Origin: Candidatus Hodarchaeota archaeon
GTDB lineage: Archaea; Asgardarchaeota; Lokiarchaeia; Sigyniarchaeales; SOKP01
DNA: 64,000 nt
Reading direction: 5' to 3'
Assembly: GCA_048887225.1 (NCBI GenBank)
Contig: JBHLJY010000008.1
Coordinates: forward strand, 46,384 to 110,383
The position numbers and the translations under genes are program-made. The notes under the pieces were generated by a model, which saw only the letters and a list, made by a program, of their open reading frames with translations, was not told where the DNA came from and made no database searches. Position 1 is the stretch's first letter. Every line of letters starts with the position of its first letter. Positions 1 to 64,000 of this stretch are shown here, one piece after another.

Positions 1-1
1 T

Positions 2-862
2 ATTACTTATTTTCTTGGAGAGAAATTCAAATTATTAAAATATTTCATAGAAAATCAACAAAAACTTATTTTTGTGGAAACAAACAAAAGGGTATTAAAA
101 GCAAGGATTTTGGTTGGATGCGACGGCCCTCTCTCTTTAGTAGCAAGCTCTTTTGGAATTAGAAATAAACTTCTATATGGAACTCAAATTAGAATAAAAG
201 GCAACTTTGATCAAAAAGAAGCAGTAATGTTCTTTGATCCTCGCTGGAAAGAATTATTTGGGTGGATAGTATCAGAAGGAAGCAACAATATATATAGAAT
301 TGGACTTTCATCTGCTAAGAATATAAATATAAATTTTAAGATTTTCTTAAATATGCTCCCTATCATTAGCGATGAAAAAATTGATCAGCAAGGCGGATTA
401 ATACCTTATGGAATTATGAACAAATTAGCATTTGATAATGCTTTACTATTAGGGGATTCTGCATGTCAAGTAAAAGCTACAACAGGAGGAGGAATAGTTA
501 TGCTATTAATAGCAGCGAAATATGCGTGTTATTGCATTCAAAATTGCTTTAAATCCAATAAATTTTCAAAGAGATTTATTAAAAAATATTATGAAAAACC
601 TTGTCGTGCGTCGATTGGTAAACAACTAATAACTCATTACTTAATAAGACAACTTTTTGAAAACTTTAGTAATAAGGATTATGAAAATTTGTTTCAGATT
701 GTTAAAACCAATAAAATCGAAAAATTAATATCTTTATATGGAGATATGGATTTCCCAAGAAGTCTATTAATTAAATTGTTAAAAAATTCAAAAATAATAA
801 AATTCTTAATTCGATTGTTAATAAAAAAACCTTTTCTTGTTTTAAAACTAATCAAGTTATAA
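2..862 (+). CDS. Geranylgeranyl reductase family FAD-dependent oxidoreductase (5' truncated by window)
   Basis: GCDG motif, LLGDSACQVKATTGGGI motif; frame is open from base 2. Confidence 0.85.
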   Translation: MTYFLGEKFKLLKYFIENQQKLIFVETNKRVLKARILVGCDGPLSLVASSFGIRNKLLYGTQIRIKGNFDQKEAVMFFDPRWKELFGWIVSEGSNNIYRIGLSSAKNININFKIFLNMLPIISDEKIDQQGGLIPYGIMNKLAFDNALLLGDSACQVKATTGGGIVMLLIAAKYACYCIQNCFKSNKFSKRFIKKYYEKPCRASIGKQLITHYLIRQLFENFSNKDYENLFQIVKTNKIEKLISLYGDMDFPRSLLIKLLKNSKIIKFLIRLLIKKPFLVLKLIKL

Positions 863-863
863 T

Positions 864-1250
864 TTATCTATATGGAGAGCCCCACGTAAAAATCGGAATA
901 TGCCCAAACAAGAAATACCAAACTACAAAAAAAGAAACAATAATAATGTCAACAACAAGGCCAAATCCTTTAACACCTTTAGGAATACCTAAACCTTCCT
1001 TATTTCGACATTGTACAATGGCACGTACTCCTGCTACTAAATAAATCAGAGCAACTAAAAGAGAAACAATATATAAAAAAATCGCAAACAATGCAAAAGT
1101 ATAAATTGGTCTTCCTTCTGGATCAACTAGTATATTTAACAATGTCCAATATTCAAATATTAAATAGGATGGAATGGCGATAAAGATAATTGCTGATAAA
1201 AAGAAAGCCAAGCTCCAAAGGATACCTTTTAATGCCATTTTAACATCCAA
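864..1250 (-). CDS. Small membrane protein (3 TM), unknown function
   Basis: Three hydrophobic stretches. Confidence 0.7.
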   Translation of the reverse strand: MDVKMALKGILWSLAFFLSAIIFIAIPSYLIFEYWTLLNILVDPEGRPIYTFALFAIFLYIVSLLVALIYLVAGVRAIVQCRNKEGLGIPKGVKGFGLVVDIIIVSFFVVWYFLFGHIPIFTWGSPYR

Positions 1251-1336
1251 TTAACATCTTATTATTTTTATTTAGTATATTCTTGATTATTTATAAGATT
1301 TGTTAGCGAATGAATTCTGAGCTCTTAGAAGCAGAT

Positions 1337-1849
1337 TTATTGAGGTTGAAAATCCTCATTTAATATAATCATTGTTGCGAGTTTTGCAGCATTTCCAACT
1401 AAATCAGGACAATAATCCATTAATCCACCAGGAGCCATAGCTGCTGCAATATCATCAGGTTCCCACATATCATATGCCCTCCCTGTAAAAGATACCTGCA
1501 AATTTTCACAACGACACGTTCCATATTTTTCAACAAACTGAAAATGTAATTTCTTGACAAGTTCATAAGATTTAAAGGGTTTTAATGGGTTTTTAAAATC
1601 TGAATGGTCTCTCCCGAATAAATAACTTATTACCATGGATGCACCAACAAGGGCACCACACGCACCATCTCTGGTTAATCCTAATCCATCAGCTAATCCA
1701 CTCGCTGATTTGAAAACACTCTCATCCCAAATACCTAATGCTTCGAAAATAGCAGCAATAACGCATTGGGCGCATCCTGTACATTCTGCTTCGTACTTTT
1801 TTCCAAGTTCGAAGGCTTTATTCAAAATTGAGTCTTTTGATTCTGCCAT
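1337..1849 (-). CDS. C_GCAxxG_C_C family putative redox-active protein
   Basis: GCAQC, GACGALVG, CRC and YC motifs. Confidence 0.85.
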   Translation of the reverse strand: MAESKDSILNKAFELGKKYEAECTGCAQCVIAAIFEALGIWDESVFKSASGLADGLGLTRDGACGALVGASMVISYLFGRDHSDFKNPLKPFKSYELVKKLHFQFVEKYGTCRCENLQVSFTGRAYDMWEPDDIAAAMAPGGLMDYCPDLVGNAAKLATMIILNEDFQPQ

Positions 1850-1940
1850 TTTTCTTCATTTTAAATAGATATTGGTAAAATATATAATCTGGTTATTGAT
1901 TAAATTTATTAAATTTATTAAATATATATAGGTTTTTAAA

Positions 1941-3089
1941 TTGAATTTTGAACTTACGGAACAACAACAACTTGTTAGACGAAGTGTAAGAAAATTTGCT
2001 GAAGAAATTCTAGCACCAGCAGCCCCTATATTTGACCGTGAAGCCCAATATAGTTGGGATATTATAAATGAATTATCTAAAATAAATGCTTTTGGTATTC
2101 AACTTCCAGAAAAGTATGGAGGTGCTGATTTAGATAATATTAGTTATGCAATTACTATTGAAGAAATTTCACGTGTATGTGCATCAACTGGACTAATGTT
2201 GTCTGTTCATAATTCTGTAGGAGCTTATCCCATTTATAAATGGGGAACAGAAGAACAGAAGGAAAAGTATTTATACGACATTGCTCATGGAAAAAAAATT
2301 TCGGGTTTTTCTTGGACGGAACCAAACGCAGGATCAGATGCGCAAGGAATTGAATGTACTATGGTTCAGGATGGAAATGACTTTATTTTAAACGGTTCAA
2401 AAATATTCGTGACTAACGGTGCTATAGGGTCAGTTTTATTAATTGGAACGAGATATAAAACTAACGATGGTCAAAAAGGGATAGCAACTGTAATCCTTGA
2501 GAAAGATATGAAAGGATATGAAATAGGGCAACCTGAAGATAAATTGGGTGTCCGAGGGAATATTACTACAAGCTTATATTTTCATGATATTCTGATTCCC
2601 AAAGAAAATGTATTAGGTTCTCTTGACGATGGATTTAGAATTGCAATGCGAACTTTAGATGTAGGAAGAATTGGCATTGCTGCTCAAGCATTAGGAATAG
2701 CACAAGCTGCTTACGAACATTCTGTAGAGTATTCACAGGGAAGAATTCAATTTAAAAGACCTATTTCGCAGTTTCAAGGTATATCATTTAAGCTAGCTGA
2801 GATGTCAACTAAAATTGATGCTGCAAGACTGTTAATTTATAGGGCGTCATATATGAAAGATAAAAAAAAGAGATTTTCAAAAGAGTCTGCGATGTGTAAA
2901 TACTTTGCAAGCAAAATTGCCCGTCAGGTGACTCAAGAAGCTATTCAAATTCACGGGGGATACGGTTATATGAAAGATTTACCACTCGAAAGATATTATA
3001 GGGATGCGGCTGCAACCACAATATACGAAGGGACGAGTGAGATAATGAAATTAATAATTGCTCAGCAGATCTTAAGAGGCAATTTGTAG
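1941..3089 (+). CDS. Acyl-CoA dehydrogenase
   Basis: TEPNAGSD, GSKIFVTNG, QIHGGYGY, IYEGTSE motifs. Confidence 0.95.
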   Translation: MNFELTEQQQLVRRSVRKFAEEILAPAAPIFDREAQYSWDIINELSKINAFGIQLPEKYGGADLDNISYAITIEEISRVCASTGLMLSVHNSVGAYPIYKWGTEEQKEKYLYDIAHGKKISGFSWTEPNAGSDAQGIECTMVQDGNDFILNGSKIFVTNGAIGSVLLIGTRYKTNDGQKGIATVILEKDMKGYEIGQPEDKLGVRGNITTSLYFHDILIPKENVLGSLDDGFRIAMRTLDVGRIGIAAQALGIAQAAYEHSVEYSQGRIQFKRPISQFQGISFKLAEMSTKIDAARLLIYRASYMKDKKKRFSKESAMCKYFASKIARQVTQEAIQIHGGYGYMKDLPLERYYRDAAATTIYEGTSEIMKLIIAQQILRGNL

Positions 3090-3141
3090 CATTTACAAAT
3101 GAATTAAATTAGCTAACAAGTCATACGAGGAAAAATTTTAT

Positions 3142-3951
3142 ATGCTCAATATATTTGTTTTAATAAAACAAGTTCCAAGCCTTCATAATCTCGAAATTGA
3201 CCAAAGAACTGGAACATTAATTCGTGAAGGTGTTAAAAATATTATTAATCCCGACGATTTATATAGTTTAGAGTTAGGTCTTAGTTTAAAAGAGCAATAT
3301 GGAGGGGAAATCACTATTATGACCATGGGACCTCCGCAAGCGGAATTTGCTTTAAGAGAATGCTTGGCAATGGGTGCTGATAAAGCTATTTTAATAACTG
3401 ATGAGCAATTTTCTTATTCAGATACTCTTCAAACGACTTTAGTTCTGAAAGAGGCATTTGATAAGATAAAGAATTACGATATAATTATTACTGGAAGCCA
3501 AACTTCCGATTCAAGCACAGGACAAGTACCTTTTCAATTATCTGAAGCATTAGATATACCCTTAATTACAGATATTTTTACCATGGAGATAGAAAATAAT
3601 CTTTTTAAATGTCATAGAAATTTTGGACATGAATCTCAAAATATATCCGTAGAACTACCAATCTTAATACGTGTTAGAAGACATTTTAACGATCCTCGAC
3701 ATATCTCCTTATCTGGAATAAAAAAGGCATTTGAGAAGAAAATTGAAATTTACGACTTTAATACATTTAATTGTCCTGAATATCTCGATGGATGTAATAA
3801 ATCCCCCACAGCAGTCGTTAGGACAGAAAGAATTGTTCTTAAAAGAAAGAATGAAATTATTGAAGGAAATATCAATGAAAAGATTCAAAAGTTAATAAAG
3901 ATCATGCAAGAACATGGAATCGAAAGGATATGGACTGGGGAACAAGTATAA
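3142..3951 (+). CDS. etfB: Electron transfer flavoprotein beta subunit
   Basis: KQVP, INPDD, TMGPPQA, SDSSTGQV motifs; between acyl-CoA dehydrogenase and etfA. Confidence 0.92.
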   Translation: MLNIFVLIKQVPSLHNLEIDQRTGTLIREGVKNIINPDDLYSLELGLSLKEQYGGEITIMTMGPPQAEFALRECLAMGADKAILITDEQFSYSDTLQTTLVLKEAFDKIKNYDIIITGSQTSDSSTGQVPFQLSEALDIPLITDIFTMEIENNLFKCHRNFGHESQNISVELPILIRVRRHFNDPRHISLSGIKKAFEKKIEIYDFNTFNCPEYLDGCNKSPTAVVRTERIVLKRKNEIIEGNINEKIQKLIKIMQEHGIERIWTGEQV

Positions 3952-3969
3952 TAAGGAGATTGAGAGAAA

Positions 3970-4977
3970 ATGAGTAATTTAAGTGAATATAAAGATGTGT
4001 GGGTTTTTACAGAAATAAAAGATCATGTTGAGGTCCATGAATGTTCATTGCAGATTTTAGGAAAAGCAAGAGAAATTGCTGATAAATTAGAACAAAAGCT
4101 TGTAGCCATTGTAGTAGCTTTAGATGCAGAACAATATCTCCCAGTTATTGAGGAAAATGGTGTTGATAAAATTATATATTTAAGTCATCAAGATTTAAAG
4201 CATTATCACGAGCGCATTTTCACAGATTTAGTATATGACATTGTTGAAAAACATAAACCTTCTATATTTTTATTTCCCTCTACGGAAGCAGGAAACGCTT
4301 TAGCAGCACGATTAGCTTATCGATTACGTACTGGATTAGTAAGTTCAGTCTTAGATTTAGAATTAAGTGATGAATTTGGAAATAATTTATTAATAGGAGA
4401 TAAGCCAGCCTATTTAGGAAATGTTGTTGCACAAATAATTTGTCCCAATACGAGACCACAGATGTGTACAGTTACTTTAGGTACATTTCAAAAGAAGCAA
4501 TTAAAGAAAGATAATGTTGAAATTGAGAAAGTTGAATATGAATATGATAAAAACAATATAAAAATTAAAATCATTGGTGCTCCAACTCGAAAGGACAAAC
4601 CTACAGCTACTCTATCTGATGCTAAATTTGTAATCGGAGGTGGCCATGGATTAGTATCAAAGGATAATTTCGATAAATTAAATGAACTTGCTAATTTGAC
4701 AAATGGACAGGTGGGAGGTACTCGGAGGCCAATTCTTGATGGGTGGATGCCGGAGCATTTACAGATTGGAATAAGTGGAGAGACGATATTTTCAGATTTA
4801 TATTTAGCATTTGGAATATCTGGAGCAATCCAACATATTGTAGGCATAACTGACTCAAAAACAATTATAGCAATTAATAAAGATCCAAATGCCCCAATTT
4901 TTAAAGTTGCTGATTATTGCGTTATTGGAGATACTAACGAGATTTTGGAAGGTTTGCTGAACTATTTTAGAATTTAA
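3970..4977 (+). CDS. etfA: Electron transfer flavoprotein alpha subunit
   Basis: RPQM, QIGISG, GISGAIQH, INKDPNAPIF motifs. Confidence 0.95.
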   Translation: MSNLSEYKDVWVFTEIKDHVEVHECSLQILGKAREIADKLEQKLVAIVVALDAEQYLPVIEENGVDKIIYLSHQDLKHYHERIFTDLVYDIVEKHKPSIFLFPSTEAGNALAARLAYRLRTGLVSSVLDLELSDEFGNNLLIGDKPAYLGNVVAQIICPNTRPQMCTVTLGTFQKKQLKKDNVEIEKVEYEYDKNNIKIKIIGAPTRKDKPTATLSDAKFVIGGGHGLVSKDNFDKLNELANLTNGQVGGTRRPILDGWMPEHLQIGISGETIFSDLYLAFGISGAIQHIVGITDSKTIIAINKDPNAPIFKVADYCVIGDTNEILEGLLNYFRI

Positions 4978-5063
4978 AAAAAGAGATTAATCCTCATTTT
5001 CAGGAATATTTCCTTTAATTTTAGCGTTAAATAGAGTAGCTCTGTATACAAAAAGAGGGTAAA

Positions 5064-6740
5064 TTAAAATATAATACTTAAACCTGACGTGAGAGGACTT
5101 AATGTACATATAATTAAGATAAAAAACACGGTGTTCACTATGGCGCCAGATAATATATTTCTAGTTTTCTGATATAAAAGAGCCGAAATAAAAACAGATA
5201 ATAAAAACATTGGCACTGCGAAATATAAAAACATTATATAAAAGAAATTCCCTAACAAAACACAGATAATTAAAATATAAGAAATAAAATATACCATTAC
5301 AATAACATAGTGTAATAATGCCGCCTTAAATAGATTTCTAAGCCCTTTCTCAAATTTTACTTGGATGATAGCTTGAAAGAGTATACTGAATATTATGAAC
5401 ATAAAAAAGCCGATGGCAAAATATATTGGGATCCATAGAAATTTGTTTAGTGAGGGAATAATTCCTAAATAATTTAATCCAATTGAGAGATATAGTATTG
5501 TGTATAATATCGATGCAATAATCGCTCCTAATGCAATTTGTCTAAATAAATCCTCTCGCTTAACTCTAAATGGTTTTATAAGAATTTCTTTAATTGATAA
5601 TTTGTTTTTTTTCCCAATTCTCCATAATAAAATGAATATGCCAAATGCTTGTCCAAATAAAATTGCAATCGATAATCCTGCGGTGGATAATGGCAAAAAC
5701 AGAAAAATCGTTAATAATATAATAAACATTCCCGGAATTGCTAAAGCTATTGAATAGATAATTGTTTTTAGCGATAATGTCGTTATTGTTTCATCTTCCG
5801 TTTTTATTTCAAAAAGATCCTCTTCTTTCAACTTAGCAATTAAATTTGAGAGTGGTTTTATGATTAGAAAGAAAAATCCAACACCACCAATGAGTTGCAT
5901 AATTAAAAATAGAGCCCTTAAATTTGCATAAAAATCTTCTTCTATAGGATCTATATCAGGAAATGTGTTAATAACCCAATCTCTTGCTTCTCGTAAAAAA
6001 TCTTGATCATATGCTGTCGCAAAATGGTCTGAATTGTCATCATAAAACAACTTTGTAGCATTCCCATCTTCGAAACTTCCATATAATTTGTTTACATTGA
6101 CATCTTCCTCGTCTATATTTAGTCTTTCTGCAATTTCTTCTTTCCTACCTTTAAGATTGAACGCTTGATCATATTTCGCTAAAATCATAAGAATATTTAA
6201 ATATCTATTTTTACAATCTTCATAATCTAAGCCTAAACTCGTTCCGATTCCAATAAAACATTTGAAATCATAATCATCTTTAATAATATCATTTCCAGCT
6301 AAACCACCCATAGAATAACCAATATAACCATAATTGTCATTATCTATATCTCCTCTATCATTTAAAAATTTTTTTACTGCTTTTATATCATTTTTTAATT
6401 TGTTTCTTTCTAATTCCCCAGTACTTAATCCATGACCTCTAAAATCACATGATACTACAAAAAATCCCGAAGAGGCCAATTCAATAGCGTAACTTTTTAA
6501 CATCTCTTTATTTACCATTATCCCATGTCCAATTATTATGGCTTTCATCTTCTTATCACCATTAATTGGTTGATATGTGTTAAACGAAATTTGTACGTTA
6601 TCTTTTGTCTCTACCATTAGATTATATCTAATTTTAATATTTGAAGGTGTAATAAAAATAAGAATGGTTCCAGAAACGAAAATCAAGAAAAAAATAGAGA
6701 TTAGAATTATTCTTTTTATATCTAATTCCTTTAGATTCAT
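5064..6740 (-). CDS. Alpha/beta hydrolase fused to a multi-TM C-terminal domain
   Basis: HG, DFRGHG, GYSMG nucleophile elbow; about 8 C-terminal TM helices. Confidence 0.8.
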   Translation of the reverse strand: MNLKELDIKRIILISIFFLIFVSGTILIFITPSNIKIRYNLMVETKDNVQISFNTYQPINGDKKMKAIIIGHGIMVNKEMLKSYAIELASSGFFVVSCDFRGHGLSTGELERNKLKNDIKAVKKFLNDRGDIDNDNYGYIGYSMGGLAGNDIIKDDYDFKCFIGIGTSLGLDYEDCKNRYLNILMILAKYDQAFNLKGRKEEIAERLNIDEEDVNVNKLYGSFEDGNATKLFYDDNSDHFATAYDQDFLREARDWVINTFPDIDPIEEDFYANLRALFLIMQLIGGVGFFFLIIKPLSNLIAKLKEEDLFEIKTEDETITTLSLKTIIYSIALAIPGMFIILLTIFLFLPLSTAGLSIAILFGQAFGIFILLWRIGKKNKLSIKEILIKPFRVKREDLFRQIALGAIIASILYTILYLSIGLNYLGIIPSLNKFLWIPIYFAIGFFMFIIFSILFQAIIQVKFEKGLRNLFKAALLHYVIVMVYFISYILIICVLLGNFFYIMFLYFAVPMFLLSVFISALLYQKTRNILSGAIVNTVFFILIICTLSPLTSGLSIIF

Positions 6741-6874
6741 AAAGAATTTCTCTTAGAATTAAAGTTAAGAAGTAATAATAAGTATTTAAGCATTTGATTT
6801 AAAAATTAACAATTTTTTATAAGCAAGTTAGTTTGTAAAAAAAGAAATTGAATATTAGGATAAAATAAAATTGA

Positions 6875-8674
6875 TTATTTTTTTCTTTTTAATTCCGCAA
6901 TTGTTTTTTCAGCTAATTTTTTTGCACTCTCGTATTGATTTCTCCATTTATTTACTTCTTGGTGCAAACTTGATATGTCATTTTTTAACATTGCTATTTC
7001 CTCATCACTAGCACCACTAGTCTGTGGGATTTCTGAATCTGCTTTTTGTTTAAGATAATTATATTTTTCTTTCCATACTTGAATTTGTGTTTTTAATTCT
7101 TTTATAGATTCGCTATTATCATCGCTAACTGATATCCCCTCATCCTTACTTATTGCAGCTTGTTCTAGTTTTAATGCTGCTAGTTCTTTTTCGAGGTCTT
7201 TAATTTTATCTTTTAATTTAGTATTTTCTTCTAAAAAATCGACAGTGGTTTTAGGTTTCATCATTTCTTGATACATTGATTTACTTGATTCCAGTACCTC
7301 TTCTGACTTATTCCCTAGAATTTTATCTTTTCGCTTTTGTAATTCACTAACAGTTTGTTCTGAAAGAAAATCAAGGGGATTAAATCCCACGCCTCCATGT
7401 TTTGTTCTTCGCTTTCTTACTTTAATAAATAGAGGGATTCCTTTAACAGCTTCGCCACAAATGATCCCTTGTCCTTTATCTAAACCAGATATATCGCTGG
7501 AATTTTCTCTACTTAGATCCTCCGCACTCTGAATCGTAATTCCAATATCTCTTATATCTGAAAGATTATGTACTACCCATGTACCACTTTGAGCTCTAAT
7601 TGTGACATCTAAGAGTTGTGGTCTTTGGGTTCCAATTACAATATTAGCACCGAATTTTCGCCCTTCCTGTGCAAATAATTTTACGATTTCACATGTCTCA
7701 GTTTGTTTCTTACCAGCAAAAAGGTGCGCTTCATCTAAGAATAGATAAAAAGGAGGAATTTCTCTATTTGTGCTTGCTTGATATAATTTTTTGAGAAGTT
7801 TGCTTGCTATCACTTCCTGAACTTCAAGGTTTAAACCTCTCATATTAATAATTGAGCATAAATTTGGAGCAACAATATCCGTTGACTCTAATGAAAACAA
7901 ATATTCAATGTCAACGTCAGCACTTTTATTCATTTTCATATCGGCATATTCAATTATTTTCTCAACAAATTCACTCGCATCAGGATCTTTAGTCTTGGGC
8001 ATTTCGGAAATTTCGCTTTCTAAACTTTTTCCACATTGTTTACAATTTTTAGAATCTTTAGGAATTTCTTCTCCACACCAAGGGCAAAATCCCGATTTAA
8101 CTTCAAAAGAAGCGGGTACTTCTTTTTCTAACTCTTCGCTGGCTACTTTTAAGCTCCCATATTCTCCGTGCCTATCTAAAATTACAACAGGTATACCTTT
8201 TTTCATAAATTCCTCGCATAATACTCCCATTGTATAACTTTTTCCTGAACCAGATTTTCCAGTTATAAAAATTCTTCCAAAATTCTTTACTAAAAGGTTT
8301 ACATCAAAAGGATAACCTATTAACTTTCCTAACGAAACTGATTTTTCAGGAGGATTATATATTCCTAAAACTTTACTAATTTGCTCTTCAGTTGCAAGGA
8401 AAGCTTCTGTACCCATCTCAAAAGGCTTGCTTGGTCTATCACCTAAGACTTGTAATTTTGCCATCATCCCTTTTGGTTCGCTCCACATCTCGGTAATATT
8501 CAGGATGTAAGATGGTCTCGTTCCTTCCTCTATTTCTTTGCCGTATATAACAAAATAGCTGTTTCTCTCAACCTTAGGGTCAGAAAATAGTATTTGGACT
8601 GAATGCGTTGTAGTTTTTCCAGTTAACCTTCCTACTGCACCTGGATTCAATTCTAATTCTTCTTGATCTGACAT
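6875..8674 (-). CDS. HerA/FtsK-superfamily ATPase with zinc-ribbon insert and C-terminal coiled coil
   Basis: Walker A GKSGSGKS, Walker B FLDEAH, EGRKFG, TQRP; CPWC..CKQC insert. Confidence 0.85.
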   Translation of the reverse strand: MSDQEELELNPGAVGRLTGKTTTHSVQILFSDPKVERNSYFVIYGKEIEEGTRPSYILNITEMWSEPKGMMAKLQVLGDRPSKPFEMGTEAFLATEEQISKVLGIYNPPEKSVSLGKLIGYPFDVNLLVKNFGRIFITGKSGSGKSYTMGVLCEEFMKKGIPVVILDRHGEYGSLKVASEELEKEVPASFEVKSGFCPWCGEEIPKDSKNCKQCGKSLESEISEMPKTKDPDASEFVEKIIEYADMKMNKSADVDIEYLFSLESTDIVAPNLCSIINMRGLNLEVQEVIASKLLKKLYQASTNREIPPFYLFLDEAHLFAGKKQTETCEIVKLFAQEGRKFGANIVIGTQRPQLLDVTIRAQSGTWVVHNLSDIRDIGITIQSAEDLSRENSSDISGLDKGQGIICGEAVKGIPLFIKVRKRRTKHGGVGFNPLDFLSEQTVSELQKRKDKILGNKSEEVLESSKSMYQEMMKPKTTVDFLEENTKLKDKIKDLEKELAALKLEQAAISKDEGISVSDDNSESIKELKTQIQVWKEKYNYLKQKADSEIPQTSGASDEEIAMLKNDISSLHQEVNKWRNQYESAKKLAEKTIAELKRKK

Positions 8675-8772
8675 TAGAAAATCACATTTAAAATAATTTT
8701 CAATTTTTTTTCTTTAACACCATTAGGCTATAATAGACAATTTAAAATATTTAAATCTTTAAGAATCCAATT

Positions 8773-9684
8773 TTAAGTCTTCTGATAAACTATACTTTTT
8801 TTTACCATATGATGAGGTTTATACGATTCTTTTGCCTTTCTTAAACCGGAAATTCCTAAATCTTGTTCTCTATTTACATATATAGCATCTTTGCAACAAT
8901 TTTTCAAAAATAAATTATTGATAGCTTGGTAAGAACCTTCGTAATTAATATGAGCTTTTTCTATGTGAATTACCATAGTGTTTGTATTCAACATCTCTCC
9001 TAATGTATATCCAACGCATTTGTCTTCCACGCATAATATTCCTCCTCTCAGATTTAAGTCAGAATAATTATTTAAAGCAGCGTTTATTGCCTTCTGTTCT
9101 TCCATTAAATCTTCATTGCTTTGACACTCGTTCATATCACACCATTCCAACTGTAGCGATCGAGTTTTTTCTATATAATCTTCACTTATTATATGAAACT
9201 CGTAGTTATACTCGGACATAAATTTATTTAACCATCTTCTTTTTTGGCGATACGTATTTCCTTGAAGTGAGATAAGCGCTTCTTTTTCGTAGATATAATC
9301 CCAATTATTTCTATCTTCTATGATATTTAGAGAATTAATATTCCTAATTTTATTAATTATACAATCTGGAACTCTGTGAATTTCAATATTATTCATTTCT
9401 TCAAATAAATCAACCATAATCTTTTCTGGATTTTGACCAATTGGAGGTAAAAAGAAAAATACATCTTGTTTATTTGAAAAGGGTTTTTTCCATTTTTTAA
9501 GATAGTTTTCCGAAAATATTAATAAGTGTTCATTATATTCCATGAATAAAAAATTATAATAATTTCTCCATATGAACAAATTGGTAAAAGTCAGTTCAGA
9601 AATCTCAGGTGGAAATTTCTGAAAATAATTGTTAAATAAAGGGTGGTCACTTATCTCTAAAGGCTTAGCATTGGTAGGATCCAT
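8773..9684 (-). CDS. DUF2156 / phosphatidylglycerol lysyltransferase-like GNAT protein
   Basis: SELTFTNLFIW, HIEKA, NREQDLG..GLRKAK.SY.P. Confidence 0.85.
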   Translation of the reverse strand: MDPTNAKPLEISDHPLFNNYFQKFPPEISELTFTNLFIWRNYYNFLFMEYNEHLLIFSENYLKKWKKPFSNKQDVFFFLPPIGQNPEKIMVDLFEEMNNIEIHRVPDCIINKIRNINSLNIIEDRNNWDYIYEKEALISLQGNTYRQKRRWLNKFMSEYNYEFHIISEDYIEKTRSLQLEWCDMNECQSNEDLMEEQKAINAALNNYSDLNLRGGILCVEDKCVGYTLGEMLNTNTMVIHIEKAHINYEGSYQAINNLFLKNCCKDAIYVNREQDLGISGLRKAKESYKPHHMVKKSIVYQKT

Positions 9685-9789
9685 TATGAAATTGAATAGT
9701 AAAGAGATTTATAAATTTAATAATTAATCTTTTCAATAAATTTTATTTAATATAATCATTTAAAAGATTACCCACTTCTCTATATTTTT

Positions 9790-9924
9790 TTAGAGCTTCA
9801 ATAAATTATCGCCGTTGAGAACAGGAATACCCTCTTTATCTAATTCATTTATTGCAATCTTAAATTCTTTAAATTTATATAGCTCTAGAAGTTTATAGTG
9901 ATAATTCAATGTTTCAGTATCCAT
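9790..9924 (-). CDS. Possible small ORF (44 aa) or gene remnant
   Basis: ATG at 9924, TAA at 9790-9792: MDTETLNYHYKLLELYKFKEFKIAINELDKEGIPVLNGDNLLKL. Confidence 0.3.
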   Translation of the reverse strand: MDTETLNYHYKLLELYKFKEFKIAINELDKEGIPVLNGDNLLKL

Positions 9925-10050
9925 CCGACCTACACTCTATTTAATCAAATCTCCTTGTTTCGAGCTTCTTGCTTCAGCGGGCAAAGTATGCGTTGGTTCC
10001 TTTATATAAATTAAAAAAAATAAAAAAATAGTAGGGTTTTAATTAAAGAT

Positions 10051-11052
10051 CTATAACCTTTTAACAATTAATTCAGCCATTCGGTTTGAAAATCCCCATT
10101 CGTTATCGTACCATGACATTACTGAGATTTGGTTCCCAATTACTTTTGTCCACAAACCATTAAATACTGAACTATGTGGATTTCCAATAATATCTGAACT
10201 AACAATTGGATCGTCAGAATATTCTAAAATACCTTTTAATTGACCCTCTGATGCATCTTTCATCTTCTCATTTATTTCGGCAGCTGTTGTAGATCTATCT
10301 ACATTGGCTTTTAAATCAACGACGCTACCGTTTACTGTAGGAACTCTAACCGCAATCCCGTCTAATTTTCCTTGTAATTCTGGAAATACTAAACCAATTG
10401 CCTTTGCGGCACCCGTTGATGTGGGAATCATATTCATTGCAGCGGCTCTTCCACGAATCATTTTATCTGGACTTCCTGCTCTCGCGATGTCTACATTTGA
10501 TTGATCATTTGTATAAGAGTGAATTGTTGTCATAATTCCGTTAACAATTGTAAAATTTTCATGTAAGATTTTTACCACAGGAGCTAAGCAATTGGTTGTA
10601 CACGAAGCATTTGAAATAATTATATGTTCGGAGGTTATTTTATCATCATTGCAACCCATTACAACTGTCATATCCGGATTAGTTGCTGGGGCACTAATCA
10701 GAACTCTTTTTGCTCCTGCTGTTAAATGCTTAGAAGCACCATCTCTATCAACAAAACGTCCTGTAGATTCAACAGCTACATCAATGTTATTCACTGCATG
10801 TGGTAAATTCTCAGGATCTCTTTCAGCTGTTATGGGTATTTCTTTTCCATCTATTATGAGAGTTTTATCGGAAGAGCTTACTGAACTCTTAAATCTACCA
10901 AATACCGTATCATATTTAAGAGCATAAGCAAGGTATTTTGGCTCAAAAAGATCATTTATTGAGACTATGTTAATATCTGGATTTCCCCAAGCAGCTCTGA
11001 AAAATAGCCTTCCGATTCTCCCGAAGCCATTTATGCTAACACGTTTAACCAT
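10051..11052 (-). CDS. gap: Glyceraldehyde-3-phosphate dehydrogenase, class I (bacterial/eukaryotic type)
   Basis: INGFGRIGR, SNASCTTNCLAP, TGAAKA, WYDNEWG. Confidence 0.95.
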   Translation of the reverse strand: MVKRVSINGFGRIGRLFFRAAWGNPDINIVSINDLFEPKYLAYALKYDTVFGRFKSSVSSSDKTLIIDGKEIPITAERDPENLPHAVNNIDVAVESTGRFVDRDGASKHLTAGAKRVLISAPATNPDMTVVMGCNDDKITSEHIIISNASCTTNCLAPVVKILHENFTIVNGIMTTIHSYTNDQSNVDIARAGSPDKMIRGRAAAMNMIPTSTGAAKAIGLVFPELQGKLDGIAVRVPTVNGSVVDLKANVDRSTTAAEINEKMKDASEGQLKGILEYSDDPIVSSDIIGNPHSSVFNGLWTKVIGNQISVMSWYDNEWGFSNRMAELIVKRL

Positions 11053-11254
11053 TTTTTATCACATCTTTTTGTTTAAATTGGTTCTATATATTAAAAATGA
11101 TGATTTTAATATGTGTTCGTTTGTTTATTAACTTTTTAGTTTTAAGCTGATCGTATGTATACTAAGTTATTTAGATAAAAAATAATAGAACCTAAAATAT
11201 AAACCTTATAGAAGTTTATACAAAAAAATTATACGAAAAAGGAATTTGATTTTT

Positions 11255-12019
11255 TTATTCTTCTTCTACCTCTTCTTTTCCCAACAAACGGAGAACGGAA
11301 TCTGCGAGTTTATTTTGACTGCGACTTAGAATTCCCTTAATTTTCCCTTCTTTACCAAGCACTCTTAACATGATTCCATTCCAGACAGAAGAAGGTTCTC
11401 CCTTTACTTTTTTAAATCTGTCTCTGAAAATTTTAACGCTAATATTCTCATAGTTTTCCTGAGCGTCTGAACATTTAAAGCATAAAATGCATTTGTTCTC
11501 GTCAACTTCTAAATTGCTATTTTTTCTTGATAAAGCGCCCACAGAACATTCATCTGCGAATTGGTCAATAACTTTAGTATCTTTTTCATTACAAGTTATT
11601 GTTATGCTCCCTTCTACGGCCTTCCGGACTTTTTGGCCAGTATCTAATTCTCGAACCTCCTCCTCAAATTCTGGTAATGAGCCATTTTCTACTAGTAATA
11701 ATTTCTTTTCGCCGTTAATTAATAGCTCAAGAGTATATCCAGGGCAAATCCAAGTGCAACTCCCACACCAAATACATTTTTCTGTGTCAACTACGATTTT
11801 CAAATCTGATTCGATTCCCATTTGTTCAGGTGTACCAATTGCGGTTTTCTTCAATGGCTCATCATAAATAGAAACAGTTACAGGACATACACGATGACAA
11901 AAACCACACTCAATACACTTGCTCTCATCATAACGTAACACCATGTTATGCGAGAGCATTTTGTACTCATAATCTGTAATATTTTCTTCTCTAGTAGCTT
12001 TTTTAGAAGGTAAAACCAT
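11255..12019 (-). CDS. 4Fe-4S polyferredoxin-like protein (FwdF/MvhB-like)
   Basis: Two intact CxxCxxCxxxCP motifs and a degenerate third/fourth. Confidence 0.75.
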   Translation of the reverse strand: MVLPSKKATREENITDYEYKMLSHNMVLRYDESKCIECGFCHRVCPVTVSIYDEPLKKTAIGTPEQMGIESDLKIVVDTEKCIWCGSCTWICPGYTLELLINGEKKLLLVENGSLPEFEEEVRELDTGQKVRKAVEGSITITCNEKDTKVIDQFADECSVGALSRKNSNLEVDENKCILCFKCSDAQENYENISVKIFRDRFKKVKGEPSSVWNGIMLRVLGKEGKIKGILSRSQNKLADSVLRLLGKEEVEEE

Positions 12020-12081
12020 ATTTCTTCACAATATTAATTTTTTTATTTCATGTAATTTTTTTATACTTTAGAAATTGATAA

Positions 12082-13221
12082 TTAAACTCTTTCCAACTCC
12101 ATTTCTTGAATCGCTTTTCCAGACCTGAAAGGAATATCATCAACAGATTCCCCTGGACAATATCCGAACTTTTCGTTAAAAGCTTCGTTTAAAGACATGA
12201 AGTATAAACTTAAAGGCAGATTCTGAGGGCAGTTATTATAACAGTTACCACATTCAACACAGCGATCCGCAACATGTGCTATTCTTGTCAATTGATAAGT
12301 TTCTTTGTTTATAGTTTTTTCTTTTCTTTTTTTCGTGAGAATGCAATCTACACAATAACAAACTGGGCATCCACGGATACACATACCACACATCGTACAA
12401 TTCAGAAGTCTCTCAATTTTTTCTTCTTGAGGAACTTTTGCCCATTCTTCAAGGTCCTTCTTTCTTTTCTCTTTTGCCTTTTCAAGAATTTCATTCATTT
12501 TTGCTGTGTGAGTGTCTTTTATATCATCAGGTAATAGCTTTTTATCAATCTTAGATTTTTCTAGGAGATCATTTCCCTTGTCAGAATAGACTTTTAATAT
12601 AATCTCATCAGAATCAATGGGTATTCCAATATCACTTACGCTCAAATCTGCAATAACAGGTATTTTTCTTGTGCATCTTAAGCAATTATCAGAGGGTTGA
12701 ATATTTAGTTCTTTGGTCTTTCCATCAGCAAATTTAAAAATTAGTCCGTTATCGCCAATTTTTTCTTTTATTATTTTACTGGGATCGATCTCCTTCATGT
12801 TCTTTATTTCTCGACCAACATTAATAGCCATTCCCCTATCCTCAATTCCAATAATAAAAAGATTGTCTAGCTCAACTTGTTTTATTTTTGCCAATTCAAT
12901 TAAAGCTCGTGTATCGCAGGGACGAGCAATAAGACCTATTTTTGCGTTTTTAGCACCTTCTACCGATTTATGTAAATATTTCGCAGCAGAGTCAGTTCGA
13001 GCATAGCCGTATGCAATAAAATTATATAGAGGGAAGCTATTAGCATCTCCTAATTTATCAATTAATTTAGGTGTAATCGTAAATCTATCAACAGCATTCG
13101 TTTTTTTATCTACTCTTTCTTGTGCACTGATAATTTTATCTACGATTTTTTCCTGCAATAATGAGCCTAATAACTTAGGAAAATCTTCACTTTTTATAAG
13201 ATATTCTGCTATTGGGTCCAA
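12082..13221 (-). CDS. FdhB/FrhB-family subunit with C-terminal 4Fe-4S dicluster
   Basis: ARPCD.RAL.EL.K..Q, CLRC, CTMCGMCIRGCPVCYC..C, CVECGNC...CP. Confidence 0.8.
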   Translation of the reverse strand: MDPIAEYLIKSEDFPKLLGSLLQEKIVDKIISAQERVDKKTNAVDRFTITPKLIDKLGDANSFPLYNFIAYGYARTDSAAKYLHKSVEGAKNAKIGLIARPCDTRALIELAKIKQVELDNLFIIGIEDRGMAINVGREIKNMKEIDPSKIIKEKIGDNGLIFKFADGKTKELNIQPSDNCLRCTRKIPVIADLSVSDIGIPIDSDEIILKVYSDKGNDLLEKSKIDKKLLPDDIKDTHTAKMNEILEKAKEKRKKDLEEWAKVPQEEKIERLLNCTMCGMCIRGCPVCYCVDCILTKKRKEKTINKETYQLTRIAHVADRCVECGNCYNNCPQNLPLSLYFMSLNEAFNEKFGYCPGESVDDIPFRSGKAIQEMELERV

Positions 13222-13289
13222 ACGTTTCCAACTCTTAATAATAAATTTTTATCTTAATTTCTAACTAATAATATTTAATTAATTTTTTT

Positions 13290-13363
13290 TATGCGTTAAT
13301 GGAGCTTCCATTTCTTCTACTAAGTTCTCATTTTTTTAACTTAGTTTCATTAGCTAACACATA
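13290..13363 (-). promoter_or_regulatory. SECIS element, eukaryote-like, in the 3' UTR of mvhD
   Basis: Lower stem UAUGUGUUA/UAACGCAUA; AUGA-A ... A-GA-A core; upper stem ACUAAGUU/AACUUAGU; A-rich loop; begins immediately after the stop of a gene with in-frame UGAs. Confidence 0.85.
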
Positions 13364-13825
13364 TTATGTTTTTGCCTTTTCTTTGGCTTTTTTCTTTTCA
13401 GGTGTGCCGCCTTTGGGTCTTAATGGGCTAGGACCTAATTCTCTTATCACTTTATCGAATTTAATTGCAGTTTGCTGAAATTTTTGACCCTCTGCTGCAG
13501 TGCAATATCCCATCATTATTCGCTTTTCATTTAATCCAATCGACTTTAAAACTTCTTTTATGTATTCGACTTGACGGTAAGCGAAGTAATTTCCCGTCTC
13601 ATAATCGCACTCTTTAGGGTATCAAGCAATTATCATCACACCATCTGCCCCGCGCCCAAATGCTCTCATAATGACATCAGCACCAACTCTACCGGTACAA
13701 GGGACTAAAACAGATCTTATTGAATCGGGATACTGTGCTCGAATTGTTCCTGCCATATCAGCAGAACCATAACCTCATTTCCAGCATAAAAATGCTATAA
13801 TTTTAATATTTTCATCTTTTGCCAT
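13364..13825 (-). CDS. mvhD: MvhD/VhuD [2Fe-2S] subunit, selenoprotein (U17, U68), 153 aa; absent from the ORF track
   Basis: MAKDENIKIIAFLCWK-U-GYGSADMAG...VPCTGRV...GADGVMIIA-U-YPKECDYETGN; TGA at 13775-13777 and 13622-13624; GAGGTG RBS upstream; TAA at 13364-13366. Confidence 0.93.
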
Positions 13826-13842
13826 TTCTTTTATTCACCTCT

Positions 13843-15807
13843 CTATTCCTCAATTGGTAATAACTCATCAATAAACGCCATGTATTGATCATCCCTAAAG
13901 TATGTTAGCTCAATTGCTTTCGATGGACAAAGTGCTGCACATGTTCCACAGCCTCTACATAATATGAGATCAACGACAAGGTTTCCTTTCTCGTTTACTG
14001 AAATAGCATTAAATGGACACGCTTCAATACATTTATAACATTTAGCGCATCTTTCATCTGAAGGATCTGCTCTAATTAGTTCCATTGTATATTCTCCTTT
14101 ACTCATTGGAATTGATGCTGTTGATGCTGCTCCTTTTGCTTGACTTACAGCTTTATCAATTTCTTTCTGCCCTTGAGCAGAGCCACAAATAATTATTCCA
14201 GGTACTTTAGTACTAATCGGATCAAGGCGAGCATGATATTCTTTAAGAAATCCATCTGGGCTTCTTTCCATATTTAAAATCTTTGCGATTTGCAACGTAC
14301 CTGCGGATGGCAATGAAGCAGGTGATAACACAACCATATGGAACTCTGCTGTTATTACAGCATCGGTGCCAACAGGCTCAAACTGCACTCTTAGATTTTT
14401 AGTCAAGGGGTCTTCTTCAATTTTCCCTACTAGCCCTTTAACGAATATAATTCCTGCATCTCTAGACCTTCTATAATATTCCTCGTAGTCTTTCCCACAA
14501 GCTCTCATATCAATATAAGTACATAGAATCTGCGAATCGGGATATTCTGATTTTATGAGTTTCGAGTTTTTAAGCGATAAATTACAACAAATAACGCTAC
14601 ACCATGGATTTTTTTTGACATCTCTGGACCCAACGCAATTAATAAATAATACCTTGGTTGGGCGCTTACCATCGGAAGGACGTTGTAAATGTCCAAGAGT
14701 CGGTCCATTTGGTGCAAGAATTCGTTCTAACTCGATTTGATTAATAACATTCTCATATGTTCCATATCCATAATCATCTCCCTTATAGAGATCCCACCCC
14801 GTGGCTATTATAATCGTTCCTACTTCAAGTTCAATAATTTCATCTTGCTGACTAAAATCAATAGCTTCTTGTTCACAACCATCGACACAAGCAAAACATT
14901 CTACACAAGATACTCTTTCAATATTAGAAACTGCAGGAACAGCCTGGGCAAATGCAATATCAATCACTTTTCTTGCAGAGAGGTTTTCATCAAAGTAGTT
15001 AGGTACATATATTGGACAAACTTCAGTGCAAGTACCACATCCAGTACATTTATCTTCATCTACAAATCGAGCTTTTCTTTTAACTTTCACTTTAAAATTT
15101 CCAATATACCCATCGACATTAACTATTTCGCTGTATGATAAAATTTCAATGTTCTCATGGCGATTAGCTTCTAACATTTTCGGTCCCAATATTCATATTG
15201 AGCAGTCATCAGTTGGAAATGTTCGATCGAGTTGAGACATACGACCTCCAATTGTCGTATTTTTCTCAATTAAATAAACTTTAAATCCTTCATCCCCTAA
15301 ATCTATAGCAGCACTTAGCCCCGCGATTCCTCCTCCAACTACTAACGCAACAGGTTTTACTGGAACTGTCTTTGTAGGAACATCCTCTAATAATCTAGCT
15401 CGCGCGATACCAGCTCTTATTAATTCAATAGCTTTTCCTGTAGCGCTTTCTCGAACTTCAAGTGCTTGATGTACGAAAGAGCAATGTTCTCTTATATTGA
15501 TAAATTCTAAATATCTTGGAGGTAATCCAGCTTCTTTTAAGATAGCATGAAAAACAGGTTGATGTGTTCTTGGAGTACATGCTGCAACAACAATTCGGTT
15601 TAGTTTATGATCGACAATTTGTTCCTTGATATAGTCAGCACCGCCAGTAGTACATACTGATATATATTCATAGGCATAAACATTTTCTAATTTATTGATC
15701 TCTTCTACGATTTTTGGAACGTCCAAAATACCAGCAATGTTGATACCTCAGCGACACACGAAAACGCCGACGTTTGATTCTTCTTCTATGGTCTGATTTT
15801 CAGACAA
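13843..15807 (-). CDS. hdrA: Heterodisulfide reductase subunit A, selenoprotein (U20, U205), 654 aa; split in two by the ORF track
   Basis: One frame: NVGVFVCR-U-GINIAG (TGA 15748-15750) and FPTDDCSI-U-ILGPKM (TGA 15193-15195); GGGIAG FAD motif, ACTPRTH, CVGSRD, ferredoxin motifs; TTG start at 15807 (GTG at 15816 is an alternative). Confidence 0.93.
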
Positions 15808-16001
15808 TTTTTTCACTTTTTTAGCTATAACCTATTATTATAATTCTAAAATAATATTGATGATTAAGTTAATAGTTCTATCATTATAAAAATAATCGTT
15901 ATAAAATTTCACGATAATATTAATATTTTAAATGATAGGATCCATCAAAACTAACAAAAAAAAAATAAAGAATATTTAGAGAATAATATAAAATTTTATA
16001 A

Positions 16002-16547
16002 TTATTCCTTACTTTCAAAATCTTCAATTACTTCAGCAAAAAGTCGTTTTGCAGCATCAATTCGGTTTTCTTCGCCAATTTGGACGACATTCTTTAATGA
16101 TATTGCTTCTTTAGGACAAACTGCAATACATTGAGGCTCTACTTCTCCGACTTCAGGATCAATAAATTCTTCTCTCATATCTTTGCAAAGATCACACACT
16201 AAGGCTTTTTGTGTATCTATATGAAGCGAAATCACTCCAAAGTCACATGCCCTAATACAGAATCCGCACCCATTGCATTTATCCTCGTCTACGACAATTG
16301 AACCTTCCTCATCTTTATCTAAAGCTTTTTCAGGACAAGAACGAATACAAGGTGCATCTTCACATTTTTGGCAAGCTAGAGCGATATTTAAGACAGGCTC
16401 AATTCGAACTCTATGGATTCGAGTATTAATTGGATTGAACTCGCCGTCGTGGACAAATGAACAAACAGATTCGCATGTTTCACAACCAGTACATAAATCA
16501 GGATTAACAATAATAAATTGATGTATTTTTTTTTTCTTAGCCGACAT
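16002..16547 (-). CDS. 4Fe-4S dicluster protein (AOR-associated electron transfer subunit)
   Basis: Four Cys cluster motifs; abuts the aor stop codon. Confidence 0.9.
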   Translation of the reverse strand: MSAKKKKIHQFIIVNPDLCTGCETCESVCSFVHDGEFNPINTRIHRVRIEPVLNIALACQKCEDAPCIRSCPEKALDKDEEGSIVVDEDKCNGCGFCIRACDFGVISLHIDTQKALVCDLCKDMREEFIDPEVGEVEPQCIAVCPKEAISLKNVVQIGEENRIDAAKRLFAEVIEDFESKE

Positions 16548-18470
16548 CTATTTCTTTGCCTCTTTTTTTTTTAATTTTCCAATTACAAAATCCATTCCAA
16601 GTTTCTTCAGAGTTGCGTCTGTCGGAATTCCTGTTTCTTTATCCCATCCACGTGCCTCGTAATATCCTGAAAGTAAAGTTTGGAAACCATTTTCATCCAA
16701 TGTGACTCCCTTTGCAGGTCCTCTTGTATGAGCTTCCTTAAAAAATCTCTCTGGTGGATGATCATCTTTCCTTGTCCAGCCTTCTCTTATATTGAAACAT
16801 TTCGAAAGAGTTACGATTGCATCTCCTCTTTCGAGAATTGTCTTTTCAGTGTGAGGAATGCCTGTTACAAGTTCAAAAACTTTTGCCATTTCTGCATCGT
16901 TCTCATAAATACCTCTTGTGAACTTACAGATAATATATGAGTCTATTAGAGCGTAAACATCTTCAATATTTTTTATTGCTTTTCCACGTTCAACAGGTTT
17001 ATCGTAGCTGAATCGATCAAATGTTCCTTTAGCGTCTAAACCGTAGGCACCATTTCTTAGATGACATGCTCCTCGAATTGCGACACTCTCTCCTACTGCA
17101 AATGAATTCATACCATGAATATCAAATGCAGGCATCTCTAATCCTTTAATTTGCATAGCGTAATAACTTGCGTTTGTCCTTCCCATTTTTTCTAATCTTA
17201 TACCTGCCATTTTTGTTCCGTCGGCAAAAATTTCTCCAGGAAAGCCCTTACCTAGTATCATTTCTTCGTTGAATCTAACCAAATTCTTTGTCGATCCAAA
17301 GGGTAATTCGTAGCCTAAATCTTCTTTTGTGATAATTCCTTCTTCGAAACAATCACATGCCATAGCACATGTAACACCTCCAGAAATGGCATCAATTCCT
17401 AAATCATCGCATTGTGTTATACATTTAAAGATTGTTGGCCAATCAGAATTACCACAAGAAGTACCATATCCATAAATTAACTCAACATCAACGCTGGCAA
17501 CGAGATTAGGATAATCTGGATGTTTTTTAGGAACTCTAGCTAAATGATCACATGCAATAGAACATTGCGAGCAAGCTACCTTTTTAACTACCCATTCCTC
17601 GTTTAAAACTTCTCCGTTAATTATATCTACAATCTTATCCCACGAGCCTTCACGATGATTATTAACTGGAAACATCCCAAGTTTGTTATAACTTAAAAGT
17701 CCTGCAGGGGTACCTTGATCTCGATATTTTGCTGTAGCAGGACCATTAGCTATTTTAATTAACTTTTTAGCAAGTTTATAAAATTCTACTGGATAAGCAA
17801 CTTTAACTCCCTTTGTACCCCTAAAACAAACCGCTTTTAAGTTTTTAGATCCCATTACAGCTCCCATTCCAGTCCTTCCAGCTTGTCTGTTTCTATCATT
17901 TGTAATACATGCCAATCTGGACATTCTTTCACCTGCTGGTCCAATAGCCATGACTGCTAGTCTTTGATCTTCGAATTCTTCTCTTAAGATTTCTTCTGTC
18001 TCCCAACAACCCTTCCCCCATATTGTATCTTTACAAGGGACTAGGTACCTATCATCATCGTCAACTACCAAATAAACTGGTTCAGCAGCTTTTCCTGTAA
18101 AGACAATCATATTAACTCCAGCACGTCGGGCTTGGGCTCCAACGCTTCCAGAAGAGACTGCCATACCGAACATTCCAGTTAATGGTGATTTGGCAAAAAC
18201 TCCAAATTTAGAGCTTGTTGGTAAAATTGTCGTAGGAAAAGGACCCTGGGCATAAACGAACACATTATCTGGACTAAGAGGATCAATCCCAGGTTTTAAC
18301 TCGTCCCATAGGACCTTAGCTGCAAAACCATACCCTCCTATCCAATCGCGACAAAATTCTGGAGACAACCTTGACTCTTTTATTGAACCGTTTGTTAAGT
18401 CAACATCTAGTCTAATTTGAGAATAACCGTGTACATCGTCTGGAACAGCTACATCTTTTGACTTAGACAT
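16548..18470 (-). CDS. aor: Aldehyde:ferredoxin oxidoreductase (tungsten AOR family)
   Basis: KSPLTG, IGPAGE, GRTGMGAVMGSKNLKA, DDLGIDAIS, RGACH, YYEARGWD; ATG at 18470 is the likely start. Confidence 0.93.
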   Translation of the reverse strand: MSKSKDVAVPDDVHGYSQIRLDVDLTNGSIKESRLSPEFCRDWIGGYGFAAKVLWDELKPGIDPLSPDNVFVYAQGPFPTTILPTSSKFGVFAKSPLTGMFGMAVSSGSVGAQARRAGVNMIVFTGKAAEPVYLVVDDDDRYLVPCKDTIWGKGCWETEEILREEFEDQRLAVMAIGPAGERMSRLACITNDRNRQAGRTGMGAVMGSKNLKAVCFRGTKGVKVAYPVEFYKLAKKLIKIANGPATAKYRDQGTPAGLLSYNKLGMFPVNNHREGSWDKIVDIINGEVLNEEWVVKKVACSQCSIACDHLARVPKKHPDYPNLVASVDVELIYGYGTSCGNSDWPTIFKCITQCDDLGIDAISGGVTCAMACDCFEEGIITKEDLGYELPFGSTKNLVRFNEEMILGKGFPGEIFADGTKMAGIRLEKMGRTNASYYAMQIKGLEMPAFDIHGMNSFAVGESVAIRGACHLRNGAYGLDAKGTFDRFSYDKPVERGKAIKNIEDVYALIDSYIICKFTRGIYENDAEMAKVFELVTGIPHTEKTILERGDAIVTLSKCFNIREGWTRKDDHPPERFFKEAHTRGPAKGVTLDENGFQTLLSGYYEARGWDKETGIPTDATLKKLGMDFVIGKLKKKEAKK

Positions 18471-18671
18471 GTTTTTCACATTAAAAAGTATTTTTTTTAA
18501 TATAATTTAAAAATCTATTTATTAAAGAGGTTTATTTATTTTAATTTTGATTGTTAATTTGAATAACTCATTTTTATTAATATTTATTTAAATGTTAAGA
18601 AATAATTTAAAATTCCTATTTTTTTATTATTCATTTTGAAAATAAAATAGAAGGAAAAAAATCAAATTAGG

Positions 18672-19541
18672 CTATTTTTTTGGATGACCTAAAGCACAAA
18701 CTTTTAGACAAACTGAACAGTAATTATTATTTATTAAGCTTTCAATGCACTTTGAGCGATCTATATGTGTGATTACACCTGATCCTTTAACTTTCTCAAT
18801 AGGTTTTTCAAAGGCGGCCCCACCTTTGCAATTTTTTATGCAAGCTCCGCATTTTTCGCAAAATTCTTTCATTTCGCTAAAATCTCTTTTTGAACTTTTT
18901 GTAATCTCTGCGTCAGTAGAAATTATAGCCCATCTTTGGCGAGGGCCGAATTCTGGAGTAATGATAAGTCCATTTCTTCCCATTATTCCTAGATTAGCTG
19001 CGACAGCATGAGCAGTAAATAAAAGTTTTCCTCCAAACGGATGATGAGCCTCTGCTTTATAGCCAAGATCTTTTAAATAATTTGTTAATTCAATAGTTTT
19101 TTCGCCTAATTCTTTATAAACTCTAAACGCTTCTATGGCACCTAAAACACTTGGTGCTGTCTTAATTTTCTCCCATACCATTTCTTGTCCAAGTACTATA
19201 CCGTTTTTGCCGTAGATTTTGAGATTTTTAAAAACATAATTTTCGTCTATAGGCGTATATCCTATTTGGTCAATTCCCATTTTTTTTGCTTTCTTTTCAA
19301 ATTCTTCCCAGAACTCAGTCGTAGTTTCTGTTTTAACATTGTTTTCGTTACCATCTTTGGTTTTTCGAGCCTCTTGAAATCCTTTAAAAGTATCTTTTAT
19401 ATATTTACTAAATTCTTTTGCAGTTTTGGGATCCAATCTCTTTTCAGGTGTCATTTTCATTGTAAAGAGTTTAGTTGGTGCAATAAAGATTAATCCCTCA
19501 TTTTTACCAATCACAGTGGGTTTAATTTCTTCGGTAGCCAT
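18672..19541 (-). CDS. Reductive dehalogenase/QueG-like cobalamin 4Fe-4S protein
   Basis: LG.MGRNGL.ITPEFGPRQR; CEKCGACIKNC and C...CSVCLKVC. Confidence 0.75.
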   Translation of the reverse strand: MATEEIKPTVIGKNEGLIFIAPTKLFTMKMTPEKRLDPKTAKEFSKYIKDTFKGFQEARKTKDGNENNVKTETTTEFWEEFEKKAKKMGIDQIGYTPIDENYVFKNLKIYGKNGIVLGQEMVWEKIKTAPSVLGAIEAFRVYKELGEKTIELTNYLKDLGYKAEAHHPFGGKLLFTAHAVAANLGIMGRNGLIITPEFGPRQRWAIISTDAEITKSSKRDFSEMKEFCEKCGACIKNCKGGAAFEKPIEKVKGSGVITHIDRSKCIESLINNNYCSVCLKVCALGHPKK

Positions 19542-19605
19542 GTTATTACCCTCATTATTAGATAAAATTTTTACTTGTTATCATATTCATTACATTATAA
19601 AGATA

Positions 19606-22600
19606 ATGGTTTTAAAAATTAACAGCTCTTATTATAATTGTCCTTTTTGTAGCAAGAATTTAGAGTCGAAATATTCAAAATGTTACAATATATATTGTCA
19701 AGGACAAAAATTTAACATAGGCAATTTAGTTGTATACAGATTAAATCCTGATTTAGGCATAGGACGAATCATTAAGATATTAGAGATCCCCGCCTCAAAA
19801 TCTTTAGAAGAGGAAGACACTTACTTAATAAAAAAATACAAGGTATTATTTAGAGATAATATAGTTAAAGTTCTTCATCCAATTGACCTTGTACATCAAG
19901 TTTTTAAAAAAAACGAGAGGATAATCACTAAAATCGGTGAAGGTGTTATTAATTCTAATGATTTTTTCCTTAAGGAGGGAACTTTATCTTATGAGGTGTT
20001 ATATCCAGACGGAAAACTAACCCAAATTCAGGAAAATGCAATATATTCAAAATATGAAACTCCAATAAAAAAATTAATCTCAAGAAACGAGATTAATCCA
20101 ACTGAAAATTTTTTAATTAAATATTGGGCCAATCTTTTCCACTCATATTATACTTCTTATCAAATTAAATGTATAACCAATTCAAGATTATCATTAATGC
20201 CTCATCAAATAAATATTGCTCATAGATTATCTGAAGAATATTTTCCAAGTATGATATTAGCTGATGAGGTTGGTCTTGGTAAAACAATCGAAGCAGGTAT
20301 TTATATAAAAGAAATGCTAGCTAGAGGGTTAGCTGAGCGCGTATTAATAATAGTTCCTGCAACATTAGTCCAACAGTGGAAATTTGAGATGGAAAACAAA
20401 TTTAACATTGATTTTAAGATCTACGACGGAAAAAAAATTAAAGAGTTAAATAGAAGGGGAAGTCCTGTTATTCCAGAATTACTTCATAATCCGTTCTATT
20501 ATGATAATGTAATAATTTGTTCGCTACAATTCGTAAGGAATCCGAAATATCGAGAATTATTGTCTGAAATATTATGGGATATTGTCATTTTTGATGAGGC
20601 TCACCATTTAAGGAGATACCTGATAAATGCTGTAACGGGTAATTACCGTGAAACCCTTAATTTTACTTTAGCAAAAAAATTAAGTCAAAATTGTGAAAGT
20701 TTATTACTTTTAACCGCTACTCCATTACAATTACACCCATTTGAATTATATTCGTTAATAGACTTAATACATCCAGAAGCGTTTGATAATTATTCAGATT
20801 TCGAACATTTTCGAAAAAATATGCCATTTATTAATCTTTTAGTGTCAAATTTGACTCATCTTGACAATTTAAATACTTTTGAATTAAAAAACATGATAAA
20901 ACTACTAAAAGAGCTTAATTACGTTGATAAAAAGAAGAATGATGATAAAATACTCGCTCAACTGAAAAGTCTATCCTTTAGAAATAGAATAATTAATAAA
21001 ATTGAGAAAGATCATACATTATCGAGATTCCTAATAAGAAATCGAAAAAAAAATGTTATCTCGAAAGATTTTTTGAATAGACGAATTGTTAAAACAATTA
21101 TCGTTAATCCAACTCAGCAAGAATTAGATATTTACAATGAAATCCGCTTATATTTAGCGAAAATTTTTAACGCTTCAATTAATAAAAAGGATAATATTGG
21201 GCTCGGATTTGTTATTACTACCCTGCAAAAATTATTGACGAGTTCTAAATATGCGTTTATGAGAAGTATTGAGCGAAGATTAGAGCAAATTAAAAATTTT
21301 AAAGAAATTAAATTTGAAACTCTTGAAGAAGAAGATCCTGAATACTACTTATTAGAACTTGAAGACCAATATATTGATTTAGGAGCAGATGAACTAAATC
21401 AAGATCAAGAAAGTGATAAGGAAATTCTTGACCTCTTCAATCAAGAAAAGATTTTGAAAGATTTTTATGACAAATTAAAAAGAAGCCCTTACGATTCTAA
21501 ATCTGATGAGTTAATTAATCTCCTTTACCAAATTCATGAAAATAATAAAGATGAAAAGATAATAATCTTTACGCAATTTGTTGATACTTTATTTTTCATT
21601 AAAAATAAGCTAACAGGATTAGGTTATTACGTTGAAACCTTCTATGGAGGTTTGAATAAGAAAGAAAAGGATGAAGCTGTGGAAAGATTCAGAACAACTA
21701 AAAACTTCGCGATTTTATTATCGACTGAGATTGGTGGTGAAGGTAGAAATTTTCAATTTTGTAGAATAATGATAAATTTTGACTTGCCCTGGAATCCAAT
21801 GAAATTAGAGCAAAGAATAGGAAGATTAGACAGAATTGGACAGGAATCGAGAGAAATCTATATTTACAATTTCTTTTTAGAAGGAACTATTGAAACAGAT
21901 ATCGTATTTGCTTTAAATAAAAGGATAAATTTATTTGAGGAATCTATTGGAGTATTAGAACCAATAATCGGAAAGATTGAAAAAGATATTAAAAACTTAA
22001 TCTTTTCGTTTCCAAAAGAAAAACAGAGAAAAATAAGGGAATTTAGCTTCAATCTTGAAAAACAGATTCAGAAGGCAAAAGAAATTGAAATGCAATTAGA
22101 TGACTTAATGATTGATAAAAAATCATTTCAAATTGATGGATTAATCTCATCTTTCGCTGTTTGTAATGATGTTAAACTTAGCCATACTGAATTATTCCAT
22201 TTGATAAATTATTTTTTTAATTTGAAGGATCAAAGATTCGGTTATATAGAAAATATAAAAGAAAATAACGAATTTATTACAAAAATTTCTATTAATAGTT
22301 CTTTACTTCATTACCCGAAATTGCAATTATCTAGGGAATATTACGGAACTTTTAGTTTAGATCTTGCTAGAAATAAAGAGGAAATTGATTTTTTTGCTTT
22401 AGGACATCCATTAATTGATACGATATTAGATTATTGCAGAAGTAATTTATTTCAGGGTACATTTACTATCCTTAATCTAAAGAGAGAATTTTTACCAACG
22501 AATTTAGAAATCAATATTGATACTAATGGATCTCTCTATCTCTTTGTTTTTATAATTAAATTTCAAGGGTATATCTTAGAGAACCAAATTTCGGCCATAG

Positions 22601-23172
22601 TTATAGATGAAAACGGTTTTGAAATTAATAACATGGCAGATTTTATTTTAAATATAGAAAATTATAATATTATTTTTGATTTTAATGAATTTCCTCGAAA
22701 TAAAATTTATTTAAATCAAAAAGTTTTCGAAGAGCTAATTCGAAAATCGAAAAATTCTGTAAAATCCAAGACTTCTCTATGGAAAAGAGAAATTAAGGCT
22801 CTAAACGATAAAATTTTTAATTTAGAGAGGTCTAAAAGAGAAAAAATATATGAACATAAACGGAAGGCTCTAAGTATTAAATTAGAATCCTTAAAACAAA
22901 AATTAGAAAAAATGATAAATCAAAGACCAACTGAACGACAGAAACAAAATATTAATAACTTAAAGGATAAGAAAAAGAAAAAAAAAAAGTTAGAAAAAAT
23001 TGAAAAATTAGAAGAAGAAATTAGATTTACTGATATAGAGATTAGAAAGATAGGAGAAAAATTAGATGATCTTGCTTTTGAGTACGAAGATTTAAAAAAT
23101 GATATGAAAAAAAGAAATCTTGGTAAATTTTATACAAATTTATTGGCATTAGCTATAATTCTGATTGTTTAA
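19606..23172 (+). CDS. SNF2-family helicase (RapA/HepA-like) with N-terminal Zn finger and C-terminal coiled coil
   Basis: LADEVGLGKT, DEAHH, LTATP, GEGRNFQF, LPWNP..LEQRIGRLDRIGQ; the real start is probably ATG 19606, which avoids overlap with the divergent gene. Confidence 0.9.
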   Translation: MVLKINSSYYNCPFCSKNLESKYSKCYNIYCQGQKFNIGNLVVYRLNPDLGIGRIIKILEIPASKSLEEEDTYLIKKYKVLFRDNIVKVLHPIDLVHQVFKKNERIITKIGEGVINSNDFFLKEGTLSYEVLYPDGKLTQIQENAIYSKYETPIKKLISRNEINPTENFLIKYWANLFHSYYTSYQIKCITNSRLSLMPHQINIAHRLSEEYFPSMILADEVGLGKTIEAGIYIKEMLARGLAERVLIIVPATLVQQWKFEMENKFNIDFKIYDGKKIKELNRRGSPVIPELLHNPFYYDNVIICSLQFVRNPKYRELLSEILWDIVIFDEAHHLRRYLINAVTGNYRETLNFTLAKKLSQNCESLLLLTATPLQLHPFELYSLIDLIHPEAFDNYSDFEHFRKNMPFINLLVSNLTHLDNLNTFELKNMIKLLKELNYVDKKKNDDKILAQLKSLSFRNRIINKIEKDHTLSRFLIRNRKKNVISKDFLNRRIVKTIIVNPTQQELDIYNEIRLYLAKIFNASINKKDNIGLGFVITTLQKLLTSSKYAFMRSIERRLEQIKNFKEIKFETLEEEDPEYYLLELEDQYIDLGADELNQDQESDKEILDLFNQEKILKDFYDKLKRSPYDSKSDELINLLYQIHENNKDEKIIIFTQFVDTLFFIKNKLTGLGYYVETFYGGLNKKEKDEAVERFRTTKNFAILLSTEIGGEGRNFQFCRIMINFDLPWNPMKLEQRIGRLDRIGQESREIYIYNFFLEGTIETDIVFALNKRINLFEESIGVLEPIIGKIEKDIKNLIFSFPKEKQRKIREFSFNLEKQIQKAKEIEMQLDDLMIDKKSFQIDGLISSFAVCNDVKLSHTELFHLINYFFNLKDQRFGYIENIKENNEFITKISINSSLLHYPKLQLSREYYGTFSLDLARNKEEIDFFALGHPLIDTILDYCRSNLFQGTFTILNLKREFLPTNLEINIDTNGSLYLFVFIIKFQGYILENQISAIVIDENGFEINNMADFILNIENYNIIFDFNEFPRNKIYLNQKVFEELIRKSKNSVKSKTSLWKREIKALNDKIFNLERSKREKIYEHKRKALSIKLESLKQKLEKMINQRPTERQKQNINNLKDKKKKKKKLEKIEKLEEEIRFTDIEIRKIGEKLDDLAFEYEDLKNDMKKRNLGKFYTNLLALAIILIV

Positions 23173-25562
23173 AGTGTGAGATTATTTTTTTCCTCGGTCT
23201 TTGAGGAGGCTTTGCTAGTTTTAGCTGACGACTCTGAGACTCGTTTCTTTTTGACTCGAAGATATAGATATATTAAAAAAGCTACTGATCCTGCCACTAT
23301 AGCAATGACAACAATAATTATTGTTATAACTATTATATCTGTATCGCAAGTATTGTTTTCAATAACATTGCCTTCACTGATATCTTGATAAATACATTCT
23401 TTATTGCCCTTTAGATCATTTTCTCTTACTATGTTATTATCACTTATGTACAAATATATTCCATAATTATCGTTATTGTGCACTGTGTTTTTCTCAATTG
23501 TATTATCATCGCTTAAGAATAAGTGAATCCCATTATCTTCATTATCGTTAACTGTATTATCCTCAATTTCATTATCATCACTATTACGTAAATATATTCC
23601 ATCATTTTCATTTTCATTTGCCTCATTATCTTTAATAACATTATCATCGCAAGTAGATAGAAATATTCCATTATCATCGTTTTCATTTGCTTCGTTATCC
23701 TCTATGGTATTATCATCGCTAGTAGAAATATAAAACCCATTATTTCCGTTTTTATTTGCTTTATTTCTCTCAATTGTATTATCTGTGCTCCCAGATATAT
23801 ACATACCATTATCTCCATTAGATTTCGCAATATTACCTGAAATTATAGAGCTTGAACAATAACTTAGTTCTATCCCCTTAAAAATGTTAAAACTTGCTAT
23901 ATTCCCCGTAATTGTATTAAGAAGACACGAGTACAGTTTTAAGCCACAATAATTATTCGAAGTAATTGTATTTGAAGAAACAATGAAGGAATTACAATCG
24001 TATAAATATAATCCATAATGATTATTGCCCGTCGCTATATTGTTTAAAACTCTACCACTATTACTATTCCTAGTATATATCCCATCATAATTGCTATTTG
24101 CGGTATTTTGCGACACTATTATTCCGTTGCTGTTATAAATATAAATTCCAGATTTTTGATTATTATTTGCAGTATTATCTGATACTAGAATATTATCATC
24201 ATTATCAATATATATCCCATACTCATTGTTATTTGCGTCATTATCTGAAATATTGTTTTTATCACCGTTAATTAAATATATCCCATAATTTCTATTTCCC
24301 TCTGTATAACTTTCCCAGATTGTATTATTTATTCCGTTATATATATATATCCCATGGTAATTATTGGAGGAGGAATTAATGTTTGAGACTATAATATTAT
24401 TGGAATGAAATAACGAAATTCCAATTGAACCGTGAGTTACATTTAAGTCTTCCATAACTGAGTCATTACAATTAATTAAAATGACTTGCCCTGCATCTTT
24501 GAAGTCATTTGCCTTTAAATTATTTTGACTTTTATTGTAATATAGTTGTTTATCATTAACAAAGTTAGTATTGTCCATCGAAATCGATAACATTAAGTTC
24601 TTTAAATCCCCCTCAATTTGTACACCACAAAGTGTCATATTGTTTCCTAAGATAGTTATGTTATAGCTCAAAAACAAAAATATACCATTATTAACGTTTT
24701 GAAATGCGGTATTATTTATAATATTTGTATAATTGCTGCGTTCTATATATAAACCATGCAAATTATTTTTATCTACATTATTCTCTGAAAATGTATTATT
24801 AAGTCCTCTTACTAAATATATGCCATTGTCTAAATTTTCACTTATATTGTTTTTAACTATTGTAATGTTGTTACTTTGTCTTATATATATTCCATTATCA
24901 CTATTTCTGGTAATGTTGTTATTTAAAATTCTAGTGTGATTACTAAATTCTAGATTTATCCCATCTCTGGAATTGCTGGTGATATTGTTATTAGTAATGT
25001 TATTAAAATTACTTGTTAAGAATTTAATGCCATAACTATTTCCATTTAAAGAATTACCTGATATTGTATTATTGGTACAATTAGCCATATATATTCCAAA
25101 ATAATTAGAGGTGCAATTATTATCAATCAATGTTCCATTATTAGTATCGATTAACATAATTCCCGCATTAGAACCACCTGAACCAGAATTAACTATCGTA
25201 CAGTTTTCAATTCTAAAATACACGCTAGAATTTCCGATGATTATACCACTTCCCGAGCCACCAGCGTCAATAGTAACATTCTCGATAAGATATACATTAC
25301 CAATTAAATCACACCACGATTGACTTGCCGCCCACGTCCAATTATGTGCATCAACACCAGTAGCACTTCCATCAATAGTAATATTATTAAGCACCCAAAA
25401 TTCAGAAGGCTTAGGATCTTTTAATTTGCTTTCTAATTTAACTTTTAAATCCTTGTTTTGATTAATTTGTTCATTATTTAAATTGATGTGATAACTACTT
25501 AATGCCAAGAAAAAGATTCCTAATATTAATAATAAGAACTTTTTTTTTGAGATTTGTTTCAA
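23169..25562 (-). CDS. Surface protein with NosD/PbH1 parallel beta-helix repeats and C-terminal TM anchor
   Basis: Signal peptide; many 22-aa NN..GI.L..S..N.I..N repeats; TM followed by a basic tail. Confidence 0.88.
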   Translation of the reverse strand: MKQISKKKFLLLILGIFFLALSSYHINLNNEQINQNKDLKVKLESKLKDPKPSEFWVLNNITIDGSATGVDAHNWTWAASQSWCDLIGNVYLIENVTIDAGGSGSGIIIGNSSVYFRIENCTIVNSGSGGSNAGIMLIDTNNGTLIDNNCTSNYFGIYMANCTNNTISGNSLNGNSYGIKFLTSNFNNITNNNITSNSRDGINLEFSNHTRILNNNITRNSDNGIYIRQSNNITIVKNNISENLDNGIYLVRGLNNTFSENNVDKNNLHGLYIERSNYTNIINNTAFQNVNNGIFLFLSYNITILGNNMTLCGVQIEGDLKNLMLSISMDNTNFVNDKQLYYNKSQNNLKANDFKDAGQVILINCNDSVMEDLNVTHGSIGISLFHSNNIIVSNINSSSNNYHGIYIYNGINNTIWESYTEGNRNYGIYLINGDKNNISDNDANNNEYGIYIDNDDNILVSDNTANNNQKSGIYIYNSNGIIVSQNTANSNYDGIYTRNSNSGRVLNNIATGNNHYGLYLYDCNSFIVSSNTITSNNYCGLKLYSCLLNTITGNIASFNIFKGIELSYCSSSIISGNIAKSNGDNGMYISGSTDNTIERNKANKNGNNGFYISTSDDNTIEDNEANENDDNGIFLSTCDDNVIKDNEANENENDGIYLRNSDDNEIEDNTVNDNEDNGIHLFLSDDNTIEKNTVHNNDNYGIYLYISDNNIVRENDLKGNKECIYQDISEGNVIENNTCDTDIIVITIIIVVIAIVAGSVAFLIYLYLRVKKKRVSESSAKTSKASSKTEEKNNLTL

Positions 25563-25682
25563 TGTTAATCTTTCTCTTGAAGTAGATTTTGATAAGTTAT
25601 TCTATTCAATATGAATTTAAAACTTATCTAATTTTTCATAATTTAAAGCTCAATTAATTATAAAACAAAAAAAGAGTGAAAT

Positions 25683-26198
25683 TTAAGTTTTAATTAATTT
25701 TCGAACTAATTGAAGAAATGCTTCTTCAACATTATCACCTGTCTTTGCCGAAGTCTCAATATAAATACTTCCTTCATTTTCAGCAAATTTTTGGGCTTCA
25801 CTTCTTTCTACTACTTCACCAATATCTTCAAGCAAATCAGCCTTATTTCCGATTAATATAAAAGGAACTTTATTTCCAGCAAATTGGCGAAATTCATTAA
25901 GCCACTTTTTTATATCTTTATAAGTTTGCCCTCTAGAGAGGTCAAACACTAATAGAGCACCTCTAGCCCCATCATAAAAACGATTACGCATGAATTTAAA
26001 TCGTTCCTGTCCGCCGATATCCCATATTGTAATCCTTACAGAATCTGGACCTATTTCCACTGTTTTTGTTAAAAAATCTACCCCAATAGTCAATTCATAT
26101 TTTTCAGAGAATCTATTATGCACGAATCTTTCAAGTAAACTTGTCTTACCGACAGCTCCAGGGCCGATAAGGATTACTTTAAATATGAATTTAGACAT
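25683..26198 (-). CDS. Rab-like small GTPase
   Basis: G1 GPGAVGKT, TIGVDF, WDIGGQERF, NKAD, ETSAK. Confidence 0.93.
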   Translation of the reverse strand: MSKFIFKVILIGPGAVGKTSLLERFVHNRFSEKYELTIGVDFLTKTVEIGPDSVRITIWDIGGQERFKFMRNRFYDGARGALLVFDLSRGQTYKDIKKWLNEFRQFAGNKVPFILIGNKADLLEDIGEVVERSEAQKFAENEGSIYIETSAKTGDNVEEAFLQLVRKLIKT

Positions 26199-26244
26199 AT
26201 GCTTACATTAAAAGTGATTATATAATTTATAACTTAAATAGATA

Positions 26245-27057
26245 TTATTCTTTAATTAAATTATACTTTTTCCCATATTTTTTGAAGTGTTTTGTTCCGC
26301 CTCCCTCTTGGAGCACTTTAAAAGTAGATTCATAATCTAAAATTTTCATTCCTCCTACAATATCTACACCATTGTCGAATAATATATCAGGTATCATACT
26401 TGCTGAAGGACCAATTACTACGATTTTTTGAGCATATCGGTTAAATAATGCTAAAATCTCTTCCATGGTATCATTTATTAAAGCAGTACCAGTACAAAAC
26501 AGAATATCTGTTGACATTTCCTCTTTATTCAATTTATTTATATTGGTTTTAATGGAAAATTTATCTAAAGAAAGTGAAACTGAGGGATTATTCTCAATAA
26601 TAATAATTGATTTTGTTTTTTTGCTAACGTTCTGAATTAAAGGTGTTATTTGCCCAATAAAAATTATTTTCGTATCTTTATCGATTTTCAAGTATCTGAC
26701 TAAATCTACCTTAATTTTCTTGTACGGATTTATAATTTCTAAAATATGTTGAGAAAGGGCGTTTAATGTAGCGACACCAATTATTTTTTCTAAACTTGGT
26801 GTTTTATAAGCCCATTTTAATAGTTTTAAAGGTGATTTTTCTGTTAATTTGCCAGCGAAATTAATTTTGCTACAATCCATTTTTCCAATTACGCTTGGCA
26901 AAGTATATGCCAATCCTAAAAAAGGATTGTACGCATAGGCGTGAAGTTCCACACCAGTATAACCTAACCCTATGACTATTCTCGCCACTTTCGGAGGTAT
27001 TATCTTTCGATACTGATATATTTGTATGATAAGCTCTACTGTTTTTTCTAATATCAT
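26245..27057 (-). CDS. DUF364 Rossmann-like protein
   Basis: GVATLNALSQ, TGTALINDT, GPSAS..P..LF..GV. Confidence 0.8.
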   Translation of the reverse strand: MILEKTVELIIQIYQYRKIIPPKVARIVIGLGYTGVELHAYAYNPFLGLAYTLPSVIGKMDCSKINFAGKLTEKSPLKLLKWAYKTPSLEKIIGVATLNALSQHILEIINPYKKIKVDLVRYLKIDKDTKIIFIGQITPLIQNVSKKTKSIIIIENNPSVSLSLDKFSIKTNINKLNKEEMSTDILFCTGTALINDTMEEILALFNRYAQKIVVIGPSASMIPDILFDNGVDIVGGMKILDYESTFKVLQEGGGTKHFKKYGKKYNLIKE

Positions 27058-27083
27058 AATTTTATAAGATCAATTACTTACAA

Positions 27084-28067
27084 TTATTTGGATTCAACAA
27101 TTTTCTTCATAGAATTAATAAAAAAATCATTATCTTCTATGGAACCGATTGTTACTCTAATAAATTCTGGACTTAACGAATAATTGTTTGATACATTAGA
27201 GACATAAATCCCTTGCTCTGCTAGTTTCTGGGCAATATCATATATTCCAGTTTTCATTAAAAGAAAATTAGTATAACTATCATAAACAGATATTTCCATG
27301 TTAGAAACTATTTTCGAAATCCTTTCTTTTTCTTGGTCTATTTCTTCAATATATTTTTTCATATAATCTAAATTCCTTAAGGCATGAATTGCTGCAATTA
27401 CGCTAGGAGATGGAAGCATTATGTCGAGACCTTGGAATTTTTCTTGAACTAGTTCTCCAGCAATTAAATAACCTATTCCTGATCCAGCCAAACCAAAGGA
27501 TTTACTTAAAGTCCTTGAAACAGCTAAATTTGGATAATCCTCTATCCAAGGAGCGTAAGTTATTTTTGAAAACTCAAAATAAGCCTCGTCTATTAATAAA
27601 ATCACATTTTCATTTTCTAACATCGTTTTAACATCTGTTTGAGTTAAAAGCAAACTTCCCGTAGGATTATTTGGATTATCAAATACGAGTAAGGTTGGTT
27701 TATTAATCTCATGAATGAACGATTCTATCGAGAGGTTAAATTCTGGTTCTCTTAATCTAATTTTTATAAGTGGAGAGGATGTTTTCTGCGCTGCATTATT
27801 AATTAAAAAGAATGAGGGGTCAGCTATGATAATCTGCCTCTTCCTTGAAAAAAGGAAGATAAATTCCTTAATTAAAATATCTGAACCTGAACTTAAAGAT
27901 ATTGAATTTGCAGACACTTTTGAATAATCTGATATTAATTGAACTAATTTATTGACTTCAATTTGGGGCGTGTAACGGTTTATATTTTCAATATTAAGTT
28001 TTACGGCCTCAATAATCTCCTTTGGGGGAGGAAAAGGCATTTCATTTTGATCTAATCTAATTTTCAT
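27084..28067 (-). CDS. hisC: Histidinol-phosphate aminotransferase-like PLP enzyme
   Basis: LDQNE, NPNNPTG, DEAY.EF, RTLSKSFGLAG; ATG at 28067 follows GGAG. Confidence 0.8.
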   Translation of the reverse strand: MKIRLDQNEMPFPPPKEIIEAVKLNIENINRYTPQIEVNKLVQLISDYSKVSANSISLSSGSDILIKEFIFLFSRKRQIIIADPSFFLINNAAQKTSSPLIKIRLREPEFNLSIESFIHEINKPTLLVFDNPNNPTGSLLLTQTDVKTMLENENVILLIDEAYFEFSKITYAPWIEDYPNLAVSRTLSKSFGLAGSGIGYLIAGELVQEKFQGLDIMLPSPSVIAAIHALRNLDYMKKYIEEIDQEKERISKIVSNMEISVYDSYTNFLLMKTGIYDIAQKLAEQGIYVSNVSNNYSLSPEFIRVTIGSIEDNDFFINSMKKIVESK

Positions 28068-28179
28068 AAAATCAACTCCAATATATAAAAGCAATATATT
28101 ATATTTTATTTAGTATCTTTCAGAGTATATTTTTAAATTTAATTAATGAATTTAAAATAGTTAGAGAAAATTAAGAGTT

Positions 28180-29109
28180 ATGATAAGTTTAGACAAAATT
28201 TTGAAGGATGGTAAGCTTCATATCTTTCTATTGGGTTCTGGGGGTCCAATAAACAATAAGGTAAGAGTCGCTTCAAGTATCGCTGTTATTGCTGGCGGGG
28301 AATTCATTCTTGTTGATGTTGGACCAGGTACATATCGGAATGTTGACATTCTGAGGCTTCCAGCATCGCATTTAAGTGCAATTTTTCTAACTCACTTTCA
28401 TTCAGATCATATCGGAGATCTGGGAGAGGCGAATATGATGTCTTGGGTAATGGGAAGGACAAAAGCATTGGAAGTATATGGTCCTGAGGGAGTAGACAAA
28501 GTTGTTAATGGATTTAAAATGGCCTATGAACTTGATACAGGTTATCGAATTGCCCATCATGGAAAAGAGATTGTTCTACCAGAAGCTGGTACACCAATAA
28601 GCAAAATTATTTCAATTAAAGATCCTAATGAGAGAGAATTATTTTTCGATAGGAATGGATTAAAAGCTTATGCCTTTGTGGTGGACCATCGTCCTGCGAA
28701 ACCTGCTGTAGGTTATAGAATTGAATATAAAGGAAATATTATTGTTATTACAGGTGACACTATAAAGACTAATAATCTTGTTAAACATAGCCATAAAGCA
28801 GATATTCTCTTCAGTGAGGCTATTTCTTTCGCAATATTAGATAATTTAATTGCTGGAGCTAAAAAATTTAATTTTCCCAGATATTCTAAAATTCTAACAG
28901 ACATCCAAGATTACCACATGAACCCTACGGCTGCAGCCAAGTTAGCTAAAGAGGCTGAAGTAAAAAAACTTGTTTTTATACATATAACCCCTCCATTGAT
29001 TAATAATATAGTTGAAAAAACGTTTTTGAAAGGCGTCAGTGATATTTTTAATGGAGATATTGTTTTAGGTAAAGATTGCATGAAGTTTAAGCTTGAACCA
29101 AAAAATTAA
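28180..29109 (+). CDS. Metallo-beta-lactamase fold hydrolase (RNase Z/AtsA-like)
   Basis: THFHSDHIG, TGDT, DYH motifs. Confidence 0.85.
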   Translation: MISLDKILKDGKLHIFLLGSGGPINNKVRVASSIAVIAGGEFILVDVGPGTYRNVDILRLPASHLSAIFLTHFHSDHIGDLGEANMMSWVMGRTKALEVYGPEGVDKVVNGFKMAYELDTGYRIAHHGKEIVLPEAGTPISKIISIKDPNERELFFDRNGLKAYAFVVDHRPAKPAVGYRIEYKGNIIVITGDTIKTNNLVKHSHKADILFSEAISFAILDNLIAGAKKFNFPRYSKILTDIQDYHMNPTAAAKLAKEAEVKKLVFIHITPPLINNIVEKTFLKGVSDIFNGDIVLGKDCMKFKLEPKN

Positions 29110-29185
29110 AGAACATTAAAAAATCAACTACTTTAAATAAAAAGAAGATGGATTTTAAAATTATTTGAAATGGCTTAGAATTTAG

Positions 29186-30301
29186 TTAGTTTACTTCAAG
29201 AAATAAAAATTCATTATACCCAGTAATTACTTTAACATAACCCTTTAACAAGTTATCAATTTCAATATCGCCAGTATCAACTCTAAGGCAATTTAACCCT
29301 TTCATTTTGTCCTCTGTAGCTATAACTTTTATATTCTCCTCTCTAACTTTTTTAATTACTTTTGGAGTAAATTGTTTATTTCCTCTACCAAAAATAAAAC
29401 CTTGGCCCCCAATAGGGGACACAATTATTTCTGTGTTAGGGTATTTATTTAATAATTCTAAAATCCCATTTTCATTAATATCTTTCCCGACAAGATGATT
29501 ATTGAAAATTGCATCTATACCGAGTAATGCTTTAGAGACATTAAGTTCATCTGAAATTGATTTAACAGTAGTTCCAGGCCCTAACAAATATAACCTATCC
29601 TTTTTCATATTTTCAATTATAAATTTGGCGATATCGGTTTTATTCTCCTCCACTGATTTACCTGTTTTCGAACTCTGTTTGCCAGATTGTAATAAATTTT
29701 GGACTTTAGGAACTTTTAAAAAACCGTATAATTTTGAGTCTAGGATTCCATTTCTAAAAGAATCTTCGTTAATGTCAAGAACTTCTTTTTCTAAAGTGTC
29801 TGTTCCATTTATAAAAGCATCCAGCATCTCTGCAGCTGACCTTGGATTAATAGCAAACACAGAGCTAAACATTTTTACACCTGAGGGGATTGCGATAACA
29901 GGAATTTTTAATTCAATCGCATCAAAAATGTCTCTGGCTGTTCCATCACCTCCACAGAATATTAACAATTCAATATTCTCTTCTAACATTTTTTTAGCAA
30001 TTCTCTTAGTATCGGCTGCTGAAGTTTCATCTCCAATTTTTCCAATAACTTCAAATTTAAGCCCTTGATCTTTTACAATGTCTACACCCATTCTACCAGG
30101 TGCCACAAATAACCATAAATTTTCCTTATTCTTTATGTGATTTATTAATGTAATTGTTCTTTGGGGAGTTATTGGCTTCGCACCCATTTGTAATGCCTTT
30201 TTATATATGTGTCCATCAGTTCCTTTAAGTCCAACACTACCTCCCATACCAGCAATAGGATTAATAATTAGTCCAATTTTTTTCCTATTCTTATTGCTAA
30301 T
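29186..30301 (-). CDS. ATP-NAD/AcoX-type kinase family protein (probable ATT start at 30301)
   Basis: KIGLIINPIAGMGG lies mostly upstream of the first ATG (30247); GGDGTARD, IPSGVKM, GQGFIFGRGN. Confidence 0.85.
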   Translation of the reverse strand: MSNKNRKKIGLIINPIAGMGGSVGLKGTDGHIYKKALQMGAKPITPQRTITLINHIKNKENLWLFVAPGRMGVDIVKDQGLKFEVIGKIGDETSAADTKRIAKKMLEENIELLIFCGGDGTARDIFDAIELKIPVIAIPSGVKMFSSVFAINPRSAAEMLDAFINGTDTLEKEVLDINEDSFRNGILDSKLYGFLKVPKVQNLLQSGKQSSKTGKSVEENKTDIAKFIIENMKKDRLYLLGPGTTVKSISDELNVSKALLGIDAIFNNHLVGKDINENGILELLNKYPNTEIIVSPIGGQGFIFGRGNKQFTPKVIKKVREENIKVIATEDKMKGLNCLRVDTGDIEIDNLLKGYVKVITGYNEFLFLEVN

Positions 30302-30903
30302 TTCAATTAACTCTTCTTTTTTTTACCTTATAATTTAAATAATCTTTAAACTAAAATATATTTATTCGTTAATTTTAAAGATTTCTCCAAGTTTTTTACA
30401 ATTTTTTCAAGTTCAAGAAGTAAATTATTGTAGGTTTTTAAAAAAAATTTACCCTATTTGTTTAATTTTATCTCCATCTGGTAAATGTAGCAAATTGTAA
30501 TAAGCTTGGAATTAATGTTGTTCTACAAATTCAACAATTTTATTGGTGTATTTTCCGATTGCATTTTCATTAAAAAATCTCTGCTTTCGAGATTCCGGTT
30601 ATTATCTAGCGCTTTAAAAACGTTTTATCACAATATATTTTTCTTTTTACATAATTCGATTGAAGATGCTGATTCTTTAACTAAAATATTGTTAGATAAC
30701 ATAACTTAATTTATATTTAATTAGAAAGAGAAATTGTTAAATATGTGAATTTTGATAAAAGAATTATAATGATCTTTACTATGATAATATCTAATTAATC
30801 ATGCAATTTTAATAATAAAGTTTAAAAAAGAGAGAACAAAATTGGTTTCGTTGCTTTTAGAGTAAGGATCAAAATAGTAAGAAGAATTTAAATAAAATTT
30901 ATT

Positions 30904-33573
30904 GTGAAATTTGAAATGAAAAAAAACACCATAATAAGAATATTTTTAGCATTTCTACTACTCTTTTCAGTTATTTTCTTCATATCACCACTTATTCTAA
31001 AAAATTCTGATCAAAATTTTACTATTCAGGATGACTCATATATAGCAGATGATTCGTACAAAACCAACTTAAAGACCTCGAGTTCGAGTTGGATCAATGC
31101 CACAGTTGTTTCTGACGGTTTCGCTGGGAGTTATTGGAATAACGAAACTAGCACTTTTCCCGATATTGCCATGGACAGCAAGGATATCGTTCATATGGTC
31201 TGGCAGGATGACACGGATGGAGTATGGGGTAGTGACATCGAAATAATGTACGCAAATTACTCGGCTGCAACAGGTCAATTGTCCAACGCCACGGTAATTT
31301 CTGATGGTTTCGCTGGAAGTTATTGGAACAATGATACTAGTAAAGTACCCAAAATTGCTGTGGATAGTTCGGACAACCTTCATGTGATCTGGGAAGATGA
31401 TACGGATGGAGTGTGGGGTAATGACTGGGAAATAATGTATGCAAATTACACAGCTGCAACAGGTCAATGGTCCAACGCCACGGTAATTTCCGATGGTTTC
31501 GAGGGGAGTTATTGGAATAACGATAGTAGCGCTTCTGTTCCTTTTGGAGTTGGCGCCGATATTGCCGTGGATAGCAAGGATATCGTTCATGTGGTCTGGA
31601 ATGATGACACGGATGGAGTATGGGGTAATGACTGGGAAATAATGTACGTAAATTACTCGGCATCTCAAGGGTGGTCAAACGCCACGGTGATCTCCGATGG
31701 TTTCGAGGGGAGTTATTGGAACACTGGTTTGAGTGGGAATCCTAGTATTGCTGTGGATGGTTCGGACAACCTTCATGTGGTCTGGGATGATACCACGGAT
31801 GGAGTATGGAGGGCGGATGATAAAGACGCCGATATATGGTACGTAAATTACACAGCTGCAACAGGTCAATGGTCCAACGCCACGTTAATTTCCGATGGTT
31901 TCGGTGGGAGTTATTGGAACACTGGTAATAGCATTTGGGCTGAGATTGTCGTAGACAGCATGGACAATATTTATGTAGTCTGGGCTGATGGGACGGATGG
32001 TCCATGGAGGTCTGTACTTTTTGACTCCGAAATATGGTGCGTGAATTATTCGGCTGCAACAGGTCAATGGTCCAATGCTACGTTAATTTCCGATGGTCAC
32101 GCTGGGATTTATTGGAACACTTTTATAAGCTGGTACTCTGAGATTGCCGTAGACAGCATGGACAACATTTATGTAGTTTGGGCTGATGCATCACCAGAAG
32201 TATGGGGTAATGATGGTGATATATTGTGCGTGAATTATTCGGCTGCAACAGGTCAATGGTCTAACGTCACGGTAATTTCCGATGGTTTCGCTGGGAGTTA
32301 TTGGAACGATGGTACAAGCTGGTACCCCGCGATTACAATAGATAGCAGGGATAATATTCACGTGATCTGGGAGGATGGTACGGATGGTGTATGGGGTACT
32401 GATATAGAAATAATGTATGTGATGGCGGATTTAACAGCTCCGAATGTTACAATTGGAACGCCATTGAGCGGTAGTTCATTTACGAATACCATGGACATCG
32501 ACATCAATGCCACTATTACCGACCTTGAAACTTCCGTTTTAAGTGCTAAAGCCCTAATTAACGCTTCTACACCCTTGGAAATACCAATGGAATTTATTGC
32601 AAATAATTGGACATGCACATGGGATAATGTCAGCCTTTATGAAGCTGGTGATTACAATATTACCATCTGGGCAATAGATGAACAAGGAAATGTTAACCAA
32701 TCTGTATTTGTAATTATAACGATAACGGATATAATAGCTCCAAGCGTAACAATTGGAACGCCGTTGGACGGAAGTTCGTTTGAACCACCAACAGATACGA
32801 GTGTAGAAATAAATGCCACGATAACAGATTTAGGAAGCTCAGTTTCAAGTGCAAAGGCAATGATAAACGGTTCGGCAACTTCCAATCCTTTCAATTTAAC
32901 TATGGAATTTATTGCAAGCAATTGGACCTGCGGCTGGAACAATATTAGCCTTTCAGATTACGCTCATGGGGATTATAAAATCACAATTTGGGCTACTGAT
33001 GATAAAGGAAATGTAAATCAAACTGTATTTGTTGTTATTAAACTAATAAAGGATTTAGATCCACCTTTAATTAATTTCTTAAGCCCTCTAAATGAATCGA
33101 CAGTCACAGGTCCTTTTAACATAACCGTAGAAATTATTGATGCGAGTCAACCAGCCGCTGTCAATGTGATAGCTACAATTTATAACGATACTATAACTCC
33201 CTTCAATTTGACGATGGTTCGAATTGGTGCTACAAACCAATGGACCGTAATGTGGGAAAATCTTACTTCTGCCTATAACTTTGGAGAGTATTATATTAAT
33301 ATTACTGCGATTGATGGTTCTTATTATCAAAACAGGAATTCGACTGGCTATTTGAATATTACTTATATAGCTTCAGATCAACCTCTTGGAGATGATGACG
33401 ATGATGACGATGATGATGACGAAGAATTTAATTTATTAACACCAACAAATTTAATGATATTAGGTATTATTGTAGGAGTAACTCTTGGCATTATACTGAT
33501 AATTAGGAAAAGGAAAGGCTATAAGAGTTCTGATAAGAAAATAAGAGAAATTCAAGAATTAATTGAAAAATAA
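30904..33573 (+). CDS. Cell-surface protein: 7 beta-propeller-like repeats, 3 Ig-like domains, poly-Asp linker, TM anchor
   Basis: Signal peptide; 7 repeats of about 63-68 aa; three D..(A/P)P-started beta-sandwich units; C-terminal TM. Confidence 0.85.
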   Translation: MKFEMKKNTIIRIFLAFLLLFSVIFFISPLILKNSDQNFTIQDDSYIADDSYKTNLKTSSSSWINATVVSDGFAGSYWNNETSTFPDIAMDSKDIVHMVWQDDTDGVWGSDIEIMYANYSAATGQLSNATVISDGFAGSYWNNDTSKVPKIAVDSSDNLHVIWEDDTDGVWGNDWEIMYANYTAATGQWSNATVISDGFEGSYWNNDSSASVPFGVGADIAVDSKDIVHVVWNDDTDGVWGNDWEIMYVNYSASQGWSNATVISDGFEGSYWNTGLSGNPSIAVDGSDNLHVVWDDTTDGVWRADDKDADIWYVNYTAATGQWSNATLISDGFGGSYWNTGNSIWAEIVVDSMDNIYVVWADGTDGPWRSVLFDSEIWCVNYSAATGQWSNATLISDGHAGIYWNTFISWYSEIAVDSMDNIYVVWADASPEVWGNDGDILCVNYSAATGQWSNVTVISDGFAGSYWNDGTSWYPAITIDSRDNIHVIWEDGTDGVWGTDIEIMYVMADLTAPNVTIGTPLSGSSFTNTMDIDINATITDLETSVLSAKALINASTPLEIPMEFIANNWTCTWDNVSLYEAGDYNITIWAIDEQGNVNQSVFVIITITDIIAPSVTIGTPLDGSSFEPPTDTSVEINATITDLGSSVSSAKAMINGSATSNPFNLTMEFIASNWTCGWNNISLSDYAHGDYKITIWATDDKGNVNQTVFVVIKLIKDLDPPLINFLSPLNESTVTGPFNITVEIIDASQPAAVNVIATIYNDTITPFNLTMVRIGATNQWTVMWENLTSAYNFGEYYINITAIDGSYYQNRNSTGYLNITYIASDQPLGDDDDDDDDDDEEFNLLTPTNLMILGIIVGVTLGIILIIRKRKGYKSSDKKIREIQELIEK
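31090..32420 (+). repeat. Seven intragenic tandem repeats of about 190-200 bp
   Basis: Recurrent GCTGCAACAGGTCAATGGTCCAACGCCACG..TTCCGATGGTTTCG..AGTTATTGGAAC. Confidence 0.9.
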
Positions 33574-33799
33574 TAATTATATTTCATTTTTTTTTAATTT
33601 TAATACCTTAACTGTTATTTTATCAAATAAAATTGATTAAATATATATCTCTATTTATTTTTTTATTTTTTTAATATTTAAATCTTTAATTTGTTATATA
33701 TTATCATAAGAAAAAAGCCTAGACACTAAAGGTTATTAAAAAAAAAAAATTTAAAATTGTGTGATATTTTCAATCTAATTAAAGACCATATTTTAAAAA

Positions 33800-34180
33800 A
33801 TGTATGAAATAATAATAGAAAATGAGACGATAGGTCAAATAAAAGCGAAACTGCTTCTTGAGAAAAATCCTCAAACATGTCAAGCAATATGGGAAAGTCT
33901 CCCAATAGAATTAAATTTAGCTCGATGGGGTGAAGAGTTATACGGAGCAATTCCTGTTAAAATTGACGCAGAAAATTCGCAAACAGAATGTGAAATTGGA
34001 GATATAGGTTATTGGCCAGATGGAAATGGTTTTTGTATATTTTTTGGAAAAACTCCAGCAAGTAAAGGCGATAAACCCGTAGCCGCAACTCCTGTTAATA
34101 TATTTGCTAGAATTGAAGGTGATCCAAGTGTTTTTAAGCAATTTTCTTCCTTCAAAGGATATGTGAAAAAAGGGGATTAG
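33800..34180 (+). CDS. Cyclophilin-like fold protein (DUF369)
   Basis: RWGEELY, GDIGYWP.G..FCIFFGKTP. Confidence 0.85.
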   Translation: MYEIIIENETIGQIKAKLLLEKNPQTCQAIWESLPIELNLARWGEELYGAIPVKIDAENSQTECEIGDIGYWPDGNGFCIFFGKTPASKGDKPVAATPVNIFARIEGDPSVFKQFSSFKGYVKKGD

Positions 34181-34199
34181 AAAAACTTTTTTCTAATGT

Positions 34200-34595
34200 T
34201 TAAAGGTTGAACCAAGCATAAATAATAAAGATTGGCCCGAATATCAACATTAACAGAATTATAATAATGCCGATATATGTACCCAGTTCTTTTTTTTTAA
34301 ATACTCCATTTTGGATATCAAAAGCTAAATCAATTAACCCTAAAAACATCATACCACTTCCCGCTAGAGCTGAAAAGAAATAACCGAATTTTTGTTCCAT
34401 GAGGATGCCAATCGCAGATATAAACAAACATGGCATAATCCATCCTAAATCTGGTAAAGGAAATGATTTCTCGTGCTTAAAAGCTAGTTCATCCATTTTA
34501 GGATTTTTATATTCTGTAAAATAAAACACGATCCAAAAACCAATAAAACCGAATCCTAATAAGATTTGAAAAATTGCTATGATTAAATCTATCAT
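34200..34595 (-). CDS. Membrane protein (4 TM)
   Basis: Hydrophobic helices; HEKSFPLPD motif. Confidence 0.7.
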   Translation of the reverse strand: MIDLIIAIFQILLGFGFIGFWIVFYFTEYKNPKMDELAFKHEKSFPLPDLGWIMPCLFISAIGILMEQKFGYFFSALAGSGMMFLGLIDLAFDIQNGVFKKKELGTYIGIIIILLMLIFGPIFIIYAWFNL

Positions 34596-34681
34596 TTTTT
34601 CCGACTCATATATAGATTAAAATTTTTTTTTAATTAATGTAGGATTTAAACTAATATATAAATATAAAAAAAAAATAATAA

Positions 34682-35989
34682 CTATTCCAATTCTATTTGA
34701 AGATAATCGGCTTCAAGATGCAACATCTCTTCTAGAATTATTTCTGCTTGAGATGCGCTGTCGACTACTGGATCTGCGAGGAGCGCCTGCAAAGCGACAT
34801 CTTTAGACTTTGTAAGAATTGCTTCTACAACTAGATCTTGAACAGAGGCTTGAGTTCTTAAGAGAGCAGCAAGACCTTTTGGATAATCACCTAGTTTTTC
34901 AGCATGGAGCCCATCTTTATTTATTATCGCTGGGCACTCTACAACGAGATCTCGGGGAAGATTTGTAAATACATCATCATTCGGGAGATTAACAGATGGT
35001 TCCTCGTAATTTGCATCAGTTAATATTCCCTCCATTATTGGTATTGCACGTTCATCATCAGGTTTTACTAGTCGAGCACCTTTCCCTTTTTCAATGAATT
35101 TTTTAATTTTTTCAAACACAGCTGCACAATATTCAGCATATTGCTCCCAGAATCGACGTCCACCTTGTATATCTGCCACATTCCAAGCCCAATGAATATA
35201 TTCCCCAAAATGATTATCCGTAGTATATGGTAAATATCCATACTTTTTTAAAATATATTTAATTAGACTAACATCAAGTTTTTCTTTTAAAGATTCAAAA
35301 AATTTAGGTACTTTCCTACGCACATCTGGATATGCATCCTTTCCCGTGTCTTTATATTTAATCGTTAATGCGACTCCAAAATGATTTAATCCTCCTGCTT
35401 TAATCTCAAGGTTAGACAAGGGAGTTCCAAGGCTTCTAGTAATCATGAAATTATTATGGTGATACTCATGACAAAGTCCCACAAATTTAAGGGAAGGGAA
35501 TTTTCGCTTTATTGCAAGGCAGATTCGACTCATGGGGTTCGAAAAATTGATAAATAAAGCCTTCGGACAGATTTTTTGAATATCTAAGCAGATATCAAGA
35601 ATAGGAGGAACAACTCTAAGTGAATGAAAAAAACCTCCAGGTCCACCGTTTTCACCAGTGATTTGCTTATTTCCAAATTTTTGGGGAATTGTTAAATCCA
35701 TATTTAAGAGTTCAAATCTTGGAGGAATTTCTATCGAATTAATAATGAATGTAGCGTTCTTTAAAGCTTCTTGTCGATTTATCGTAGATTCTAAAATAAA
35801 ATCTAATTTTTTTTCTTCTATTGCTGATTGACAGGCTTGATAAGCTAAATTTAATGTTTCAGCGTTTATATCGTGAAGGCAGATTGTAGAACCTTCTAGA
35901 ATTTTACTTACCATAATACTACCTACGGAACCCAGCCCAAACTGTAGGGATCCCGCACCAATTAGCACAATTTTTTCTTTATTTGACAA
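34682..35989 (-). CDS. Glycoside hydrolase family 4 (NAD-dependent alpha-galactosidase/glucosidase)
   Basis: IGAGS, GENGGPGG, NFSNP, GLCH, GLNH. Confidence 0.9.
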   Translation of the reverse strand: MSNKEKIVLIGAGSLQFGLGSVGSIMVSKILEGSTICLHDINAETLNLAYQACQSAIEEKKLDFILESTINRQEALKNATFIINSIEIPPRFELLNMDLTIPQKFGNKQITGENGGPGGFFHSLRVVPPILDICLDIQKICPKALFINFSNPMSRICLAIKRKFPSLKFVGLCHEYHHNNFMITRSLGTPLSNLEIKAGGLNHFGVALTIKYKDTGKDAYPDVRRKVPKFFESLKEKLDVSLIKYILKKYGYLPYTTDNHFGEYIHWAWNVADIQGGRRFWEQYAEYCAAVFEKIKKFIEKGKGARLVKPDDERAIPIMEGILTDANYEEPSVNLPNDDVFTNLPRDLVVECPAIINKDGLHAEKLGDYPKGLAALLRTQASVQDLVVEAILTKSKDVALQALLADPVVDSASQAEIILEEMLHLEADYLQIELE

Positions 35990-36093
35990 ACTAATTAAAC
36001 ACCATCCTTAACGGTATATATAGCTTTTTATTTCTAATAAAAAAATTAAGTTTATTACACTTCAGATTTAAATTATAAAAAAAAGAAAAAAAA

Positions 36094-36915
36094 TTAATAT
36101 TGGACTTCTTTTAATTTATATGGTGGTACACCAACTTCTCCAATTCCTCCATCAATAGGAAAGCAATGCCCAGTAATATAGTTAGATGCCGGGGATGCCA
36201 AAAATAAAACGAGGTTCACAACATCTTCAACAGTTCCAAGTCTAACTAAAGGAATTTGAACTTTTCCATCTCTCATTGTCGTTCTCATAGCCTCTTCATC
36301 GTTTAAATAAATACCTGTTACGTGAAAACCTGGAGCAATTGAATTTGCAGTTATTTTTGGCGCTAAAGACTTTGCTAATAATTGAGTAAGAGCAATCACC
36401 CCTACTTTAGTTATACTGTATGCGGGAATTGCAGGATCTACAATCATACCTGCCATGGAGGAAGTATTTATCATTTTTCCTGATAATTCCTCATTTTCAA
36501 ATTTTTGAGCTTTCATTTTTCGCCATAAGGATTTAGCGACTAACCACTGTCCTTTAAGGTTTACAGCCATTATTCGATCCCAATTTTCTTCCTTTACTCT
36601 ACATATAGTTCTTCCATAAGCAACCCCTATGCCAGCATTGTTAAATAATATATACACATTGTGCAAATCTTTATATGCTTGCTTTGCCATTGCTTCTACT
36701 TGGTCGGATTTCGAAACATCACATACAATAGGAATTACTTTTTGTCCAGATGCTTGAGCTACCTTTTTAGCCGTTTCTTCTAAGAGTTCTTCATTAATAT
36801 CTACTAAAACTAAGTCTGCCCCTCTCTCTGCAAAGGCATATGCTACACCTCTTCCAAATCCAGAGGCCCCACCAGTAATGACAGCTCCCTTTCCTTCTAA
36901 AAATTTCTCTACCAT
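36094..36915 (-). CDS. SDR family oxidoreductase (paralog 1)
   Basis: TGGASGFG, NNAG, YSITK; start at 36915 by alignment with paralog 2. Confidence 0.9.
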   Translation of the reverse strand: MVEKFLEGKGAVITGGASGFGRGVAYAFAERGADLVLVDINEELLEETAKKVAQASGQKVIPIVCDVSKSDQVEAMAKQAYKDLHNVYILFNNAGIGVAYGRTICRVKEENWDRIMAVNLKGQWLVAKSLWRKMKAQKFENEELSGKMINTSSMAGMIVDPAIPAYSITKVGVIALTQLLAKSLAPKITANSIAPGFHVTGIYLNDEEAMRTTMRDGKVQIPLVRLGTVEDVVNLVLFLASPASNYITGHCFPIDGGIGEVGVPPYKLKEVQY

Positions 36916-37202
36916 TCTTTTAATAGCACCCTTATTTTTTTTTGAATGTATTAAATTATATTTCACCTTTATATGCTTTAAAGGTTTTAATTTCTATCTC
37001 AAAATATTATGATTAACTAGAACTCAGATTAAAAAGAAAAAGGAATAACGAATTAAATCTCAATTTCAAGTTTTTATTCAAAAATTTGGAGTAGTTAAGA
37101 AATTTTGATATATCTTTATCTTTTGATTAAAAATTTTAATTTTTTCATAAGAAAATAATTATCTACTTCATATAAAAGAAAAAATATTAGATTTAAGTTG
37201 TT

Positions 37203-38015
37203 TTATATTTCTACATCCAAATCATAAGGCGGAACGCCGACATCTGCAATACCACCGTCAATTGTGAAGCAATGACCTGTAATAAAATCACTTTTACTTG
37301 AAGCTAAAAATAGTAATAAATTTACAACATCCTCAACTGTTCCAATTCTATTCAAAGGGGTTTTTACATGTCCATCTTCCATGCTCTGTAGCATGATATC
37401 TTCTCTATTACCATATATTCCAGTAACGTGGTATCCAGGTGTTATTGCGTTTGAAGATATATGGGGGGCTAGAGTTTTTGCTAAAAGCTTATTAAGAGCT
37501 ATTACACCAGCTTTACTTATACTATAGGCCGGAACAAAAGGACTTAAACTTATTCCATAAACAGAACTAGTATGAATGACTTTACCTCTTAAAGGTTTAA
37601 AATCTTGTCTGTTCATTTGTCGACATAAAAATTTATCCACTAACCATTGACCTTTAAGATTAACATTTATAGTCCTATCCCATGCCTTTTCACCAATACG
37701 AATTACATCAAGTCCATATGCCAATGCTGTCCCAGCATTATTAAATAAAATATATACGTTATCAAGCTCATTAAAAGCCCGATCTGCCATTTTCTTAACA
37801 GCTTTAGAATCTACGACATCACATACAATTGGTATCACTTTTTGACCAGTTTTTTCTACTACTTTTTTAGCTGTTTCTTCCAATAACTCCTCATTTAAAT
37901 CTACTAAAACCAAATCTGCCCCTCTTTCTGCAAATGCATATGCTACACCTCTTCCAAATCCAGAGGCTCCACCAGTAATGACAGCTCCTTTTCCTTCTAG
38001 AAATTTATCTACCAT
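37203..38015 (-). CDS. SDR family oxidoreductase (paralog 2)
   Basis: TGGASGFG, NNAG, YSISK. Confidence 0.9.
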   Translation of the reverse strand: MVDKFLEGKGAVITGGASGFGRGVAYAFAERGADLVLVDLNEELLEETAKKVVEKTGQKVIPIVCDVVDSKAVKKMADRAFNELDNVYILFNNAGTALAYGLDVIRIGEKAWDRTINVNLKGQWLVDKFLCRQMNRQDFKPLRGKVIHTSSVYGISLSPFVPAYSISKAGVIALNKLLAKTLAPHISSNAITPGYHVTGIYGNREDIMLQSMEDGHVKTPLNRIGTVEDVVNLLLFLASSKSDFITGHCFTIDGGIADVGVPPYDLDVEI

Positions 38016-38147
38016 TTTTTAACACCTTTTTTTTAAAGATTCTTAAATTATATTTTATTTTTATTTTATTAAAAAGTTAAATAATTAAAGTTTTCCAAAC
38101 AGACCTTTATTTTTTATAAGGAAGATCATTTGTTTGAAAAATAACTT

Positions 38148-38906
38148 CTAATCATTGTTTATATGTAGTTTTTTCCACCAAATAATAACGCTAATTGTTC
38201 CGCAAATTATAATTATTCCGAAAATTAATATTACATCGTAGCCCGGTATTGCTTCCTTTTGTAAGACAATTTCCAAAAATTCATCTCCATTTTGATCATA
38301 ATATTCAAGTTTTTCCATAACACCGTTAATATCGTATGTTAATTCCACTTCATATGTAGCAGGTATTTCCTCAGTAGCACTAATTTTCGCGATAAGCGAC
38401 TCATCTTCAAGATAGACACGAATAATCTGATGATCAAATTCATCCTTAAAATCTTCGAGATAATTAGTATATGGAATTGGTATTAACCACATTTCTATGA
38501 TTTCTTCAATTAATAAAATATCATCAGCTTGGTCTTCAGGATCCCTATAAATTTTATATTTTTCTTCTTCATCCGCATCATGCTCAAAATCGCTAGAATC
38601 ATCGGTGTAATCCCAGATATAATAGGAGATTTTCCAATATTCTGTAGATTTATCAATATCCATAATTTGATATTTCCTTAAATCATCCTCTTCAAATGCA
38701 ATTTTTTCTCCAACAAAAATAGCCTCGTACGTATCTTGATCAAATTTTTCAATTTTCCATATGAAAATCTCATTTTCATTAACATCAATGCTGTATTCTA
38801 CACCAGAAGCATTGATCGTGAAAATAGCAATAAAAAAAAAATTAAAAAGAATTAAACTCAACGTTAATAAAGCGAAATTCTTTTTTTTCATAGTACTTGA
38901 AAACAA
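38148..38906 (-). CDS. Acidic secreted protein with C-terminal IPGY-TM sorting-type anchor
   Basis: Signal peptide; EAIPGY + TM + KK tail. Confidence 0.7.
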   Translation of the reverse strand: MFSSTMKKKNFALLTLSLILFNFFFIAIFTINASGVEYSIDVNENEIFIWKIEKFDQDTYEAIFVGEKIAFEEDDLRKYQIMDIDKSTEYWKISYYIWDYTDDSSDFEHDADEEEKYKIYRDPEDQADDILLIEEIIEMWLIPIPYTNYLEDFKDEFDHQIIRVYLEDESLIAKISATEEIPATYEVELTYDINGVMEKLEYYDQNGDEFLEIVLQKEAIPGYDVILIFGIIIICGTISVIIWWKKLHINND

Positions 38907-38996
38907 TCTTTAAATAAATTTAATTAATATTAAGAAAAATTAAAACTAAAACTTTTATTATTTGATCTTTCTTAGAAATTATTATAAAAGAATGAG

Positions 38997-40589
38997 ATGT
39001 TCAAAATGGTTGATAAAGTATTACCTTATTTAATGAACTTAGATGAAATAATACCAGCTCGATCCAAAGCAATATTTTTAAACGAAATAGCAATGGCTTT
39101 GATAGAATGCATAAATCTTTACGGGAAAAAAATCAATAAAATGGGTAAAATTTCTAAAATTGCGATGTGTTTTTGGCCCGTTCGATTAATACCATTAAAC
39201 GACACAAGAGCTTTTGTATGTAGCTACTTGTTTAATAAGCAAGAGAAGCTAAGCATAGGAAGTTTTGCTCAAACACCTCCACCTCCCAATAATGTAATAA
39301 AAGGAGCAGATCCAACAACATTTTTAACTTCATTAACAACTTATAACGGAACCTATTTGAAAAGAGCTAAGAACTTCAAAAGGGCACCTGTAATCCAAGA
39401 AGCTTTATTTAATTCTAATGAAGTTGGGTACTTCAAAAACTTTTTTCTTAATCAATATAATCTAAGTTCTTTTGGTGACCCATATTTTTTCTTAGAAGGA
39501 GATCCAATTGCTAAAAGCGTAAATCAAATAAGAATTGCTCAAGATGTATACAGTTATATAGAATTAAAAGATATTCAATTGCTCGATAAATATGCACAAG
39601 ATATTATCAATTTATGTGAAAAATGGATTCAAAAAGGGGATAGCCAAGTAGATAAAATGAAAGTTAAAACAGTCGATACAAGAGACGAAGAGAAAAATCT
39701 TGCAAGGTTAACTAATGAATTAAAGGAAGAAAAAGAAAAAGATTTAGAGAATTCTCCTGAAGAATTAATAAAAAGCGCAAATTATAAGGTTCCAGACAAA
39801 TCAGGGGAGATTAATAAACATCTAAACTCCATTAAAAATATTATTGAAAAATTAAAAAATGCTGTTAGTCAAAAGGATCTAACTCTACTTGACCAGGGAT
39901 TTAATGATTTACAATTAAGATATAAAGATTTGGGAAATGCAATTTCTAGATATGGTAATGAGATCTTACAATTAAGAAAAAATCTTGACCAAGAAGGGAG
40001 AGATATTCAAAGAGCTCAGCAAAAAAAGATTTCAGACTTAGAAAAAAGAGTGGCCGAAGTGGAAAGACAGATTGATGAAAAGCATAAAGGATTAAGTACA
40101 GATATCACCTCGGCAGAAGATATAATAACTCAAATAAAAAATGAAAAACAATCATGCTTGAATAATATTGAAGCGACAAAAGATAAAGATCTCACCAATC
40201 TTAAAAATTTCTTTAATTCATATACATTAGAGATAAAAACTGAGAATATTGTAGTTGGTATTCCAATTTTTATATTCTATTTTATAGATCCCAATACAAA
40301 CAAAACTACAGAACGTGCTCCAATCCTTCCTATTTTAATCGATAAAGGAAAAATCCAGAGAACAAGAATCACAGACAATTTCAGAAAGGAGTTGGGTAAT
40401 TTAATGAATAAATTCCCCCCAATGATCGATTTAGTCGAAAATAAAGGCGAAAAAAATAATTTAATGGAATCCATTAAAAATTTTGATACTCTAGTCGAAG
40501 ATGCTGTAAATGATTTACGTATGCAAAAGATTTTAGCTAAGAAAGAAGCTGATAGAGCTAAAGAGATAATTAGTTCCTTAGTCTGGTAA
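38997..40589 (+). CDS. Hypothetical protein with long central coiled coil
   Basis: Heptad-rich E/K region at about aa 200-410, flanked by globular-looking ends. Confidence 0.7.
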   Translation: MFKMVDKVLPYLMNLDEIIPARSKAIFLNEIAMALIECINLYGKKINKMGKISKIAMCFWPVRLIPLNDTRAFVCSYLFNKQEKLSIGSFAQTPPPPNNVIKGADPTTFLTSLTTYNGTYLKRAKNFKRAPVIQEALFNSNEVGYFKNFFLNQYNLSSFGDPYFFLEGDPIAKSVNQIRIAQDVYSYIELKDIQLLDKYAQDIINLCEKWIQKGDSQVDKMKVKTVDTRDEEKNLARLTNELKEEKEKDLENSPEELIKSANYKVPDKSGEINKHLNSIKNIIEKLKNAVSQKDLTLLDQGFNDLQLRYKDLGNAISRYGNEILQLRKNLDQEGRDIQRAQQKKISDLEKRVAEVERQIDEKHKGLSTDITSAEDIITQIKNEKQSCLNNIEATKDKDLTNLKNFFNSYTLEIKTENIVVGIPIFIFYFIDPNTNKTTERAPILPILIDKGKIQRTRITDNFRKELGNLMNKFPPMIDLVENKGEKNNLMESIKNFDTLVEDAVNDLRMQKILAKKEADRAKEIISSLVW

Positions 40590-40624
40590 GCTCAGTCTTA
40601 AAATCTTTTTATTTTTATTTTTAC

Positions 40625-40783
40625 CTAGATATATGACATCTCTTTTCCACAGCATTTAGGTTTAGTAATATAACCACATTTTTCACAACAGCATAATAAT
40701 TCATCTTTAATAATCATTGATTGATCACAGCACGATGGTATATCTTTTTCAGTTCCACAAATATCGCAAACCAATTTTGGAAT
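40625..40783 (-). CDS. Cys-rich miniprotein (10 Cys, tandem desulforedoxin-like CxxCG..P.CC..M motifs); absent from the ORF track
   Basis: (I)PKLVCDICGTEKDIPSCCDQSMIIKDELLCCCEKCGYITKPKCCGKEMSYI*; GAGGTG RBS at 40792-40797. Confidence 0.75.
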   Translation of the reverse strand: MPKLVCDICGTEKDIPSCCDQSMIIKDELLCCCEKCGYITKPKCCGKEMSYI

Positions 40784-40930
40784 TTTTATAACACCTCTCT
40801 TAATGACTCTACTAATATCTAAACAAAATTTGCTAACTAAAATGCTCTTATTATATGATATAAAGCCTTTGAAGCAATTAATTTATAAAAAAAAGTGAAA
40901 AGTAGCAACCTCTTGTGAATTATTAGAAAT

Positions 40931-41749
40931 CTATTTGGAATTATTACTTTTTTCACAAAATTTAAAATCTGACACCTGCGACAATTCCAATAAACCCTCA
41001 TGCAGAAATCTTACTCGTTTTTCCCATTCGAGAGGAGATTGAAATTGTTTTACCCATTCTTTATACCCTAACTCTGTAATTTCCACCTTAAACTTATCTG
41101 GGGTCTCCCATTCTAGCCCCTCCACTTCTATATATTGCTTTTTAGTAGCCCAATTCCAAAAAAATAAAGGCCATGTGCAATAAAAACCGGTTGCGGTTTC
41201 ATTTTTTACTCTCATAATTTTTTCGCCTAATTCTTTAGTAAAAATGCCACACACAGATATAATGTCCTTAGTTTCAAGGAATCCTAATGTTTTAGAGACA
41301 ATTTCATTAATGATAATTTCTGTTTTTTGTTGAGTTGAAGGATGAGTATCGAATGCTCTTGAAGTACGACCTATGTGTAAATAATCCACATCTATTTTTT
41401 TGTTAATTAAATTAGTAAGTTCGTTTGGATAAGCATGGATCCAATGGATTAATCTATCAAAATCGATATAAAAGATTTTTTCAGTTTGTTGTTTTTCTAT
41501 ATTATTTAAAGTTGTCTTAAGCGCTTTTCGATATATGTCAATTTGTCTCATACTTGACCCAATAATTACCATAAAACCCTCTCGAGATAGAAATTTGTAG
41601 ACTTTTTCAGAAGTAGTAGGGGTTAAGCAAACGATAGTCTTTATGAAGAGTTTTTTAATGATAGAAGCAACTTTCTTCAATAAATTTTTCAGTTTAAATT
41701 CAGGATCATGATGGGTGGAACATAATAAAAAATTAGTTGATTTAATCAT
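40931..41749 (-). CDS. Hypothetical protein, possible glycosyltransferase-like fold
   Basis: HDP, YIDFDR (DxD), GLEWETPD. Confidence 0.6.
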   Translation of the reverse strand: MIKSTNFLLCSTHHDPEFKLKNLLKKVASIIKKLFIKTIVCLTPTTSEKVYKFLSREGFMVIIGSSMRQIDIYRKALKTTLNNIEKQQTEKIFYIDFDRLIHWIHAYPNELTNLINKKIDVDYLHIGRTSRAFDTHPSTQQKTEIIINEIVSKTLGFLETKDIISVCGIFTKELGEKIMRVKNETATGFYCTWPLFFWNWATKKQYIEVEGLEWETPDKFKVEITELGYKEWVKQFQSPLEWEKRVRFLHEGLLELSQVSDFKFCEKSNNSK

Positions 41750-41787
41750 AATTTAATTTAAAAAATTTTTAGTTTAATGCTCTCAAT

Positions 41788-42045
41788 TTATTTCTCCCAG
41801 GATCGCATGATAACATGCGTGTTTGTGTTAATAATTCCATCGATTAAATCAATTTTCTTAGCAAAAGCTTCGTATAACTCGTCTGATGAATGTACCTCAA
41901 TTTCAGCAAGAATATCATAATCTCCCGTCAATGAAAAAATTTTTTTAATTTCGGGTATCTTTTTAAATTCTTCAATGACTTTTGTCATAGCCATATGATG
42001 AACCTGACAGAATATAACTGCCCTTATTGTCATATACGAAAACAC
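41788..42045 (-). CDS. Stand-alone Lrp/AsnC ligand-binding domain protein
   Basis: LTGDYDI; IDGIINTNT; no HTH. Confidence 0.85.
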   Translation of the reverse strand: MFSYMTIRAVIFCQVHHMAMTKVIEEFKKIPEIKKIFSLTGDYDILAEIEVHSSDELYEAFAKKIDLIDGIINTNTHVIMRSWEK

Positions 42046-42050
42046 TTACA

Positions 42051-43358
42051 TTAAGATATTTTATAGATTTTATTAATAAAAAGTATCCTTATATTTTTAA
42101 TTTCCTCTAAATTCCTTAGTTTTTCGTTTATTAAACTATAAAATTCTCTAATTGAATTTGTTCTTATATTTACTAATATATCATGCGTTCCTACTAATGA
42201 TTGGATTAAATAGATTCCATTAAATTTTAATATTTTTAGAGCTAAACCTTTCAATGTTCCCTTTTTTTTATTTATGAGTAAATAAGCGTTAACCTTATTT
42301 GATGACTCATGAACATATCGTAATAATATTGACATTATTAATAAAAATAAGACGATTGTTAAAAACATTAAAGGAAAAGAATCAGCACCAAAAAATACTC
42401 CAAAAAAAATCCCACCTATTGGCTCAATTATGGTTAAAATACAATTCCATTGACGATATGTTAGGTTATATGGACTCCATTTAGCGTAAGCAATAAATAT
42501 TAAGAGATAAGGGACAATAGTCGCAAGAAGAATTAAAAAGATAATCTCCCAAAGAAGTAAAATTTGATTAATAGACGAAATATTGTTAAAAAATTGCTCT
42601 ATTTCAAAAGTTAAATCGGTTTGAACAGGGATTAAGTATAAAATAAAAATAAATGGAAACATTAAAGCAATTCCAGTTAGAAATGTTAGAGAAATTTTAA
42701 TGAGCAGTCTTGGTATCTTATAATTATCATTTTTATTTATTATTTTTATCTCTTCTTTAGAATATACATCTCTATCTACTGTAATCTGAAAAAATGCTAG
42801 AAATAATGTAAAAAGAATAATGTAAAGAAAGCCTATTTGTGTGAATCTAGCAGCGGATTCTTGTGATTTAATAAAAATTATAATCCCTATTGAAAAAATT
42901 AATATTATGATGTAAAGACTTTTAAAAAAATCTAACTTTTCGGATTGAGCGCCATGTTCGTAAAACGCTATTATTATTATAGATAATTGAAATCCAATCA
43001 TGGTCAATGATATAGTTGTAATTTTTAAAGCTAAGAAAAAGAAAATTAACTGCATAATTATTCCAAAAAATCCCATAATAGCAAAATAAAAAACATATCT
43101 AAGATTAAGAAAGCTTTCGTTTTTAGAGATGGTAAATCTAAATAATTCTTTTAATGAAATAGTTTCTTTTGTAGTATATTTATTATTTATTAATACATAT
43201 AGAACTGCTAATGCAAGCAAAATAACACCAGAAACAAAAAACCGAAGGAAAATAATTGTTATAATTGAAATTTCATTAAATAATCCATATACGATAACGG
43301 GTATAAGACTCCATAGAGTATTAGCCGCTATGATATAAAAAATATGTTTATTTTCCAT
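42051..43358 (-). CDS. EamA/DMT-like transporter fused to a C-terminal Lrp/AsnC ligand-binding domain
   Basis: About 10 TM with LWS, FLRF, IEP; C-terminal LVGTHDILV. Confidence 0.75.
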   Translation of the reverse strand: MENKHIFYIIAANTLWSLIPVIVYGLFNEISIITIIFLRFFVSGVILLALAVLYVLINNKYTTKETISLKELFRFTISKNESFLNLRYVFYFAIMGFFGIIMQLIFFFLALKITTISLTMIGFQLSIIIIAFYEHGAQSEKLDFFKSLYIIILIFSIGIIIFIKSQESAARFTQIGFLYIILFTLFLAFFQITVDRDVYSKEEIKIINKNDNYKIPRLLIKISLTFLTGIALMFPFIFILYLIPVQTDLTFEIEQFFNNISSINQILLLWEIIFLILLATIVPYLLIFIAYAKWSPYNLTYRQWNCILTIIEPIGGIFFGVFFGADSFPLMFLTIVLFLLIMSILLRYVHESSNKVNAYLLINKKKGTLKGLALKILKFNGIYLIQSLVGTHDILVNIRTNSIREFYSLINEKLRNLEEIKNIRILFINKIYKIS

Positions 43359-43432
43359 AATTTCAATTGTATTTATTTATAAAATTTTAAGCTTAATCTA
43401 TTTATATGTAAGACTATTATTAGAAATTATCT

Positions 43433-44353
43433 ATGCCAAGAATTTTAATTACAGGGGCCACAGGTTTTATTGGAGGTTATCTTGTGAAATATTTTATTAA
43501 TAAAAGTTGTCAAATCGTAGCACATGGAAGTTCAAATGAATCTATTAATAAACTTAAAAGGCATCTAACGAATAATAATATATATTTTAAAAACATTGAT
43601 TTTTGGGAACAGAATTTTTTAGATAATGACTGGGATTTTCCTAATTTCTTGAAAATTAATAATGTAATTCATTGTGCCGCAGCTACTAACGTAAGAGAAG
43701 GCACAATTGAAAATTACGATAAATATTTTAGCTTAAACGTGTTAGCAACGAAAAAGTTAGCAAAAAAAGCCTTAGATGCAGATATTGATCACTTTATTCA
43801 TTTATCATCTGGTCAAGTTTTTGGGATACCTCATTCCTTTCCCATTACAGAAAACACGCCTAAAACTCCAATTAATTTATATGGATTTACTAAATTAATG
43901 GGTGAAAATATAATACTCTCTTTTGGGAGTTTAGGCTTAAAATATACAATAGTAAGACCTTTCTCTGTGTACGGAAAAGGACAACACAATATACTTACAA
44001 TAATTAAAAATAAAATAATGAACGATGAACCTCTAACTATTTTTGGAGATGGAACACAATCTCGAGCATTTACACATGTTAACGATATATGTGACGCAAT
44101 TGGCATTATTCTTAATAATCAGAGATGTTTCGGTGAAGAGTATAACTTATCTGGTATAAAAGAATATTCAATCAATGAATTAGTTCAGATTTTCTCCAAA
44201 AAATTAAAAAAGAAACCAAAAATAGTGTATAAAGACGCTAACGTAAATGAATTAAAACGAAATATAGCAGATACTAGTAAAATTCAGAGGTTGGATTTTA
44301 AGTATAAAAAATCTCTTGACAAATTTATTGAAAATGAATTAATTCAAACTTAA
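43433..44353 (+). CDS. NAD-dependent epimerase/dehydratase
   Basis: TGATGFIG, YGFTK, GDGTQSRAFTHV. Confidence 0.9.
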   Translation: MPRILITGATGFIGGYLVKYFINKSCQIVAHGSSNESINKLKRHLTNNNIYFKNIDFWEQNFLDNDWDFPNFLKINNVIHCAAATNVREGTIENYDKYFSLNVLATKKLAKKALDADIDHFIHLSSGQVFGIPHSFPITENTPKTPINLYGFTKLMGENIILSFGSLGLKYTIVRPFSVYGKGQHNILTIIKNKIMNDEPLTIFGDGTQSRAFTHVNDICDAIGIILNNQRCFGEEYNLSGIKEYSINELVQIFSKKLKKKPKIVYKDANVNELKRNIADTSKIQRLDFKYKKSLDKFIENELIQT

Positions 44354-44356
44354 TTC

Positions 44357-45970
44357 TCAAGAAGTGCATTGTTCGAAGTAAAGTAATCGATCTAAAAAAG
44401 CGAGTGCTAAATAAAATATTATATTTATTTGAACTTCTGCGGCTAAATGTTCAAGTTCCCAAGAGTCTTTTTGTTGATTATGTTTCCCAAGATTTAATAA
44501 TTCTACCACGCCGTAATTAGCAATGAAATTCTCATAGTTGTATAAGAAAACTTTTTCTTTGCCAAAATGACGACAAATATCTAAATCATCAATATATTCT
44601 TTATCATCCATGTAATCAGTATCGTTAAAAATTTTTTTTAATGTTCCAATGAAAACATAATGTTCGCCGGCCGGAAAATCACCGCATTCCTTCTCAGACA
44701 TTCCAACTCGATGATAAAAATTGTATGCAGATAAGATATTCAATTTCTCATCTTCCACCTGGCCAAAGATATTTTTTTTCACGTTCTCTGAAATATCTTC
44801 CACAGAATCACCCATACTTACTATCGCCGCGCCTACTCTATAAATCATTGTAATAGAAAAGTCCCAAACAACATTGAGACTATATATATTTCGAATAAAT
44901 AATTCAATATCTCCATCCCCATCTAATTCGTCTAAATAAGGGGTTATTCTTATAATTCCTGCCTCTTTTCCATCTTCTTGAATTTCTTCAACTAAATTTT
45001 CTATATTTTCATTAGCTTTTTTTATTTCTTTCTTTGTTGGATAATTCTCTATAAAATAATTAATACTAGTTATTATGGGTTTTTCTCTGACTTTTTCAAT
45101 ATATTTTACAGGAGGTTCAGCATCTACAACAAATGCTTTAACAAATGAACTTTCAAATATCCCCTCATCAATAAACCATTGTTTGAACTTTTTATAAAGA
45201 GGTAAAAATTCATCTGTATTATCCATATTAATGAATGGATCCTCAGAAGCTAAAAGAGAGAAGTAAAGGTTAACACCATGAGCAATAGCTAATTTATATT
45301 TATCCATAAGACCGCTCTTATTAAAAGTTCGAGCGTTTATAGCAGGCATAAAACCAATATTATAACTTCTACAAATTTCATAGATGGACTCATCATCCGG
45401 CAAATCAAAAGGATCTGTCCAAAATATTAATTCCGGATTAGTCTTTGGTTTTATTGTAATTTCATTTTCTGGAACTGCCAAGTTAAATATACTTACTATT
45501 GCTAAGGAACTTAGAATTAGAATTAAAAAAATTCTTATCTTATTTAACCTTGATTTTTTTTTTTTCTTTTTTTTTTTCTTAATGAATTTTAAGCAAAAAT
45601 AATTTCCTATGATTCCAATCAAAAAAAGGATTATCATTAGAGTTTTTAGAACAATTAAAGATTTTAAACGAATCAGGAAGATAATTCCAGCTCCAGAAAT
45701 AAATGAAATACTACTAAAATACAATATTCTGAAATTTCTATGTTTTATTCCTAAATTAAATATAATAATATTTATGGAAATCGTTGCCATTTGCCAAAAT
45801 AGAATATATTTAAAATCTAAGAACAGCAACCTTGAAAATACAGAAAGTAGAATCAGTTCAAAGAATGAGAAAAACAAAATTGAAATTATTAAAAAAAAAT
45901 AAATTGAAATAAATTGTTTCTTAAGATACTTCCTAAGATGTAGTTCCTGTTTCATTCTTAGAGATTTCAT
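44357..45970 (-). CDS. Membrane protein with large soluble domain, unknown function
   Basis: 5 N-terminal TM, poly-Lys loop, acidic domain with a VDAEP motif. Confidence 0.65.
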   Translation of the reverse strand: MKSLRMKQELHLRKYLKKQFISIYFFLIISILFFSFFELILLSVFSRLLFLDFKYILFWQMATISINIIIFNLGIKHRNFRILYFSSISFISGAGIIFLIRLKSLIVLKTLMIILFLIGIIGNYFCLKFIKKKKKKKKKSRLNKIRIFLILILSSLAIVSIFNLAVPENEITIKPKTNPELIFWTDPFDLPDDESIYEICRSYNIGFMPAINARTFNKSGLMDKYKLAIAHGVNLYFSLLASEDPFINMDNTDEFLPLYKKFKQWFIDEGIFESSFVKAFVVDAEPPVKYIEKVREKPIITSINYFIENYPTKKEIKKANENIENLVEEIQEDGKEAGIIRITPYLDELDGDGDIELFIRNIYSLNVVWDFSITMIYRVGAAIVSMGDSVEDISENVKKNIFGQVEDEKLNILSAYNFYHRVGMSEKECGDFPAGEHYVFIGTLKKIFNDTDYMDDKEYIDDLDICRHFGKEKVFLYNYENFIANYGVVELLNLGKHNQQKDSWELEHLAAEVQINIIFYLALAFLDRLLYFEQCTS

Positions 45971-46120
45971 CAGATATAGTTTAGCTATTACAAATAATTG
46001 ATTGATTATTAAATATTTCTTAATTTTTAATAAAAATTACACTTTTTAGCAATAAAACTAAAAAATATAAATTCTAAAGGGTTTTTAAAATCAATTATTA
46101 ACTATGAAACTTGAGTTAAA

Positions 46121-46639
46121 TTGAACGAAGAATTAGAAAAACTTTCGAAAGACAAGTTAATTGAATATATTGGAGATATATCCAAAAATTGGTTAGCCAT
46201 TGATGGTACTTGGTTTTTAGCAGTAGAAGAAAAATTCGGTATAGAGAACGCTATTGAACTCGATGCAAAGTCGTGGGAACGATTTACCATCATTGAAGCT
46301 AAGAGAATTATGGAAAGACTTAAAATTCCTCACGGAGGGGGAATACCTGCACTTATTAAAGCTCTGAAATTCCGAGTTTACGCTAATATCAACAAACAAG
46401 AAATTATTGAGGTTTCCGATAACAGATGTGTATTCCGTATGAATGATTGTAGAGTTCAATCTGCTAGGAAAAGAAAAGGTCTGCCTGACTTTCCATGTAA
46501 ATCAGTTGGTTTAGTTGAATATTATGGATTTGCCCAGACTATTGATCCAAGAATTCAAACCAAATGCATTTGTTGTCCTCCAGATCCTCACCCAGAAGAT
46601 TATTATTGTTCGTGGGAATTTACAATTAACGATTTTTAG
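46121..46639 (+). CDS. DUF6125-like protein
   Basis: WLAIDGTWF, CRVQ.AR, FPCK, CCPPDPHP..YCSW. Confidence 0.8.
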   Translation: MNEELEKLSKDKLIEYIGDISKNWLAIDGTWFLAVEEKFGIENAIELDAKSWERFTIIEAKRIMERLKIPHGGGIPALIKALKFRVYANINKQEIIEVSDNRCVFRMNDCRVQSARKRKGLPDFPCKSVGLVEYYGFAQTIDPRIQTKCICCPPDPHPEDYYCSWEFTINDF

Positions 46640-46749
46640 TTTTAAACAGTGTAAAAATGCGAATAGTTAAAAATAAAATATCATAAATATTAAAATATAA
46701 AACATTTGAAACAAAATTTTAACAAAAAATGATTTGAGTGGAGAGATTC

Positions 46750-47160
46750 ATGTCTGAAAATGAAATTAGAAATCAAATAGCTTCGAAAGAAGATGAAATC
46801 ACTAAAATTGAGGAGGACGCTAATAAAAAAGAAGCTGCCGCTGATAATGAAGTTGCTGCTGATTTTGACACAAAAATAGCAGAAGTTGAAAGCACATTAT
46901 CTGCCGAAAAAACTAGTTTAGAGGAAGCTTCCTCAAAAGCAGCAGAATGGATAGCAAAAAAGAAGGAATTATCTATTAATGTTAAAAGCTTGAGAGCTGA
47001 GTATAAACAATTAAATAAAGAAAAATCAATAGCTCTAAAAGCAAAATTAAAGGAAATTAACCTTGAAAAGAAAAATAAGATCACCCCACTTAACAAAGAA
47101 ATTAAAGCTTTACTAAAAGAATTAAAAGTCTTGGAAAAAGTAACAAAACGAGGAGGATAA
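46750..47160 (+). CDS. Small coiled-coil protein
   Basis: All-helical E/K/A-rich sequence; ATG at 46750 follows GGAGA. Confidence 0.7.
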   Translation: MSENEIRNQIASKEDEITKIEEDANKKEAAADNEVAADFDTKIAEVESTLSAEKTSLEEASSKAAEWIAKKKELSINVKSLRAEYKQLNKEKSIALKAKLKEINLEKKNKITPLNKEIKALLKELKVLEKVTKRGG

Positions 47161-47394
47161 GACTAGTTAATAGGGAATTACTTTCTTTTCTTATTTTTTA
47201 TTTATCCGTTTTCCTTACGTTTTTTTATCAAAAACTTAATACTCATCTAATTTAATTTAGGCTGCCTACTTACTCAATGTTTCAAAATAAATTTAATTAA
47301 CTATATTAAATGTTTATTATTAACTTAGTAAATTTTTATACAATTCGACACTATCACCTTTTATTTTGTATTTTTATTAAAAGCAAGAGTAAAA

Positions 47395-48444
47395 ATGAGA
47401 GAGCCTTTTACATCAGAAAGAATATACTCTGAAGTCAAGCATGGTAAATTAAATAAATCCGAAGCCATCGAACTGCTAATTTCCTTAATTGAAGGCAGTA
47501 ATGAAGCAAAAGTTCGGGAGAAATGTTTGGATGTATGCAAAAAATTAAGTTTAAAAACTGAAAGAATTTTCAAAATTCTTGAAAATAGCCTAATCTCAGA
47601 CGAAAATCCATTAGTCAGGAGTGCAGCAGCAAGAGCAATTTTTAGTAATTTTCTTAAAGATGACTTAAGCTCGTTGAAATGGGCGATTCAACACGAAAAA
47701 TCACCCATAGTGCTAAAAACTATTTTTGATTTTTTTAAAAATATCAATAACCAGAAATTTAAATTTTTGAATAAAGAATTACAAAAGTGGGTTGAGACAT
47801 TCGCATTAACTATTGGACTCGTTTCAGATGAAGCAAAATTTATTTTGGATTTAGAAGCTTTATTTGCTAAAGATGGAGAGAATTATGAAATTAATGCTGA
47901 AACCTATAATTATTATCAATCTTTAACTGATGATGGTGAACCATGGCTTGAAATAAAAAATAAGCACATCACAGGATTATCTCTCAATTTTTATAATTGG
48001 AGTTTTGTAAAAGAAAATCCAGAATATGTTGATTATCTCTTAAGTTTAGTTCATCTAAATTTATTTTTATCTGCTCTTAAGAAGTTAAATATAAATATAA
48101 ATAGAATTCGGGAAGTACCTGAATCCATAGGATTGTTAATGTCGCTAGAAAGGTTAAATTTAAGTCGGAATAAGATCCGAAATCTTCCTAAATCAATAGG
48201 CTCGTTATGTTCACTTAAAACGTTAGATTTAAGTCGCAACAATATTCAAGAAATTCCTCAGTCAGTATTTAAACTGACCTCGCTCAAATGGTTGGATTTA
48301 AGTCATAATGATATTCAAGAAATTCCCGAATCGATAGTTAACCTTGCATCATTAACCATATTAAGGTTAAACCGTAATAATATCAAGGATATTCCAGATT
48401 CAATTAAACCATTCTTGAATTCACTTGAATATTTTAGCTATTAA
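47395..48444 (+). CDS. HEAT-repeat + leucine-rich repeat protein
   Basis: DENPLVRSAAA; 4-5 repeats of IP.SI..L.SL..L.LS.N.I. Confidence 0.88.
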   Translation: MREPFTSERIYSEVKHGKLNKSEAIELLISLIEGSNEAKVREKCLDVCKKLSLKTERIFKILENSLISDENPLVRSAAARAIFSNFLKDDLSSLKWAIQHEKSPIVLKTIFDFFKNINNQKFKFLNKELQKWVETFALTIGLVSDEAKFILDLEALFAKDGENYEINAETYNYYQSLTDDGEPWLEIKNKHITGLSLNFYNWSFVKENPEYVDYLLSLVHLNLFLSALKKLNININRIREVPESIGLLMSLERLNLSRNKIRNLPKSIGSLCSLKTLDLSRNNIQEIPQSVFKLTSLKWLDLSHNDIQEIPESIVNLASLTILRLNRNNIKDIPDSIKPFLNSLEYFSY

Positions 48445-48562
48445 TAAAGGACAAAAAGAAATATTCTTGTTTTTTCTGATAATTAAACGATTAGATAATT
48501 ATTTATATAACAAAAAATAAAATTTCATCAATTATTTTAATTCAAAAATAAAGTGAAAAATA

Positions 48563-50278
48563 ATGGCAGAAAAAGAGGAAAGAAAAATTAATGGTGGAGA
48601 TGTTTTAATAAAGTGCCTCCTTCAAGAAAACGTAAAGCATATGTTCGGAATCCCTGGCGGGCAGTTTTTAAATATGTACGATGCTATATATAGATGGGGT
48701 CGGGAACAAGGCATAAATACAATCTTATTCCGACATGAACAAGCAGCAGCCCATGCGGCAGATGCCTATGCAAGAGTGAGCAACAAACCAGGCATATGCT
48801 TTGGTACAGTCGGTCCGGGCGCAACTCATCTTGTGCCTGGCGTAGCAACTGCGTGGAGCGACAATATTCCTATAATTGCCATAGTACCTCAAGTCAATAG
48901 TAAGTATGAAGATTCTTTTACTTTACAAGGAAATTTAGACCAATTAGCATTATTCAAACCGATAACAAAATATCAAAAAAGTGTTCGCAAAATCGAAAAT
49001 ATTCCCGATGCCGTTCATAAAGTATTTCGCGAGGCTACTGGTGGACGACCAAGGCCGGTATTATTAGAGATTTTTGAAGATGCCTTTCTTGCGGATATTG
49101 AAGAGGATAAAATACCAATCTTTTCTTCAGATGCTTATAGGGCCATTGGAAAACCTACTGTTGATAATGAAACTGTTAAAAAAGCGTTAGATCTTATAAT
49201 AAAAGCTGATACTCCTTTAATTGTGTCTGGTGGTGGTGTTGCAAGAGCAGAAGCGTGGAATGAGCTGCAAGAATTTGCAGAATATTTACAAATTCCGGTA
49301 ATGACTTCCCTCATGGGAATTGGTACAATATCAAATAAATCAAATTGTCTAATTGGTGCTTCAGTGGCAGGCCCAGGCCTGAAAGCGGCAGCAGAAGCTG
49401 ATCTTATTTTAACTCTTGGCAGCAAGTTTTCATATGTACTGGGGCATGGTGAAGAACCCTTTTGGAAGAACAGCCAAATACATATCCAGGTTGATATTGA
49501 TCCAACCATAATAGGGAGGGCCAAACCAATAACATTAGGCATTGTGAGTGATTGCAAATTATTTCTGAAGCAAATTCTTGAGGAGGTTAAGAAGACTCAA
49601 AAGGTGGAAAAACGAGATTGGTTAGAATCTCTTACGGAGTTGAGAAAAACAACGATCAATACCACGAATAAAAAAGCATCAAAAGATAAAATACCAATTC
49701 TCCCAAATAGATTGGTTAAGGATATATTAGAATATATTGATGATGATGCTATATTAATTATTGATGGTGGAGACATTGCAGCGTATACTGTAGAACAAAT
49801 AGATTTTTACAAACCTCGCGCACCACTGTCTACGCTTCAAGCCATATGTATGGGCCATCTTGGCACATCTGTAGGGTATGGTATTGGTGCAAAATTAGCG
49901 AAACCCGATAAGCAGGTAATATCAATTTCTGGAGATGGTAGTTTCATGATTAATATTCAGGATCTTGAAACTGCTGTTCGTTTAGGATTAAAAAATTTAA
50001 CATTTGTAATAGCAAACAACAATGCTTGGGGGATGATTAAAAGTGGTCAAAAATTAGCTATGGGAAAACGCTTTATAGATGTTGATCTACCAGAGTTTGA
50101 TTTTGCAAAATGTGCTGAGGGATTTGGTTGCTACGGTGAGGTCGTTATAGATCCTAATGAGATTAAACCTGCCCTCGATCGAGCTAGGAATTCCAACAAA
50201 CCAGCAGTCTTAGATGTTAAGATTGCCTTTGCAACACCTGACGCCACTAAATTGTTGCTTTCTATGGGTGTCCTATAA
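48563..50278 (+). CDS. Thiamine pyrophosphate enzyme (acetolactate synthase-like)
   Basis: RHEQAA, GPG, GDGS...NN. Confidence 0.9.
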   Translation: MAEKEERKINGGDVLIKCLLQENVKHMFGIPGGQFLNMYDAIYRWGREQGINTILFRHEQAAAHAADAYARVSNKPGICFGTVGPGATHLVPGVATAWSDNIPIIAIVPQVNSKYEDSFTLQGNLDQLALFKPITKYQKSVRKIENIPDAVHKVFREATGGRPRPVLLEIFEDAFLADIEEDKIPIFSSDAYRAIGKPTVDNETVKKALDLIIKADTPLIVSGGGVARAEAWNELQEFAEYLQIPVMTSLMGIGTISNKSNCLIGASVAGPGLKAAAEADLILTLGSKFSYVLGHGEEPFWKNSQIHIQVDIDPTIIGRAKPITLGIVSDCKLFLKQILEEVKKTQKVEKRDWLESLTELRKTTINTTNKKASKDKIPILPNRLVKDILEYIDDDAILIIDGGDIAAYTVEQIDFYKPRAPLSTLQAICMGHLGTSVGYGIGAKLAKPDKQVISISGDGSFMINIQDLETAVRLGLKNLTFVIANNNAWGMIKSGQKLAMGKRFIDVDLPEFDFAKCAEGFGCYGEVVIDPNEIKPALDRARNSNKPAVLDVKIAFATPDATKLLLSMGVL

Positions 50279-50326
50279 TTTTATTATTTTTTTAGCGATT
50301 TTAAAAAAATAAATGGTGTACATATA

Positions 50327-51337
50327 ATGAAAGGTGTAATGTATGATGGCGTTGGAAAAATTGTAATATTAGATGGCTTGCCAAAACCGAGTCTAAAACA
50401 AGACGATGTGTTACTTAAAGTTAAATATTGTGGTATTTGCGGATCGGATGTTGAGTCTTTTAAAAGAGAAGGTATGTATGGTCCAAAAACTATTATAGGG
50501 CATGAATTTTCGGGGGAAATTGTCGAGGTAGGGAATAAAGTAAAAAAATTGAAAGTTGGGGATCATGTTACCGTAAATCCAAACCTTCCATGTTATGACT
50601 GTTATTGGTGTCATCGAAATCAAGAGAATATGTGCAAGGATGCGCCTAAACAATTAGGAACGCTTACAAACGGAGCAATGGTTGAATTTATCAGTGTGAA
50701 GGCAGAAAGAGTACATCTTTTACCCGATTCAATATCACTTGAAGAAGCTGCTGCAATAGAGCCTTTAGCTGTTGGTATTTATTCCGTTGAAGCTTCTGGT
50801 ATTAAAATGGGCGAAAACGCCGCTGTTTATGGCGCGGGGACAATTGGTTTAATGACTATTCAAGCGTTGAAAGTAGCAGGTGCTAATATATTTGTCTTAG
50901 AGCCTGTAGAATCGAAACATAAATTAGCATTAGAGTTCGGAGCTGAATCTGTACTCATTCCTAAAAATTGGAAAAAAATTCAACGATTAACAAATAGAAT
51001 AGGACCAGATCATATATTTGATTGTGTAGGAATAGGTGAAACTATAAGTTCAGCAATAAACTTAATTAAAAAAGGAGGAAACATAACGCTTGTTGGTATA
51101 GATCCTGTAGCTATTCTAAAAAACTTTTATGGGCTGGCAGTTTTTAATATTACATTGCGAGGTATTTTCGCTTATGTCCAAGATACCTTTAGAACAGCTA
51201 TAAATTTATTAGAAAAGAAAAAACTAAATGTAAAACCAATGATCTCTAAAATAATAAAGTTAGATGATGTTCCCGAAATGTTTGAAGTCTTATCAAAACC
51301 GCATGATGAAATAAAGGTACTCGTTGAGATTGATTAA
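50327..51337 (+). CDS. Zinc-dependent alcohol dehydrogenase (MDR family)
   Basis: CGICGSD, GHE, C..C.WC......C, GAGTIG. Confidence 0.9.
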   Translation: MKGVMYDGVGKIVILDGLPKPSLKQDDVLLKVKYCGICGSDVESFKREGMYGPKTIIGHEFSGEIVEVGNKVKKLKVGDHVTVNPNLPCYDCYWCHRNQENMCKDAPKQLGTLTNGAMVEFISVKAERVHLLPDSISLEEAAAIEPLAVGIYSVEASGIKMGENAAVYGAGTIGLMTIQALKVAGANIFVLEPVESKHKLALEFGAESVLIPKNWKKIQRLTNRIGPDHIFDCVGIGETISSAINLIKKGGNITLVGIDPVAILKNFYGLAVFNITLRGIFAYVQDTFRTAINLLEKKKLNVKPMISKIIKLDDVPEMFEVLSKPHDEIKVLVEID

Positions 51338-51375
51338 ATTTTTAATAATTATTTTTTAATTTTAATTTTTTTACA

Positions 51376-51734
51376 TTAATGTTGATCTATTTGATAAAAA
51401 ACTAAATTAGCTGTAAAATTCACACCATTAGAATAAATATATTTATTTGATTCAATTGGTTTAATATTATTAAAGAATTCTTTGAGACATTTTAAGCATT
51501 TTTCTTTATCGCTCAATAAATTGAATGAATTCTTAAGTTTAATTGTATTATTCTTTATTTCTTTTAAACTCATTATTTCACTTATTAGTTTTAAAGATTT
51601 AGCGGTAATTTTTGACCTTTCTCGTTTAATAAGTCTCTTTGGTCTTCCCGATAGAATTTTAATTCTTCATATAACCAGTGTAAAAGCCTCATCCTTGAAT
51701 TATATATCTCAACTTCTTCTTCAAATAGTTCCAT
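51376..51734 (-). pseudogene. Possible frameshifted hypothetical gene
   Basis: 47-aa ORF from ATG 51734 (MELFEEEVEIYNSRMRLLHW...) overlaps a second open frame that runs to 51376. Confidence 0.35.
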
Positions 51735-51885
51735 TTAATTACCACATTGTTATTTACAATGATATAAATATCAAGGGATTCATTTACACATATTTATTAC
51801 AGTAATATCTACATGATACCAAGTAAAATTATTACATAAAACTATAAATCAAAAAATAAATAAAAAAAAAGTTAGTTTATGAATT

Positions 51886-52152
51886 TTATTTTTCCGCTTT
51901 AATCTTATAGGTATAAACTAAGTATAAACCAATAACCATTAAAACTATACCAATAATCAATAAGACGACGCCCCCTGCAACCATCGCAGCACCCGAGACG
52001 CCTGTATATCCATATTGTGCAAGACCTGCCTCAGCTTGAGCAACTACTCCGCCCCAGGCGATATACGTTATTCCCCAGATCAATAATCCGATTCCTGTAA
52101 GTATCATTATCAGGCCTACAATCCAATAAATATCTTCTTTTTCCATTGGCAT
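51886..52152 (-). CDS. Small 2-TM membrane protein
   Basis: Two hydrophobic helices; AGGTGA RBS. Confidence 0.75.
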   Translation of the reverse strand: MPMEKEDIYWIVGLIMILTGIGLLIWGITYIAWGGVVAQAEAGLAQYGYTGVSGAAMVAGGVVLLIIGIVLMVIGLYLVYTYKIKAEK

Positions 52153-52276
52153 ATTAATTCACCTTTTTAAATAAAAACCTAACAAAATTTTTTGTTGATC
52201 TGAAGATTGACAAGAATATATTTAAATCTTTTGATTAAACGTGTACTAACCTATCAATTTCCAAATTAAAGAAAAA

Positions 52277-52942
52277 TCAGTTAATAATTCTGAATTCTAA
52301 TTCTTTACCGTTTTTATCAAAACACTTCACACAATTTAACCCACTATAAGGATAAGCAAGAATAAAATGAAATCTTTTCAGCTTAAATACATTATTAAAG
52401 TCTCCTAAAGAGGGATTTGGATTTCCTGATGGATGAGAATGTACAGTTCCTTCAAGTGTAGGGTCTAAAGGGAGTCTACTTGGAAAAAAGATCCCAGAGC
52501 TGTTAGAAGTAAGTGCTCCAGGGGGTAATATAAATTCTGTTGCTATACCCATATCCATTCTTATAAGACCTAATATTTCCCTAGGGTGTTGTTCTCTGCA
52601 TAAAGCCATAATGCCTTCTATTAATTCTTTTTTTATTAAAATTTCATTTGATTGTATATTTTTTACAAACATAAAAATCTCTCTTATAAGATCAGCAATC
52701 GAAATAGGATTTTTCTTTTTCCATCTCTTTAATGACAAAATCATTGTATCTAAATTGTCATAAACTTGCCCATTCTCTTTAATTAATTCTACTTTTGGTC
52801 TCTTAGGATATTTCTTATAATCAATATCTAAAATCACATCATTTATTAATGGAATTTTTACATGAAAAATGAAGTTATTAACAAGCGCAGCGTTTGGAAA
52901 AGCCTCAATAATTTTTTCATATTCATCTTCAATTAATTCCAT
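52277..52942 (-). CDS. JAB/MPN+ (JAMM) metalloprotease with N-terminal UEV/RWD-like domain
   Basis: HPRE...HSHPSGNPNPSLGD; N-terminal YP..P and L..W.....IADLIRE. Confidence 0.8.
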   Translation of the reverse strand: MELIEDEYEKIIEAFPNAALVNNFIFHVKIPLINDVILDIDYKKYPKRPKVELIKENGQVYDNLDTMILSLKRWKKKNPISIADLIREIFMFVKNIQSNEILIKKELIEGIMALCREQHPREILGLIRMDMGIATEFILPPGALTSNSSGIFFPSRLPLDPTLEGTVHSHPSGNPNPSLGDFNNVFKLKRFHFILAYPYSGLNCVKCFDKNGKELEFRIIN

Positions 52943-53025
52943 TATAATCCCTAATTTAAAATAAAAATTAAATCTTAAAAATAATTTTCTAATAGAGAGA
53001 TTTGAAATAAATATTTTAATTAATT

Positions 53026-53928
53026 ATGCCAGAAAAGATACGTATAACTGAACCAGAAAAAGGTCTTAAATTCATTGATGCTCACTGTCATTTGCCATTT
53101 CCCCGACCAAAAAACGACAAACTCCCCTCAGACGAAGAGCAATATATTAATTATTTCAAATCGGGAGGGCTATATCTAATTACATGTTCAATTGACGTAA
53201 TTACTCTTAAAATGGTATTAGACTTCATTAAAGAAAAGAAAAATATAGGATTTACATGCGGGTGGGCTCCTCAAACTGTTACTTATAAACAAAAAAATAA
53301 AAACAATGATGCCTATAAAAAATGGATTGATTTCATATTAAAAAATACAGAAAAATATCTTGCCATCGGTGAAATAGGATTAGACTTTCATCACGCTCAA
53401 ACTCTTGAGAAGAGAAACAAGCAAATTGAAAAATTTGAAAAGATTTTGGAAACTACAAATGAATTAAACAAACCCTATGTATTACACGTTAGAAATGCTG
53501 CTAAACATGAATTTGATCGAAAAAATCCAAAACATCGATTTAATAAAAAAGATGGAGCAAATATAGAAGTACTTCGAATTTTAAAGGAGTATAAGATAAA
53601 CCCGAAAAAGGTGCTATGGCATTGTTTTTCTGGACCTGAAGAATATGGTAGAATTCTACCAAATCAAGGATTTATGCTTTCAGTACCTAGTAGTTCTTTT
53701 GGATTTAATAGATGGCGTAATATAACGAAATATACCCCTTTAAAGTCGTTAATTATAGAAACAGACGCTTATTATCAGCATCCTTTTAAAAGAGGACCTG
53801 TTAATATTCCTTCGAATGCAAGATATTCGATAGCGGCAATAGCAGCTTCCCATGATTTACCTCAAAAATTAGTAAGCGAAAAAACTATTGATAATACGAA
53901 GAAATTTTTTAACTTAAAAATAGAATAA
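53026..53928 (+). CDS. tatD: TatD-family metal-dependent hydrolase
   Basis: DAHCH, GEIGLD, LHVR, HCFSG, ETDA. Confidence 0.88.
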   Translation: MPEKIRITEPEKGLKFIDAHCHLPFPRPKNDKLPSDEEQYINYFKSGGLYLITCSIDVITLKMVLDFIKEKKNIGFTCGWAPQTVTYKQKNKNNDAYKKWIDFILKNTEKYLAIGEIGLDFHHAQTLEKRNKQIEKFEKILETTNELNKPYVLHVRNAAKHEFDRKNPKHRFNKKDGANIEVLRILKEYKINPKKVLWHCFSGPEEYGRILPNQGFMLSVPSSSFGFNRWRNITKYTPLKSLIIETDAYYQHPFKRGPVNIPSNARYSIAAIAASHDLPQKLVSEKTIDNTKKFFNLKIE

Positions 53929-53964
53929 ATTTTTAATCTTTTGTTAGGGATTTTTTATATTCTT

Positions 53965-54153
53965 TTATTGGCTAAAGATGAAAATTAATAAAAATATAAG
54001 TAATATCATAAAAAAAATTATTTCCATTATTAGATCTCGTGAATATGATTTGTCGTATTTCTCAAAAGTTTCAAGTGATTCTTCTCTATTCTCATTAGCG
54101 TCTTTCTTTTTGTTCATTGGATTTTGTATAGTATTACTTTGTTGATCATACAA
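53965..54153 (-). CDS. Small protein with C-terminal TM
   Basis: Charged N-terminus, hydrophobic C-terminus; follows the MFS gene. Confidence 0.5.
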   Translation of the reverse strand: MYDQQSNTIQNPMNKKKDANENREESLETFEKYDKSYSRDLIMEIIFFMILLIFLLIFIFSQ

Positions 54154-54161
54154 CTACATAT

Positions 54162-55574
54162 TTATGTTTTTGATTTCTTTTCATCGTGAATTTTTTGAAG
54201 CTTTTCTTTTATCTGGGTTAATCTCTCACCATGTAATGGATATCTATATACGGTAATAAAAGCAATTCCTAAAGCTACTGCTGGAAAAATAAACATCAAA
54301 GCTCTAAGTCCAAAAATTATTTCTGGAGTGATCTTTTCAGGTGCAAATATCACCCAACCCACATTAGTAAATACAAGAGCAATTGATAGAAACACAAAAA
54401 TAGTAGAAAGTCTAAAAAAGAAAGCTTTTATGCCATAATATCCTGCTTCACTTCGAGCACCTGTATTTACCTCATCCTCGTCAATTATGTCTGCCATTAT
54501 TAAATCCCATATATAAATCGGACCTGCTAAACCAATTCCAACTATAAAAAATACTACCATCCCCTGCCACCTATCGGTAATAAACATAAGTGGAATAATT
54601 GTTAAGAAATATGCAGATACAGCGATCAGCCACCCCTTTCTAGGACCAACTTTTCGTACAACAGGTTTCCATAGAATGTTTAAAAAAATTGCTACAGATA
54701 TAAACGTAAGAGCTAAAAGTATTGCTAAGAAGATCGATTCGCCTTCACCTATATCTAAAACGAATTTGCCATAGAGCGGAACAATTGTAGTCTGGATTCC
54801 AATAACAAACCAAATTGCCATATCGGCGGGAATATACCTTCTAAATGCTTTATTTTTAACACAAGTTTTTAAATTAACAAAAAAACTTGGAGCATTTTTA
54901 TAATCTTCACTAAATTCAGCTTTTTCCTTTGGACTAAATTTTAGAAATAATATCCCAAAAACAACTATAATTATAGCAACTATAATGCTATACATTTGGA
55001 ATTCCCTTAAATATTTTGGATTTGAAAAATCAGGAATAAAAAGAGCTGGTAATGCGAAAGCAAAGATTAAAGCAATTATATAGAAGGTCATTCTGAACAC
55101 ATTTGTAGTTGTTCGTTCTTCTTCGGTAATAAATAATTCTGGAAATAAGGCCGCTAGATTAAGGTCAAACATAGTGTAAAATAGTTCAAAAGCTATAATA
55201 ATGATAAGAAAATATATGAAATTAGTAAGTTTATCCGTAACGCCATATGAAATTGGGGGAGAGAACATTAATATTATTACTATTGATAAAGGGACAATTG
55301 AAATCATAATATATGGAAAACGACGACCCCATTTGGTATGTGTTCGATCTGAGAAATATCCCAAAACAGGATCGTTTATGCTATTCCAGATTGCCCATAT
55401 TAAGAAGCCAATTGTTATCCAGATTACATGAAGTCCAACGACAGCAAAATAGAACGTAAAAATTAATAGCGCAAATGTTTGGTAGCTCCAAGTGTTAATA
55501 ACTTGACCAATACTGTAAGTAGCAGCTCTTTTGTTTAAAGATCCATTTTCAAATTTTTTTTCTTTTTCGGTCAT
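54162..55574 (-). CDS. MFS transporter, GPH/MelB family
   Basis: NDP..G..SDRT.TKWGRR.PY; ADIIDED. Confidence 0.92.
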   Translation of the reverse strand: MTEKEKKFENGSLNKRAATYSIGQVINTWSYQTFALLIFTFYFAVVGLHVIWITIGFLIWAIWNSINDPVLGYFSDRTHTKWGRRFPYIMISIVPLSIVIILMFSPPISYGVTDKLTNFIYFLIIIIAFELFYTMFDLNLAALFPELFITEEERTTTNVFRMTFYIIALIFAFALPALFIPDFSNPKYLREFQMYSIIVAIIIVVFGILFLKFSPKEKAEFSEDYKNAPSFFVNLKTCVKNKAFRRYIPADMAIWFVIGIQTTIVPLYGKFVLDIGEGESIFLAILLALTFISVAIFLNILWKPVVRKVGPRKGWLIAVSAYFLTIIPLMFITDRWQGMVVFFIVGIGLAGPIYIWDLIMADIIDEDEVNTGARSEAGYYGIKAFFFRLSTIFVFLSIALVFTNVGWVIFAPEKITPEIIFGLRALMFIFPAVALGIAFITVYRYPLHGERLTQIKEKLQKIHDEKKSKT

Positions 55575-55643
55575 CTAAAATCGTGTTAAAATTATTTTTA
55601 TTTAATAAAAATAAATTAAACTTTTGGAATTATATTTGTTTTA

Positions 55644-56840
55644 TTATGAATCCTTTACAAATTCGATATCTAATTGATCTAAAATCTCTAGTAGGTCAAG
55701 TACTTCAAGATCTAAATTAAATTTTTCGTTAGCATCACTTAAATTAGTCCGACAGAATGGACAAACAGAGGATATCACAGTAGCACCTGTTTCTTTTGCT
55801 TCTTCAATCCTTTCTCCTGAAATTTCTAACGCCCATTTAGGATAAGCAATTTTCACACCACCACCGGCACCACAACACCACGCATTTCTTCGATTTCTTT
55901 TCATTTCTACTAAATTAAGACCTGGAATTTGTTTATAAATTTCCCGAGGGATCTCGTATAATCTCATGTGTCTGCCTAAATGACAAGGATCGTGGTAAGT
56001 AACTGTTTTGTTATATTCTGATCTAAATTTCATTTTTCCTTCGTCTAATAATTGTTTAACTAATTCTACTGAATGGTATACTTCAAAATCATATTCGGCT
56101 CCAAACTTCTCAAAATCTTTCATAAATGTTAAATAACAGCCAGCACAGGAGGTTACAACCTTAGAAGCACCCGTATTTTTAATTTGCGTTATATTGTAAT
56201 TCATAAAATCTTTGACTGGACTTACTTGCCCAGTTCTTATCAATGGACTTGTACAACAATGCTCATCTATTAAAGTAAAATCAATTCCCGCCTTTTTGAG
56301 AAACCTTATTGTTGAATCTCTAATCTTTTTTTGACGATAATTACTTGTACACCCTATAAAATAAACCCATTCCGCTTTATCAGGTAAACTATACTCCTTT
56401 TTTAAATCTTCATTATTAGAGTTTGATTCTCCATAAGGATTACATATTTCTAGATTAGTGGTGTGTTCTATTAACTTTGCTTGATTTGGTCCTGGACCTA
56501 TATGTTTAACTGTTAATTCTCTCAAAGACTCAATAATATCTACAATAAAATCTGCGTGAGGGGCTTGACAAGATTCCATACAAGCTCCGCAAGTTGGACA
56601 AGCATAAATTGCATCCTTTAATTCGTCATTCCACTCTAAATCCCCTAAAATTACGCCCCGAGCAATTCTTATTCGGCCTGAACCCCAATATGATTCAAAC
56701 AAGAATTTTTCTCCAGATGGACAAGAAGCCTCGAAATCTTTGTATGAATACTTACACGTATTACATTTAATGCAATGGTCAAAAGCAAGTTCTATATACT
56801 TTTTACCATATAGATCTTCTGGAATCTTAATTTCTGTCAT
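55644..56840 (-). CDS. (Fe-S)-binding oxidoreductase, GlcF/HdrD-like with CCG domains
   Basis: CxxCxxC motifs; YHDPCHLGR; CCGAGGG. Confidence 0.88.
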   Translation of the reverse strand: MTEIKIPEDLYGKKYIELAFDHCIKCNTCKYSYKDFEASCPSGEKFLFESYWGSGRIRIARGVILGDLEWNDELKDAIYACPTCGACMESCQAPHADFIVDIIESLRELTVKHIGPGPNQAKLIEHTTNLEICNPYGESNSNNEDLKKEYSLPDKAEWVYFIGCTSNYRQKKIRDSTIRFLKKAGIDFTLIDEHCCTSPLIRTGQVSPVKDFMNYNITQIKNTGASKVVTSCAGCYLTFMKDFEKFGAEYDFEVYHSVELVKQLLDEGKMKFRSEYNKTVTYHDPCHLGRHMRLYEIPREIYKQIPGLNLVEMKRNRRNAWCCGAGGGVKIAYPKWALEISGERIEEAKETGATVISSVCPFCRTNLSDANEKFNLDLEVLDLLEILDQLDIEFVKDS

Positions 56841-58325
56841 TTAAGTATTCCACCTCCCAGGATTAAATATGTTATTTGGATCCATACATTTTTTTATTCT
56901 ATCAAATAACTTTAACCAGCCAGGATTAATTTTTTCACGCATTTTTGCCGTCATCCATTTTGGTGTTTTATAGGGGATACACCCTTCATCAATGCACACA
57001 TCCGTTATTTCTTCTACTAATTTAAACATTCTTTCTTGATCTGTGAATTTTTTAAACCTAAAAATAGGCCGAAATATTCCATAATGAGACGATTTCATGG
57101 TTTTTAACATGATATATGGAGGGACATCATGTTTCTGAAATAGAGCATGGCATTTTTTAAGTAATTCTTCAGTTTTATGTGTAGGAGCATAAGCACCAAA
57201 CCAAGTTAAGCCTGAATATTCACTCAAAGATAATATCATGGAAGGTAAATCGTAGATGCCTCGACCTTTCAAATTGTATAGTTTTACAAATTCAAAATAG
57301 TCAATTAAATGGATATTTGTACCTTTTTGATTTAACTCATCAATAATATCATGCAATATTTCTTCTTTTGCTTCCATCATATTCTTGGTTTTTGCTGACA
57401 TAGGTATTACAGCAAAATAAGTAGGTTCTTCAGGATATCTTTTAGGCTCAGGGATACCTATTTCCATTTTTGCAACTTCAATAGAGACACCTACAACATC
57501 ATTAACGACATCAGCCTTACCAATTTCTCGTAAAAAAGGAGCAATATCAGTTAATCCAAAAAATAATCCAAGATATGCTTTTTGAATGGGATATTTTGGC
57601 CATAATTGAACAGAACATTTTGTTACTAAACCTGTCATTCCCTGCCAATTAATAAATAGGCCCATAAGGTCTGGAATTGGACCTCGACCCCACCAACTAT
57701 CTGGATCTGTGTCATCTTTCCCATAAAAACAGGATCCAATTCGTACAATTTCACCATCTATAGTGATAACTTCAATACCGTTGATAGCATCTCCCATTGA
57801 ACCGATTTTAGTTGATAAATTGGTCATTCCGCTTAATAGTGCATTTCCAACAACGCTAGCGTAAGGTGGAGCGTTAGGATAACTATATCTCAAATGTGGA
57901 TAATTCTCGTCTAAATGTTTCTTTAACTGACCGAATGTCACCCCTGGCTCTAAAATAGCATACATCATATTCTCATTTATATATAATATTTTATCCATTT
58001 TCTTTCCAAAATCAACTATAATTCCCCCTTGCTCTGGAATTGTAAGACCTCCAACATTATTACCCGAAATATAAGGTACAATAGGGATGAGGTTTTCATT
58101 ACAAAATTTAACGAGCTTAACTAATTGCTCATTATTCTCAGGTATTACAATAAAATCTGGCATGTGCTGTTCATTTTCCGTCATATCGTAAGAATAAGGG
58201 TATAAATCCACTTTTTTATCGCTTACATTCTCAAAACCGAAAATGTCTACTAATTTTGAATAAACGTCTTCACGGCTTATTTTTTCAAATATGTTTCTTT
58301 CTTTTGCAGTTGTAATGTCTCTCAC
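56841..58325 (-). CDS. FAD-linked oxidase (GlcD/VAO-PCMH family)
   Basis: EPGVT, ASVVGN, G.VTK, DPNNIFNPG; start is GTG 58325 or ATT 58316. Confidence 0.88.
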   Translation of the reverse strand: MRDITTAKERNIFEKISREDVYSKLVDIFGFENVSDKKVDLYPYSYDMTENEQHMPDFIVIPENNEQLVKLVKFCNENLIPIVPYISGNNVGGLTIPEQGGIIVDFGKKMDKILYINENMMYAILEPGVTFGQLKKHLDENYPHLRYSYPNAPPYASVVGNALLSGMTNLSTKIGSMGDAINGIEVITIDGEIVRIGSCFYGKDDTDPDSWWGRGPIPDLMGLFINWQGMTGLVTKCSVQLWPKYPIQKAYLGLFFGLTDIAPFLREIGKADVVNDVVGVSIEVAKMEIGIPEPKRYPEEPTYFAVIPMSAKTKNMMEAKEEILHDIIDELNQKGTNIHLIDYFEFVKLYNLKGRGIYDLPSMILSLSEYSGLTWFGAYAPTHKTEELLKKCHALFQKHDVPPYIMLKTMKSSHYGIFRPIFRFKKFTDQERMFKLVEEITDVCIDEGCIPYKTPKWMTAKMREKINPGWLKLFDRIKKCMDPNNIFNPGRWNT

Positions 58326-58328
58326 CTC

Positions 58329-58763
58329 TTAGCGACCATTTTCTATTATTTCATAATAATTCAATTGAGGATCTGATGCAACCATCTGCATAGTCACCAT
58401 AAAAATATTGTAGAATTTTACTAATAAATCACTAGAATCACCTAAGCCTTCCATTTCCAGTTTTCCTTCCCCAACTGCGTTAAAAGGATCTACTCGACCG
58501 TACGCCATATCCAAAATTGTACTAACATCTACTTTTATTTTCATATCAGCTTTTTCAAGTTCTCCTCTCTCGAATCTTATCTCGTTCCCCTCAAATATTA
58601 TAGTCACCGGATAAAAAGGGGTCATATAAAGCACAATTTTTTTGTTCCAATCGGTAACAAGGTTGATAAATTCTTTATCATTCATTCTATAGCTTAAAAT
58701 ATTATGTAAGGATATAGATATTAAATCATCAGGCTGCTGTATATTCAACATTTTTACCATCAA
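58329..58763 (-). CDS. SCP2 sterol/lipid-binding domain protein
   Basis: AD.......DM..G.VDP..AV..GKL.MEG. Confidence 0.7.
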   Translation of the reverse strand: MMVKMLNIQQPDDLISISLHNILSYRMNDKEFINLVTDWNKKIVLYMTPFYPVTIIFEGNEIRFERGELEKADMKIKVDVSTILDMAYGRVDPFNAVGEGKLEMEGLGDSSDLLVKFYNIFMVTMQMVASDPQLNYYEIIENGR

Positions 58764-58968
58764 AATTTTATAATTGTTTAATTTAATGAAAGTTCAAATT
58801 TTAAAATTTAAATATTTAATTGTTTTTGGAAATAAACAGTAAGCAATATATAGACCTTATTTTAAGATTTAGGTAATTTTTTGAAATATTTTAGCATAAA
58901 TTTATATTGACTAATATCGTAACCTCAATTACAAATTCTTTAAGATTCTATGAGAGTGATTAAATAAA

Positions 58969-59367
58969 ATGGCTAAAGAAATTTCAAAATGGTTAAAATT
59001 ATGGTTCCTAATTAATAGTATAATAGGTTTGATATTTACTATTATTTACTTAATCGTATTAGAGACATATTGGGCTATGGTTGATTGGCCTTATTTTGAT
59101 CCTATCTTCGGCAGAATTCTTGGGATTACTCTCCTTACTTTGACCATTATGTCTGTAATGGCATATAGAGAGACTGATTGGGAAAATGTGAAACTCTTCG
59201 TGGAATTCTCAATTATTTGGCTTATTTCATTGGCTATAGTAAATATATGGAGCGTTTTTGTTACGCCATTCTCCCCAACTGCTTTAGGGTCGGTTGCTTT
59301 TGATACAACATTGCTCATCGTATTAGCTATCGGCAATATCTATTTCTTTATACAGCACCAAAAATAA
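58969..59367 (+). CDS. Membrane protein (4 TM)
   Basis: Four hydrophobic helices; WP..DP..GR. Confidence 0.75.
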   Translation: MAKEISKWLKLWFLINSIIGLIFTIIYLIVLETYWAMVDWPYFDPIFGRILGITLLTLTIMSVMAYRETDWENVKLFVEFSIIWLISLAIVNIWSVFVTPFSPTALGSVAFDTTLLIVLAIGNIYFFIQHQK

Positions 59368-59537
59368 CATAAGATTTTAACAACTTTTTTTTCTTTTTAA
59401 ATGAGATTTATTTTAAAAAAAGAGCGAGCGCATTTATTTTCGAAATTTCTTTTTTTTCAATAACAACTCTTTAATATTCTTAGAGCACTATTTCATATTA
59501 TAACAATAATTAAAAATTTTTATAAGGGAGAATAATA

Positions 59538-61013
59538 ATGAATAATAGCGAAGTGGTTGCTGAATTGGAACAGATTGTAGGAGATAAATATGTATCGGAA
59601 GAACTTGAAATAACCTTTTTATATCACTATGATTTTATCACATCAGAACCAGAAGGGAAATGCGACATTGCAATCATGCCAAATACAGTAGAAGAAGTAC
59701 AAGAAATTGTTAAGATTGCTAATAAATATAAGATTCCAGTGGTTCCATGGGTTTCGGGAATAAATTATGGTTCAATCGCTACGCCTCGAAAGGGTGGAAT
59801 AGTAGTTGATTTAAGACGAATGAATCATGTACTTGAAGTAAATGAGGATGACATGTATGCCGTGGTCGAAGGAGGTATAACTTGGGCAGATCTGAAGGGA
59901 TATCTAGATCTGCATCATCCTGATCTAAAGGCAGGTATTACTTGGTCACCTCCTGCTACTGGAGTAATTCCGGCTTGTTTATGTTATGGGATGTTTGATT
60001 TGGGAATGCTTGGTGGAACTGGTGCCGAGTTTATTAATGGCTTAGAAGTCATTCTAGGTTCTGGAGATCTAGTGAGGGTAGGTTCATGTAGCCTTTCTGA
60101 TTATTGGTACGGTCGACAACCATTACCAGATTTAGCCGGTTTATTCATTGGTTGGGAAGGTACAACTGGTATTGTAACTAAAATGGCTATAAAATTATGG
60201 CCAAAATTGCCATTCCGGGCAGATTTTGCTCCTATGGCACCCACAATAGCACAGGGTGTTCCTATGATGCTTAAACTTTCGAAAGCTGGATTAGGTATTA
60301 TTGATCTTTGTATTATAAATTTAGGTTTAATGAATTCAGGTCAAGGATTTAATATGGAGAATGTGGTTAAAGATGCTAAAGAATCTGGTTTGCCAGACTT
60401 CATTGGCCTTATATCCACCCAAGCGTATACCGAAAAACAGCATGAAGCACAATGTGAAGCGATAAAAGTTATTTGTAAAGAATATGATGTAGATGCAACA
60501 TCTGTAGATGTCATTGTAAAGGGTTTTCCAGAAAACATGACAGGTGTCATGCAAGAATGGACTCCTGCTACTGGAGGTGGTCCTCCAATTCAATTTTGGG
60601 GCCTTTGGGATTTTTCCCGAGGTGGAGGAGGTCAATGGATAGGTTCTTACTGTTCAACTCGAAAGATTGTAAAATACTACGAATTATCGAGGAAAGTTTT
60701 ACTTAAATATGGAAAACCAGCTCAATTTTATGGTAGGATTTTGTTTGGCGGTCATTATTGTGTTGCTCGGACATTTGTTAACTTCAATAAAAATGATCCT
60801 GATGATGTAAAAATCGCTAGGAAAATTTTGCATGAAATCCATGATTCAGTTCAAGCACTAGGTGGAGTTGTCATGTATAAACCTCCATTATGGGCAGTGG
60901 AACATTATAGAGAAAAAACTATTCCCGCAACAACTGAATTAATCGAAAAAATTAAAAAAATTCTTGATCCTAATAATATAATGAATCCAGGACAAGGAAT
61001 TGGAAGCGATTGA
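59538..61013 (+). CDS. FAD-linked oxidase (GlcD/VAO-PCMH family), paralog
   Basis: DLRRMN, EGGIT, EGTTGIVTK, DPNNIMNPG. Confidence 0.88.
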   Translation: MNNSEVVAELEQIVGDKYVSEELEITFLYHYDFITSEPEGKCDIAIMPNTVEEVQEIVKIANKYKIPVVPWVSGINYGSIATPRKGGIVVDLRRMNHVLEVNEDDMYAVVEGGITWADLKGYLDLHHPDLKAGITWSPPATGVIPACLCYGMFDLGMLGGTGAEFINGLEVILGSGDLVRVGSCSLSDYWYGRQPLPDLAGLFIGWEGTTGIVTKMAIKLWPKLPFRADFAPMAPTIAQGVPMMLKLSKAGLGIIDLCIINLGLMNSGQGFNMENVVKDAKESGLPDFIGLISTQAYTEKQHEAQCEAIKVICKEYDVDATSVDVIVKGFPENMTGVMQEWTPATGGGPPIQFWGLWDFSRGGGGQWIGSYCSTRKIVKYYELSRKVLLKYGKPAQFYGRILFGGHYCVARTFVNFNKNDPDDVKIARKILHEIHDSVQALGGVVMYKPPLWAVEHYREKTIPATTELIEKIKKILDPNNIMNPGQGIGSD

Positions 61014-61014
61014 T

Positions 61015-62259
61015 ATGGAGGAAGAAAAAAAAATTAGATACCTAGAAGGAAAGGGTATATCTCAAATTATAACTGTACCAGATCAGCTGACTCTTGTTAG
61101 AAATAAAAATTTAGAATATTATAAAGATATAGTTTATCAATGTGGAAAATGTGGAACCTGTAGGACTGCTTATCAAGAAGATTGCTGGCCACGCGTTTGC
61201 CCTTCTGGGGAATTTGGAAAATTTGAAGCTTATTATCTAGGGGGAAAGAATCTATTATCTTGGGCAATAACATCTGATCAGCTTAATTGGACTGAAAATA
61301 TGGCAAAAATTTTTTATCAATGTTCTCTTTGCTTGGCATGTACTGAGCAGTGTCAGATACCGGAAATTCACCATTACGCTGGAGAATGGTTAATGGCAAT
61401 GAGGGAAGAGGCTGTAAAAAGAGGATATGGTCCTATGTCCGAACAAAATATCTATACAACACATGTTATTAAGGAAAATAATCCGTATATGGAAAAACAC
61501 GAGGATCGGACAAATTGGTTGCCTTCTGGTGTTAATCAATCTCCAAACACAAATATAGCATATTTTGTCGGCTGTACCTCAAGCTATAGGGAACAAAATG
61601 TAGCAATTTCCACGGCTGAAATTTTAAATTCATTAGATGTAGAATTCAAAATTCTTAAAGATGAACGTTGCTGTGGTTCACCAGTCTATATGACGGGGCA
61701 AGCTGAGAAAGCAAAAAAAATTGCTGAAACAAATGTAGATCTATTTAAAGAAGCGGGAATTGAGAAAATAATTACTTCATGTGCAGGATGTTATAGAATG
61801 CTAAAAGACATTTATCAAAATAATTTTAACCTTGATCATGGAATTGAAATTATTCACTTACCAGAATTTTTATTGGATAAATTAAACAATGGTGAATTGA
61901 ATTTTAATAATAGTCTCAATATTAAAATAACTTACCATGATCCATGTCATATTGGACGCCATATGGGTGTATATGAACCACCTAGGGATGTTTTAAGAAA
62001 AATTCCAGGGATTGACTTAGTAGAAATGGCTCGAAATAGACATAATGCATGGTGTTGTGGTTCAGGCGGAGGAGTCAGATCTGCTTTTAAGGATTTATCT
62101 GCTTTTGCAGCTAATGAACGCATTGAGGAAGCCATAGAAACTAAAGCAAATGCGATTGTTTCAGCTTGTCCTTTCTGCTTAAATCAATTTAAGACTAATA
62201 TTAAAAATAATGAAATACAAGCTTTTGATTTATCCGAATTGGTTAAAAAAGCACTATAA
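61015..62259 (+). CDS. (Fe-S)-binding oxidoreductase, GlcF/HdrD-like, paralog
   Basis: CGKCGTC, CSLCLAC, YHDPCHIGR, CCGSGGG; ATG at 61015 follows the upstream stop. Confidence 0.88.
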   Translation: MEEEKKIRYLEGKGISQIITVPDQLTLVRNKNLEYYKDIVYQCGKCGTCRTAYQEDCWPRVCPSGEFGKFEAYYLGGKNLLSWAITSDQLNWTENMAKIFYQCSLCLACTEQCQIPEIHHYAGEWLMAMREEAVKRGYGPMSEQNIYTTHVIKENNPYMEKHEDRTNWLPSGVNQSPNTNIAYFVGCTSSYREQNVAISTAEILNSLDVEFKILKDERCCGSPVYMTGQAEKAKKIAETNVDLFKEAGIEKIITSCAGCYRMLKDIYQNNFNLDHGIEIIHLPEFLLDKLNNGELNFNNSLNIKITYHDPCHIGRHMGVYEPPRDVLRKIPGIDLVEMARNRHNAWCCGSGGGVRSAFKDLSAFAANERIEEAIETKANAIVSACPFCLNQFKTNIKNNEIQAFDLSELVKKAL

Positions 62260-62359
62260 ATATTTTTATTCTTAATATTTTTTATTGATATCGAGTTTTA
62301 GTATTAACAACCCTTTGGATATTAGATCAAGAGAAAGAGAATATTTAAATTATCGAATT

Positions 62360-64000
62360 TTAAGCGTAATTTATCAATACCTGAATATCAGATAATATTT
62401 TATTACAATCTACACGGAAATCTTCATTTAAACCTTCTTCATTAACCCATGGATTGTTAAATACACCATTACCCCAAGATTCTTCGTTCTCATCGGTTTT
62501 TAATCCAGTCAATTTAGGTTTAATATCGTGAAGTAATTTTTCATACGCAGATTTAAAACTATGGGAAGAAATCAATTCTTTTAAAATATTTAATTTGTTC
62601 TCCATTACATTTTTCGAATTGGCGGCTGGACTACCCCAGACATCATCAGGGGTTTCTTGAATCTTTTGAATTAAATTATCTATTTCCCATTTGACGTACT
62701 CACACATATCTGCTAAGGTTGTTTCAAAGGTACCAGATATTGAAGAGCTTAAGGCATCGTTGGGTACATCAAAATCATTATCAATCAGTTCCACTCGTAC
62801 TTCATGGGTTCCGCTTTCCATGAACCAGTTACCGTGAGTATCGTTAAACGTGAACGAAAAGCTAGTTTCTGTAGAATCTGGTGTATATTCTAATATAAGC
62901 TCGTCATCAAAGAAAATCTTTATATTAGAAATGCCTTGATCATCTCCCTCTATTTCATTCCAAATATCAAATTTAACAGTGATGTCTATTGGAGTATCAA
63001 TAATTTCAAAATTTGAGATTTCTGGGGGATTGATATCATCATCAATTATAGTAATTTTACCGGTAATTGTACTTGAATTAAATTGGGAAATCGCATTAAT
63101 GGAAAACTCCTGTACACCCCAGCCTGTTGGAGTAATTGTCAATGTTATTACTTGAGTTTCTCCAGGTCCTAGATATACCTCATCTTCGCTTAAATATTCA
63201 TTAGCAAAAGGAATATCATCAAAGAAAATATTAAATTCTTGAGGAACGTTGCCTAAATTAGTAAGTTCAAAAGTATAAGTATCCGTCTGATAATCAAAAA
63301 TAGTGATCTCTGGATTTATAAATTGAAAGCCTATGTCGTAAAATTCATCCACTATAAATGTATCTGTAAAGATATGATCGAAATTGCCATATATGTGATC
63401 TTTGACATGTACTGTATAAGTATAAGGCCCAGGTTGTGTAGTATAATACCTTGGCGGATGAATTGTTAAAACTTCAATTACCTCTCCAGGATTCAAGCCT
63501 ATAACCAATGTGTTGCCGATATAGCCACTAACCAGTTCGCCATTATGATATATATTAGGATACATTTCTTTATTGATGAAACTGCCTGGAATACCCTCAA
63601 CACTAACGTTTATCATTACGGCGGAGGTTCCTGTATTATTGACATATACAGCGCTGAAATCCTGTCCAGGAACAATAGGATCTTCAGCACTTTGTGTAAT
63701 CAATTCGACTTTATAAAGGTTTTCTATGTATAAAGATACAGTCTCTTTATAAATAAGAGTTGCTCCGACAAATATTTGCAATTCAAATTGAAATCCTCCT
63801 AAAAGACTTTGATTATGCCGGATTATGGTAAAATCGAGGGTAGTCGGAAACGTTCCTATAATTATATTCTGAGTAGAGAATCCTTCAGGAGCAACAAGTT
63901 TATAAATGACTTGTTTGTTAGGGTCGGGTCCATTGAACCACGGAAACATATAATCAACATCAAATTGCAGACTAGCTACTCCTATCCCTGTAGCTGGATC
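62360..64000 (-). CDS. Large surface/secreted protein with Ig-like domains (5' part outside window)
   Basis: Beta-rich N.GN / DD..PP units; frame is open to the window edge. Confidence 0.75.
   Translation of the reverse strand, partial: DPATGIGVASLQFDVDYMFPWFNGPDPNKQVIYKLVAPEGFSTQNIIIGTFPTTLDFTIIRHNQSLLGGFQFELQIFVGATLIYKETVSLYIENLYKVELITQSAEDPIVPGQDFSAVYVNNTGTSAVMINVSVEGIPGSFINKEMYPNIYHNGELVSGYIGNTLVIGLNPGEVIEVLTIHPPRYYTTQPGPYTYTVHVKDHIYGNFDHIFTDTFIVDEFYDIGFQFINPEITIFDYQTDTYTFELTNLGNVPQEFNIFFDDIPFANEYLSEDEVYLGPGETQVITLTITPTGWGVQEFSINAISQFNSSTITGKITIIDDDINPPEISNFEIIDTPIDITVKFDIWNEIEGDDQGISNIKIFFDDELILEYTPDSTETSFSFTFNDTHGNWFMESGTHEVRVELIDNDFDVPNDALSSSISGTFETTLADMCEYVKWEIDNLIQKIQETPDDVWGSPAANSKNVMENKLNILKELISSHSFKSAYEKLLHDIKPKLTGLKTDENEESWGNGVFNNPWVNEEGLNEDFRVDCNKILSDIQVLINYA

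Follow-up and report, generated by a model that had tools for sequence, protein, structure and literature searches.

One question dominates the analysis of this locus: how could four in-frame UGA codons, distributed over two neighbouring genes, be read as selenocysteine (Sec) with what looks like a single SECIS element at hand? The genes concerned, hdrA and mvhD, are located on the minus strand of the window, that is, the whole 64-kb stretch of archaeal DNA under analysis, which belongs to a MAG with 30.5% GC and 98% completeness. The closest relatives that bear a name are MAGs labelled 'Promethearchaeota archaeon' (Asgard, Loki type), and the DNA of the window is also present in sediment metagenomes.

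Both genes are intact when TGA is read as U. The hdrA gene (13843..15831, minus strand; 662 codons) encodes a heterodisulfide reductase subunit A-like flavoprotein, starts with GTG at 15831 (an alternative GTG start lies at 15816) and stops with TAG at 13845-13843. The mvhD gene, also called vhuD (13364..13825, minus strand; 153 codons), belongs to the F420-non-reducing hydrogenase delta subunit family and runs from ATG at 13825 to TAA at 13366-13364. Gene calling with table 11 breaks hdrA and mvhD into fragments, whereas reading TGA as U yields one open frame for each of them, with intact products of 662 and 153 amino acids; this agrees with the original prediction of two single frames with two TGAs apiece; the practical point is that gene callers will leave both genes in pieces. 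The identity of the products is supported by Pfam, which assigns MvhD to the FlpD/MvhD family (PF02662, 4.6e-42) and finds Fer4 and FAD-binding domains in HdrA, and by the comparison with solved structures, in which the best match is HdrA along the full length for the former protein (E 2e-207) and MvhD/VhuD chains for the latter (E 9e-34). The predicted distance of 17 nt between the genes is likewise confirmed: the spacer extends from 13842 to 13826 (13826..13842, minus strand), contains a GAGGUGA Shine-Dalgarno-like motif and is too short to leave room for a SECIS. The pair forms part of a compact minus-strand cluster which also includes aor (16548-18479), a ferredoxin gene (16002-16547), a gene for a FrhB/FdhB-like Fe-S protein (12082-13221, with a TTG start), a second ferredoxin gene (11255-12019) and gap (10051-11052).

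The next point to consider is whether the four TGA codons stand where Sec would be expected. Sec codon 1 (15748..15750, minus strand) corresponds to residue 28 of HdrA (VCRUGINIAG), in the N-terminal MvhD-like domain, and in the structure alignment its counterpart in 9sfi_A is the second Cys of VCYCGANING. Sec codon 2 (15193..15195, minus strand) is HdrA residue 213, the canonical HdrA Sec position, which lies in the CxxU motif of DDCSIU and pairs with the X (Sec) of TDDCAMXILAPKM of the methanogen enzyme in 9sfi_A. This C210-U213 motif is the same site as Sec197 of M. maripaludis HdrA, which forms a Cys-Sec pair with the N-terminal cluster on one side and the bifurcating FAD on the other (PMC13518236). 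As for MvhD, Sec codon 3 (13775..13777, minus strand) encodes residue 17 in FLCWKUGYGSAD, whose CWKU pairs through U17 with the last Cys of FCCNWCSYGGAD (CNWC) in 8rvu_F, and Sec codon 4 (13622..13624, minus strand), located 51 codons further on, encodes residue 68 in IIAUYPKECDY and pairs with the Cys of VGGCHIGDCHY in the structure alignment.

The comparison with relatives agrees with the structures. In an HdrA alignment composed of the window copy, 14 orthologues from other genomes, and four Sec-type and two Cys-type copies from this genome, both columns (U28 and U213) read U in every one of the 19 Sec-type proteins, the two Cys paralogues having C instead, and the further U columns found in other HdrA copies are opposite Cys in every case. 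Three further mvhD copies in this genome likewise have U at both MvhD Sec positions. The claim that all four TGAs fall at conserved Cys positions is thus borne out, each of them being opposite Cys or Sec both in the solved structures and among relatives. Besides, 2 TGA codons are present in the closest mvhD relatives within the same family and order, and 2-4 in the closest hdrA relatives, and the genome itself contains at least four hdrA-mvhD cassettes, one of them with 4+2 UGAs.

A reading without Sec, which would trace the TGAs to mistakes in sequencing or assembly, to pseudogene lesions or to a genome-wide reassignment of UGA, is a formal possibility of practically negligible probability. 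In many genomes whose proteins are 50-85% identical, TGA stands at the same four positions, and among the best-supported differences listed for contigs of a ~96%-identical strain, assembled from the metagenomes of other studies, none falls on any of the four codons. The conservation of the UGAs across genomes, the U/C columns and these contigs exclude errors and pseudogenes. With regard to reassignment, TGA terminates 13.9% of the ORFs of at least 200 amino acids genome-wide and is therefore a normal minority stop rather than a sign of a code change; a SECIS and the full Sec machinery, described below, also speak against this reading.

The use of TGA as a stop had served as an argument in the original prediction, and here its fate is mixed. 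It is true that every stop from aor to gap is TAA or TAG, since none of the seven genes of the cluster ends in TGA. Nevertheless, at the genome rate of 13.9% this absence has p ~0.35, so that the scarcity of TGA carries no statistical weight, and the number of real ORFs ending in TGA in the window is ~6 instead of the three that had been counted. At 30% GC the genome is biased towards TAA, and this explains the scarcity of TGA stops. The stop of hdrA deserves separate attention: in all 30 related loci compared it is TAA or TAG and never TGA, and the UAG used here means that the stop is not itself recoded. Mariotti et al. (2016) likewise report that UGA is never the stop of hdrA (PMC4989117).

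The decoding of UGA as Sec requires a dedicated machinery, and all the components searched for are present in the genome: SepSecS, EFSec, a PSTK-like kinase, a Sec-containing SelD and tRNA-Sec. SepSecS (445 bits) and EFSec (250 bits) score above their curated cut-offs. PSTK is the clear best family of the kinase (E 2e-45), which reaches 155 bits against the strict NCBIfam equivalog cut-off of 290 bits, and the SelD gene has an in-frame TGA together with its own SECIS. The tRNA-Sec gene was located by blastn with the tRNA-Sec of relatives on contig C4 (44554-44703), just upstream of SepSecS. It is split by two introns, one of 30 nt in the D arm and another of 31 nt in the T loop, and in the spliced molecule the acceptor has 9 bp, the D stem 7 bp and the T stem 4 bp, the anticodon is UCA and the variable arm is long. 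A search of the whole genome with the Rfam tRNA-Sec model (RF01852) gave ordinary tRNAs below the cut-off only, and ARAGORN together with a strict custom descriptor found no tRNA-Sec. Related to this, the Rfam cut-off is reached by 0 of 10 genomes of the genus, whereas sister genera reach it; standard tRNA tools miss the two-intron gene, and an apparent absence of tRNA-Sec in this genus is consequently an artefact. A two-intron tRNA adjoining SepSecS was also considered as tRNA-Sec and rejected on account of its UAU anticodon. The intron-split tRNA-Sec is, together with the structural detail of the SECIS described below, what is noteworthy here beyond the published core.

The SECIS core recovered by the pattern scans is of the lokiSECIS type. 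It occupies 13316..13350 on the minus strand, begins 14 nt past the mvhD stop and lies 2.40 kb from the first UGA. Read in the direction of transcription, it consists of AUGA (13350-13347), the 5' strand of the stem (AACUAAGUU, 13346-13338), a loop of 11 nt (AAAAAAAUGAG, 13337-13327), the 3' strand of the stem (AACUUAGUA, 13326-13318) and GA (13317-13316). The first five bases of the loop are A and the last is G, preceded by A; the nine positions of the stem comprise 8 Watson-Crick pairs and an A.A at the base, this first position being A.A in the present assembly versus A-U in contigs of related strains. Each feature of the published lokiSECIS is matched, and the nucleotides of the core would probably form the quartet of sheared G.A pairs that characterises a kink-turn. 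The element follows mvhD directly in 26 related loci. Across 17 orthologues, both partners vary in 8 of the 9 stem pairs and 93.8% of the stem cells are paired, compared with ~40% in slid controls; an alignment from the covariance-model search included chance matches and was left out of the pair counts.

Whether this is the only element within reach of the two genes was addressed by several scans, all of which point to the same place. Two pattern scans of the window return 13350-13316 as a single site, and a covariance model run over the 64 kb with filters off gives a single match (13363-13290, 90.7 bits, E 9e-25), the next one scoring 16 bits. These searches therefore agree with the earlier proposal of a sole SECIS-like hairpin after mvhD, about 2.4 kb from the first UGA. 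With the Rfam models, neither the whole window at gathering thresholds nor the region of 11.0-18.7 kb at E up to 10 gave any SECIS-family match, only chance matches; the Asgard element falls short of every Rfam SECIS model. Since orthologues of the mvhD element are the basis of the covariance model, a very different second signal could escape it. The model is specific to this orthologue group and under default filters missed several paralogous SECIS of this genome, so that the pattern scans were relied on for generality.

Since the spacer measures 17 nt and no other candidate was found, hdrA either shares the element of mvhD or uses something of another kind. The second option, in which hdrA would have its own Sec-insertion signal of an unrecognised type, placed for instance inside the mvhD coding sequence or in the 5' leader, and the known element would serve mvhD only, is very improbable. 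It gains some room from the fact that the pattern scans and the covariance model cover the AUGA/GA type only, and from one very relaxed pattern match inside aor (17261-17232), with nothing else positive to add; nevertheless, this match lies upstream, in a coding region, and has a mismatched stem of 7 positions. The 17-nt spacer counts against a separate signal between the genes, no second match is given by the relaxed patterns or the filters-off covariance model, Rfam contributes nothing, and the published surveys likewise detected no second element near hdrA-vhuD pairs.

The reading that is preferred, with high confidence, is that of an ordinary Lokiarchaeial (Promethearchaeota) hdrA-vhuD/mvhD selenoprotein cassette whose four UGAs are served by one lokiSECIS. 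In this model hdrA and mvhD are most likely co-transcribed, and the four codons would be decoded by Sec-tRNA(Sec), brought to the ribosome by an EFSec of the archaeal/eukaryotic type. Decoding would be directed by the single eukaryote-like kink-turn lokiSECIS after mvhD, which would act over 0.27 to 2.4 kb and, in the case of hdrA, across the cistron boundary. Sec is probably inserted in this way at all four sites: the canonical residue of the CxxU motif of HdrA would adjoin the bifurcating FAD, and the other three would stand in for conserved Cys residues of the MvhD fold and of the N-terminal, MvhD-like domain in HdrA.

The original prediction had presented this arrangement as a hidden one. 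However, it was published in 2016 (PMC4989117) and generalised in 2024 (PMC11227280), so what had been inferred from the window amounts to a rediscovery, and comparative evidence supports its central statement, namely four Sec codons in two cistrons and one eukaryote-like SECIS after mvhD, as in Mariotti et al. 2016. According to that paper, hdrA-vhuD pairs of Lokiarchaeota share one lokiSECIS located downstream of vhuD, up to six UGAs over a distance of ~2 kb would be served by it, and no homologue of SBP2 is found in Loki (PMC4989117). The survey of Huang, Xiao and Zhang (2024) covers hundreds of Asgard MAGs, in which hdrA and frhD (the same gene as mvhD/vhuD) are always neighbours and almost all pairs share one eSECIS-like element (PMC11227280). 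Cassettes of this type are textbook evidence that Asgard archaea combine an operon-style organisation with a eukaryote-like SECIS acting remotely on many UGAs, and they bear on the origin of the eukaryotic Sec system; the window adds one more clean example with its full machinery, and no new principle.

The agreement with the cassette of Mariotti et al. is close. The gene pair, its order, the strand, the phylum and the very short spacer are the same; VhuD carries in both cases two Sec ~50 codons apart (here a protein of 153 amino acids with U17 and U68), and HdrA is a multi-Sec protein that includes the canonical position near residue 200. In both, the only SECIS is the one after vhuD, in which AUGA is followed by a stem of 9 bp, an A-rich loop of 11 nt with G at its end, and GA. 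On the other hand, the Sec are distributed as 2+2 here and up to 4+2 in the paper, the first stem position is A.A here, and the core is enclosed here by a closing helix and flanked by an accessory hairpin, features on which the text of the paper is silent.

More distant systems share some of these traits. The VhuD and HdrA of Methanococcales and Methanopyrus are orthologous and share these Sec positions, namely both of those in VhuD and the CxxU site of HdrA, but in those organisms the archaeal SECIS has a GAA_A bulge, the cited literature describes one element per gene, and HdrA contains a single Sec. The eukaryotic SECIS, for example that of the multi-UGA SELENOP mRNAs, is a kink-turn with an AAR loop which is recognised by an SBP2-type protein with an L7Ae domain. 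It has the same AUGA/GA core signature and adenines in the apical loop, and acts at kilobase distance on several UGAs from a position 3' of the coding sequence, as is predicted here; the present element differs in its shorter upper stem, in the third arm and in belonging to what is probably a prokaryotic bicistronic mRNA.

The third arm is the structural detail announced above. Both alifold and the fold of the single sequence extend the SECIS to a three-way junction at 13290..13363 (minus strand), so that the conserved block measures 74 nt and not 35. The predicted closing helix pairs 13363-13356 with 13297-13290; a joiner AGCUA (13355-13351) connects it to the SECIS arm, and a second joiner, AGA (13315-13313), leads from the SECIS arm to an accessory hairpin in which 13312-13307 pairs with 13303-13298 around an AGC loop (13306-13304). 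The fold has an energy of -16.3 kcal/mol with z -4.8. The three-way architecture is conserved in 35 of 35 lokiSECIS cores, which represent at least 12 sequence-distinct classes, and the summed pairs amount to 415, versus 193 +/- 27 with random genomic flanks and 263 +/- 22 with swapped upstream flanks. Besides, the loop of the accessory hairpin contains GC in 33 of the 35 elements, where 2.6 would be expected.

This topology recalls the k-junction, reportedly described by Wang et al. in 2014 and cited in PMC11227280, in which a kink-turn is said to be elaborated into a three-way junction by a third helix located on the non-bulged strand, between the helix of the G.A pairs and the canonical helix. 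The secondary-structure topology of the k-junction fits all 35 elements at the level of predicted pairing, 3D geometry being not readable from sequence.

The texts of the 2016, 2024 and 2026 papers describe nothing more than a lower stem with an internal loop, with no mention of a third arm or of a hairpin with a GC loop; the conserved three-way junction with its GC-loop hairpin thus goes beyond those texts. In the type I eSECIS-like model of Huang et al. 2024, the core is GA_[G/A]A, the upper stem has 7-15 bp and the apical loop 8-20 nt (PMC11227280). Below this core the model has only a lower stem and an internal loop, in which the text indicates no highly conserved nucleotides, whereas in the present elements a conserved hairpin whose loop contains GC takes up the 3' side of that 'internal loop'. 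If it is confirmed, the three-armed shape should enter the models used for SECIS searches, and it may hint at what the Asgard SECIS reader recognises.

The remaining matter is the position of the element in the transcript. The original prediction placed it at an internal position of a polycistronic mRNA, and the gene that follows, encoding the FrhB-like protein, is present in all 18 orthologous loci, always on the same strand and at a distance of 69-170 nt from the junction (69 nt in the window); to judge from this conserved neighbourhood, it probably belongs functionally with the hdrA-mvhD pair. Read-through into this gene and a separate promoter for it are about equally likely. With slightly less than an even chance, the SECIS would be in a genuine 3' UTR, the transcript ending soon after 13290 and the frhB-like gene having its own promoter in the AT-rich spacer. 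Such an arrangement would fit the unconserved AT-rich spacer of 69-170 nt that precedes the next gene in all orthologues, and also the published models, which put Asgard SECIS in 3' UTRs; the shared SECIS of hdrA and mvhD would be unchanged by it, and only the placing of the element inside a polycistronic mRNA would fall away. The constant presence of the frhB-like gene on the same strand in the 18 loci argues against it, as does a conserved GAGUUGGAAA motif (13234-13225, minus strand) which stands 4-5 nt before the TTG start of that gene and indicates that its mRNA has a leader.

A more elaborate proposal, which must be considered rather unlikely as a whole, is that the SECIS is intercistronic within a longer, conserved operon transcript (hdrA-mvhD-[SECIS]-frhB-like-fer4, perhaps from aor to gap) and that its conserved third arm, a GC-loop hairpin of 4-6 bp stacked on the closing helix, would dock a putative Asgard SECIS-binding factor that replaces SBP2. 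Two further observations stand against a transcript that ends soon after 13290: the stretch between the junction and the frhB-like gene in the window contains no run of five or more U, and on contig C12 a SECIS-like junction comes after a paralogous hdrA, and 45 nt beyond that junction lies a frhB-like gene led by GGAGG.

In the window, the eukaryote-like Sec-insertion RNA that follows mvhD (lokiSECIS) is part of a three-way junction (13290-13363, minus strand) made up of a closing helix, the SECIS arm and an accessory hairpin. This junction surrounds the core in 35/35 elements (that of the window and 34 others in the extracted stretches L033-L070); the accessory hairpin has 4-6 bp and nearly always carries GC in its loop. 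The junction is not mentioned in the searched texts of the 2016, 2024 and 2026 papers. At window position 13318 (RNA strand) U replaces A in about half of the contig depth in what is likely the source sample, and the same U is present in contigs of three other metagenomes; with it, the lowest position of the SECIS stem changes from A.A to an A-U pair.

The genome that includes the window contains further hdrA-mvhD-SECIS cassettes on contigs C16 and C1: one at C16:28644-31070, with 4+2 UGAs to one SECIS, and one at C1:229424-231926, where hdrA and mvhD are again followed by a SECIS. In both of them, the mvhD stop codon appears to be a UGA within the AUGA core of the SECIS. Besides, the Sec-containing selD gene is followed by a lokiSECIS of standard form (C2:205431-205465, plus strand; 9-bp stem, 11-nt loop), whereas the Loki SPS element is described by Mariotti et al. 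2016 (PMC4989117) as a distinct, type II-like form. An hdrA paralogue with five in-frame TGAs, two of them adjacent and one within the last CxxCxxCxxxCP motif, is located at C12:40460-42397 (minus strand) and is not followed by mvhD. Its downstream region of about 130 nt holds a SECIS-like three-way junction, the core of which is AUGC...AA instead of the usual AUGA...GA, and 45 nt beyond it there is a GGAGG-led frhB-like gene.

Related to the FrhB-like gene of the window, a conserved GAGUUGGAAA motif (13225-13234, minus strand) lies 4-5 nt before the start codon. Seventeen orthologous loci have it in the corresponding position, within a spacer that is AT-rich and otherwise unconserved. The start codon is not constant: TTG, ATG and GTG all occur. 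The motif, which is unlike the GAGGUGA motif upstream of mvhD, may act in ribosome binding or in regulation.

The tRNA-Sec gene (C4:44554-44703, plus strand; L024:14554-14703), with SepSecS immediately downstream, is interrupted by two introns: one of 30 nt splits the D arm, and one of 31 nt the T loop. The single Loki tRNA-Sec that PMC4989117 describes carries only the 31-nt T-loop intron. This tRNA was detected neither by Rfam RF01852 nor by ARAGORN, and the Rfam cut-off was reached in none of the 10 genomes of the genus, probably for the same reason, a two-intron gene. Just 3' of SepSecS there is a tRNA gene of 184 nt, which carries two long inserts and reads UAU in its anticodon loop (C4:46936-47119, minus strand; L024:16936-17119), and introns are present in many tRNAs of this genome in the ARAGORN list.

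Follow-up and report, generated by a model that had tools for sequence, protein, structure and literature searches.

The textbook "missing link" between selenocysteine decoding in archaea and in eukaryotes is the lokiSECIS. As originally described (Mariotti 2016, Mol Biol Evol 33:2441, PMC4989117), it always has an AUGA before a stem of 9 bp, a loop of 11 nt, and a GA after the stem; the first five bases of the loop are mostly A, and its last base is an "ultraconserved" G that usually comes after an A. In the same study, HdrA and VhuD were always encoded in tandem with a very short spacer, and each such pair had a single element after VhuD, possibly for up to six UGAs over ~2 kb (PMC4989117). 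Under the name "type I eSECIS-like" elements, the class now spans >400 Asgard genomes (Huang, Xiao & Zhang 2024, ISME J, PMC11227280). In their main texts, these papers describe the core, the upper stem, and the apical loop; a lower stem and an internal loop, neither further specified, appear in addition in the 2024 paper.

The hdrA-mvhD Locus and Its In-Frame UGA Codons

The window analyzed here (i.e., the whole stretch of 64,000 nucleotides) contains two adjacent genes on the minus strand, hdrA (15816-13843), which encodes heterodisulfide reductase subunit A, and mvhD/vhuD/frhD (13825-13364), which encodes a protein of the FlpD family. Under translation table 11, hdrA is split into two ORFs, in which Pfam identified FAD/NAD-binding and 4Fe-4S domains; the frame is open once two TGAs are read through (TGA = U), with a probable GTG start at 15816 and a TAG stop at 13845-13843, and the gene is homologous to a second hdrA in the same genome. 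The first in-frame UGA of hdrA (15750-15748; VCR-U-GINIAG), at a position that is also U in the paralogue on contig C1, is located ~2.4 kb upstream of the SECIS core. The second (15195-15193; DDCSI-U-ILGP) occupies the canonical HdrA Sec position, near residue 200 (Mariotti 2016, PMC4989117). The mvhD gene (153 codons and a TAA stop; Pfam PF02662 FlpD, E = 6.6e-34) starts 17 nt past the hdrA stop, and the spacer contains a GGTGA; a gap of 17 bases therefore leaves no space for a second signal between the two genes. Translation of mvhD identified two further in-frame UGAs, at 13777-13775 (FLCWK-U-GYG) and at 13624-13622 (MIIA-U-YPKEC), and this two-TGA pattern is common to dozens of orthologues. 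All four UGAs are found at conserved Cys/Sec positions, those in mvhD being Cys-equivalent, and are located 0.27, 0.43, 1.8, and 2.4 kb upstream of the AUGA of an element that begins 1 base past the mvhD TAA stop. An earlier sequence-only reading of this DNA, which placed a SECIS in the mvhD 3′ UTR of a gene pair with several UGAs, is thereby borne out as to both the position and the UGAs.

The minus-strand genes between 18479 and 10051 encode, in order, an aldehyde:ferredoxin oxidoreductase (18479-16548), a 4Fe-4S protein (16547-16002), HdrA, MvhD and, downstream of the SECIS, an FrhB-like/4Fe-4S protein (13221-12082) whose gene starts ~70 nt past the SECIS, another 4Fe-4S protein (12019-11255), and GAPDH (11052-10051). 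This neighbourhood looks like a redox module joining aldehyde oxidation to an HdrA-MvhD electron-bifurcating unit. Among sequencing runs, the stretch was found only in DNA contigs from sediment metagenomes, and no RNA run was listed for it.

A lokiSECIS with a Third Helix Downstream of mvhD

The element is 74 nt long (13363-13290, minus strand), and each part drawn in the sequence-only reading was found where that reading had placed it. The MFE structure (−16.3 kcal/mol) and the centroid predicted by RNAfold for 13363-13290 are both a three-way junction, created by the side hairpin as the reading had proposed; 200 dinucleotide shuffles of the element averaged −6.8 ± 2.3 kcal/mol (z = −4.15), and none was as stable. 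In the MFE fold, the 5′ strand of helix I (UAUGUGUUA, 13363-13355), which starts 1 base past the TAA stop, pairs with the 3′ strand (UAACGCAUA, 13298-13290) over 9 bp, including one U-G; helix I is presumed to be the C helix of a kink-turn. The 5′ internal loop GCUA (13354-13351), which has a length of 3-6 nt among relatives, makes up the bulged-strand loop together with the AU of AUGA. The AUGA core motif itself (13350-13347) is invariant across all aligned SECIS (alignments A1 and A2), and its GA would form tandem G.A/A.G pairs with the GA of the core (13317-13316), which is preceded by A13318; at the core position after helix II, relatives have GA or AA.

Helix II has nine positions in the MFE fold (5′ strand, 13346-13338; 3′ strand, 13326-13318). 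Its first position, A13346 opposite A13318, is non-Watson-Crick, and the remaining eight (13345-13338/13326-13319) are perfectly paired. The sequence-only reading had described a helix II of 8 bp; the eight perfect pairs are indeed present, but they belong to the published stem of nine positions, in which the A.A is included. Among 91 relatives, 34 likewise have a non-Watson-Crick first stem position, consistent with the 3b.3n position of a k-turn. The apical loop (AAAAAAAUGAG, 13337-13327) has 11 nt, with seven As followed by UGAG, and ends in AG; A14-18 and G24 are invariant in alignment A1. By sequence alone, the element is compatible with a non-Watson-Crick AUGA/GA quartet at the foot of helix II and with apical As that stay unpaired.

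On the 3′ side of the core, a linker (AGAA, 13315-13312, as delimited by the alignment of relatives) leads to helix III, the side hairpin AUGG(A)-AGC-(U)CCAU (13311-13299), which has a conserved G-C in its loop and adjoins the 3′ strand of helix I with no spacer. The first linker base is a C in 81 of 92 relatives and a purine only in the hdrA-mvhD subclass to which this element belongs. In four orthologues (L027, L057, L072, and L079), the side hairpin is conserved only in its outer 4 bp (AUGG/CCAU), and the conserved helix III loop is one of 5-6 nt containing GC, not the 3-nt AGC loop of the MFE fold. The orthologue group formed by these four loci and the window has AGAA, GGAA, or AGUA as its post-GA linker and, unlike the family consensus, an A.A at the first stem position.

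All core rules published for lokiSECIS apply to this element, i.e., AUGA, a 9-position stem (here A.A and 8 Watson-Crick pairs), an 11-nt loop with its As and its AG, GA, and the location relative to the genes. A pattern scan with these rules identified it as one of ~7 sites in the 3.27 Mb genome. R1, a covariance model of the 35-nt core alone, scored it at 43.2 bits (E = 5e-6), and the element was the only R1 match on the 110-kb contig C8 at E ≤ 10. In the window, no Rfam family reached its gathering score; at 13100-13500, no Rfam SECIS family reached E ≤ 10. Rfam SECIS models likewise had no match to the Loki genes in the original study (Mariotti 2016, PMC4989117). The AUGA…GA core and the A-rich apical loop support the assignment as a eukaryote-like SECIS made from sequence, but the accompanying claim of a structural variant does not hold, since the 9-position stem, the 11-nt loop, and the use of one SECIS for both HdrA and VhuD are those of the published lokiSECIS; stem length and multi-UGA service are stated in PMC4989117, and both were therefore already published. 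The element in the window thus adds an ordinary member to a signal family that is already known. We conclude, with high confidence, that it is the SECIS of a polycistronic hdrA-mvhD mRNA from an Asgard archaeon of the Lokiarchaeia type and an orthologue of lokiSECIS, the full form of which is a three-way junction and probable k-junction.

Other SECIS and Sec Machinery in the Same Genome

The genome (3.27 Mb; 30.5% G+C; 49 contigs) encodes SepSecS (397 bits) and aSelB (249 bits) a few kb apart, as well as a selD that carries a Sec codon. No tRNA-Sec (RF01852) was found above the Rfam cut-off in the assembly, which may reflect the limits of the model or an assembly gap. One 103-nt tRNA-Sec candidate on contig C1 was rejected as an intron-containing tRNA-His.

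By pattern scan and R1, we identified ~10 SECIS in this genome. The upstream ORFs of seven of these were inspected, and all carry in-frame UGAs; they comprise a second hdrA-mvhD pair, selD, PrxL, an AhpD-like gene, a VhuU-like fragment, and several small ORFs that are multi-UGA, and one further SECIS site is located behind another two-UGA mvhD. All ~10 share one plan, in which GA is followed by a short linker (usually with C first), a hairpin of 3-6 bp, and then directly by a strand complementary to the sequence located 3-6 nt upstream of AUGA. The genes selD, PrxL, VhuU-like, and AhpD-like contain a single UGA each, and their SECIS nevertheless carry the arm; the arm is therefore not an adaptation to multi-UGA recoding, contrary to the link between the side hairpin and the recoding of several UGAs that had been suggested from the sequence of this locus.

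Several of these genes deserve separate mention. Two adjacent small multi-UGA ORFs on the plus strand (C21:1900-2731) each precede a separate three-way SECIS, with cores at C21:2361 and C21:2665; two adjacent UGAs occur in the first ORF (HAD-UU-ADNMEK), and the second is a Cys-rich frame of ~85 codons in which as many as eight UGAs occur, part of them perhaps outside the true coding region. On the plus strand of contig C18 (L003:3194-3567), a frame of 92 codons, with a start codon a few codons in, contains a C-x-x-U redox motif (AKCKP-U-FSHF) and is followed by a three-way SECIS; it is AhpD-like by eye only, and an AhpD-like family is absent from the archaeal selenoprotein families named in the Asgard SECIS papers cited here. 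The SECIS of selD/SPS (C2:205415-205497) has the ordinary 9-position stem and 11-nt loop (i.e., type I); the selD elements of Loki and other Asgard archaea were described as a distinct, mostly type II form (Mariotti 2016, PMC4989117; Huang 2024, PMC11227280).

Covariation of Helices I and III among Related SECIS

R1 matched all 81 genomes of the same family (f1) and none of 19 genomes from other families of the order. We collected 99 distinct SECIS with their flanks from these 81 genomes, picked by core score alone, and folded them with only helix II and the core fixed. A junction uniting helix I, helix II, and one hairpin was formed by 77 of the 99, as compared to 20% after shuffling of the flanks. 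A hairpin starting ≤6 nt from GA was present in 91 of the 99 (~92%), as compared to 27% of shuffles, which overturns the description of the extra arm as a local variant; the helix III loop contained a G followed by C or U in 98%, as compared to 33% after shuffling. This classification replaced a first one, with long flanks and free AUGA/GA pairing, that was too noisy (54/99 vs. 15%).

In alignments from two further covariance models, helix I was paired in 90% of cases, with double changes in all five pairs, and helix III in 97.5%, with double changes in all four pairs; as the structure guided these alignments and the 99 sequences are all related members of one family, the statistics overstate the independence of these changes. 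Controls in which the pairing partner was slid by 1-3 columns showed 41-51% pairing, as compared to 93-96% for the proposed structure, and the shuffle tests, which were carried out on unaligned sequences, agree with the pair counts from the alignments. Two other alignments were not used for these counts: in a MAFFT alignment of 97 extended elements (A2), helix III was present in two registers, and alignment A6, which had gaps inside the core, was left out.

These elements could also be read as ordinary two-helix SECIS with a large asymmetric internal loop, in which the bases of helix III are single-stranded and conserved as sequence. Helix III is short, often 3-4 bp, and C-G predominates among the outer pairs of the commonest class, so that part of the signal could be sequence conservation. 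However, the outer stems include 33 distinct types, among them some that differ completely and yet stay complementary (AUGG/CCAU, AGGA/UCCU, CCUU/AAGG, ACGG/CCGU, and UGCC/GGUA), and the pair types vary at all four positions of helix III (CG60/AU21; CG50/GC23; GC27/CG24/AU7; AU21/UA12/GC10), making an unpaired helix III highly improbable.

The arrangement of the helices bears on another explanation, in which helices I and III form a separate 3′-end element (a terminator, a processing site, or an mRNA-stability hairpin) with no role in Sec insertion. This explanation draws on the location of the SECIS, always at the end of the transcription unit, on a U-run after helix I in many relatives, and on published models that need only the core, the upper stem, and the loop. 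Helix I, however, encloses the core rather than following it, and the spacing is tight: helix III is located within the 3′ strand, 2-4 nt past GA and adjoining the 3′ strand of helix I, and in 57 of 77 cases helices III and I are separated by no more than 1 nt. The conserved G-Y in the helix III loop is likewise something that a hairpin serving only stability would not need, and at the locus studied here helix I is followed by an A-run and not a U-run. Moreover, helix I is required in eukaryotic SECIS as well. We therefore consider a separate 3′-end element unlikely. The side hairpin is, as judged from these comparisons of related sequences, a conserved and covarying third arm of the whole signal class and not a local oddity.

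The Junction behind mvhD in Other Asgard Families

Outside family f1, R1 gave no match except one false positive in genome G114. This reflects the narrowness of the model, because protein-guided searches found SECIS in five other families. A search with the MvhD protein identified two-TGA orthologues in many other Asgard families, and the mvhD 3′ UTRs outside f1 were scanned for AUGA or GUGA cores with stems of 7-10 positions. Behind two-UGA mvhD genes, the side hairpin and a covarying lower helix were found in all three f2 loci and all four f18 loci, as well as in 2 of 5 (f21), 1 of 3 (f10), and 1 of 3 (f15) loci of further families. In 10 of the 20 mvhD loci outside f1, this simple scan identified no SECIS within 350 nt; some of the genes are fused, in ORFs of ~590 aa. 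Three f21 loci, L122-L124 (G135:C1, G178:C584, and G163:C99), contain the two-TGA MvhD domain inside a frame of ~590-595 aa, an apparent fusion; up to 350 nt from where the MvhD match ends, no SECIS was found. Occurrence of the junction behind mvhD in f2, f10, f15, f18, and f21 indicates that it is general to Asgard hdrA-mvhD SECIS and not restricted to one lineage.

These data also bear on whether the lower helix and the side hairpin arose by chance or as a one-off variant specific to this locus, perhaps for several UGAs. The element does have peculiarities of its own: in the hdrA-mvhD subclass, the linker has a purine instead of C, and the hairpin has 13 nt rather than 11. In addition, R2, a model with the commonest class as its seed, missed the hdrA-mvhD subclass of the window at E ≤ 0.01. 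Against this stand the frequency of the arm among the 99 relatives, as compared to shuffles, its presence behind single-UGA genes of the same genome, and its presence in the five other Asgard families. A one-off variant, already refuted by the conservation data, is left with next to no probability.

A Proposed Role for the Junction and Candidate Binding Factors

The AUGA/GA core would form a kink-turn, as in eukaryotic SECIS, and by its strand topology the fold is probably a k-junction, in which coaxial stacking of helix III on helix I would stabilise the kink. The near-invariant G-Y of the helix III loop would be exposed as a contact for an Asgard SECIS-binding factor or for aSelB, and the element with its factor would bring SelB.GTP.Sec-tRNASec to ribosomes that have reached a UGA 0.27 to 2.4 kb upstream. 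Asgard archaea have no SBP2 according to the literature. As a tentative proposal, to which we give clearly less than even odds, Asgard SECIS may be k-junctions in which helix III pre-forms the kink without SBP2 and the G-Y loop docks a factor, the arm having been lost in eukaryotes; the docking factor could be aSelB, a ribosomal L7Ae/L30e-type protein, or an uncharacterised protein, candidates that share the tentative standing of the proposal as a whole. Of these, L7Ae had already been put forward as a candidate k-turn binder in the sequence-only reading.

The one test of Loki SECIS function in the literature counts against Sec insertion by such elements and may also bear on this proposal. When a Loki vhuU SECIS was placed in Methanococcus maripaludis, activity did not exceed background (21 vs. 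22 mU/mg), and the RNAfold energy reported for that construct was only −6.9 kcal/mol (PMC11881835). This value is close to the energy of helix II alone in the present folds, which suggests that helices I and III may have been missing from the construct.

One gene in the genome is annotated in a way that relates it to the Sec system. Directly past SepSecS and ~6 kb from aSelB, a gene of 227 aa (C4:46197-46880, plus strand) belongs to NCBIfam NF045535 ("Sel_Asgard, putative selenocysteine system protein"). Its AF2 model is confident (pLDDT 92.9) and has a C-terminal half that resembles a generic four-helix bundle, and fold searches (Foldseek, VIA-align) gave no informative match and none that was L7Ae-like. 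The Sel_Asgard family is present in 122 of 201 genomes of the phylum and in most of the Sec-using families sampled; it was found in none of five genomes of f18, a family that has Sec-type mvhD and three-way SECIS. As a SECIS binder, Sel_Asgard is a candidate, a lead and nothing more. No family match was obtained for a 459-aa ORF located before SepSecS.

If the three-way junction is the functional unit, search models, which now ignore helices I and III, could be made much more specific, and the full element of ~74 nt would suit reporter and binding work. The published "minimal" lokiSECIS would then be incomplete, which could partly explain the failed heterologous test, and the evolution of Sec decoding would gain a step, the loss of the arm on the way to eukaryotes once SBP2 took over. 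The conserved G-Y loop also represents a concrete mutational target in the search for the missing SECIS-binding factor.

Comparison with Known Systems

Eukaryotic SECIS of form 1 (Rfam SECIS_1 and relatives) consist of two helices with a longer helix II, whereas the element described here has a shorter upper stem (9 positions), an apical loop fixed at 11 nt with a terminal G, and a third helix in the 3′ strand. The VhuD SECIS of Methanococcales and Methanopyrus (AUGA, GAC/AAC; Mariotti 2016) have after GA a C, which is also the commonest first linker base here; they differ in keeping the methanogen GAA_A bulge and G-C clamps.

In the k-junction of the TPP riboswitch, the third helix and the C helix form a coaxial stack (Wang, Daldrop, Huang & Lilley 2014, NAR 42:5322, PMC4005666). 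Its strand topology matches that of the present element, in which helix III is located in the 3′ strand between GA and helix I; here too the third helix adjoins the C helix, so that coaxial stacking would be possible, a likeness that is topological only. The linker of 2-4 nt between GA and helix III has no counterpart in the TPP k-junction, and the coaxial geometry is therefore only inferred, with indirect support from the close spacing of helices III and I in 57 of 77 elements. The two also differ in function, the TPP k-junction being a ligand sensor and this element a recoding signal.

Among SECIS, the core of the element is identical to that of lokiSECIS (Mariotti 2016; type I eSECIS-like, Huang 2024). 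An internal-loop hairpin or a junction is mentioned in none of the main texts of Mariotti 2016, Huang 2024, Sun 2021, and a 2026 review, and a full-text literature search found nothing relevant linking SECIS to "three-way junction" or "k-junction", one entry in the reference list of PMC11227280 aside. The lower helix and side hairpin may already be drawn in the supplement of Mariotti 2016. What is new, in comparison with the published lokiSECIS, may be these two helices as an overlooked feature of the whole family.
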